Assembly (NCBI RefSeq): GCF_003334765.1 | Contig: NZ_QOWT01000058.1 | Strand: one strand, 5' to 3' | Origin: Escherichia coli | Lineage (GTDB): Bacteria; Pseudomonadota; Gammaproteobacteria; Enterobacterales; Enterobacteriaceae | Length of the DNA stretch: 10,459 bases | In this document: piece after piece, positions 1-10,459 of the stretch | Numbering within the stretch: the first letter of the stretch is position 1 | How the letters are laid out: each line of letters starts with the position of its first letter | Translations under genes and position numbers: made by a program | Notes under the pieces: model-generated | Database searches by the model: none | Told to the model about the DNA's origin: nothing | What the model saw: only the letters and a program-made list of their open reading frames with translations

Positions 1-77
1 ACCGAGAAAGACACTGAAGTTCAAAACACCGAAAGAGATAATTGAAAGGGGTGTTGCATTGACAGATTGAATCTACA
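1..77 (+). mobile_element. insI: IS30 right end, truncated by the window edge: the last 22 codons of the IS30 transposase plus the 26-bp terminal inverted repeat
   Basis: Frame 2 (2-70) reads PRKTLKFKTPKEIIERGVALTD*, which matches the IS30 transposase C-terminus as I remember it. Positions 52-77 (tgttgcattgacagattgaatctaca) are the reverse complement of the remembered IS30 left IR TGTAGATTCAATTGGTCAACGCAACA at about 23/26 positions. All three frames hit stops before or at the junction. Confidence 0.8.
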
Positions 78-1016
78 ACAGCGTATTTTGCACAGGAGTC
101 GCTGAAAAATACGCGTTAATCGAACAATGGCGACAACAATTTCCCATTGAAGCGATGTGTCAGGTATTTGGTGTATCCAGGAGCGGTTATTACAACTGGG
201 TACAGCATGAACCCTCAGACAGAAAACAAAGTGATGAGCGGCTAAAACTGGAGATTAAGGTGGCACATATCCGCACTCGCGAAACATATGGAACCCGGCG
301 GCTCCAGACGGAGCTGGCAGAGAATGGCATCATCGTTGGTCGTGACCGACTGGCACGTCTTCGTAAGGAGCTAAGGCTACGCTGTAAGCAGAAACGCAAG
401 TTCAGAGCGACTACGAACTCGAACCACAATCTGCCAGTTGCGCCAAATCTGCTGAACCAGACGTTCGCTCCTACAGCACCAAATCAGGTCTGGGTGGCGG
501 ACCTGACGTATGTTGCCACACAGGAGGGATGGTTGTACCTCGCTGGCATCAAAGATGTTTATACGTGCGAAATTGTCGGCTACGCCATGGGAGAGCGCAT
601 GACAAAAGAGCTGACAGGTAAAGCCCTGTTTATGGCGCTCAGGAGCCAGCGCCCACCTGCCGGGCTAATCCACCACTCTGATCGAGGTTCACAGTACTGC
701 GCATACGATTACCGGGTCATACAGGAGCAGTTTGGTCTGAAAACATCAATGTCGCGTAAAGGTAACTGTTACGACAACGCTCCGATGGAAAGCTTCTGGG
801 GAACGCTGAAAAATGAGAGCCTGAGCCACTATCGTTTTAATAACCGGGATGAAGCCATCTCAGTAATACGGGAATACATTGAGATTTTCTACAATCGTCA
901 GCGTCGTCACTCTCGTCTGGGGAATATCTCCCCGGCAGCCTTCAGGGAAAAATATCATCAGATGGCTGCTTAAAAAAAGAACAAATGGTAGTGTCCGCTA
1001 TTGCCAGTACACCTCA
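78..1016 (+). mobile_element. IS3-family (IS600-like) insertion sequence, 5'-truncated by the IS30 insertion. It retains the orfA tail, all of orfB and the right end.
   Basis: The orfA-type tail ...AYFAQESLKNTR* ends at 117-119, but that frame is closed upstream of ~72 and no A-AAA-AAG slippery site is present. The orfB frame is open from 71 and reads ...KYALIEQWRQQFPIEAMCQVFGVSRSGYYNW. The right end gtgtccgctattgccagtaca(cctca) has the GCAATAG-GGACAC core and terminal CA typical of IS3-group IRs. The exact end is either 1011 or 1016. Confidence 0.8.
155..973 (+). CDS. IS3-family OrfB transposase (rve/DDE integrase core). In an intact element it would be expressed as an OrfAB frameshift fusion.
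   Basis: 272-aa ORF with DDE-region motifs WVADLTY, HHSDRGSQY and CYDNAPMESFWGTLK. The reading frame continues upstream of the ATG as far as the IS30 junction. Confidence 0.95.
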   Translation: MCQVFGVSRSGYYNWVQHEPSDRKQSDERLKLEIKVAHIRTRETYGTRRLQTELAENGIIVGRDRLARLRKELRLRCKQKRKFRATTNSNHNLPVAPNLLNQTFAPTAPNQVWVADLTYVATQEGWLYLAGIKDVYTCEIVGYAMGERMTKELTGKALFMALRSQRPPAGLIHHSDRGSQYCAYDYRVIQEQFGLKTSMSRKGNCYDNAPMESFWGTLKNESLSHYRFNNRDEAISVIREYIEIFYNRQRRHSRLGNISPAAFREKYHQMAA

Positions 1017-1447
1017 CGCTTCCAGTCTTCGCGGTCGTTGTCGATAACTTCTTTTTTTGCCCAGCGATGGATGCTGCCGTCAATGTTTCCGGCATCCACA
1101 TCACTAGGCCAGAGAGCGTAGGCCAGTTCGTCATCCAGTGTTTTCCATGTCTGCTTGTATTCGCGATGAATGGCAGCAATGACCGGGCTGATTTTTCCTG
1201 TTGAATTTTCAGTGTACTGTTGATTGGCTCTGGCGCGGGCGAGATCAACAACAGACGTGTATTTTCCGGTTTCCTTGCGTTCACCTTCGCGACGTTTTTT
1301 CCAGATGCGCATCTCTGCCTGAATTTCGGGCCATTTAGCACCAGGAATACATTTATGCTTAACCCACCCAATGGCGTGCAACTTAAGCTCCGGATACGGG
1401 TTATTCCCCTCTGAACAGGCGCGTAAGGACTGGCAAAACGCCCGCAA
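998..1447 (-). CDS. Hypothetical protein whose 3' end is cut by the IS3-family element. The last ~5 codons and the stop are IS-derived. The start is uncertain.
   Basis: This 149-codon ORF has a balanced, charged composition (…WPEIQAEMRIWKKRREGERKETGKYTSVVDLARARANQQY…DREDWKR|EVYWQ*), unlike the overlapping alternative frames. Its stop (998-1000) lies inside the IS terminal repeat. The first start in the ORF track is a TTG at 1447, preceded by GAGAG; an internal ATG sits at 1312. I do not recognise the family. Confidence 0.4.
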   Translation of the reverse strand: MRAFCQSLRACSEGNNPYPELKLHAIGWVKHKCIPGAKWPEIQAEMRIWKKRREGERKETGKYTSVVDLARARANQQYTENSTGKISPVIAAIHREYKQTWKTLDDELAYALWPSDVDAGNIDGSIHRWAKKEVIDNDREDWKREVYWQ

Positions 1448-1637
1448 AAAACTCTCGAGGGCAAAGGTGAAGAAACCTGCTGTGGTTGATCCGGACCTTA
1501 TCTGGTCATCACCTGACGGAGAAATACGTCGCTACGACAGTCGCCTAAACATAATCTGTCGCGAGTGCCGGAAGAGCGAAGTTATGCAGCGCATACTGGC
1601 TTTCTATCAGGGTAATTTTCAGGACGTGGCGCAGTGA
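1371..1637 (+). CDS. Ren-like protein; only the C-terminal part resembles lambda Ren. The start is uncertain (ATG 1371, or GTG 1467 preceded by GAGGG).
   Basis: The C-terminus ...NIICRECRKSEVMQRILAFYQG aligns with the remembered lambda Ren C-terminus ...NLVFKECRQSAAMKRVLAVYG at about 10/21 identities plus conservative changes. The stop overlaps the next gene's start as GTGA (1634-1637). The N-terminal 77 nt overlap the minus-strand ORF. Confidence 0.5.
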   Translation: MACNLSSGYGLFPSEQARKDWQNARKKLSRAKVKKPAVVDPDLIWSSPDGEIRRYDSRLNIICRECRKSEVMQRILAFYQGNFQDVAQ

Positions 1638-2123
1638 GTGCACCGGCAACCATTCTTGATATGTGCTGTGGCAGCCGCATGTTCTGGTTCGATAAGTCTG
1701 ACGAACGGGCGATATTCAGCGATATCAGAAAAGAAGGATACACATTACGCAATGGGAGACGCTTGATTATCAGCCCTGACATTATCGCAGATTTTCGTGC
1801 ATTATCATTTGCAGACGCATCTTTTTCGATGGTTGTATTAGACCCTCCGCATCTTGAGAGTGTTGGTGATAACGCCTGGATGGGAAAGAAATATGGACGG
1901 CTGAATAAAGATGCCTGGCGTGATGATTCGCGACAGAGATTTAAAGAAGCCTTTCGGGTGTTGAGGCCGCACGGCGTTCTGATTTTTTAATGGAATGAAA
2001 CGCAAATACCGGTAAGCCAGATTCTGGCACTGACAGACAGAAAACCTGTTATCTGTCAACGAACAGGGAAAAAACGATAAAACCCACTGGATTATTTTTA
2101 TGAAAGAGGCATCCAGTGAGTAG
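1634..2123 (+). pseudogene. SAM-dependent DNA methyltransferase (N6-adenine type, DPPH motif IV), interrupted by an in-frame TAA and probably by a later frameshift
   Basis: The motif I-like segment is ILDMCCGSRMFWFD and motif IV is VVLDPPH. TAA at 1988-1990 falls in ...HGVLIF*WNETQIPVSQILALTDRKPVICQRTGKKR*. At the A6 run (2069-2074), one fewer A would read on as ...GKNDKTHWIIFMKEASSE*, stopping at 2121-2123. Confidence 0.6.
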
Positions 2124-2252
2124 ATTCGTAAGGCTACAGATACGTATATCTGAATAATTAAATTCAGTTCTGTAAATAAAATTTAATCCTTAACCGGATG
2201 GATTTCTGCACCCTCAGAACATCAGGAGGCCGCCCGAAAGGGCGGTAGTGAA

Positions 2253-2435
2253 ATGCGAAAGTTCAAAATTATTATTGAAACGGGAATAGCTGGTGGAGAT
2301 TTTGAGGATGTATTCGAAGTGGACGATGACGCAACACCTGAGGAAATTCATGACGGAGCATAAGAAATTTTCTTTAACTACTGCAATTACTCATACCACG
2401 AAATAAAAGACGATGAGGAAGAACAAAGTGGCTGA
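2253..2435 (+). pseudogene. Small acidic phage ORF of 60 codons with an in-frame TAA at codon 37
   Basis: Reads MRKFKIIIETGIAGGDFEDVFEVDDDATPEEIHDGA*EIFFNYCNYSYHEIKDDEEEQSG*. The TAA is at 2361-2363. The 3' end overlaps the next ORF's start (GTGGCTGA). Confidence 0.45.
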
Positions 2436-2604
2436 TTTTTGTTCAGCTAAATATAACATCAGTTTTGAAGAGCGGGATGAACTATTAATGGACTATGGTG
2501 AGTTACGCGGTGGAAGTGCTGCTGATGTCGAATCCTAGCGTGATGACTATGAAGCGGGAAAAACTCCGGTCGAAGCATATTGTGATGAGTGGGGCGATGA
2601 ATGA
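2428..2604 (+). pseudogene. Small phage ORF with an in-frame TAG. The start is GTG 2428 or ATG 2413.
   Basis: Reads VADFCSAKYNISFEERDELLMDYGELRGGSAADVES*RDDYEAGKTPVEAYCDEWGDE*. The TAG is at 2536-2538. The stop overlaps the next start as ATGA (2601-2604). Confidence 0.4.
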
Positions 2605-2888
2605 GCGAGATTAATTATCAGGAAGGGCATGAAACGGCGGGGCAAGCAAAACCAGTGGCATGGCGATATCGCTACGTGAAAAAAGGCGTTACGGACTTTC
2701 AGGGGAAGTAGTGGTCTGGTGACTGGAAATATGTACCGAAAAAAGAGGATTGTAACGACAGGCCGAACTATCAAATTCAGGCCTTATTCACTGCCTCACC
2801 AGTCCCAGTTACATCAGAAGAACTGGTTAAAGCTGTGCACTTTTATGAACAACTAAAACGCGAAAATCCACCAACATCCGGCAACTAG
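2601..2888 (+). pseudogene. Small phage ORF of 95 codons with an in-frame TAG at codon 37
   Basis: Reads MSEINYQEGHETAGQAKPVAWRYRYVKKGVTDFQGK*WSGDWKYVPKKEDCNDRPNYQIQALFTASPVPVTSEELVKAVHFYEQLKRENPPTSGN*. The TAG is at 2709-2711. Confidence 0.45.
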
Positions 2889-3142
2889 ATTAATGGATTA
2901 ACTATGTCGGTTAAACGACCAGCCAACTGAAAAAGCGGAAACCTGATTACAGGTTGCCAGATAAGGCAATGAGCTACCTGGCGCGGAACGGACTGATAAG
3001 TATGGGGAATGTTTTACGATGAACCTTTAGACTAAAGAGTTTGTAACGCTATGTAAGTGATTTTTTCTGGTTTAGATATTTATATGTCCGGCCAAATTGA
3101 GGTGTGTTTAAATGTAATTGCACATTGATTGTAGGAGGAATA

Positions 3143-3322
3143 ATGAAAAACGCATTGCAGTTTTTGTTTGTTGCGTTCTGGTTGTTCGCATCATGTATGC
3201 CCATCATCTTCACAGCAAGGTATATGGAAAAAGTTGATGTTTTGATATTAATATTTGGATATATAAATGCCCTTTTTTTAGGGGTGTTCATGGCGGTCAT
3301 GTGCATTGAATACTGGCGGTAA
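3143..3322 (+). CDS. Small two-transmembrane-helix protein (59 aa), a moron-like accessory gene
   Basis: AGGAGG at 3133-3138 lies 4 nt before ATG 3143. The product is MKNALQFLFVAFWLFASCMPIIFTARYMEKVDVLILIFGYINALFLGVFMAVMCIEYWR, with two ~20-residue hydrophobic spans separated by a charged loop. The gene sits in a visibly AT-rich patch (~3040-3330). The ATG at 3104 from the ORF track has no SD. Confidence 0.6.
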   Translation: MKNALQFLFVAFWLFASCMPIIFTARYMEKVDVLILIFGYINALFLGVFMAVMCIEYWR

Positions 3323-3382
3323 ATACAGCGAACTCCATTGGTTTAGTTGGATATTTACTGTGCTGGACAAAAACGGTTTGCG

Positions 3383-3596
3383 GGGAAATCTTAGTTAAGT
3401 AGAATGACTGCGGGTGCTTGAGGCTATCTGCCTCGGGCATGGACACCAACGGCAGATAGAGAAAAGCCCCAGTTAACATTACGCGTCCTGCAAGACGCTT
3501 AACATTAATCTGAGGCCAATTTCATGCTAGACACATGTAGGTTAGCCTCTTACGTGCCGAAAGGCACGGAGAAGCAGGCTATTGTTAACACCAAGC
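3383..3596 (+). other. Hairpin-dense non-coding segment, a possible structured RNA or remnant, ending at the IS junction
   Basis: No ORF looks credible in any frame. There is a 9-bp stem at 3424-3432/3451-3459. A 5-bp stem at 3483-3487/3494-3498 is flanked by direct TTAACATTA copies (3473-3481 and 3499-3507). A 37-nt composite hairpin at 3544-3580 carries a GAAA tetraloop (AGCCT-CTT-a-CGTGCC GAAA GGCACG-gag-AAG-c-AGGCT). Confidence 0.3.
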
Positions 3597-5212
3597 TGTA
3601 ATGTCCCCTTTGAACCATTCTAAAATGTCCCCAGACAATTCTCTGGGGGATTTTTCATGATCAAAGAGACTGTTACGATGAGTCATAAGGAACTCCACCG
3701 ACTTCAGATTATTCAGGAACAAGCTGCGGCACGCATTGGCATTTCTATTCGGCAGGTTAAACGTCTGGTGCAACGGTATAGAAATGAAGGGCCTTCTGGT
3801 CTGGTTTCCCACCGACGTGGAAAGCGTCCTAATAATTCCTTTTCTACTGAATTCAGAGCAACAGTAATTTCACTCCTCAAAGGCCGTTACGCTGATTTTG
3901 GACCTACGTTTGCGTGCGAAAAATTGCGCGAGATACACGGTTTATCTTTATCCGTTGAAACTCTCAGAAAGTGGATGATAGAAGAGGGGTTATGGCGTGA
4001 ACGCCGTCGTAAAATTGCCCGTATATATCAACGCCGCATGCGACGACCATCTTACGGTGAACTGATCCAGATTGATGGCTCACCTCATGACTGGTTTGAA
4101 AATCGAGGCCCCAGATGTACACTGATCGTTTTCATTGATGATGCCACCAGTGCGTTGATGGCGTTGCGTTTTGTGCCTGCTGAAACAACCCGGGCTTACA
4201 TGGAAACCCTCCGGGGTTACCTTAATGATCATGGCGTACCGCTCGCTCTCTACTCTGATAGACACAGTATATTCAGGGTAAATAACCCAGAGCGGGAAGG
4301 TGAGCTGACCCAGTTCACTCGTGCGATAAAGACACTGGGCATCGAGCCAATCCATGCCAACAGCCCGCAGGCAAAAGGGCGGGTAGAGCGCGCCAATCAG
4401 ACACTACAGGACAGGCTGGTCAAAGAAATGCGGCTTCAGAATATCAGTGATATTGAAACAGCAAATGCATGGTTGCCGACCTTTATTGAAGCCTATAACA
4501 ACCGGTTCGCTACGTCGCCTCGTACTACTGATAATGCTCATCTTGATGTGCACCATTCTGAAGAGGAACTGGGTTATATCTTCAGCCTACAGGCGAAGCG
4601 CGTTCTGTCTAAAAATCTCACTTTCCAGTACAAAAGCAGTGCGTTTCAGGTACGCAGTGAGGGCCGGGGATATCGACTTAGGCATTCGGTTGTTACTGTA
4701 TGCGAGAACTTTGACGGTGAAATTAACGTTCTGTATGACGGGAAAGCGCTGGGCTGGGAAAAGTATGTTGATGGCCCGGAGCCTATACCACTGGATGATG
4801 AAAAGAGTGTCCATGAACGAGTGGATAATGCCCGTATTGATTTACGCTCAAAATACTATGTTAAACCTAAAGCTGACCATCCCTGGCTTACGCGCCGAAC
4901 GCAAAGTCATCAGCAAGTTAAGCCCCCGAAGTTACCTAAAAAGAAGCCTGATCCCGATAAAAAAGATTGAAACCAAGATCGATTCGGTTGAGTGCATATC
5001 CATTCATAGGGTAGATTCTTAAGTCGCGTTTCTGGTGTTCATTTTCGGGTGGTTTGTTACTTGTTTTACCGGGGATATGCCAGAAACGCGCTGAGTCAGT
5101 CTGGGCGGTGCGCGTAATGAGGCGTTATGGTAAATAGCCTATGCTAATGTCCGCTAAGAGCAAGAAGCGGAAGTTGGCAGTTTTGTGGACTGTCCCCACA
5201 AAAGTGACTACA
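3597..5212 (+). mobile_element. ISNCY-family (IS1202-group-like) insertion sequence; the boundaries are approximate
   Basis: It carries a single long DDE transposase ORF. The candidate ends are TGT... (3597) and ...ACA (5212), giving 1616 bp, which matches what I recall for the IS1202 group (TGT ends, 1.4-1.7 kb). The terminal repeats are only imperfect: TGTAATGTCCCCTTTG versus reverse-complement TGTAGTCACTTTTG, with a 2-nt gap. I found no flanking direct repeat. Confidence 0.5.
3657..4970 (+). CDS. ISNCY/IS1202-like transposase with an N-terminal HTH and an rve-type DDE core
   Basis: 437-aa ORF. The N-terminus MSHKELHRLQIIQ...GISIRQVKRLVQRYRNEGPSGLVSHRRGKRPNN is typical of proteins annotated as ISNCY family transposase. 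The DDE-region motifs are LIQIDGSPHDWF, ALYSDRHSIF and GRVERANQTLQDRL. GGGGGA lies 6 nt before ATG 3657; an alternative ATG is at 3678. Confidence 0.9.
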   Translation: MIKETVTMSHKELHRLQIIQEQAAARIGISIRQVKRLVQRYRNEGPSGLVSHRRGKRPNNSFSTEFRATVISLLKGRYADFGPTFACEKLREIHGLSLSVETLRKWMIEEGLWRERRRKIARIYQRRMRRPSYGELIQIDGSPHDWFENRGPRCTLIVFIDDATSALMALRFVPAETTRAYMETLRGYLNDHGVPLALYSDRHSIFRVNNPEREGELTQFTRAIKTLGIEPIHANSPQAKGRVERANQTLQDRLVKEMRLQNISDIETANAWLPTFIEAYNNRFATSPRTTDNAHLDVHHSEEELGYIFSLQAKRVLSKNLTFQYKSSAFQVRSEGRGYRLRHSVVTVCENFDGEINVLYDGKALGWEKYVDGPEPIPLDDEKSVHERVDNARIDLRSKYYVKPKADHPWLTRRTQSHQQVKPPKLPKKKPDPDKKD

Positions 5213-5368
5213 GAAATAGTTGCAATTCATAATTGATCATGGGTTGTCAGTTAAACTCGTGGCGATTTAAATAGACTAATTGGGAGTGCGTCCATTACTT
5301 ATATCTTGTAATGTTAACTATCAGAAATGATACAAAGATAATATGTCTTTAAAGAAAAGGCTGATGGC

Positions 5369-5392
5369 GAAAAGTGGCCCGATGAGGGCCAC
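5369..5392 (-). terminator. Rho-independent terminator downstream of flxA
   Basis: On the minus strand it reads GTGGCCC-tcatc-GGGCCAC followed by TTTTCGCC, starting 15 nt after the flxA stop. Confidence 0.6.
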
Positions 5393-5406
5393 AATACGGC
5401 TGTCAC

Positions 5407-5739
5407 TTAGACGTAAATATCAATGGTGCCAGCGGTATTTGTATCGTCTTTTTTCTCTTCTTTTTTATCAGGCTGAACTGTCGCGTCTTCATTCTTTTTC
5501 TCTGCCTGCTGCCTTAACAACTGCTCCAGTTGAGCCCAGAGGCTTTCAATTTGCTTCTGTACCAATGCAGCCATTTCTTTTTTCTGCTGTGTCGTCATCC
5601 CCTCTTCCGATGAGATTTTCCCAAGCTTTTCAGTCAGCACCTGAATTTGTCTTGTGATTTTGGCTATTTCTGATGTTCCTTCCGGGGCGGAGTTGTTTGA
5701 AATAACGGTTGAGGTATTTCCCTGAATTGTGACAGACAT
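5407..5739 (-). CDS. flxA: FlxA, a Qin prophage protein of the FliA regulon
   Basis: The 110-aa ORF MSVTIQGNTSTVISNNSAPEGTSEIAKITRQIQVLTEKLGK... matches K-12 FlxA as I remember it. It is preceded by a near-consensus sigma28 promoter. Confidence 0.9.
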   Translation of the reverse strand: MSVTIQGNTSTVISNNSAPEGTSEIAKITRQIQVLTEKLGKISSEEGMTTQQKKEMAALVQKQIESLWAQLEQLLRQQAEKKNEDATVQPDKKEEKKDDTNTAGTIDIYV

Positions 5740-5762
5740 AGATTTCTCCTTTTAAAAAAGCA

Positions 5763-5789
5763 CTATCGGCATGCACAAAAAAATCTTTA
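5763..5789 (-). promoter_or_regulatory. Sigma28 (FliA) promoter of flxA
   Basis: The minus strand reads TAAAGATT (5789-5782), then 11 nt, then GCCGATAG (5770-5763). The consensus is TAAAGTTT-N11-GCCGATAA. Confidence 0.8.
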
Positions 5790-5870
5790 ATCGTATTTCT
5801 TGTGTCATTAATTGTTTGATGTTCAGATTGTTTTCCTCGCGGGCTGGCGCGCCTCAGAAAGTAAAGCTTG

Positions 5871-5898
5871 TTGACAGGGGTAAACGTTCGGCAATAAT
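5871..5898 (+). promoter_or_regulatory. Candidate strong sigma70 promoter on the plus strand, in the flxA-ydfV intergenic region and reading antisense into ydfV, toward relBE
   Basis: TTGACA (5871-5876), a 16-nt spacer, then AATAAT (5893-5898). A 10-bp palindrome CCGCATGCGG follows at 5905-5914. Confidence 0.4.
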
Positions 5899-5941
5899 TT
5901 TCTGCCGCATGCGGGTGTTGCATAAAACGTGTTACGTTCCT

Positions 5942-6247
5942 TTATCGACAGGTCAGGTCACCGCTCACCCGCCGACGAGAAAGCAACACTGACATGCTAA
6001 AGCAAAAAATAGATGAATAAGTTGAGTTGTGCATATGTAGCCTGACCGTCACAAAGTATATGGTGTCTGTACCAGTAAGATGATGGCCGGACTCTTTAAA
6101 AACGAGCTGACCTGCACAATACAGGATGGACTTAGCAATGGCTGCTCCTGGCACAAAGCGGACAGTGATCACCGTTCTTACGACTACTTTCTGACTTCCT
6201 TCGTGACTTGCCCTAAGCATGTTGTAGTGCGATACTTGTAATGACAT
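5942..6247 (-). CDS. ydfV: YdfV, an uncharacterised Qin prophage ORF. Coding status is doubtful.
   Basis: The 101-aa ORF matches the length and position of K-12 ydfV as I remember it. No recognisable SD precedes the ATG, the start codon lies inside the relBE operator, and the composition is unremarkable. Confidence 0.4.
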   Translation of the reverse strand: MSLQVSHYNMLRASHEGSQKVVVRTVITVRFVPGAAIAKSILYCAGQLVFKESGHHLTGTDTIYFVTVRLHMHNSTYSSIFCFSMSVLLSRRRVSGDLTCR

Positions 6248-6259
6248 TTGTAATTACAA
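6208..6259 (+). promoter_or_regulatory. relBE promoter and relO operator
   Basis: TTGCCC (6208-6213), a 17-nt spacer, then GATACT (6231-6236). TTGTAAT repeats sit at 6236-6242 and 6248-6254, and the palindrome TTGTAATTACAA at 6248-6259 lies just upstream of the relB SD. Confidence 0.7.
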
Positions 6260-6271
6260 GAGGTGTAAGAC

Positions 6272-6511
6272 ATGGGTAGCATTAACCTGCGTATTGACGA
6301 TGAACTTAAAGCGCGTTCTTACGCCGCGCTTGAAAAAATGGGTGTAACTCCTTCTGAAGCGCTTCGTCTCATGCTCGAGTATATCGCTGACAATGAACGC
6401 TTGCCGTTCAAACAGACACTCCTGAGTGATGAAGATGCTGAACTTGTGGAGATAGTGAAAGAACGGCTTCGTAATCCTAAGCCAGTACGTGTGACGCTGG
6501 ATGAACTCTGA
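6272..6511 (+). CDS. relB: RelB antitoxin (type II TA)
   Basis: The 79-aa sequence MGSINLRIDDELKARSYAALEKMGVTPSEALRLMLEYIADNERLPFKQ... is recognised as K-12 RelB. Its stop overlaps the relE ATG (TGATG). Confidence 0.97.
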   Translation: MGSINLRIDDELKARSYAALEKMGVTPSEALRLMLEYIADNERLPFKQTLLSDEDAELVEIVKERLRNPKPVRVTLDEL

Positions 6512-6798
6512 TGGCGTATTTTCTGGATTTTGACGAGCGGGCACTAAAGGAATGGCGAAAGCTGGGCTCGACGGTACGTGAACAGTTGAAAAAGAAGCTG
6601 GTTGAAGTACTTGAGTCACCCCGGATTGAAGCAAACAAGCTCCGTGGTATGCCTGATTGTTACAAGATTAAGCTCCGGTCTTCAGGCTATCGCCTTGTAT
6701 ACCAGGTTATAGACGAGAAAGTTGTCGTTTTCGTGATTTCTGTTGGGAAAAGAGAACGCTCGGAAGTATATAGCGAGGCGGTCAAACGCATTCTCTGA
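6511..6798 (+). CDS. relE: RelE, a ribosome-dependent mRNA interferase toxin
   Basis: The 95-aa sequence MAYFLDFDERALKEWRKLGSTVREQLKKKLVEVLESPRIEANKLRGMPDCYKIKLRSSGYRLVYQVIDEKVVVFVISVGKRERSEVYSEAVKRIL is recognised as K-12 RelE. Confidence 0.97.
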   Translation: MAYFLDFDERALKEWRKLGSTVREQLKKKLVEVLESPRIEANKLRGMPDCYKIKLRSSGYRLVYQVIDEKVVVFVISVGKRERSEVYSEAVKRIL

Positions 6799-6869
6799 AC
6801 CAAAGCATGACATCTCTGTTTCGCACCGAAGGTGACACTTCTGCTTTGCGTTGACAGGAGAAGCAGGCT

Positions 6870-7025
6870 ATGAAGCAGCAAAAGGCGATGTTAATCGCCC
6901 TGATCGTCATCTGTTTAACCGTCATAGTGACGGCACTGGTAACGAGGAAAGACCTCTGCGAGGTACGAATCCGAACCGGCCAGACGGAGGTCGCTGTCTT
7001 CACAGCTTACGAACCTGAGGAGTAA
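6870..7025 (+). CDS. hokD: HokD (RelF), a Hok-family membrane toxin. It falls below the ORF-track length cutoff.
   Basis: Manual translation gives MKQQKAMLIALIVICLTVIVTALVTRKDLCEVRIRTGQTEVAVFTAYEPEE* (51 aa). GGAG lies upstream at 6856-6859. The hok-type context ggtgacacttctgctttgcgttgacaggagaagcaggctATG is present. Confidence 0.9.
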   Translation: MKQQKAMLIALIVICLTVIVTALVTRKDLCEVRIRTGQTEVAVFTAYEPEE

Positions 7026-7092
7026 GAGACCCGGCGGGGGAGAAATCCCTCGCCACCTCTGATGTGGCAGGCATCCTCAACGCACCCGCACT

Positions 7093-7120
7093 TAACCCGC
7101 TTCGGCGGGTTTTTGTTTTT
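7093..7120 (+). terminator. Rho-independent terminator ending the relBE-hokD transcript
   Basis: AACCCGC-ttcg-GCGGGTT followed by TTTTGTTTTTATTTT. Confidence 0.8.
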
Positions 7121-7132
7121 ATTTTCAACGCG

Positions 7133-7162
7133 TTTGAAGTTCTGGACGGTGCCGGAATAGAA
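7133..7162 (+). promoter_or_regulatory. Candidate sigma70 promoter upstream of rem
   Basis: TTGAAG (7133-7138), an 18-nt spacer, then TAGAAT (7157-7162), about 80 nt upstream of the rem ATG. Confidence 0.3.
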
Positions 7163-7241
7163 TCAAAAATACTTAAGTAGCGCGCAGGGATAAGAGGGAT
7201 GGTCCCTTAAAGGGGAGAGCTAATTATCCGGAAGGATTCTG

Positions 7242-7493
7242 ATGATGAACATCGAAGAACTGCGTAAAATTTTTTGTGAAGATGGCCTCTATGCTGTGTG
7301 CGTTGAAAATGGAAATCTTGTTAGTCATTACCGCATTATGTGTTTGCGAAAGAATGGGGCTGCGTTAATTAATTTTGTGGATGCTCGGGTCACGGACGGA
7401 TTTATCTTGCGCGAAGGTGAGTTTGTCACTTCATTACAGGCATTGAAAGAGATCGGAATAAAAGCTGGCTTTTCTGCTTTTTCAGGAGAATAA
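7242..7493 (+). CDS. rem: Rem, a Qin prophage protein of unknown function
   Basis: The 83-aa ORF MMNIEELRKIFCEDGLYAVCVENGNLVSHYRIMCLRKNGAALINF... matches K-12 Rem in size and position as I remember it. GGAAGG lies 7 nt upstream of the ATG. Confidence 0.85.
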   Translation: MMNIEELRKIFCEDGLYAVCVENGNLVSHYRIMCLRKNGAALINFVDARVTDGFILREGEFVTSLQALKEIGIKAGFSAFSGE

Positions 7494-7559
7494 ACTCATC
7501 TACAATCTTGCGCGGGGCTGAACTCCCGCTGAGTAACACCGTGCCACCGGAGAAAACCG

Positions 7560-7838
7560 ATGGCACGCAACGCAAAATATTACAATTCTGATAATTCGCC
7601 CGTTCTTGCCTGCACGCACGGGCGGTATTCTCACGCATTCAAGTCTGAATGGTTCCAGCACCCTCCATGCACTGCAGAACAGGCCGAATGGCTGATTCAT
7701 TCTTACCGCAGGCGCGGGTTCGAGGTTAAGAAAGCTCTCAGTCTCGACTATCGGCACTGGATAATCTCTGTCAGGCTGCCTTATTCCGAACGCCCACCAC
7801 GTGCGTCCCGCACTTTCCAGCAACGGATCTGGAGGTAA
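7560..7838 (+). CDS. Hypothetical 92-aa protein, translationally coupled to ydfU
   Basis: GGAG (7549-7552) lies 7 nt before ATG 7560. The stop TAA (7836-7838) is 1 nt before the ydfU GTG, and the ydfU SD GGAGG (7831-7835) lies within the last codons of this ORF. The sequence …CTAEQAEWLIHSYRRRGFEVKKALSLDYRHWIISVRLP… looks protein-like. Confidence 0.55.
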   Translation: MARNAKYYNSDNSPVLACTHGRYSHAFKSEWFQHPPCTAEQAEWLIHSYRRRGFEVKKALSLDYRHWIISVRLPYSERPPRASRTFQQRIWR

Positions 7839-7839
7839 C

Positions 7840-8889
7840 GTGCGGGTATTACTTAGACCTGTTCTGGTGCCTGAGCTTGGGCTGGTGGTCCTTAAGCCGG
7901 GCCGTGAATCCATACAGATATTTCATAATCCTCGAGTGCTGGTGGAACCGGAACCAAAAAGCATGCGTAATCTGCCATCCGGAGTCGTTCCTGCCGTTCG
8001 CCAGCCGCTGGCGGAAGACAAAACATTGCTGCCGTTTTTTAGTAACGAACGGGTGATTCGTGCTGCTGGCGGCGTTGGCGCATTGTCCGACTGGCTATTA
8101 CGTCATGTTACATCCTGCCAGTGGCCTAATGGCGATTACCATCACACTGAAACAGTCATTCACCGTTATGGTACCGGCGCAATGGTGTTGTGCTGGCACT
8201 GCGACAACCAACTGCGTGACCAGACATCGGAATCACTGGAGCTGCTTGCTCAACAAAATCTGACAGCATGGGTGATTGACGTCATCCGTCACGCAATAAG
8301 CGGTACGCAGGAGCGGGAATTATCTTTGGCTGAATTATCCTGGTGGGCGGTCTGCAATCAGGTGGTGGATGCACTACCTGAGGCTGTATCGCGTCGTTCG
8401 CTGGGATTACCAGCGGAAAAAATCTGCTCGGTGTACCGCGAAAGCGACATCGTACCGGGAGAGCAGACCGCCACCAGCATATTGAAACAACGCACAAAAA
8501 ATCTTGCACCGTTGCCTTACGCCCACCAGCAACAAAAATCACCACAGGAAAAGACGGTGGTAAGCATCACCGTTGATCCAGAGTCTCCGGAATCTTTCAT
8601 GAAGCTGCCTAAACGTCGCCGCTGGGTTAAGGAGAAATACACACGTTGGGTTAAGACACAGCCGTGTGCTTGCTGCGGTATGCCAGCCGACGATCCGCAT
8701 CATCTGATTGGTCACGGGCAGGGCGGAATGGGAACAAAAGCACATGATCTCTTTGTGTTGCCTTTGTGCAGAAAGCATCACAACGAGCTGCATACGGATA
8801 CAGTGGCATTTGAAGATAAGTATGGCTCCCAACTGGAGCTGATATTTCGTTTTATCGATCGCGCGCTGGCAATTGGCGTACTGGCGTAA
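7840..8889 (+). CDS. ydfU: YdfU, a DUF968-type protein with a C-terminal HNH-like Cys/His motif
   Basis: A GTG start at 7840 gives 349 aa, the K-12 YdfU length as I remember it. The C-terminus reads QPCACCGMPADDPHHLIGHGQGGMGTKAHDLFVLPLCRKHHNELH (CxxC...HH...CxxHHxxxH). Confidence 0.85.
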   Translation: MRVLLRPVLVPELGLVVLKPGRESIQIFHNPRVLVEPEPKSMRNLPSGVVPAVRQPLAEDKTLLPFFSNERVIRAAGGVGALSDWLLRHVTSCQWPNGDYHHTETVIHRYGTGAMVLCWHCDNQLRDQTSESLELLAQQNLTAWVIDVIRHAISGTQERELSLAELSWWAVCNQVVDALPEAVSRRSLGLPAEKICSVYRESDIVPGEQTATSILKQRTKNLAPLPYAHQQQKSPQEKTVVSITVDPESPESFMKLPKRRRWVKEKYTRWVKTQPCACCGMPADDPHHLIGHGQGGMGTKAHDLFVLPLCRKHHNELHTDTVAFEDKYGSQLELIFRFIDRALAIGVLA

Positions 8890-8902
8890 GTGGAGAACGA
8901 GC

Positions 8903-9655
8903 ATGAACCTTGAAGCCTTACCAAAATATTACTCCCCAAAATCTCCAAAATTGAGCGATGACGCTCCAGCGACAGGCACCGGTTGTTTAACAATTACGGA
9001 TGTAATGGCAGCGCAGGGGATGGTGCAGTCGAAAGCACCACTTGGGTTGGCCTTATTTCTGGCAAAAGTTGGTGTTCAGGACCCTCAGTTTGCGATTGAA
9101 GGCCTGCTAAATTACGCGATGGCACTGGATAACCCGACATTGAACAAATTGAGTGAAGAAATCCGGTTACAGATTATTCCTTACCTCGTGAGTTTTGCCT
9201 TTGCTGATTACTCCAGGTCTGCGGCAAGTAAGGCTCGCTGTGAGCATTGTTCAGGTACGGGATTTTATAATGTATTGCGCGAAGTGGTGAAACACTACAG
9301 ACGCGGGGAATCTGTAATCAAGGAAGAATGGGTGAAGGAACTATGTCAGCATTGCCATGGTAAGGGCGAAGCCAGCACAGCGTGCAGAGGGTGTAAGGGT
9401 AAAGGGATTGTTCTGGATGAAAAAAGAACCCGGTTTCATGGCGTACCGGTATATAAGATTTGTGGGCGTTGTAATGGAAACCGGTTTAGTCGTTTACCGA
9501 CCACGCTGGCACGACGTCATGTCCAGAAGCTGGTACCAGACCTGACCGATTATCAGTGGTATAAGGGGTATGCGGACGTCATTGGTAAACTGGTAACAAA
9601 GTGCTGGCAGGAAGAAGCATACGCGGAAGCGCAATTGAGGAAGGTGACGAGATAA
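8903..9655 (+). CDS. quuQ: Q-family late-gene antiterminator homologue with a DnaJ-like zinc-finger array
   Basis: ATG 8903 is preceded by GGAGAACGAGC and gives 250 aa, beginning MNLEALPKYYSPKSPKLSDD... There are four CxxCxGxG-like repeats: CEHCSGTG, CQHCHGKG, CRGCKGKG and CGRCNGNR. The gene lies just upstream of a late-type promoter and terminator. Confidence 0.85.
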   Translation: MNLEALPKYYSPKSPKLSDDAPATGTGCLTITDVMAAQGMVQSKAPLGLALFLAKVGVQDPQFAIEGLLNYAMALDNPTLNKLSEEIRLQIIPYLVSFAFADYSRSAASKARCEHCSGTGFYNVLREVVKHYRRGESVIKEEWVKELCQHCHGKGEASTACRGCKGKGIVLDEKRTRFHGVPVYKICGRCNGNRFSRLPTTLARRHVQKLVPDLTDYQWYKGYADVIGKLVTKCWQEEAYAEAQLRKVTR

Positions 9656-9686
9656 ATGATTTTTGCTGAAGATGGCGACATGATGT

Positions 9687-9715
9687 TTGCATTTTTCAAA
9701 AAATATGGATAAAAT
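9687..9715 (+). promoter_or_regulatory. Candidate PR'-type late promoter, presumably the site of Q loading
   Basis: TTGCAT (9687-9692), a 17-nt spacer, then TAAAAT (9710-9715). It lies 32 nt after the quuQ stop and about 50-70 nt before a strong terminator, resembling the lambdoid PR'-tR' arrangement. Confidence 0.45.
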
Positions 9716-9760
9716 TTTTTCAACGATGGGCTTTGTATACCCGACGTTAAGAAAAAGTAG

Positions 9761-9790
9761 AAAACCCGCTGATGAGCGGGTTTTGTGCTT
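9761..9790. terminator. Bidirectional rho-independent terminator: a tR'-like stop for the short late leader, and a terminator for the convergent cspF transcript
   Basis: AAAACCCGCT-gatg-AGCGGGTTTT. T runs follow the stem on both strands (TTTTGTGCTTT on plus; TTTTCTACTTTTTC on minus). Confidence 0.8.
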
Positions 9791-9932
9791 TAAATGGGGC
9801 AATGGTAATGTTGAATCTCATCCCGGGACTCATGTCTGTTAACTTATTATTTAGCTGGTGACTTGGTTATTTGCCTGATGTTTAAAATGTTTTCTTCCAG
9901 TACAATGTCCCTAAACACAATGAGTCTGCTTA

Positions 9933-10022
9933 TTATATTATTAGCAGAGCTATTACGGCCAAAGTACAGCATAAGCTTTTAAAGCCAATCAACCAGTCAT
10001 CAAGACAGACGGGGTTATTCAT
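9933..10022 (-). CDS. Candidate 29-aa hydrophobic small protein downstream of cspF
   Basis: Manual translation gives [35 protein letters not shown] lies 5 nt upstream of the ATG. It is on the same strand as cspF, 54 nt after the cspF stop. There is no homology evidence. Confidence 0.3.
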
Positions 10023-10076
10023 AAAAACTCTCCATGTGTGATCCGATGGGGCCTGAAATTAAAGCTTTAATATAGC

Positions 10077-10289
10077 TCATGAAAGGTAAACATTGGCAGC
10101 TGAAGGGCCACGCAGACCATTTATCCGGCAAAATTCCACGCGTAATCCGGTGGTAATTTCTTCTGCATCGCGGAGATTGAGCGCTGAAACATGAAGCTGG
10201 ACATCGATACGACCATCGGATGGGGTGATAAGACCCTTGCCGCTTTTGCCGTCAAAGGTTTTGACAATTCCTGTCATTTTACGGGACAA
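10077..10289 (-). CDS. cspF: CspF/CspH-family cold-shock-domain protein
   Basis: The 70-aa sequence [27 protein letters not shown]...[21 protein letters not shown] has the N- and C-terminal signatures of K-12 CspF/CspH as I remember them. It occupies the Qin position next to quuQ. Confidence 0.85.
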
Positions 10290-10459
10290 AAAAATTCCTT
10301 AATACTGATAACTTGGCGCACTATACACACGTTCCTGAAGAAAGCTATAGTTTTTTGATGGGGTTGAAGATGGCTGGATGTCTAAGGAAGGTGCGAATAA
10401 GCGGGGAAATACTTCTCGGCTGACTCAGTCATTTCATTTCTTCATGTTTGAGCCGATTT

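Follow-up and report, generated by a model that had tools for sequence, protein, structure and literature searches.

Four adjacent pseudogenes, very probably products of stepwise decay, in a nin-like block of a Qin-type Escherichia coli prophage

In phage lambda the genes of the nin region are dispensable and the entire region can be removed by the nin5 deletion, and the defective prophages of Escherichia coli, such as the lambdoid prophages of O157 Sakai, carry nonsense, frameshift and IS lesions in accessory genes of elements that otherwise look complete, lesions which are inherited vertically and recombine among prophages. In the Qin prophage of E. coli K-12, situated at the ydfJ-rspB locus, we take the map to run from dicC straight to ydfX/ydfW, which leaves the K-12 element without the block of four genes that is considered here. 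The rightward genes ydfW, flxA, ydfV, relBE, hokD, rem, ydfU, ydfT/Q and cspF/cspB are the same in K-12 Qin and in the prophage described below, and the two belong to one prophage family.

The window, by which we mean the whole stretch of 10,459 nucleotides of E. coli DNA that was analysed, can be assigned to a Qin-type lambdoid prophage by its gene order, by near-identity to annotated Qin genes and by the flanks of a complete copy, rspB and a truncated ydfJ. Many E. coli chromosomes match it with 100% identity across 10,385 nt, and 418 of the 5,426 complete genomes contain 80% or more of it. In FORC 064, one of the 100% identical chromosomes, the RefSeq annotation begins on the left with an IS600 fragment, a minus-strand exonuclease fragment and a 5'-truncated DUF977 gene, continues with a 'class I SAM-dependent methyltransferase', a DUF7167 pseudogene ('internal stop'), a hypothetical pseudogene ('frameshifted; internal stop') and a partial ISNCY transposase, and ends on the right with ydfW, flxA, ydfV, relB, relE, hokD, rem, ydfU, ydfT (Q) and cspF. 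The four-gene block is bordered by the DUF977/LygF gene and a hok/sok remnant. Compared with K-12 Qin, the window copy has retained the dead block, but its immunity and replication region is gone (IS600, with a deletion junction at about 1388).

Apparently complete Qin-type versions of 48 kb occur in strain GDAR2-2, with rspB on one side and a truncated ydfJ on the other (the element thus being flanked by rspAB and the truncated ydfJ as in K-12), and in ECOR13, where the element has been deposited as phage PhiR42_1. These versions hold an integrase gene, dicB/dicA/dicC, a YdaT-family gene, a replication gene, LygF/DUF977 and the same four-gene block, besides a full lambda-like lysis, head and tail set, and are most simply read as being, or having recently been, viable phages. 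A literature search on PhiR42_1 and ECOR prophages and on pseudogenes of the Qin prophage found nothing relevant.

The region very probably consists of four dead pseudogenes that arose by stepwise, ordinary decay in a dispensable, nin-like block of this prophage. A preliminary description of the window had reported a TAA at 1988-1990, a TAA at 2361-2363, a TAG at 2536-2538 and a TAG at 2709-2711 in four consecutive genes, all of which are present as placed, and had preferred pseudogene decay as their explanation, which agrees with the sense codons AAA, AAA, TGG and CAG/ATG that intact homologues have at these sites. It had also noticed that the frames continue past the stops; indeed, what follows each stop can be aligned in frame, with 88-95% nucleotide identity, to the C-terminal portions of intact homologues and therefore belongs to interrupted genes and not to chance ORFs. 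On the origin of the decay the comparison leads elsewhere: whereas the damage had been ascribed to the prophage having become cryptic, the same five lesions, the four stops and a frameshift, are found in the apparently complete 48-kb elements of GDAR2-2 and ECOR13 (PhiR42_1), whose remaining phage genes are all intact in the PGAP annotation, and the lesions are thus older than the loss of the remainder of the prophage.

All features of the block are encoded on the plus strand. Upstream of it, the 3' fragment of a DUF977/LygF gene (1388..1637; Pfam DUF977, E=7e-15; 'DUF977, missing N-terminus' in the PGAP annotation), whose homology to intact DUF977 genes starts at window position 1388 and whose 5' part is gone at the deletion junction near this position, overlaps with its TGA the GTG start of the methyltransferase gene (GTGA at 1634). 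The latter, now a pseudogene at 1634..2110, encodes when intact a small class I SAM-dependent (phage DNA) methyltransferase of 157 aa with intact homologues of 157-162 aa (PHROG 954). The repaired protein matches phrog_954 'DNA methyltransferase' with E=3.6e-79 over residues 4-158 and is a putative phage DNA methyltransferase, the DNA substrate being the label of the PHROG family; the Pfam Methyltransf_11 match is sub-threshold, searches of Pfam, NCBIfam and PDB sequences gave nothing beyond 'methyltransferase' for this gene, and the PDB sequence search returned no related solved structure. By alignment to intact homologues, its first lesion is a change of Lys119 from AAA to TAA at 1988-1990, and its second a +1 A insertion that gave an A6 run at 2069-2074 where homologues have A5, so that the -1 correction surmised at this run is needed and the frameshift is real. 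The intact homologues L005, L014 and P0001 (157-162 aa) have AAA and A5. Among 5.8 billion proteins no closer intact methyltransferase exceeded 87% identity except P0005, a single-contig variant with a TAA to GAA change in which the frameshift is still present.

The coupling that had been proposed for the whole block fails between methyltransferase and orfA, which are 142 nt apart, the spacer having a Shine-Dalgarno sequence of its own. The overlapping junctions GTGA at 1634, GTGGCTGA at 2428 and ATGA at 2601 are present as described; in annotated intact relatives the overlaps are 4 nt for DUF977/methyltransferase, 8 nt for orfA/orfB and 4 nt for orfB/orfC. Just upstream of the orfA ATG, at 2223..2252, an AGGAGG motif and a GC-rich hairpin (GCCGCCC-GAAA-GGGCGG[U]; minimum free energy fold of -16.9 kcal/mol) can be read from the sequence. 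The hairpin is conserved in L004, L006, L007, L011 and L012, where a single C-to-T difference leaves a G-U pair in place, and 2223..2252 is predicted to be the independent translation start region of the trio of small genes.

The first gene of this trio, orfA (2253..2435), is a DUF7167 pseudogene (Pfam DUF7167, E=1e-13; PGAP 'internal stop') of 60 aa when intact, in which Lys37 has changed from AAA to TAA at 2361-2363, with AAA in five of five intact homologues. The second, orfB (2428..2604), recognized by alignment to intact 58-aa homologues and by a PHROG match, is a pseudogene of a 58-aa acidic protein of phrog_519, shares 8 nt with orfA and 4 nt with orfC, and carries a change of Trp37 from TGG to TAG at 2536-2538. 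Its start has changed from ATG to GTG at 2428, all relatives having ATG at this position (ATGGCTGA overlap), which places all three stops of the small genes at codon 37, as had been suggested under the condition that GTG 2428 is the start. The gene is left unannotated by PGAP in carriers, and searches of Pfam, NCBIfam and PDB sequences gave no function for either orfB or orfC.

The last gene, orfC, is a pseudogene of phrog_660 (119-171 aa when intact) that extends over 2601..3022, annotated by PGAP as 'frameshifted; internal stop' for 2601-3022; 2888 is not the native end of the fourth gene, whose homologous frame runs to about 3022. Its codon 37 is TAG at 2709-2711, as opposed to CAG (Gln) in L007, P0123 and P0124 and ATG in L012. 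Pairwise alignment with the intact 171-aa gene of L012 uncovers a deletion of about 90 nt near 2873-2885 along with further indels, and the conserved C-terminal segment (…NGLIS…VLR*) is now in another frame and ends at 3022. The statement that little other damage is visible in the block therefore does not hold, given the 3' deletion and frameshifts of orfC and the altered start of orfB. Intact close orfC proteins were found among 5.8 billion proteins in appearance only: P0121 (98%) and P0126 (92%) are TAG-as-Gln translations by a metagenome gene caller, which the standard code applied to their own DNA, with its stops, does not yield.

The lesions are spread well beyond identical copies. All five are present in alleles L008 and L009, 1-1.4% diverged from the window; alleles with the five lesions differ from it at 10-13 other sites (E105, NCCP 15734). 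When the fully repaired 1,254-nt sequence was compared with the 5,426 complete E. coli genomes, the best match was 99.6%, which amounts to five differences, and no partly or fully repaired allele was found; likewise, four 61-mers centred on the repaired codons gave no full-length exact match in these genomes, the best match always having one mismatch. The local backgrounds of these 61-mers are those of 506 genomes (orfB), 1,144 genomes (orfC) and about 600 genomes (orfA and methyltransferase). Metagenome contigs (JGI) were scanned with an IUPAC pattern in which the three small-gene stop bases were left free; the bases were T, A and T in 17/17 matching contigs, and TAA and A6 were present in all 16 contigs that reach the methyltransferase. 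Further damage has accumulated among the family members: IS1 interrupts the methyltransferase in AH21 and CFSAN051542, two alleles lack 1 bp at 2685, and a new stop, Q142*, has arisen. Other prophages show decay of this module that is independent of the lesions of the window, namely an internal stop in the methyltransferase of L013 and an AA insertion upstream in orfC of L004 and L011. Intact copies of each of the four genes are frequent in other prophages of E. coli.

In public annotation the lesions are already known as pseudogenes and are nothing new in kind. RefSeq PGAP marks orfA and orfC as 'internal stop' or 'frameshifted', and the methyltransferase as 'frameshifted; internal stop' in L008 and L009, but elsewhere, in carriers including FORC 064 and GDAR2-2, it lists the cut methyltransferase as a 118-aa protein, WP_001310834.1. 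Within the 47-48-kb prophage of GDAR2-2 the PGAP pseudogenes are restricted to orfA, orfC and the ISNCY transposase, all in a stretch of about 3 kb, with methyltransferase and orfB unflagged.

Comparison of related alleles puts the losses in order. The background with the orfC TAG is present in about 1,144 genomes as against 506 for the orfB stop, and the TAG is common to L004, L006 and L011, in which orfA and orfB, about 10% different from those of the window, are intact. L036, 95.5% identical to window 2292-3503, combines an intact orfA (Lys37) and orfB (ATG start, Trp37) with the same orfC TAG and 3' deletion, and L035, 99.5% identical to window 1728-2873, has all stops together with an undeleted orfC 3' end. 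Taken together, the alignments indicate that the orfC TAG came first and its 3' deletion afterwards, and that the methyltransferase, orfA and orfB lesions were added later on the stem of the allele family. Since the lesions differ in age, no single burst produced them, and the dense cluster of hits perceived in the preliminary description dissolves into an older orfC TAG, common to lineages with intact orfA and orfB, and later events. Polarity, by which coupling would be lost after a first upstream hit, was considered as primary cause of the serial decay and rejected, as the most downstream gene died first.

Along the branch that separates the window from intact relatives, the codon changes comprise 27 synonymous ones, 31 missense ones and 4 that create a stop. 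The ratio of missense to synonymous changes is neutral-looking in orfA and orfB together (11:4) and like that among intact relatives in the methyltransferase (13:17), both figures resting on few sites with recombination as a confounder. About 4-6% of random substitutions in the genes of the block create a stop. A simple mixture of constrained and neutral phases, fitted to the missense-to-synonymous ratio, gives 22-38 neutral substitutions and 1.1-1.8 expected stops versus 4 seen, with P(4 or more) of about 0.03-0.10, a value not corrected for the choice of the region by its stops. The nonsense excess is mild and no special mechanism is needed; the concentration of the damage in one stretch is the more striking feature. 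Pairwise dN/dS of the window genes versus intact relatives is 0.10-0.37, and as this is barely raised over the values among intact relatives, neutral evolution took up only a short part of the branch.

Within the allele family, polymorphism amounts to about 12 non-synonymous and 11 synonymous differences, fewer non-synonymous ones than neutrality predicts (P 0.005-0.10, with recombination as a confounder). Between two copies of the complete type, 14 of 27 differences fall into window 1703-2807, with none in the 1.5 kb upstream and one in the 2.6 kb downstream, a clustering which suggests a recombination tract, and several of the within-family variant states match those of functional relatives. 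Variation imported from functional alleles, and hence already filtered by selection, is a likelier source of the non-synonymous deficit than constraint on the dead genes.

That the stops are sequencing or assembly errors, or that the short ORFs are native, conserved genes, as the listing of WP_001310834.1 as a protein might lead one to believe, is next to impossible: identical lesions are shared by hundreds of independent complete genomes and by the 17 metagenome contigs, by which error and native short genes are therefore excluded, and intact homologues of 157, 60, 58 and 119-171 aa, with sense codons at the stop sites, are widespread. The same in-frame homology after each stop which identifies the genes as interrupted could also be expected if read-through, by a suppressor tRNA, by a programmed event or by reassignment of a stop codon, kept them expressed at full length, a process for which the preliminary description had asked for a check. 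The apparently intact P0121 and P0126, which appear when TAG is translated as Gln, and the mild deficit of non-synonymous polymorphism within the family might point in this direction as well, but the two proteins are not obtained from their own DNA under the standard code, two TAA and two TAG are used and not one reassigned stop, and no single suppressor suits the ancestral residues Lys, Lys, Trp and Gln. ARAGORN found no tRNA gene in the window or in the complete 48-kb prophages L015 and L016, the +1 frameshift of the methyltransferase and the deletion and indels of orfC are not suppressible, and further hits (IS1, the 1-bp deletion and the new stop) are tolerated, which makes read-through of the block scarcely credible. 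A directional mutational process had equally been brought up; as a single episode, either of deaminase-type C>T/G>A hypermutation or of adenine-targeted mutagenesis, it would account for four stops within 725 nt, for their spacing of 175 and 173 nt and for the same A>T change in AAA at two of them. The spectrum is nevertheless mixed, with A>T twice, G>A and C>T once each, and an insertion; two of the stops arose from AAA (Lys) by A-to-T transversion and the other two by transitions, contrary to the earlier proposal that single transitions could explain all four. With lesions of different ages, the orfC stop being older and present on backgrounds with intact orfA and orfB, and with no repeat or template to relate the three small-gene sites, such an episode has a vanishingly small probability. 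The spacing equals the distances from gene start to gene start and the orfC event is independent, in line with the original judgement that its regularity is coincidental.

More serious thought is due to adaptive loss, according to which the block, a DNA methyltransferase with small acidic proteins that perhaps served in anti-restriction or counter-defence, would have been toxic or a burden to the lysogen, and each knock-out would have been positively selected. If true, it would explain why PGAP pseudogenes in complete, otherwise intact 48-kb prophages are confined to about 3 kb and why nonsense changes are 2-4 times as numerous as expected under neutrality, and it agrees with the low missense load beside the methyltransferase lesions (the 13 missense to 17 synonymous changes) and with the independent hits on the same module in other prophages. 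The enrichment of stops is, however, marginal and biased upward by the choice of the region for its stops, the events are spread over time with orfC lost long before the others, a single deletion would have served selection better than four hits, and the four genes are widely met with in intact form in other prophages of E. coli, so that adaptive loss is improbable. The shared codon index 37 of the three small-gene stops has a probability of about 1.3-2.3e-4, given one random nonsense hit per gene, and could be taken to reflect a real constraint or mechanism; the unequal ages of the stops contradict such a view. An origin by paralogy or gene conversion between the three small genes was also considered and discarded, the proteins and the codon contexts (AAA, TGG, CAG) being unrelated. 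The regularity is treated as a post hoc coincidence of independent events, the coincidence itself being without explanation.

In this reading of stepwise ordinary decay, the four genes were lost one after another through ordinary point mutations and indels, presumably under relaxed selection. The orfC gene went first, by the TAG at codon 37 and then by the 3' deletion, and later hits on the stem of the allele family comprised the two AAA to TAA changes, the TGG to TAG change, the change of the orfB start from ATG to GTG and the additional A in the A-run. Thereafter the dead block was inherited, and transferred by recombination, as a unit, up to its present fixation in about 500 sequenced E. 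coli genomes, a fixation brought about presumably by relaxed selection and not by selection for loss. The lesions may cluster because mutations elsewhere in a viable phage are purged, the block being unneeded.

The significance of these observations is mostly one of housekeeping, as a dead accessory block of 1.4 kb is carried unchanged in these genomes, apparently complete prophages included. They illustrate that adjacent genes can die singly and in turn rather than together. For annotation, they identify a cut methyltransferase of 118 aa listed as a normal protein by PGAP and a missed orfB, and TAG-as-Gln translation by some metagenome gene callers as a source from which spurious 'intact' proteins are seeded into large protein databases.

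With the lambda nin region, between P and Q, the block shares its place in the rightward delayed-early operon, after the replication genes and ahead of the Q antiterminator, as well as the make-up of small, tightly packed, overlapping ORFs with ATGA-type junctions and the mosaic and dispensable character. By name, ninA-ninH are unrelated to the methyltransferase, DUF7167, phrog_519 and phrog_660 genes of the window, which, on the other hand, have been inactivated in this lineage by point lesions rather than deleted. The early region of Rac-type prophages has the same upstream neighbours as the block has in the complete copies, namely a YdaT-family gene, a replication-organiser gene and DUF977/LygF; in Rac-like phages, the block 3' of LygF is variable, whereas fourfold inactivation is restricted to the allele family of the window. 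Set against the pseudogenes of defective prophages in general, the sole oddity of this locus is that three adjacent stops all fall on codon 37.

The pseudogene block is followed by an ancestral hok/sok locus divided by an insertion. A match to the sok family of Rfam (RF01794, 104 bits) lies on the plus strand at 3412-3583, and in relatives that are devoid of relBE the collinearity with the window ends at 3582 and is picked up again at 6856 (segment 6856-7025), directly 5' of the hokD open reading frame, which argues that the intervening 3.27 kb (3583-6855) were inserted into hok/sok. This stretch, which encodes an ISNCY transposase, ydfW, flxA, ydfV, relB and relE, is bordered on both sides by the 15-nt direct repeat GGAGAAGCAGGCTAT. 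Such an insertion would explain the position of hokD (relF) behind relBE without a sok and leader of its own. The transposase open reading frame (IS1202/ISEsa1-like; 437 aa; 3657-4970, plus strand) is called partial by PGAP, with a missing C-terminus, in all carriers, and thus the mobile element adjoining the block appears to be likewise decayed.

At the left end of the window, a fragment of IS600, a member of the IS3 family (~77-973), precedes an exonuclease fragment on the minus strand (998-1387), which is joined near 1388 to the 3' part of the DUF977 gene. Hence, dicB-dicA-dicC, YdaT and the replication region, which complete prophage copies possess, have been lost by deletion in this strain.

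Within the pseudogene block, a stable GC hairpin (GCCGCCC-GAAA-GGGCGG) separates the ATG of orfA from an AGGAGG motif 24 nt upstream (2223-2252, plus strand). This arrangement, which may constitute a hairpin-bridged ribosome-binding site, is conserved in five relatives, and a single change therein preserves a G-U pair.

Two complete-type prophage copies, L009, an allele with all five lesions, and L016, differ at 14 positions in 1.1 kb of the block (window-equivalent 1703-2807), with 0 differences in 1.5 kb upstream and 1 in 2.6 kb downstream; this cluster looks like a recombination tract, the ends of which roughly match those of the block. A metagenome contig, L017, equals window 1282-2771 apart from one base, whereby GAA replaces the methyltransferase TAA (window-equivalent 1988). 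The A6 frameshift is retained. Here the stop has returned to a sense codon by drift, and the gene is still dead.

Two database proteins, P0121 and P0126, the latter representing 160 member sequences, resemble an intact orfC (98% and 92% identity, respectively, with Gln at codon 37), whereas their own contigs (L035 and L036) carry TAG in the DNA and do not encode them under the standard code. Evidently, the gene caller applied a TAG=Gln code, to judge from this discrepancy, and both are false 'intact' orfC proteins within a large protein collection.

In other prophages (L013, L004, L006 and L011), the module that forms the block is decaying independently. The methyltransferase homologue of strain 7784 (L013, 1174-1647) has an internal stop of its own, and orfC of L004 (2606-2922), L006 and L011 (1650-2073), loci with intact orfA and orfB, harbours an AA insertion in an A-run on top of the common TAG; one phage record lists the frame-shifted orfC as an 85-aa open reading frame.

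What the first reader, a model, noticed from the sequence alone, without database searches (positions are those of the whole stretch)
3040..3330. AT-rich islet encoding a 59-aa two-TM protein with a consensus SD, a moron-like accessory gene
This patch is much more AT-rich than its flanks. It contains one short ORF with a perfect AGGAGG SD and two predicted TM helices joined by a short charged loop (TARYMEKVD). Small two-TM proteins in prophage accessory slots are often superinfection-exclusion or abortive-infection effectors, immunity proteins or membrane toxins. Its position directly upstream of the structured segment suggests a possible protein-RNA pair. I do not recognise the sequence.
Basis: partly seen in the sequence, partly recalled or inferred. 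Interest (0 to 1): 0.5.

Follow-up and report, generated by a model that had tools for sequence, protein, structure and literature searches.

The report
Unannotated small prophage membrane protein gene
The 59-codon ORF is very probably a real but unannotated gene for a tiny two-helix membrane protein of E. coli lambdoid prophages, and the "structured RNA" next to it is the orphaned leader of a hok/sok toxin-antitoxin locus, not its partner.

Summary
Window 3026-3411 is an AT-rich islet (GC 0.32-0.40 against 0.47-0.51 beside it). It contains one + strand ORF (3143-3322, 59 aa) with an AGGAGG Shine-Dalgarno site and two hydrophobic helices.

The window is a Qin-type lambdoid prophage. The islet lies in its nin region, directly upstream of a hok/sok locus.

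Within this lineage the evidence is ambiguous. All copies are at least 98% identical, segregating sites run 6 nonsynonymous to 1 synonymous, codon usage looks like that of chance ORFs, and RefSeq annotates nothing.

An exhaustive HMMER search found a second lineage (41% amino-acid, 59% nucleotide identity) in a Rac-type prophage remnant carried by 1045 of 5426 complete E. coli genomes. It has the same 59 codons and no indels. It is the only frame open in both lineages, dN/dS is about 0.19 (p = 9e-5), and it also sits beside a hok remnant. I therefore rate it a genuine small inner-membrane protein gene (about 0.85). Its function is unknown and it matches no described family.

The "protein-RNA pair" idea fails. 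Segment 3412-3583 is the hokD leader/sok (Rfam, 104 bits). It was cut from its CDS by a 3.27-kb IS1202-like transposon carrying relBE-flxA, a side finding.

The parts
3026..3411 (.). AT-rich, G/T-skewed islet. It is present or absent as a module between the last nin-region gene and the hok promoter.
   Evidence: Composition. Homology with ORF-less hok phages (933W, 606R7) starts only at 3366-3369. The islet is at least 98% identical in 1584 of 5426 complete E. coli genomes.
3133..3138 (+). Shine-Dalgarno site AGGAGG, 4 nt upstream of the ATG. It is AGGGGG in about 16% of copies.
   Evidence: Sequence. Polymorphism at 3136.
3143..3322 (+). CDS of a 59-aa protein (MKNALQFLFVAFWLFASCMPIIFTARYMEKVDVLILIFGYINALFLGVFMAVMCIEYWR) plus TAA. 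The start is the ATG at 3143, not the upstream GTG at 3104.
   Evidence: Lineage-2 homologue P0042/P0037: 59 aa, 41% identity, no indels, dN/dS 0.19, Fisher p = 8.7e-5, the only frame open in both lineages. Lineage 2 has an in-frame TAA 18 nt before its ATG (sequence printed), which fixes the start.
3152..3214 (+). Predicted TM helix 1 (about residues 4-24). Invariant residues in both lineages: W13, S17, C18, P20, I21, I22, T24.
   Evidence: Hydropathy. Alignment. AF2 helix 2-26.
3215..3238 (+). Short polar loop (residues 25-32, ARYMEKVD). It is net neutral here and acidic in lineage 2, so it is inferred to be periplasmic.
   Evidence: Alignment. Topology is an inference from the positive-inside rule.
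3239..3307 (+). Predicted TM helix 2 (about residues 33-55). Invariant residues: L36, F38, G39, N42, A43, L44. It is followed by the conserved C-terminus E56-x-W58-R59.
3049..3306 (-). Antisense 85-aa ORF that some phage annotators call 'hornerin' or 'hypothetical protein'. It is not a gene.
   Evidence: Annotated. Common haplotypes put stop codons in it (3069 Q>*, 3116 L>*). The same frame has 2 stops in lineage 2. It has no SD.
3378..3405 (+). Context: hok promoter (TTGCGG, 16 nt spacer, TAGAAT), starting 56 nt after the ORF stop.
   Evidence: Read from the sequence. It lies within the block conserved with hokW of 933W. The assignment is inferred.
3412..3583 (+). Context: the 'structured segment'. 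It is the hokD mRNA leader (mok start ATG at 3524) with the antisense sok gene, now orphaned.
   Evidence: Rfam RF01794, 104.1 bits, E = 2.4e-23, full model. IS-free relatives continue directly into the hokD CDS.
3583..6856 (+). Context: 3,274-bp IS1202-like (ISEsa1-family) transposon. It carries the transposase (3657-4970), ydfW, flxA, ydfV, relB and relE. It is flanked by the 15-bp duplication GGAGAAGCAGGCTAT (3568-3582 and 6857-6871) and splits the hok locus at its start codon.
   Evidence: The same unit, with a different 16-bp duplication, lies inside another hok-family gene on plasmid pDEC9B-1.
6870..7025 (+). Context: the hokD CDS that belongs to the leader at 3412-3582.
   Evidence: 98.9% identical to the CDS that follows the leader in IS-free L005.

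Best explanation
Window 3143-3322 is a genuine but unannotated protein-coding gene. It encodes a 59-residue helical-hairpin protein of the cytoplasmic membrane: two TM helices, a short polar loop outside, and the basic N-terminus (MK-) and C-terminus (-WR) inside.

It belongs to a small family restricted to Escherichia/Shigella, with two lineages. Lineage 1 is this one, in the nin region of Qin-type lambdoid prophages. Lineage 2 is in a decayed Rac-type prophage remnant between ttcA and uspF.

The gene has no recognisable promoter or terminator of its own. It points the same way as the early-right operon. It is therefore most likely made from the early-right (pR-type) read-through transcript when the prophage is induced, and translated from its strong SD.

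The conserved residues are polar or helix-packing ones embedded in the helices (W13, S17-C18-x-P20, T24, G39, N42-A43, E56-x-W-R). The surrounding hydrophobic positions vary freely. I therefore infer that it works by helix-helix association inside the membrane, with itself or with a host or phage membrane protein. That would make it a small membrane modulator rather than an enzyme.

It is not the partner of the adjacent structured RNA, which belongs to hok/sok.

Shown: ORF, SD, hydrophobic helices, family, purifying selection, context. Inferred: topology, time of expression, mode of action.
For: (1) A diverged homologue exists. Exhaustive phmmer over 1.84 billion representatives found P0037 (59 aa, 41% identity over residues 1-59, E = 1.2e-8). 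Its common form P0042 is on at least 1000 contigs and in 1045 of 5426 complete E. coli genomes.

(2) The two loci are syntenic, so the DNA is homologous independently of the protein match. LygF/DUF977 and DUF1627 fragments lie upstream. A hok 3' remnant (80% over 66 nt) lies 55 nt downstream.

(3) The coding signature between lineages is clear.
- Nucleotide identity is 59.4% over 180 nt with no indel, and start and stop are the same.
- Differences by codon position are 25/17/31.
- pS = 0.72, pN = 0.34, dN/dS about 0.19. Fisher test on synonymous against nonsynonymous differences: p = 8.7e-5.
- In simulation, 73 random substitutions keep an exact 59-codon ORF only 0.25% of the time.
- The flanks align only with several indels.
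- Only frame +0 is open in both lineages, and amino-acid identity is highest there (25 against 14-18).

(4) The ORF varies less than its immediate flanks in both lineages.
- Lineage 1: 7 segregating sites in 180 nt against 18 in 206 nt, p = 0.063.
- Lineage 2: none of the 8 differences that define the 98.7% haplotype falls in the ORF.

(5) It has a strong SD and AAA as second codon. ORF plus SD arises in 0.14% of shuffles. Two TM-like segments arise in 4% of chance ORFs of this composition.

(6) All 37 full-length copies retrieved through a flank-only DNA pattern are intact.

(7) In lineage 2 it is the only intact ORF among pseudogenised neighbours (int', DUF1627', hok', sit').
Against: - There is no direct evidence of transcription or translation. 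K-12 lacks the locus, so the K-12 small-protein surveys cannot speak to it.
- The peptide is absent from the searchable supplements of two small-ORF surveys and from full-text search.
- Within lineage 1, segregating sites run 6 nonsynonymous to 1 synonymous, while neighbouring genes run about 1:1 to 1:2.5.
- Codon usage scores like chance ORFs and lies below 98% of real coding chunks.
- The G/T-rich composition extends into the non-coding part of the islet, so hydrophobicity is partly a by-product of composition.
- RefSeq/PGAP annotates nothing at either lineage in any row listed.
- Frameshifted versions at the T8 run exist in the protein database, though they may be assembly errors.
- Only two lineages are known, so selection is inferred from a single pairwise comparison.
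- No promoter was found, so expression in lysogens and in the lineage-2 remnant is unexplained.
- The SD spacing of 4 nt is short, and the SD core is polymorphic.
Confidence: 0.7

Rival explanations
1. Non-coding AT-rich spacer. The ORF is a chance product of G/T-rich DNA, which has few stop codons and many hydrophobic codons. The SD-like hexamer is fortuitous, and any peptide made has no selected function.
For: - Within lineage 1, segregating sites run 6 N to 1 S.
- The codon-usage score equals the mean for chance ORFs.
- The composition skew is the same in the non-coding part of the islet.
- An ORF of at least 59 codons arises in 7-16% of shuffles.
- PGAP does not call it.
- No family matches.
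Against: - The lineage-2 homologue keeps exactly 59 codons at 59% nucleotide identity with no indel, an outcome seen in 0.25% of simulations.
- dN/dS is 0.19, p = 8.7e-5.
- It is the only frame open in both lineages.
- The flanks carry indels.
- ORF plus SD arises in 0.14% of shuffles.
- Shallow-divergence N:S ratios are known to be inflated (my own knowledge: Rocha et al. 2006).
Confidence: 0.12
2. Hok-linked membrane partner. The protein modulates the neighbouring Hok toxin in the membrane, either as an immunity factor or as a helper that sets the timing of lysis. Prophage hok/sok would then be a three-part module.
For: - Both lineages sit immediately 5' of a hok locus or hok remnant.
- In hok phages that lack this ORF (933W, 606R7), the same slot holds another unannotated small TM ORF of 27 aa (MTWPEAF...ICRW[RG]) that abuts the hok promoter.
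- Prophage hokW is induced before endolysin and aids phage release (PMC8621323).
Against: - The adjacency in the two lineages may reflect one inherited arrangement, which would be a single observation.
- The ORF stays intact where hok is destroyed (lineage 2) or severed from its leader (this window).
- hok/sok works without it on R1 and in Sp5 constructs.
- The 27-aa ORF is not detectably homologous, and its N:S is 6:3.
- There are no interaction data.
Confidence: 0.12
3. Stand-alone defence or toxic effector. This would be a superinfection-exclusion, abortive-infection or membrane-depolarising protein expressed from the prophage.
For: - It is a small two-TM protein in an accessory, compositionally foreign slot of a prophage.
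- It is retained intact in a decayed prophage remnant fixed in 1045 genomes. That would fit a host-beneficial function.
Against: - No match in PADLOC, PHROGs or Pfam.
- No own promoter was detected for expression in lysogens.
- No antisense RNA or antitoxin partner of its own (Rfam).
- A fold search gives only generic hairpins at E >= 1.
Confidence: 0.2
4. The real gene is the antisense 85-aa ORF (3306-3049, minus strand), as annotated in phages PhiR42_1 and vB_EcoS-640R1.
For: It is the longest ORF in the islet and is called by two phage annotations. Its codon score is marginally higher, 0.05.
Against: - Common haplotypes carry premature stops (Q80*, L64*).
- The same frame has 2 stops in lineage 2.
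- It has no SD, it runs against the operon, and no family matches.
Confidence: 0.01

Closest known systems
Small prophage- or phage-encoded membrane proteins that act by exclusion (for example T4 Imm, HK97 gp15, P22 SieA). Named from my own knowledge, not tested here.
   Same: They are tiny, mostly hydrophobic inner-membrane proteins encoded in accessory slots of (pro)phages, with no enzymatic domain. They are presumed to work through membrane protein-protein contacts.
   Different: There is no sequence or profile similarity (Pfam, PHROGs and PADLOC give no hit). Those proteins are expressed in the lysogen or early from their own signals, and no promoter was found here. No exclusion phenotype has been tested.
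Class II holins / pinholins (S21-type, two TM domains). Named from my own knowledge.
   Same: The size is similar (about 60-70 aa), with two TM helices, N-in/C-in topology and a lambdoid phage origin.
   Different: This gene is in the nin/early region next to hok, not in the lysis cassette downstream of Q beside an endolysin. It has no holin HMM hit. It lacks the highly charged C-terminal tail and ends in only E-Y-W-R.
Hok/Gef type I toxins and the hok/sok locus (Rfam RF01794; Pfam Hok_Gef)
   Same: It is the immediate neighbour. Both are small hydrophobic inner-membrane peptides carried by the same prophage module, and the linkage is conserved in both lineages.
   Different: This protein is not homologous to Hok, which has one TM helix, about 50 aa and conserved cysteines. 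The ORF lies upstream of the hok promoter and outside the hok mRNA and the Rfam model. It has no antisense RNA of its own. It persists without a functional hok.
Unannotated enterobacterial small membrane proteins found by ribosome profiling or comparative smORF surveys (10.1101/511675; PMC11188072)
   Same: It is a short ORF missed by annotation pipelines. It is hydrophobic, has a strong SD, and is conserved only within Enterobacteriaceae.
   Different: It is absent from K-12 and so from the K-12 surveys. It was not found in the text-held supplements of PMC11188072 or PMC5597208. At 59 aa with two TM helices it is larger than most such proteins.

Membership tests
Bona fide protein-coding gene | ORF length, start and stop conserved in a diverged homologue, with no indels | tested here: met
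   Lineage 2 has 59 codons, 59.4% nucleotide identity and 0 indels. The expected rate under random substitution is 0.25%.
Bona fide protein-coding gene | Purifying selection on the protein (dN/dS well below 1) | tested here: met
   Between lineages dN/dS is about 0.19, Fisher p = 8.7e-5. Within lineage 1, 6 N to 1 S is uninformative or contrary at no more than 2% divergence.
Bona fide protein-coding gene | Ribosome-binding site at a suitable distance from the start | tested here: met
   AGGAGG at 3133-3138 with a 4-nt spacer. The variant is AGGGGG. Lineage 2 has AGGGA 6 nt upstream of its ATG.
Bona fide protein-coding gene | Host-like or phage-like codon usage | tested here: not met
   The log-odds score is -0.03 per codon, equal to the mean for chance ORFs and below 98% of real coding chunks.
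Bona fide protein-coding gene | Direct evidence of translation | not testable with these tools
   No Ribo-seq or proteomics data are available here. The literature searches were negative.
Phage moron (autonomous accessory transcription unit) | Base composition different from the surrounding phage genes | tested here: met
   GC is 0.32-0.37 against 0.47-0.51. The islet is present or absent next to hok in related phages.
Phage moron (autonomous accessory transcription unit) | Own promoter upstream and own terminator downstream | tested here: not met
   Zero promoter-like sites in 2850-3700 and no + strand terminator between the ORF and hok. This is a consensus scan only, so weak promoters are not excluded.
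[quoted passage not shown] | Lies within the hok mRNA / matches the Rfam sok-hok leader model or Pfam Hok_Gef | tested here: not met
   The Rfam hit covers 3412-3583 only. The ORF ends at 3322, upstream of the hok promoter. There is no Pfam hit.
Holin (class II / pinholin) | Match to a holin profile; location in the lysis cassette beside an endolysin | tested here: not met
   No Pfam or PHROGs hit at E <= 1. The gene lies in the early/nin region.
Known anti-phage defence or superinfection-exclusion proteins | Match to PADLOC, PHROGs or Pfam models of such proteins | tested here: not met
   No hit.
Known anti-phage defence or superinfection-exclusion proteins | Protection phenotype against phage | not testable with these tools
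   This requires plaque assays.
Type I toxin (small membrane toxin with cis-antisense RNA) | Own antisense or overlapping sRNA antitoxin | tested here: inconclusive
   No Rfam family overlaps the ORF in either lineage. No minus-strand promoter-like site was found in the window. Undescribed sRNAs cannot be excluded.

The most novel reading that the evidence does not exclude
The 59-aa protein is a membrane partner of the Hok toxin. The same would hold for the unrelated 27-aa single-TM ORF that occupies the same slot in 933W-type phages. Lambdoid-prophage hok/sok modules would then be three-component systems: toxin, antisense RNA and a small membrane modulator. The modulator would tune Hok pore formation and the timing of induced lysis.
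Probability: 0.1. Interest if true: 0.7.

Novelty: new member of a known kind. Interest (0 to 1): 0.4.

Why it matters
If the gene is real, a conserved small inner-membrane protein is missing from RefSeq annotation. Lineage 1 is in 1584 and lineage 2 in 1045 of 5426 complete E. coli genomes. Together that is somewhere between 29% and 48% of complete genomes, depending on overlap. Carriers include ST131, O104:H4, ETEC H10407 and the type strain.

K-12 has deleted the locus, so the gene has escaped all K-12-based small-protein surveys.

It is a clean, testable case. Shallow population data and codon statistics argued against coding, and one diverged paralogue settled the question the other way.

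Its constant position at the 5' edge of prophage hok loci gives a concrete hypothesis to test about how prophage Hok toxins are controlled.

Tried and rejected
Searches that found nothing:
- Pfam, NCBIfam, PHROGs and PADLOC scans of the ORF and of the antisense ORF.
- PDB sequence profile search.
- Foldseek of the AF2 model against BFVD and PDB, which gave only generic TM hairpins at E >= 1.
- DNA ('distant') and tblastn searches of phages and plasmids, which found only copies at least 97.5% identical.
- One genome per GTDB species, which returned only E. coli/Shigella records. One of them (L010) is an indel-ridden assembly and was ignored.
- A profile search with both lineages, which found no third lineage.
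- Literature: the peptide string in full text, and in the supplements of the Sakai intergenic small-gene paper and the Enterobacteriaceae microproteome preprint.

Hypotheses considered and rejected:
- The islet might encode a prophage Pas sRNA, because Sok is frequent near PasA. I rejected this: Pas genes lie next to the holin/lysozyme operon and carry intrinsic terminators, and neither applies here.
- The antisense 85-aa 'hornerin' ORF, rejected because of stops in common haplotypes and in lineage 2.
- Programmed slippage at the T8 run inside the ORF, rejected because lineage 2 has no homopolymer there.
- Homology between the 27-aa ORF of 933W/606R7 and helix 2 of the 59-aa protein, not supported: about 4 of 27 identities by eye, with only the terminal W-R shared.

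Inconclusive:
- Codon-usage scoring and within-lineage N:S pointed away from coding, but they are underpowered at no more than 2% divergence.
Full report
**Where we are**

The window is a Qin-type lambdoid prophage of E. coli. Positions 1388-9635 are 99.6% identical to E. coli ATCC 8739, and the 761-bp query around the finding (2900-3660) is 100% identical to ATCC 8739 and to phage PhiR42_1. The gene order there is dicA/dicC, ydaT-like, O-like, DUF977, methyltransferase, small nin-region genes, then relBE-hokD-rem-ydfU-Q. The finding sits at the end of the small nin-region genes. All of those genes are on the + strand.

**The observation**

The patch is AT-rich. GC is 0.316 at 3026-3142, 0.372 in the ORF and 0.404 at 3323-3411. 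Beside it, GC is 0.468 upstream and 0.509 downstream.

The ORF is 3143-3322 on the + strand, 59 codons plus TAA. AGGAGG lies at 3133-3138, 4 nt from the ATG.

Hydropathy gives two segments well above 1.6, at residues 7-25 and 33-52. AlphaFold2 on a shallow alignment gives helices 2-26 and 28-58, with mean pLDDT 74.

Shuffling tests show how much of this is chance:
- A + strand ATG ORF of at least 59 codons arises in 7% of dinucleotide-preserving shuffles of the islet.
- ORF plus AGGAG/GGAGG arises in 0.14%.
- Two TM-like segments arise in only 4% of chance ORFs of this composition.

- The SD spacing is short.
- The SD core is polymorphic (3136 A>G in about 16% of copies).
- The G/T-rich skew also covers the non-coding part of the islet, so hydrophobicity is partly compositional.

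**The 'structured segment' is hok/sok**

Rfam places RF01794 (the hok leader with the antisense sok gene) at 3412-3583, full length, at 104 bits. In relatives without the insertion sequence, this leader runs straight into an annotated hokD CDS. In those relatives, homology with the window stops exactly at 3582.

In the window the CDS is 3.3 kb away, at 6870-7025.

**Is the ORF a gene? The shallow evidence is ambiguous**

- The islet occurs in 1584 of 5426 complete E. coli genomes. All full-length copies listed are at least 98.1% identical, and RefSeq annotates nothing over it in any of the 60 rows listed.
- Some phage annotators call the antisense 85-aa ORF instead.
- No diverged copy exists in phage or plasmid collections, or in one genome per GTDB species.
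- A word-seeded search of 5.8 billion proteins returned only near-identical or truncated E. coli/Shigella entries.
- I pooled 133 copies: 80 IMG/VR loci, 44 metagenome contigs retrieved with a flank-only pattern, and several genomes. The ORF has 7 segregating sites (6 nonsynonymous, 1 synonymous). The 206 nt of islet flank have 18. The ORF has no indels.
- The 6:1 ratio fits neutrality and rejects omega <= 0.1 (p <= 0.004). Neighbouring genes in the same loci run about 1:1 to 1:2.5.
- The lower site density in the ORF is marginal (p = 0.063).
- A codon-usage log-odds model trained on long ORFs of these loci scores the ORF like chance ORFs.
- K-12 has deleted the region between ydfX and ydfW, so no K-12 expression data apply.
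- The literature searches found nothing.

At this point the honest answer would have been 'cannot tell'.

**The decisive evidence: a second lineage**

An exhaustive phmmer run over 1.84 billion cluster representatives found P0037. It is 59 aa and 41% identical over residues 1-59, with E = 1.2e-8. Its common form is P0042 (MRKILMYLCISIWIVISCVPIILTSEYLTEASIMALMFGHANALCIGVFISIIYIECWR). P0042 is on at least 1000 contigs and in 1045 of 5426 complete genomes as a single copy, again unannotated.

P0042 lies between ttcA and uspF, in a decayed Rac-type prophage remnant. The order is int fragment, DUF1627 fragment, LygF fragment, the ORF, a hok 3' remnant (80% identity over 66 nt, starting 55 nt after the stop), then sit pseudogenes. 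The synteny (LygF, then the ORF, then hok) shows that the two loci are homologous DNA, independently of the protein match.

Between the two lineages the coding signature is clear:
- The ORF is 59.4% identical over 180 nt with no indel, and has the same start and stop.
- Differences by codon position are 25/17/31.
- pS = 0.72 and pN = 0.34, giving dN/dS of about 0.19. Synonymous against nonsynonymous differences give p = 8.7e-5.
- Seventy-three random substitutions keep an exact 59-codon ORF in only 0.25% of simulations.
- The flanks align only with several indels.
- Frame +0 is the only frame open in both lineages, and it has the highest amino-acid identity.
- In lineage 2, the 8 differences that define the 98.7% haplotype all fall outside the ORF.
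- An in-frame TAA 18 nt before the lineage-2 ATG fixes the start at the ATG, giving 59 aa rather than the 72-aa GTG version in some GenBank entries.

Invariant residues are W13, S17, C18, P20, I21, I22, T24, L36, F38, G39, N42, A43, L44, E56, W58 and R59. These are mostly polar or helix-packing residues, and the bulk hydrophobic positions vary. That is the usual pattern for a membrane protein under selection.

The antisense ORF is rejected. Common haplotypes truncate it, and lineage 2 has stops in that frame.

I put the probability of a genuine protein-coding gene at about 0.85.

**How it probably works**

Shown:
- A strong SD.
- Two hydrophobic helices.
- Co-orientation with the early-right operon.
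- No promoter-like site and no + strand terminator around it.

Inferred:
- It is transcribed by read-through from the early-right promoter on induction.
- It inserts as an N-in/C-in hairpin. The termini are basic, and the loop is neutral here and acidic in lineage 2.
- It acts through intramembrane helix-helix contacts.

No Pfam, NCBIfam, PHROGs, PADLOC or PDB match exists. Fold searches return only generic hairpins. The biological role is therefore open. The options, with my rough weights, are:
- Exclusion, defence or toxicity: about 0.2.
- A Hok-linked modulator: about 0.12.
- Some other membrane modulator.

For a Hok link:
- Both lineages abut hok.
- Phages that carry hok without this ORF (933W, 606R7) have another unannotated 27-aa single-TM ORF in the same slot. 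Its ATG overlaps the stop of the upstream gene, and its TAA abuts the hok -35 region.
- Prophage hokW is induced before endolysin and helps phage release (PMC8621323).

Against a Hok link:
- The ORF survives intact where hok is destroyed or severed.
- hok/sok functions without it.
- The adjacency may be a single inherited arrangement.

**Comparison with known families, and novelty**

It works like the small hydrophobic accessory proteins of phages. I considered three groups:
- Imm/Sie-type exclusion proteins: every sequence test for membership failed, and no exclusion phenotype could be tested here.
- Pinholins: every testable membership feature failed.
- Ribosome-profiling-era small membrane proteins: it resembles these in kind but belongs to none of the described examples.

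It is an undescribed family restricted to E. coli/Shigella, so I class it as a new member of a known kind. Interest is moderate. The gene is widespread yet unannotated, and it has a testable link to hok, but nothing so far suggests a new principle.

**Side finding**

Positions 3583-6856 form a 3,274-bp IS1202-like (ISEsa1-family) transposon. Its cargo is ydfW, flxA, ydfV and relBE.
- It has 26-bp imperfect terminal inverted repeats (19 of 26 matches). No other 26-mer in the window matches the left end that well.
- It is flanked by a 15-bp duplication of the hok SD and start region.
- The identical unit sits in IncI1 plasmid pDEC9B-1, inside a different hok-family gene. There it has a different 16-bp duplication, again over the SD and ATG.

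This explains the classical K-12 relBE-hokD arrangement. It also suggests a target preference for hok start regions. Published surveys list ISEsa1 as 1609 bp with no detectable duplication, and report only 'hypothetical' passenger genes in five other family members.

Noticed in passing
window 3568-6871 (element 3583-6856; duplications 3568-3582 and 6857-6871); L147 1501-4801: relBE, flxA, ydfV and ydfW are cargo of a 3,274-bp IS1202-like (ISEsa1-family) transposon with 26-bp imperfect inverted repeats (19 of 26). It is inserted at the SD/start codon of hokD with a 15-bp target duplication. The same unit lies in IncI1 plasmid pDEC9B-1 inside a different hok-family gene, with a different 16-bp duplication (TGGAGGGGCTATGATG), again over the SD/ATG. 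That implies independent transposition and an apparent preference for hok start regions. At least 80% of the unit is present in 760 of 5426 complete genomes, and there are 134 places on plasmids. Published surveys list ISEsa1 as 1609 bp with no detectable duplication.
   Followed up: partly
window 3369-3582 and 6856-7120: The hokD (relF) gene of the classical relBE-hokD operon still has its 'missing' promoter, mok start and sok antisense gene. They sit 3.3 kb upstream as an orphaned leader (Rfam sok, 104 bits). K-12 lost this piece in a deletion running from ydfX into the transposase (K-12 homology resumes at window 4786).
   Followed up: yes
L149 (phage 933W) 1419-1502; L148 (phage vB_EcoM-606R7) 3644-3727: There is an unannotated 27-aa single-TM ORF, MTWPEAF[AT][NT]VG[TI][VA]MAV[VA]LVVYSICRW[RG], immediately upstream of the hokW-type promoter. 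Its ATG overlaps the TGA of the upstream gene (ATGA), and its TAA abuts the conserved AAAACGGTTTGCGGG. It occupies the slot that the 59-aa ORF fills in the window. The two copies differ at 13 of 84 nt (6 nonsynonymous and 3 synonymous codons), which is too few to judge selection.
   Followed up: partly
L138 3984-6169 (lineage-2 locus, ttcA-uspF intergenic island); L146: This is a decayed Rac-type prophage remnant at the ttcA site in 1045 of 5426 complete E. coli genomes, including type strain ATCC 11775. The order is int fragment, DUF1627 fragment, LygF fragment, the intact 59-aa ORF, a hok 3' remnant, then sit (metal ABC transporter) pseudogenes. The small ORF is the only intact reading frame in the remnant.
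   Followed up: partly
window 1-1397: The left end of the window is not colinear with ATCC 8739. An IS3-family OrfB transposase ORF lies at 155-973. It is followed by a segment on the opposite strand (1119-1397) that matches the K-12 ydfE region. That segment joins the 3' part of the DUF977 gene at about 1388. This suggests an IS-associated inversion or deletion in this strain.
   Followed up: no
window 2601-3022: The nin-region gene just upstream of the islet is a pseudogene in this prophage type ('frameshifted; internal stop' in ATCC 8739). It is intact (104-129 aa) in IS-free relatives. The DUF7167 gene further upstream is also broken here.
   Followed up: no
window 3270-3285: There is a C3-T8 homopolymer run inside the ORF. 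Several database variants (55-aa proteins ending ...GVHGGHVH) are frameshifted exactly here. They come mostly from automated assemblies of read archives, so they may be sequencing errors rather than real alleles. Lineage 2 has no homopolymer at this position.
   Followed up: partly

What the first reader, a model, noticed from the sequence alone, without database searches (positions are those of the whole stretch)
3330..3596. Hairpin-dense non-coding segment between a small membrane-protein gene and an IS: a possible orphaned structured RNA
About 200-270 nt have no credible ORF on either strand but contain three strong local structures. The first is a 9-bp stem (3424-3432/3451-3459) with an 18-nt loop. 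The second is a 5-bp hairpin (3483-3498) bracketed by exact direct 9-mers TTAACATTA. The third is a 37-nt two-tier hairpin (3544-3580) with a GAAA tetraloop, an asymmetric internal loop and a single-nucleotide bulge. GAGGCTA (3420-3426) could also pair at long range with TAGCCTC (3543-3549). The segment ends exactly where the IS begins, so a downstream partner may have been cut off or displaced. Such a partner could be a reverse transcriptase of a retron-like unit, an intron-encoded protein, or a toxin/antitoxin partner. I cannot assign the segment to any RNA family from memory.
Basis: partly seen in the sequence, partly recalled or inferred. Interest (0 to 1): 0.6.

Follow-up and report, generated by a model that had tools for sequence, protein, structure and literature searches.

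The report
Orphaned hokD toxin-mRNA leader with sok
The hairpin-rich stretch is the regulatory front half (mRNA leader plus antisense Sok gene) of the well-known hok/sok toxin-antitoxin system of E. coli, cut from its hokD toxin gene by a 3.3-kb relBE-carrying transposon that landed on the toxin's start codon.

Summary
Window 3412-3583 (+) matches Rfam RF01794 (sok/hok leader) over its full length: 104 bits against a gathering score of 59.

IS-free strains carry the same leader fused directly to hokD. In the window, homology to them stops at 3582, inside the hok ATG, and resumes at 6856. The 3,274 bp in between form an ISEsa1-like (IS1202-family) transposon. It has TGT-ended inverted repeats, a transposase, flxA, ydfV and relBE, and a 15-bp target duplication GGAGAAGCAGGCTAT (3568-3582 and 6857-6871).

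The hokD ORF (6870-7025), its fbi element (7074-7087) and its terminator lie on the far side. So the segment is the orphaned promoter, tac, Sok-target, mok-start and hok-SD half of the hokD locus. It is most likely an inert relic, with a point change in the inferred Sok -35. True K-12 has deleted it.

There is no retron or intron.

Beyond the finding, surveys show this transposon family sits at the hok SD/start site in most copies and in many different hok loci. I found no paper describing that targeting.

The parts
3378..3405 (+). Inferred hok promoter: -35 TTGCGG (3378-3383), 16-nt spacer, -10 TAGAAT (3400-3405), about 7 nt before the leader start
   Evidence: Read from the sequence. Its position relative to the Rfam model start at 3412 fits. 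The consensus scan found no promoter at its threshold, so this is inference only.
3412..3582 (+). hokD-type hok mRNA 5' leader. Contains the tac stem (3412-3419/3464-3470), helix 2 (3424-3432/3451-3459), the Sok-target stem-loop (3471-3487/3494-3511), the mok SD/dcb stem (3512-3516/3545-3549) and the hok-SD hairpin (about 3543-3581).
   Evidence: RF01794, 104.1 bits against a gathering score of 59, model positions 1-157 of 157. Covariation, helix map. 98.4% identical to the leader directly upstream of hokD in strain a15.
3524..3601 (+). Remnant of the mok-equivalent reading frame: 19 native codons, then read-through into the transposon end (25 aa in all)
   Evidence: ORF list. In a15 the same ATG opens a 70-codon ORF in frame with hokD.
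3458..3532 (-). Predicted Sok-like antisense RNA of about 75 nt: a 9-nt single-stranded 5' tail complementary to the mok start region, a long stem-loop, and a U-rich tail
   Evidence: Folds (-30.3 kcal/mol; z = -5.47 for the 82-nt version). The architecture matches the published Sok: a 64-nt RNA with a stem-loop and an 11-nt 5' tail (PMC1635323). The ends are inferred, not mapped.
3539..3567 (-). Inferred Sok promoter: -10 TAACCT (3544-3539), 17-nt spacer, -35 GTGCCT (3567-3562). The -35 reads TTGCCT in every leader sampled that is followed by an intact Hok ORF.
   Evidence: Sequence. The A-to-C change at 3567 is seen only in orphan copies among the 85 leaders sampled. Orphan copies with the ancestral A also exist. 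Promoter function is inferred by analogy with R1, which I recall from memory.
3568..3582 (.). Left copy of the 15-bp target-site duplication GGAGAAGCAGGCTAT (hok SD through the AT of the start codon)
   Evidence: The single-copy empty site is L002 5176-5191.
3583..6856 (+). ISEsa1-like (IS1202-family) transposon, 3,274 bp. IRL 3583-3610; transposase 3657-4970 (437 aa, with a 9-aa deletion in the HTH); flxA 5407-5739 (-); ydfV 5942-6247 (-); relB 6272-6511; relE 6511-6798; IRR 6829-6856.
   Evidence: Inverted repeats match at 21 of 28 and both start TGT. NF033594, 456 bits. 92% identical to an intact 446-aa transposase. Gene annotation. The same IRL and IRR bound related elements elsewhere.
6857..6871 (.). 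Right copy of the 15-bp target-site duplication. It supplies the SD and the AT of the start codon for hokD.
6870..7025 (+). hokD (relF) toxin ORF, the displaced partner of the leader
   Evidence: PF01848, 82.9 bits. Annotated hokD, WP_000813254.1. Collinear with a15 hokD from 6856 onward.
7074..7087 (+). fbi-like element in the hokD 3' UTR, complementary to tac (3412-3423)
   Evidence: Duplex of -21.5 kcal/mol. It is the best partner of tac anywhere on the window's + strand; 15 of 1000 shuffles of the 3' UTR match it.
7096..7119 (+). Intrinsic terminator of the hokD transcript: CCCGC TTCG GCGGG followed by a T-run
   Evidence: Read from the sequence. Not scanned separately.

Best explanation

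On the + strand it encodes the hok mRNA leader: the tac stem, the anti-SD (ucb), the Sok-target stem-loop, the mok SD and start codon, dcb, and a hairpin that occludes the hok SD. On the - strand it encodes a Sok-like antisense RNA of about 75 nt.

A 3,274-bp ISEsa1-like (IS1202-family) transposon carrying relBE inserted at the hok SD/start codon and duplicated 15 bp. This left the leader and sok upstream. It placed the hokD ORF, its fbi element and its terminator downstream of relE, which created the relB-relE-hokD arrangement.

Shown here: the family identity, the breakpoints, the duplication, the inverted repeats, the empty site in other strains, and the tac/fbi complementarity.

Inferred: the orphan is now a non-toxic relic. 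Any transcript from the hok promoter would run about 240 nt and stop at the terminator-like hairpin at 3628-3649 inside the transposon. It could encode at most a 25-aa Mok stub. A Sok-like RNA may still be made from a promoter whose -35 has changed from TTGCCT to GTGCCT. Sok cannot regulate hokD any more, because its target (the mok translation-initiation region) was left behind.
For: - Rfam RF01794: full-length hit, 104 bits against a gathering score of 59, E = 1e-24. Intact homologues score 112-115 bits.
- Covariation on 57 distinct leaders supports the helices.
- Strains a15 and CFS3273 have the same leader directly followed by hokD, then rem and ydfU, in the same prophage backbone.
- Homology to a15 ends at 3582 and resumes at 6856, with a 15-bp duplication.
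- The inverted repeats start TGT and match at 21 of 28. The transposase scores 456 bits on NF033594.
- The IS1202 family is described with 15-17-bp direct repeats, TGT ends and passenger genes in some members.
- tac's best partner in the whole window lies in the hokD 3' UTR.
- The antisense strand folds into a 5' tail, stem-loop and U-tail like Sok.
Against: - No expression data, so both promoters are inferred. The simple consensus scan found none at its threshold.
- The covariation alignment was fitted to a model built from four of these sequences, and most of the sampled leaders are close hokD-type relatives.
- The 'relic' claim rests on only 3 substitutions in 191 nt relative to a15, so decay is slight. 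Some orphan copies keep the ancestral Sok -35, so residual function is not excluded.
- The Rfam entry is named 'sok antitoxin' but matches the hok-sense strand. I inferred the strand assignment because the model's terminal AUG aligns with the hok start codon.
Confidence: 0.93

Rival explanations
1. The orphan is not inert. It persists as an antitoxin-only (anti-addiction) module. A still-expressed Sok-like RNA would neutralise hokD-type mRNAs brought in by incoming lambdoid phages or plasmids that carry the same Sok target. Alternatively, the leader RNA would act as a Sok sponge.
For: All Sok promoter elements and the Sok stem-loop and terminator lie left of the insertion and are intact apart from one -35 change. 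The leader differs from an intact one at only 3 of 191 positions. Many E. coli genomes carry several near-identical hokD-type leaders, up to 9 places per genome, so trans targets exist.
Against: The window's lineage has a change in the first base of the inferred Sok -35. That change is absent from all sampled leaders that are followed by an intact Hok ORF. K-12 deleted the whole segment without obvious consequence. High identity may simply reflect a recent origin. There are no expression data.
Confidence: 0.12
2. The segment is part of a retron (msr/msd), a group II intron or another reverse-transcriptase-associated RNA whose protein partner was removed by the IS. These were the reader's other options.
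For: Only the dense local hairpins and the adjacency to a mobile element.
Against: No retron or intron family reaches even E = 1 on either strand of 3200-3750. The only other match is a spurious snoRNA at 23 bits against a gathering score of 70. No reverse-transcriptase ORF was listed. IS-free homologues show a Hok ORF as the downstream partner.
Confidence: 0.01
3. The stretch is the decayed interior of a protein-coding gene, or it belongs to the IS itself as structured IS-end sequence.
For: ATG 3524 opens a frame that in intact loci continues into hokD as a 70-codon ORF. Others have annotated that ORF as an 'ancestral 70-codon hokD'.
Against: Only 19 codons (3524-3580) are ever coding. Positions 3412-3523 are untranslated leader in all homologues and are conserved as RNA helices with compensatory changes. 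Homology with IS-free loci runs right up to 3582, so none of it belongs to the transposon.
Confidence: 0.03

Closest known systems
hok/sok of plasmid R1 and its family (Rfam RF01794 leader/sok; Pfam PF01848 Hok/Gef)
   Same: Same leader architecture: tac stem, anti-SD, Sok-target stem-loop, mok SD/dcb stem, occluded hok SD, and an fbi element in the 3' UTR. The predicted antisense RNA has a single-stranded 5' tail plus a stem-loop. Scores exceed the family thresholds.
   Different: Here the locus is split: the leader and sok sit 3.27 kb away from hok and fbi. hokD-type leaders carry a 16-nt extra hairpin tip (3483-3498) in the Sok stem-loop, shown as an insertion relative to the Rfam consensus. 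Their mok-equivalent start is in frame with hok rather than overlapping it out of frame. The R1 frame relationship is from my memory.
Chromosomal hok loci of E. coli K-12 inactivated by IS elements or rearrangement (hokA, hokC, hokE, hokD; Pedersen and Gerdes 1999, as cited in PMC7232551)
   Same: A chromosomal hok/sok locus disabled by a mobile element close to, but not inside, the hok coding sequence. This locus is the non-deleted form of the K-12 hokD 'rearrangement'.
   Different: In K-12 the leader is gone: a deletion runs from ydfX to within the transposase. The K-12 sequence therefore could not show what happened. The window preserves both junctions and the 15-bp duplication.
relBEF operon of the Qin prophage, and 'relBE integrated into hokD' (Ramisetty and Santhosh 2016, as cited in PMC6379469)
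   Same: Same event: relBE arrived next to hokD and truncated a 70-codon ORF.
   Different: As cited, that work treats relBE as the integrating unit. Here the integrating unit is a bounded transposon (IRL, transposase, flxA, ydfV, relBE, IRR) with a target duplication, and the '70-codon ORF' is the mok-equivalent frame of a hok/sok leader. I could not read the 2016 paper itself.
IS1202 family. The ISTde1 subgroup gives 15-17-bp direct repeats. The ISAba32 subgroup targets XerCD/dif sites.
   Same: ISNCY/IS1202-type transposase, TGT-ended inverted repeats, a 15-16-bp duplication, passenger genes, and apparently oriented insertion at a fixed distance from a recognisable site.
   Different: The target is the hok SD/start region rather than a Xer site. 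ISEsa1 is catalogued as 1,609 bp with no detectable duplication, whereas these relatives are 1.9-7.7 kb with clear 15-16-bp repeats. I could not compare against the ISfinder sequence itself.

Membership tests
[quoted passage not shown] | Leader RNA matching the family covariance model (RF01794) at or above the gathering score | tested here: met
   104.1 bits against 59, model positions 1-157 of 157, window 3412-3583 (+).
[quoted passage not shown] | Conserved helices supported by compensatory changes among homologues | tested here: met
   57 distinct leaders, 95.5% of cells paired, 20 pairs changed on both sides against 4.4 in shuffles (0 of 500). Helices 2, 4 and 7 covary; helix 5 is almost invariant (one G-U variant). 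The alignment was model-fitted.
[quoted passage not shown] | Hok/Gef toxin ORF (PF01848) immediately downstream of the leader, on the same transcript | tested here: not met
   The leader is followed at 3583 by the transposon IRL. hokD (82.9 bits on PF01848) lies at 6870-7025, behind relBE. Leaders in most other loci sampled are followed directly by a Hok ORF. The window therefore holds a disrupted member, not an intact one.
[quoted passage not shown] | mok (or equivalent) reading frame that starts in the leader and continues into or over hok | tested here: inconclusive
   The start codon at 3524 and the SD GAGG (3512-3515) are present, but the frame is cut after 19 codons. It is intact and in frame in a15.
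[quoted passage not shown] | Antisense Sok RNA: own promoter, single-stranded 5' tail complementary to the mok translation-initiation region, stem-loop, terminator | tested here: inconclusive
   The structure is predicted as expected. The promoter hexamers are only inferred, the consensus scan found none, and the -35 carries an orphan-specific change. No expression data.
[quoted passage not shown] | fbi element at the mRNA 3' end complementary to tac at the 5' end | tested here: met
   3412-3423 pairs with 7074-7087 at -21.5 kcal/mol, the best partner in the window; 15 of 1000 shuffles match it. The two are now 3.6 kb apart.
IS1202 family (the inserted element) | ISNCY/IS1202-type DDE transposase with an N-terminal HTH | tested here: met
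   NF033594, 456 bits against a cutoff of 250, plus HTH Pfam domains. Relatives are named 'IS1202-like element ISEsa1 family transposase'. The window copy lacks 9 aa in the HTH.
IS1202 family (the inserted element) | Imperfect terminal inverted repeats of about 24-28 bp that begin 5'-TGT | tested here: met
   3583-3610 against the reverse complement of 6829-6856: 21 of 28 match, and both begin TGT. Family description.
IS1202 family (the inserted element) | Target duplication of a subgroup-typical length (5-6, 15-17 or 27-28 bp) | tested here: met
   15 bp here. Exact 15- or 16-bp repeats in 27 of 33 two-ended copies.
IS1202 family (the inserted element) | Simple IS of about 1.3-1.75 kb that carries only the transposase | tested here: not met
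   3,274 bp with flxA, ydfV and relBE between the transposase and the IRR. Relatives measure 1.9-7.7 kb. Some family members are described with passenger genes, so this is a cargo-carrying variant.
Retron ncRNA or group II intron | Match to a retron or intron RNA model and an adjacent reverse transcriptase | tested here: not met
   No such Rfam match at E up to 1 on 3200-3750. No reverse-transcriptase ORF in the ORF lists.

The most novel reading that the evidence does not exclude
The element that orphaned this leader belongs to a family of ISEsa1-like (IS1202-family) cargo transposons that insert site-specifically at the Shine-Dalgarno/start-codon region of hok toxin genes. Cargo includes relBE or a GNAT/DUF1778 pair, and metal-related genes.

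Insertion makes a 15-16-bp duplication. The duplication rebuilds the hok ribosome-binding site behind the transposon's own outward-facing toxin-antitoxin operon and strands sok and the leader upstream. On this reading the classic relBEF operon of E. coli is a product of that targeting, and ISEsa1's catalogued 'no target duplication' may reflect mis-set ends.

A further, weaker layer is that stranded Sok genes such as this one act as antitoxin-only protection against incoming hok loci.
Probability: 0.6. Interest if true: 0.6.

Novelty: already known. Interest (0 to 1): 0.35.

Why it matters
For the finding itself, this settles an unannotated 'mystery RNA' as a known family. RefSeq annotates nothing under it. 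It also shows concretely what the long-cited 'rearrangement' of hokD/relF was. The K-12 reference cannot show that, because K-12 deleted the leader.

It gives annotators a simple rule: an RF01794 hit with no Hok ORF behind it marks a split locus, so look for the ORF beyond the mobile element.

The by-product could matter more. If the hok start region is a dedicated landing site for a cargo transposon that brings its own type II toxin-antitoxin module, that would be a second target-specific lineage in the IS1202 family, after the Xer-site targeters. It would also be a mechanism by which one addiction module replaces the control of another. And it would explain why relBE travels with hok on many plasmids that also carry resistance genes.

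Tried and rejected
- The consensus promoter scan of 3300-3700 found no sigma-70 site at its threshold. The promoters given are inferred from position and from analogy with R1.
- The permissive Rfam search gave only a spurious snoRNA (ceN48, 23 bits against 70) and a weak reverse-strand echo of RF01794 (18.9 bits). Both were rejected.
- The retron, intron, decayed-gene and IS-internal readings were rejected (see rivals).
GAGGC at 3420-3424 may still take part in the 5' metastable hairpin seen in the minimum-free-energy fold.
- I looked for a transposase-proximal right end near 5190, as expected for a 1,609-bp ISEsa1. Nothing there resembled the IRR. This was by eye only.
- The 12-nt inverted match 3471-3482/5308-5319 was judged chance.
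- Ramisetty and Santhosh 2016 could not be read, and Pedersen and Gerdes 1999 is not in the library. Both are cited second-hand.
- NCBIfam and Pfam gave nothing for the 59-aa upstream ORF, for YdfV, or for the 25-aa Mok stub.
- Literature searches for IS1202, ISNCY or ISEsa1 together with hok found no description of hok targeting. The library lacks most subscription journals, so absence is weak evidence.

Full report
**1. What is at 3330-3596**

A scan of the whole window against Rfam gave one match at gathering threshold: RF01794 ('sok antitoxin') at 3412-3583 on the + strand. It scored 104.1 bits against a gathering score of 59, and all 157 model positions aligned.

The model consensus ends in AUG. 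In the window those three positions align with ATT at 3581-3583. In IS-free homologues the first two of those bases are the AT of the hokD start codon. So the + strand is the sense strand of a hok toxin mRNA leader, and Sok would be made from the opposite strand. The published model says the same: Sok is a cis-encoded antisense RNA that blocks mok translation (PMC1635323).

**2. Are the hairpins more than chance?**

The leader folds at -64.5 kcal/mol (z = -4.66, 0 of 200 shuffles as good). The antisense strand 3455-3536 folds at -31.4 kcal/mol (z = -5.47).

I built a covariance model from four leaders and collected 85 leaders, 57 of them distinct, from prophage contigs, plasmids and genomes. 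Results:
- 95.5% of cells form standard pairs.
- 20 pairs change on both sides, against 4.4 in shuffles (0 of 500 reach the observed value).
- Slid controls pair at only 31-46%.

The alignment was fitted to the model and most sequences are hokD-type, so this supports the structure but is not independent proof. The Rfam score is independent.

Helices in window coordinates:

| Helix | Coordinates | Identity | Variation |
|---|---|---|---|
| 1 | 3412-3419 / 3464-3470 | tac stem | mostly invariant |
| 5 | 3512-3516 / 3545-3549 | GAGGC/GCCTC, the mok SD/dcb stem | almost invariant (one G-U variant) |

The element names follow PMC9841398.

The minimum-free-energy fold instead pairs 3414-3424 with 3430-3440. 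That resembles the published 'metastable' 5' hairpin, in which tac pairs with the sequence just downstream.

Hairpin 3 pairs CTCTT (3547-3551) with the hok SD region GGAG (3568-3571). That would occlude the hok ribosome-binding site. This last point is inference.

**3. What the partner is and where it went**

BLAST of 3330-3596 against complete E. coli genomes hit 4,324 of 5,426 genomes. Nothing is annotated under the 100% matches. At 86-98% identity the hits are followed by an annotated hokD, and homology always stops at query position 253, which is window 3582.

The window lies in a Qin-type cryptic prophage: dicA-dicC ... relB-relE-hokD-rem-ydfU. In strain a15 the same backbone runs leader, hokD, rem, ydfU with nothing in between.

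Pairwise alignment puts the left breakpoint at 3582 (L002 5191) and the right breakpoint at 6856 (L002 5176). So GGAGAAGCAGGCTAT is present once in a15 and twice in the window, at 3568-3582 and 6857-6871. The intervening 3,274 bp begin TGTTAACACC... and end ...GCGTTGACA. These are imperfect inverted repeats that match at 21 of 28 positions, and both start TGT.

The insert encodes:
- an ISNCY/IS1202-type transposase (NF033594, 456 bits). It is 92% identical to intact 446-aa relatives but lacks 9 aa in the N-terminal HTH;
- flxA and ydfV on the minus strand;
- relB and relE.

A 15-17-bp duplication, TGT ends and occasional passenger genes are described features of the IS1202 family (10.1101/2022.12.17.520857).

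Beyond the insert lie the hokD ORF (6870-7025; PF01848, 82.9 bits) and a 13-nt element at 7074-7087 complementary to tac. That element is the best duplex partner of 3412-3425 anywhere on the window's + strand (-21.5 kcal/mol; 15 of 1000 shuffles match it). It is followed by a terminator. So the two halves of one hok/sok locus are both in the window, separated by a transposon.

**4. How it most likely works now**

The published mechanism runs as follows:
- Full-length hok mRNA is locked by tac-fbi pairing.
- 3' processing lets tac pair with the anti-SD, which frees the mok SD.
- Hok translation is coupled to mok translation.
- Sok, which has a single-stranded 5' tail plus a stem-loop, binds the mok initiation region.
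- The duplex is cut by RNase III.

In the window the orphan keeps:
- an inferred hok promoter (TTGCGG, 16 nt, TAGAAT);
- the whole leader;
- the mok-equivalent start codon at 3524. In intact hokD-type loci it is in frame with hokD and gives a 70-codon ORF. This is evidently the '70-codon ancestral hokD' of Ramisetty and Santhosh, cited in PMC6379469;
- a predicted Sok-like RNA of about 75 nt, running from 3532 to 3458 on the - strand, with a 9-nt tail, a long hairpin and a U-tail.

It has lost the toxin ORF and the fbi element. A transcript from the hok promoter would enter the transposon and meet a terminator-like hairpin at 3628-3649. It can encode only a 25-aa stub.

hokD is now read from the relBE transcript. 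Co-transcription is documented in K-12 (PMC5120126). hokD uses the SD rebuilt by the duplication, and it lacks the Sok target.

I therefore read the segment as a non-toxic relic. One of its three differences from the a15 leader (3407, 3442, 3567) changes the inferred Sok -35 from TTGCCT to GTGCCT. Every sampled leader that is followed by an intact Hok ORF has the A. A few orphan copies in metagenomes still have it too, so the change arose after the insertion. Residual antitoxin-only function is not excluded (see rivals).

**5. Why it is unannotated and what was known**

True K-12 strains match the transposon only from window 4786 onward. In W3110, dicC-ydfX' abuts ydfW, which is merely the last 49 codons of the transposase. 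K-12 thus deleted the leader and most of the transposase.

That explains why hokD was described from K-12 as lacking its regulatory region through a 'rearrangement' (Pedersen and Gerdes 1999, cited in PMC7232551). The fact that relBE integrated next to hokD has been noted. I found no description of the bounded transposon, its duplication, or the surviving leader and sok, but I could not read the primary papers.

**6. Beyond the finding: the transposon appears to target hok**

The same IRL and IRR occur elsewhere with other cargo:
- a nickel-resistance ncr cluster on Klebsiella and Enterobacter plasmids;
- an IS110 element, cytochrome b561, a CDF efflux protein and relBE in a 6.1-kb copy;
- a GNAT/DUF1778 pair in place of relBE.

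Scanning one genome per species for the IRR tip gave 28 genuine ends:
- 17 are followed at once by a hok SD, ATG and Hok ORF, of at least eight different Hok sequences.
- One abuts the same 15-mer in the opposite orientation (L027).
- One abuts a hok SD remnant followed by a second related IRL (L045).
- 9 have non-hok flanks.

Scanning metagenomes for the IRL gave 83 usable junctions. Sixty have a hok-leader HMM hit that ends 0-9 nt from the IRL, and 12 more have the hok SD 15-mer only. So 72 of 83 are at hok sites and 11 are not.

Of 33 copies with both ends in hand, 27 have exact 15- or 16-bp repeats. Element lengths run from 3,273 to 7,694 bp. The locus-specific repeat sequences include GGAGAAGCAGGCTAT, GGAGAAAAAGGCTAT and GGAGAAGAAGGCCAT(G). 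Two copies at non-hok sites show decayed 15-bp repeats.

One copy duplicated GGAGATGTATGGGTCC. That is the hok SD followed by the end of an IS481-family element that had itself inserted in the hok SD. It suggests that recognition lies on the leader side rather than in the duplicated bases.

One contig has IRR, the 15-mer, then IRL: a tandem pair.

Redundancy among contigs and spread by recombination inflate the raw counts. Even so, at least ten distinct target sequences at one position relative to the hok ATG are hard to explain without site preference.

ISEsa1 is catalogued as 1,609 bp with no detectable duplication (PMC10132070). Xer-site targeting is reported only for another subgroup. No paper in the library links this family to hok.

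**7. Verdict**

The object is a disrupted member of a long-known family, so the finding itself is ordinary and scored low.

The most interesting result is a by-product: the cause of the orphaning looks like a hok-targeting cargo transposon, and the window preserves the intermediate that explains the origin of the relBEF operon.

Noticed in passing
window 3583-6856; L009 5053-9713; L016 about 663-6754; L010 9001-9028; L011-L048; L169-L255: ISEsa1-like (IS1202-family) cargo transposons sit at the hok SD/start codon in most copies surveyed: 19 of 28 IRR ends in species-representative genomes and 72 of 83 IRL ends in metagenomes. They have exact 15-16-bp duplications at many different hok loci, in either orientation, and sometimes in tandem. 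This looks like target-site specificity, and I found no paper describing it.
   Followed up: yes
L009 3941-5036; also L006 2314-2324, L172 and about 11 metagenome flanks: A separate IS481-family element of about 1.1 kb (NF033577, 235 bits) is inserted inside the same hok SD (GGAGA|TGTATGGGTCC...). The hok ribosome-binding site therefore seems to be a hotspot for at least two IS types. In L172 the ISEsa1-like element then duplicated the hybrid sequence.
   Followed up: partly
window 3657-4970 (ydfW = 4821-4970): The 437-aa transposase ORF is open and full length but lacks 9 aa (SLNRHITQE) in the N-terminal HTH compared with intact 446-aa relatives, so it is probably inactive. Copies 27 bp longer (3,301-bp elements) exist. 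The annotated gene 'ydfW' is just the last 49 codons of this transposase.
   Followed up: partly
window about 1-4785, compared with L256 2223-2536: E. coli K-12 (W3110 and others) has a deletion that joins truncated ydfX (ydaT-like) to window position 4786 inside the transposase. It removes the hokD leader and sok. The record labelled DH5alpha (NZ_CP026085.1, 4.83 Mb) keeps the full region, unlike the other K-12 records sampled.
   Followed up: partly
window 3628-3649: A terminator-like hairpin (TCCCCAGA...TCTGGGGG followed by ATTTTT) lies just upstream of the transposase ATG at 3657. Its 3' arm covers the likely transposase SD. It may shield the transposase from read-through coming from the hok promoter.
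   Followed up: no
window 5012-5176; L005 3001-3165: A 165-nt non-coding stretch just after the transposase stop is 89% conserved on plasmids. On pYLPM4a it sits next to IS26 and is followed by different cargo, a ydfV fragment, relBE and the IRR. It may be a conserved internal part of the transposon.
   Followed up: no
L010 8100-8845 and 9001-9046; L017; L031: Related elements carry a GNAT-family acetyltransferase/DUF1778 pair next to the IRR instead of relBE. The pair is oriented opposite to relBE and reads away from the adjacent Hok ORF. A two-gene toxin-antitoxin-like module next to the right end seems to be a recurrent feature.
   Followed up: no
Strain a15 has a different small hydrophobic ORF in the same place.
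   Followed up: no
window 3567: An A-to-C change specific to the orphan lineage alters the first base of the inferred Sok -35 and adds two base pairs to the hok-SD hairpin. Every sampled leader followed by an intact Hok ORF has A here.
   Followed up: partly
window 3483-3498 and homologues: hokD-type leaders carry a 16-nt extra hairpin tip, flanked by direct TTAACATTA repeats, inside the Sok stem-loop. The Rfam consensus lacks it. It would lengthen Sok from 64 to about 75 nt.
   Followed up: partly

What the first reader, a model, noticed from the sequence alone, without database searches (positions are those of the whole stretch)
3597..5212. The ISNCY-like element has unusual internal structures and no detectable target-site duplication
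Immediately upstream of the transposase ATG lies a hairpin (3628-3635/3642-3649, 7 bp plus a G-U pair) followed by T5. Its 3' arm is the GGGGGA SD. It therefore looks both like a terminator against read-through from outside and like an SD-sequestering structure. The right part contains a perfect 11-bp inverted repeat (5025-5035/5080-5090, 44-nt loop) and an 8-bp hairpin at the very end (5181-5188/5196-5203). The motif TGTCCCC occurs three times in the same orientation (3602, 3626, 5191) rather than inverted. The proposed terminal repeats are weak, and neither a 5-bp nor a ~27-bp direct repeat flanks 3597/5212. This is compatible with an IS-mediated adjacent deletion or with recombination between two copies.
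Basis: partly seen in the sequence, partly recalled or inferred. Interest (0 to 1): 0.3.

Follow-up and report, generated by a model that had tools for sequence, protein, structure and literature searches.

The report
relBE transposon inserted at the sok promoter
The supposed 1.6-kb insertion sequence without a target duplication is the left half of a 3.3-kb transposon that carries the classic E. coli relBE toxin-antitoxin genes, has clear ends and a 15-bp duplication, and sits, like many of its relatives, at a fixed distance upstream of the promoter of the sok antisense RNA in a hok/sok locus.

Summary
An uninterrupted prophage hok/sok locus aligns with the window up to 3582 and resumes at 6857. 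The inserted block is 3583-6856 (3274 bp). It ends 5'-TGT...ACA-3', has 22/30 imperfect terminal inverted repeats, and is flanked by a perfect 15-bp duplication, GGAGAAGCAGGCTAT.

It is an IS1202-family transposon with an ISEsa1-like transposase. Its cargo is flxA, ydfV' and relB-relE. It splits the hok leader and sok from the hokD reading frame, which produces the known relB-relE-hokD arrangement.

Relatives in many Enterobacterales share the same ends around variable cargo. They show independent 13-16-bp duplications, mostly in different hok leaders. Simple relatives of 1.4-1.8 kb in other phyla make 15-16-bp duplications.

Across 89 non-hok sites, the DNA next to the left end reads, on the opposite strand, TTGACA-N17-TAnnnT, 15-16 bp from the insertion point. 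Of these, 51% match at least 8/12, against 0-4% in shifted registers. In hok loci this sequence is where I place the sok promoter.

The hairpin in front of the transposase gene is a conserved family feature. The window's transposase has a 27-bp in-frame deletion.

The parts
3412..3582 (+). hok mRNA leader with the sok antisense region, cut off exactly at the hok start codon (ATT here instead of ATG)
   Evidence: Rfam RF01794 'sok', 104 bits against a gathering score of 59. Aligns with intact hok loci up to 3582.
3539..3567 (-). Inferred sok promoter, firing leftwards. The -35 is the reverse complement of 3562-3567 (GTGCCT here, TTGCCT in most other strains). The spacer is 17 nt. The -10 is the reverse complement of 3539-3544 (TAACCT).
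   Evidence: The position is inferred from the conserved TTGCxx-N17-TAnnnT in the distinct hok flanks and from my recollection of the R1 parB sequence. It was not called by the 9/12 promoter scan. Base 3567 is C here and A in other strains.
3568..3582 (.). Left copy of the 15-bp target-site duplication GGAGAAGCAGGCTAT
   Evidence: D10.
3583..3612 (+). Left terminal inverted repeat (IRL), starting 5'-TGT. It contains transposase-binding repeat 1 (3590-3608).
   Evidence: Homology with relatives in unrelated flanks starts at 3580-3583. The first 80 nt are identical (80/80) in 12 of the 19 loci scanned. 22/30 match to the reverse complement of 6827-6856 (read directly from the sequences).
3614..3632 (+). 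Second, subterminal copy of the transposase-binding repeat (ACCATTCTAAAATGTCCCC)
   Evidence: D7 (79% identical to 3590-3608, spacing 24). Conserved across the clade.
3628..3654 (+). Hairpin pairing repeat 2 with the SD (GGGGGA, 3644-3649), followed by T5
   Evidence: Conserved with compensating changes in relatives.
3657..4970 (+). Transposase gene (437 aa). This allele has a 27-bp in-frame deletion between 3712 and 3713 that removes 9 residues of the N-terminal HTH region. The last 49 codons are what PGAP calls 'ydfW'.
   Evidence: NF033594, 456 bits. Full-length relatives of 446-447 aa cover 99-100% of the query. Deletion seen against strain SC422. PGAP annotation.
4971..5164 (+). Conserved non-coding tail of the transposase module. 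It includes the long hairpin 5025-5090 and the hairpin TCCGCT..AGCGGA (5149-5170) at the cargo junction.
   Evidence: Homology with relatives and with 831 plasmids stops at 5161-5165. Fold z = -4.1.
5165..6143 (-). Lineage-specific cargo: flxA (5407-5739, minus strand) and most of ydfV (5942-6247, minus strand; this ORF runs across the junction at 6144/6164)
   Evidence: PGAP annotation of 100%-identical DNA. Replaced by other cargo in relatives.
6144..6826 (+). Conserved right-hand module: relB (6272-6511) and relE (6511-6798), reading outwards
   Evidence: About 99% identical in relatives and present in 784 plasmids. No terminator-like site in 6100-7100.
6827..6856 (-). Right terminal inverted repeat (IRR), ending ...GTTGACA-3'. 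A degenerate second repeat lies around 6803-6822.
   Evidence: Homology with relatives in unrelated flanks ends at 6856-6857. Sequence.
6857..6871 (.). Right copy of the 15-bp duplication. It supplies the SD and the AT of the hokD start codon.
6870..7025 (+). hokD (relF) reading frame, separated from its own leader by the transposon
   Evidence: Translation. Same protein accession (WP_000813254.1) as the hok of the uninterrupted locus L006.

Best explanation
**What it is.** The finding covers the left half of a 3274-bp IS1202-family transposon, window 3583-6856. The parts, from left to right, are:
- a left inverted repeat with two tandem transposase-binding repeats;
- a hairpin that masks the ribosome-binding site;
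- a DDE transposase gene of the ISEsa1 type;
- a conserved non-coding tail;
- variable cargo, here flxA and ydfV';
- a conserved relB-relE toxin-antitoxin module that reads outwards through the right inverted repeat.

**Shown.** The element moved as one unit into a hok/sok locus of a lambdoid (Qin-type) prophage and duplicated 15 bp of target. The insertion separates the hok leader and sok from the hokD reading frame. The right copy of the duplication rebuilds hokD's ribosome-binding site and start codon.

**Inferred from layout, with literature support.** hokD becomes the third gene behind relBE. No terminator lies between them, and the literature reports co-transcription.

**Shown statistically.** Transposases of this clade insert 15-16 bp from a sequence that reads TTGACA-N17-TAnnnT on the opposite strand. 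The left end faces that sequence.

**Inferred.** In hok loci that sequence is the sok promoter. That would explain why many independent insertions hit the hok start region. Whether the transposase reads the DNA motif itself or a bound RNA polymerase is not known.

**This copy.** It is probably immobile. Its transposase lacks 9 residues of the DNA-binding region.
For: **Empty site.**
- The intact hok locus L006 matches the window to 3582 and again from 6856, with a 16-bp overlap.
- The perfect 15-bp repeat lies at 3568-3582 and 6857-6871.

**Ends.**
- Relatives in unrelated flanks begin homology at 3580-3583 and end it at 6856-6857.
- Junctions were printed for 10 loci. The elements are 4487-7320 bp long. 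Their duplications are GGAGAAGAAGGCCAT, GGAGAAGAAGCCATG, GATATGCTGACAAA, GATGTTAGCCATG, and CCAGGCGGTACAGTAT at a non-hok site.
- L080 has CATTAAGCTGCAAAT at another non-hok site.

**Family.**
- NF033594 scores 456 bits.
- PGAP names the intact allele 'IS1202-like element ISEsa1 family transposase'.
- D149, D170, D171, D210, E253 and Q260 are invariant. This matches the family signature in bioRxiv 10.1101/2022.12.17.520857.
- TGT/ACA termini and a second internal binding repeat match PMC10132070.
- A 15-17-bp duplication matches the ISTde1 subgroup.

**Simple relatives.** Multi-copy relatives in Hahella, Thiorhodospira, Arenicellales and Binatia are 1443-1785 bp. 28 of the 32 listed copies carry a 15-16-bp duplication; four Thiorhodospira copies do not. 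Across 61 copies with both ends found, the duplication is 15 bp in 27 and 16 bp in 29.

**Target.**
- 35 distinct hok-leader junctions were found. They include four divergent left-end lineages.
- In 89 non-hok sites, 51% match TTGACA-N16-18-TATAAT at 8/12 or better in the 15-16 register. In shifted registers and on the other strand the figure is 0-4%. An offset scan peaks only at 15-17.
- In sites anchored on CAA, A(-29) is present in 78% and T(-25) in 80%.

**Spread.** The transposase module is in 831 PLSDB plasmids and the relBE-IRR module in 784. Most are conjugative.

**Literature.** relBE 'integrated' into hokD is reported in PMC6379469. relBEF co-transcription is reported in PMC5120126.
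Against: - The IRL/IRR match is only 22/30, and the repeat finder did not pick it up.
- The position of the sok promoter is inferred. The candidate matches only 7/12 of the consensus and was not called by the promoter scan at 9/12. I could not retrieve a source giving its coordinates.
- A test for genes starting downstream of the promoter-like targets was inconclusive: 51% against 44% in controls. The targets may therefore be promoter-like sequences rather than working promoters.
- About 40% of non-hok sites lack a clear CAA in register.
- Many hok junctions could be mutated descendants of fewer events, so the number of independent hok insertions is below 35.
- Over-representation of hok sites could partly reflect sampling of plasmids and prophages, or selection after insertion.
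- No transposition experiment exists.
Confidence: 0.85

Rival explanations
1. One reading: a 1.6-kb ISNCY-type insertion sequence (about 3597-5212, or the 1609-bp unit listed as ISEsa1) that lost its target duplication through an IS-mediated adjacent deletion or through recombination between two copies.
For: - Homology among copies with different cargo stops at window 5161-5165.
- Intact copies of that segment measure 1609 bp. That is the length given for ISEsa1, which is listed with weak inverted repeats (15/22) and no duplication.
- No repeat flanks 3597/5212.
Against: - The empty site shows that the whole of 3583-6856 is the insert.
- A perfect 15-bp duplication flanks that block.
- Ten printed junctions and L080 use the same distal right end.
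- The reverse complement of 5143-5164 matches the left end at only about 4 of 22 positions (my reading).
- The relBE-IRR module co-occurs in a similar number of plasmids (784 against 831).
Confidence: 0.03
2. The block is not a transposon. relBE and its neighbours entered by recombination between hok loci or by another horizontal-transfer route, and the 15-bp repeat is a by-product of homologous hok sequences.
For: Earlier literature describes relBE simply as 'integrated' into hokD from plasmids. Hok leaders are repeated in E. coli genomes, with up to 9 places per genome.
Against: - The same ends are flanked by different duplicated sequences in different hok types.
- Two sites that are not hok carry 16-bp and 15-bp duplications (L010; L080).
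- The termini are TGT/ACA with family-typical subterminal repeats, and a matching transposase is encoded inside.
Confidence: 0.03
3. The transposon is real, but the concentration in hok loci and next to promoter-like sequences reflects survival and sampling rather than a preference of the transposase. On this view such insertions are harmless, and hok loci ride on heavily sequenced plasmids and prophages.
For: - Most Enterobacterales data come from plasmids and prophages.
- Insertion at the hok start disconnects a toxin gene from its leader, which should be tolerated.
- The downstream-gene test was inconclusive.
Against: - Selection would not fix the register. The motif sits 15-17 bp from the insertion point and only on one strand.
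- The same register is seen in unrelated taxa with simple multi-copy elements.
- Tandem arrays show repeated hits at the same point.
Confidence: 0.12

Closest known systems
ISEsa1 (ISfinder entry; IS1202 group of ISNCY, now the IS1202 family)
   Same: PGAP labels the intact allele of this transposase 'IS1202-like element ISEsa1 family'. The conserved transposase module measures 1609 bp in intact copies, equal to the published ISEsa1 length. The published transposase is 439 aa, against 446 aa here.
   Different: ISEsa1 is published as a 1609-bp IS with 15/22 inverted repeats and no detectable duplication. Here the mobile unit is 3.3-7.3 kb. Its right end lies beyond relBE, and it makes 15-16-bp duplications. 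The database entry probably describes only the left module. I could not query ISfinder.
ISTde1 subgroup of the IS1202 family (Siguier et al., bioRxiv 10.1101/2022.12.17.520857)
   Same: TGT termini, a conserved internal inverted-repeat block around position 20, a single 400-500-aa DDE transposase with extra conserved D residues and Q at E+7, and 15-17-bp direct repeats.
   Different: That study reports no target preference for this subgroup, only one plasmid copy, and passenger genes only in other subgroups. This lineage is common on plasmids, carries several kb of cargo, and shows an oriented target at a fixed distance.
ISAjo2/ISAba32-type IS1202-family elements that target dif/pdif sites
   Same: Oriented insertion at a fixed distance from a recognised site, without accessory targeting proteins. 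The same end architecture: TGT/ACA plus a second binding repeat.
   Different: Those elements insert 5 bp from the XerC arm and make 5-bp duplications. This one inserts 15-16 bp from a -35-like hexamer and makes 15-16-bp duplications.
Tn7 (TnsB ends, attTn7 targeting)
   Same: TGT/ACA termini, several transposase-binding repeats in each end, and insertion at a set distance and orientation from a recognised sequence. This works like Tn7 in outline.
   Different: The element has no TnsA, TnsC, TnsD or TnsE genes. Tandem arrays suggest there is no target immunity.
relBEF (relB-relE-hokD) operon of E. coli K-12 and IS-disrupted chromosomal hok loci
   Same: The same genes with the same protein accessions. 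The literature reports hokD co-transcribed with relBE and relBE integrated into hokD. From my own memory of Pedersen & Gerdes 1999: hokD lacks the upstream regulatory elements, and other K-12 hok loci are interrupted by IS150/IS186.
   Different: K-12 keeps only window 4786 onwards. The left end, most of the transposase gene and the orphaned hok leader are missing there, which hides the transposon. I found no paper that describes the vehicle, its ends, its duplication or its target.

Membership tests
IS1202 family (formerly IS1202 group of ISNCY) | Single large DDE transposase with an N-terminal HTH, homologous to family members | tested here: met
   NF033594 transpos_ISNCY_2, 456 bits against a cutoff of 250. 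Pfam HTH_32/29/28 above their cutoffs; rve_3 at 24.4 bits, just below its 26.5 cutoff. PGAP name.
IS1202 family (formerly IS1202 group of ISNCY) | Catalytic signature: D..DD..D..E, with Q seven residues after E | tested here: met
   D149, D170, D171, D210, E253 and Q260 are invariant in a 12-sequence alignment. The signature is as described.
IS1202 family (formerly IS1202 group of ISNCY) | Termini 5'-TGT ... ACA-3' with imperfect terminal inverted repeats of about 24-30 bp | tested here: met
   3583 TGTTAAC... and ...GTTGACA 6856, matching at 22/30. The ends are confirmed by relatives.
IS1202 family (formerly IS1202 group of ISNCY) | Second, internal copy of the inner part of the inverted repeat near each end | tested here: met
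   Left end: 3590-3608 and 3614-3632 (D7), conserved across the clade. Right end: a degenerate second copy around 6803-6822 (my reading).
ISTde1 subgroup of the IS1202 family | Target duplication of 15-17 bp | tested here: met
   15 bp here. 58 of 61 related copies have 15-17 bp.
ISTde1 subgroup of the IS1202 family | [quoted passage not shown] | not tested
Harmer et al. place ISEsa1 in a separate small subgroup.
ISEsa1 (isoform of the ISfinder entry) | High nucleotide and protein identity to the ISfinder reference, with the same ends | not testable with these tools
   ISfinder is not available. The only support is the PGAP label and the matching 1609-bp length of the left module.
Composite transposon | Two IS copies bracketing the cargo | tested here: not met
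   The element has only one transposase gene and one IRL/IRR pair.
Tn7-like transposons | TnsA, TnsC and a target selector (TnsD/TnsE or CRISPR) alongside the TnsB-like transposase | tested here: not met
   The ORFs inside 3583-6856 are the transposase, flxA, ydfV, relB and relE only.
[quoted passage not shown] | hok mRNA leader with the sok antisense region, followed by the Hok reading frame | tested here: met
   Rfam sok at 3412-3583. Hok ORF at 6870-7025. The two are contiguous in L006. Here they are 3.3 kb apart.
RelBE type II toxin-antitoxin module (cargo) | Adjacent antitoxin and toxin genes of the RelB and RelE families | tested here: met
   ORFs 6272-6511 and 6511-6798. PGAP names them RelB (WP_000534858.1) and RelE (WP_000323025.1) on 100%-identical DNA.

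The most novel reading that the evidence does not exclude
A whole clade of IS1202-family elements uses sigma-70 promoters as landing beacons. They insert 15-16 bp upstream of the -35 hexamer, with the left end facing the promoter. Recognition might go through RNA polymerase bound at the promoter rather than through the bare sequence. The Enterobacterales branch exploits this to home to the constitutive sok promoter. It thereby reaches plasmids and prophages, loads them with relBE and other cargo, and creates the relBE-hokD fusion that has been studied for decades in E. coli K-12.
Probability: 0.55. Interest if true: 0.85.

Novelty: new variant of a known kind. Interest (0 to 1): 0.7.

Why it matters
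- relBE of E. coli K-12 is the founding RelBE toxin-antitoxin system. Showing that it is transposon cargo explains its odd coupling to hokD and hokD's missing regulatory elements. It also explains the pseudo-gene 'ydfW' and the 'partial transposase' annotations in hundreds of E. coli genomes.
- It implies that the published description of ISEsa1 (1609 bp, weak repeats, no duplication) covers only part of a larger mobile unit. That unit is present in about 800 sequenced plasmids of Klebsiella, Enterobacter, Citrobacter, Escherichia and Salmonella.
- I found no report of an oriented, fixed-distance preference for -35/-10-like sequences for this family. If confirmed, it would add a new kind of target choice for bacterial insertion sequences.
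- The question can be tested directly with a cloned hok/sok locus.

Tried and rejected
1. **Plasmid matches to 5012-5212.** I first read these as a separate element at the right end. The locus shows an IS26-truncated remnant of the same flxA region.
2. **Junctions at 5124 and 5147 (L004, L005) as possible right ends or empty sites.** L004 is a deletion variant. L005 is a remnant that still carries the junction hairpins of the transposon backbone. There is no duplication at either.
3. **flxA-ydfV block 5147-6164 as a nested mobile element.** It is bounded by TGTCCGCT...AGCGGACA (I3). I dropped the idea because there is no duplication in L005. The repeat arms belong to two backbone hairpins that also occur in relatives with other cargo.
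4. **The 2261-bp copy (L140) as a cargo-free form.** It is an internal deletion of the transposase gene.
5. **Left ends followed by non-transposase sequence (L153 type) as non-autonomous derivatives.** They carry a secondary 1.6-kb insertion inside the IRL.
6. **Whether promoter-like targets have a gene starting downstream.** Mechanical ORFs give too high a background: 51% against 44%. The result is inconclusive.
7. **Consensus promoter scan.** It does not call the inferred sok promoter, which matches 7/12 against a threshold of 9/12.
8. **Published coordinates of the sok promoter, and Ramisetty & Santhosh 2016.** Neither was available in the held library.
Full report
**Context.** The window is E. 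coli DNA from a Qin-type lambdoid prophage. DNA 100% identical over 3400-5400 occurs in many complete genomes. There the neighbouring genes are annotated flxA, ydfV, relB, relE, hokD, rem, ydfU and ydfT. The ORF 3657-4970 (437 aa) matches the NCBIfam model for ISNCY-type transposases: NF033594, 456 bits against a cutoff of 250. It also has N-terminal HTH domains and a sub-threshold match to an integrase core.

**Check of the observation.**
- The hairpin 3628-3649 followed by T5 is there and the terminator scan calls it.
- The perfect 11-bp inverted repeat 5025-5035/5080-5090 is there. The surrounding 86 nt fold with z = -4.1.
- The hairpin 5181-5188/5196-5203 is there.
- TGTCCCC occurs three times on the + strand. 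17 of 200 shuffles do as well, so the count alone means little.
- No direct repeat flanks 3597/5212.

**Where the element really ends.**
- *Left flank.* Rfam places a hok/sok leader at 3412-3583, directly left of the proposed element. A search with 3250-3750 found thousands of hok loci, and their homology to the window stops at 3582.
- *Empty site.* One such locus, L006, is an uninterrupted prophage hok locus that encodes the same HokD protein accession as the window. It aligns with the window up to 3582 and resumes at 6856. Sixteen L006 bases are used twice.
- *Duplication.* Within the window, the only perfect direct repeat of 14 nt or more listed between 3540 and 6890 is GGAGAAGCAGGCTAT, at 3568-3582 and 6857-6871 (D10).
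- *Ends.* The insert is therefore 3583-6856, 3274 bp. It starts TGTTAAC and ends GTTGACA. Its first 30 nt match the reverse complement of its last 30 nt at 22 positions (read).

**Relatives confirm both ends.**
- A genome scan with a transposase alignment returned 80 loci.
- In Enterobacter, Citrobacter, Kluyvera, Leclercia, Pseudocitrobacter, Huaxiibacter and Superficieibacter, homology to the window covers two blocks. One is the left end plus transposase module (3583 to about 5165, roughly 90% identical). The other is the relBE-right-end module (6144-6856, about 99% identical). Different cargo lies between them.
- Where the flanks are unrelated to the window, homology starts at 3580-3583 and stops at 6856-6857.
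- The printed junctions show elements of 4487-7320 bp, each flanked by its own duplication:
  - GGAGAAGAAGGCCAT;
  - GGAGAAGAAGCCATG;
  - GATATGCTGACAAA, in a hokE-like locus;
  - GATGTTAGCCATG;
  - CCAGGCGGTACAGTAT, at a site that is not hok.
- L080 has CATTAAGCTGCAAAT at another non-hok site, and its cargo includes a different toxin-antitoxin pair.

The unit that transposes is therefore the whole block including relBE.

**Anatomy.**
- *Left end.* It carries two tandem repeats ending in AATGTCCCC, at 3590-3608 and 3614-3632 (D7). This arrangement is conserved across the clade, from E. coli to Binatia. It explains two of the three TGTCCCC motifs.
- *Hairpin before the transposase gene.* The second repeat pairs with the SD just before the ATG. 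The pairing recurs in most lineages with compensating changes: CCCCAGA/TCTGGGG, CCCCG/CGGGG, CCCCTTTT/GGGAGGGG. The T-run that makes it terminator-like is confined to the Enterobacterales branch.
- *Transposase.* Full-length relatives have 446-447 residues and cover 99-100% of the query. The PGAP split into a 'partial transposase' and 'ydfW' is therefore an annotation artefact: ydfW is the last 49 codons of the transposase gene. The window allele lacks 27 bp between 3712 and 3713 compared with strain SC422. The deletion lies between short TCAGGA repeats and removes nine residues of the first HTH region. I infer that this copy cannot move by itself.
- *Non-coding tail.* The region 4971-5164, with the long hairpin, belongs to the conserved transposase module.
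- *Cargo and right module.* Cargo starts after a small hairpin at 5149-5170. The relBE module starts at about 6144. No terminator-like site lies between relE and hokD.

**Family.**
- The invariant residues D149, D170, D171, D210, E253 and Q260 fit the IS1202-family signature.
- TGT/ACA termini and an extra internal binding repeat are family traits.
- A 15-17-bp duplication defines the ISTde1 subgroup.
- PGAP names the intact allele 'ISEsa1 family'.
- Harmer et al. list ISEsa1 as 1609 bp, with 15/22 inverted repeats, no duplication detected and a 439-aa transposase.
- In PLSDB the left module occurs in 831 plasmids. Homology stops at window 5161-5164, and intact copies span exactly 1609 bp.

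I infer that the ISfinder entry describes only the left module of this transposon. That would explain its missing duplication. ISfinder itself could not be queried.

**Simple relatives.** Multi-copy elements in Hahella (1449 bp), Thiorhodospira (1443 bp), an Arenicellales MAG (1508 bp) and a Binatia MAG (1785 bp) have near-perfect ends: TGTTAGCCCAAAGCTGTAATGTCCCC and GGGGACATTTTAGAATTGGGTTGACA. Most copies carry a 15-16-bp duplication. Over 61 copies with both ends found, the duplication is 15 bp in 27, 16 bp in 29 and 17 bp in 2.

**Target choice.**
- *hok sites.* Scans of viral and metagenome contigs with the left-end sequence gave many more junctions. In E. coli prophages nearly all copies descend from the one Qin-type insertion. 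Elsewhere there are 35 distinct hok-leader junctions. They involve several hok types, registers that differ by one or two bases, and four divergent left-end lineages.
- *Tandem arrays.* Arrays of the form right end, 15 bp, left end show repeated hits at the same point.
- *Fixed distance.* In the ten hok junctions printed, the insertion point lies 39-40 bp from the start of the conserved TAGCC motif.
- *Non-hok sites.* They share (G/T)CAA immediately 5' of the duplication. Anchored on CAA (n = 54), they also show A at -29 (78%), T at -25 (80%) and A at -24 (63%).
- *What the motif is.* Its reverse complement reads TTGACA-N17-TAnnnT, the sigma-70 promoter consensus, pointing away from the left end of the element.
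- *Control test.*

| Measure (89 non-hok sites) | Register 15-16 bp | Shifted registers or other strand |
|---|---|---|
| Match of 8/12 or better | 51% | 0-4% |
| Match of 9/12 or better | 27% | 0-2% |

  An offset scan peaks only at 15-17 bp.
- *In hok loci.* The corresponding sequence is TTGCCT-N17-TAACCT (TATCCT and similar in other hok types). It lies on the strand antisense to hok, just upstream of the region that Sok RNA covers. This is where I recall the sok promoter of plasmid R1 to be. I could not find a held paper that gives the coordinates, so this step is inference.
- *Local variant.* The window lineage has G instead of T at the first -35 position (base 3567 is C). I note this as a possible decay of an orphaned sok.

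**Mechanism proposed, with status of each step.**
- *Shown.* One 3.27-kb unit with family-typical ends inserted into the hok start region and duplicated 15 bp.
- *Shown.* The insertion leaves the hok leader and sok on the left. It places relB-relE directly upstream of a rebuilt hokD ribosome-binding site and start codon.
- *Inferred from layout, supported by literature.* hokD is expressed as the third gene of the relBE operon. An earlier paper noted that relBE had 'integrated' into hokD.
- *Shown statistically.* The clade inserts at a fixed distance and orientation from a -35/-10-like sequence.
- *Inferred.* In hok loci this is the sok promoter. Targeting it gives the transposon access to plasmids and prophages.
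- *Open.* It is not known whether the transposase reads the DNA or a polymerase bound to it. A test for genes downstream of the targets was inconclusive.

**Why this stayed hidden.** E. coli K-12 retains only window 4786 onwards, with ydfX abutting the transposase remnant 'ydfW'. The left end, most of the transposase gene and the orphaned hok leader are absent from the reference strain.

**Literature.** Searches returned two descriptions of the IS1202 family, surveys that merely list ISEsa1, and hok or toxin-antitoxin reviews. None describes this transposon, its ends, its duplication or its target. One likely relevant paper, Ramisetty & Santhosh 2016, is not held.

**Verdict.** What is there is a relBE-carrying IS1202-family transposon with a 15-bp duplication at the hok start, next to the inferred sok promoter. 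It belongs to a widespread lineage with a previously unreported, promoter-like target preference. I rate it a new variant of a known kind, with interest 0.7.

Noticed in passing
window 4821-4970 and 3678-4700: PGAP annotates the last 49 codons of the intact transposase ORF as a separate gene, 'ydfW', and the rest as 'partial, missing C-terminus'. Full-length homologues of 446-447 aa cover 99-100% of the ORF, so this is an annotation artefact inherited from the truncated K-12 locus.
   Followed up: yes
window 3712/3713: A 27-bp in-frame deletion in the transposase gene relative to strain SC422 and to plasmid copies. It lies between short TCAGGA repeats. Both alleles circulate in E. coli: 3274-bp and 3301-bp elements.
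   Followed up: yes
window 3567: This lineage has C where other strains and the empty site have A. On the opposite strand this changes the first base of the inferred sok -35 from T to G. It may be decay of an orphaned antitoxin promoter.
   Followed up: partly
window 5942-6247 (minus strand): The annotated gene ydfV runs across the junction between the lineage-specific cargo and the conserved relBE module (about 6144-6164). It may be a chimeric reading frame rather than an ancestral gene.
   Followed up: no
window 5148-5168 and 6144-6164; L008 about 7500-7530 and 11300-11340; L010: The cargo is bracketed by related small hairpins: TCCGCT..AGCGGA, and GTCCGCTT..AAGCGGAC in relatives. In relatives, IS110-family and IS30-like elements sit inside the loops of these hairpins, so the loops may be hot spots for secondary insertions or cargo exchange.
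   Followed up: partly
L020 2654-7554 followed by a second element from 7565; L171, L253, L263: Tandem arrays in which the right end of one element is followed by 10-15 bp and then the left end of another, sometimes divergent, element. This implies repeated use of the same target and no target immunity.
   Followed up: partly
L116 (IMG/VR contig): The complete 3301-bp flxA-relBE element sits at a non-hok site next to TTGAGA-N17-TAGCAT, but with only 6 bp repeated (CGCCTT). A 9-bp loss between two TGTT motifs would explain it.
   Followed up: partly
L080 5927-10201 (Scandinavium hiltneri): A divergent member (transposase about 80% identical) carries two putative acyltransferase ORFs and, near its right end, two small minus-strand ORFs that may be a different toxin-antitoxin pair, instead of relBE. 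These cargo functions were guessed from the first residues of the ORFs and no domain search was run.
   Followed up: no
L001 1513-3480, versus window about 2460-2468: Strain W5-6 has an ISEc22 (IS66-family) insertion in the prophage region upstream. The window lacks it. Other strains have IS1, IS3 or ISSen4 inside the transposon itself.
   Followed up: no
L069 and L081 (Candidatus Foliamicus MAG): Pairs of simple elements share the same 16-bp duplication read on opposite strands. This means two copies inserted head-to-head at one site.
   Followed up: no
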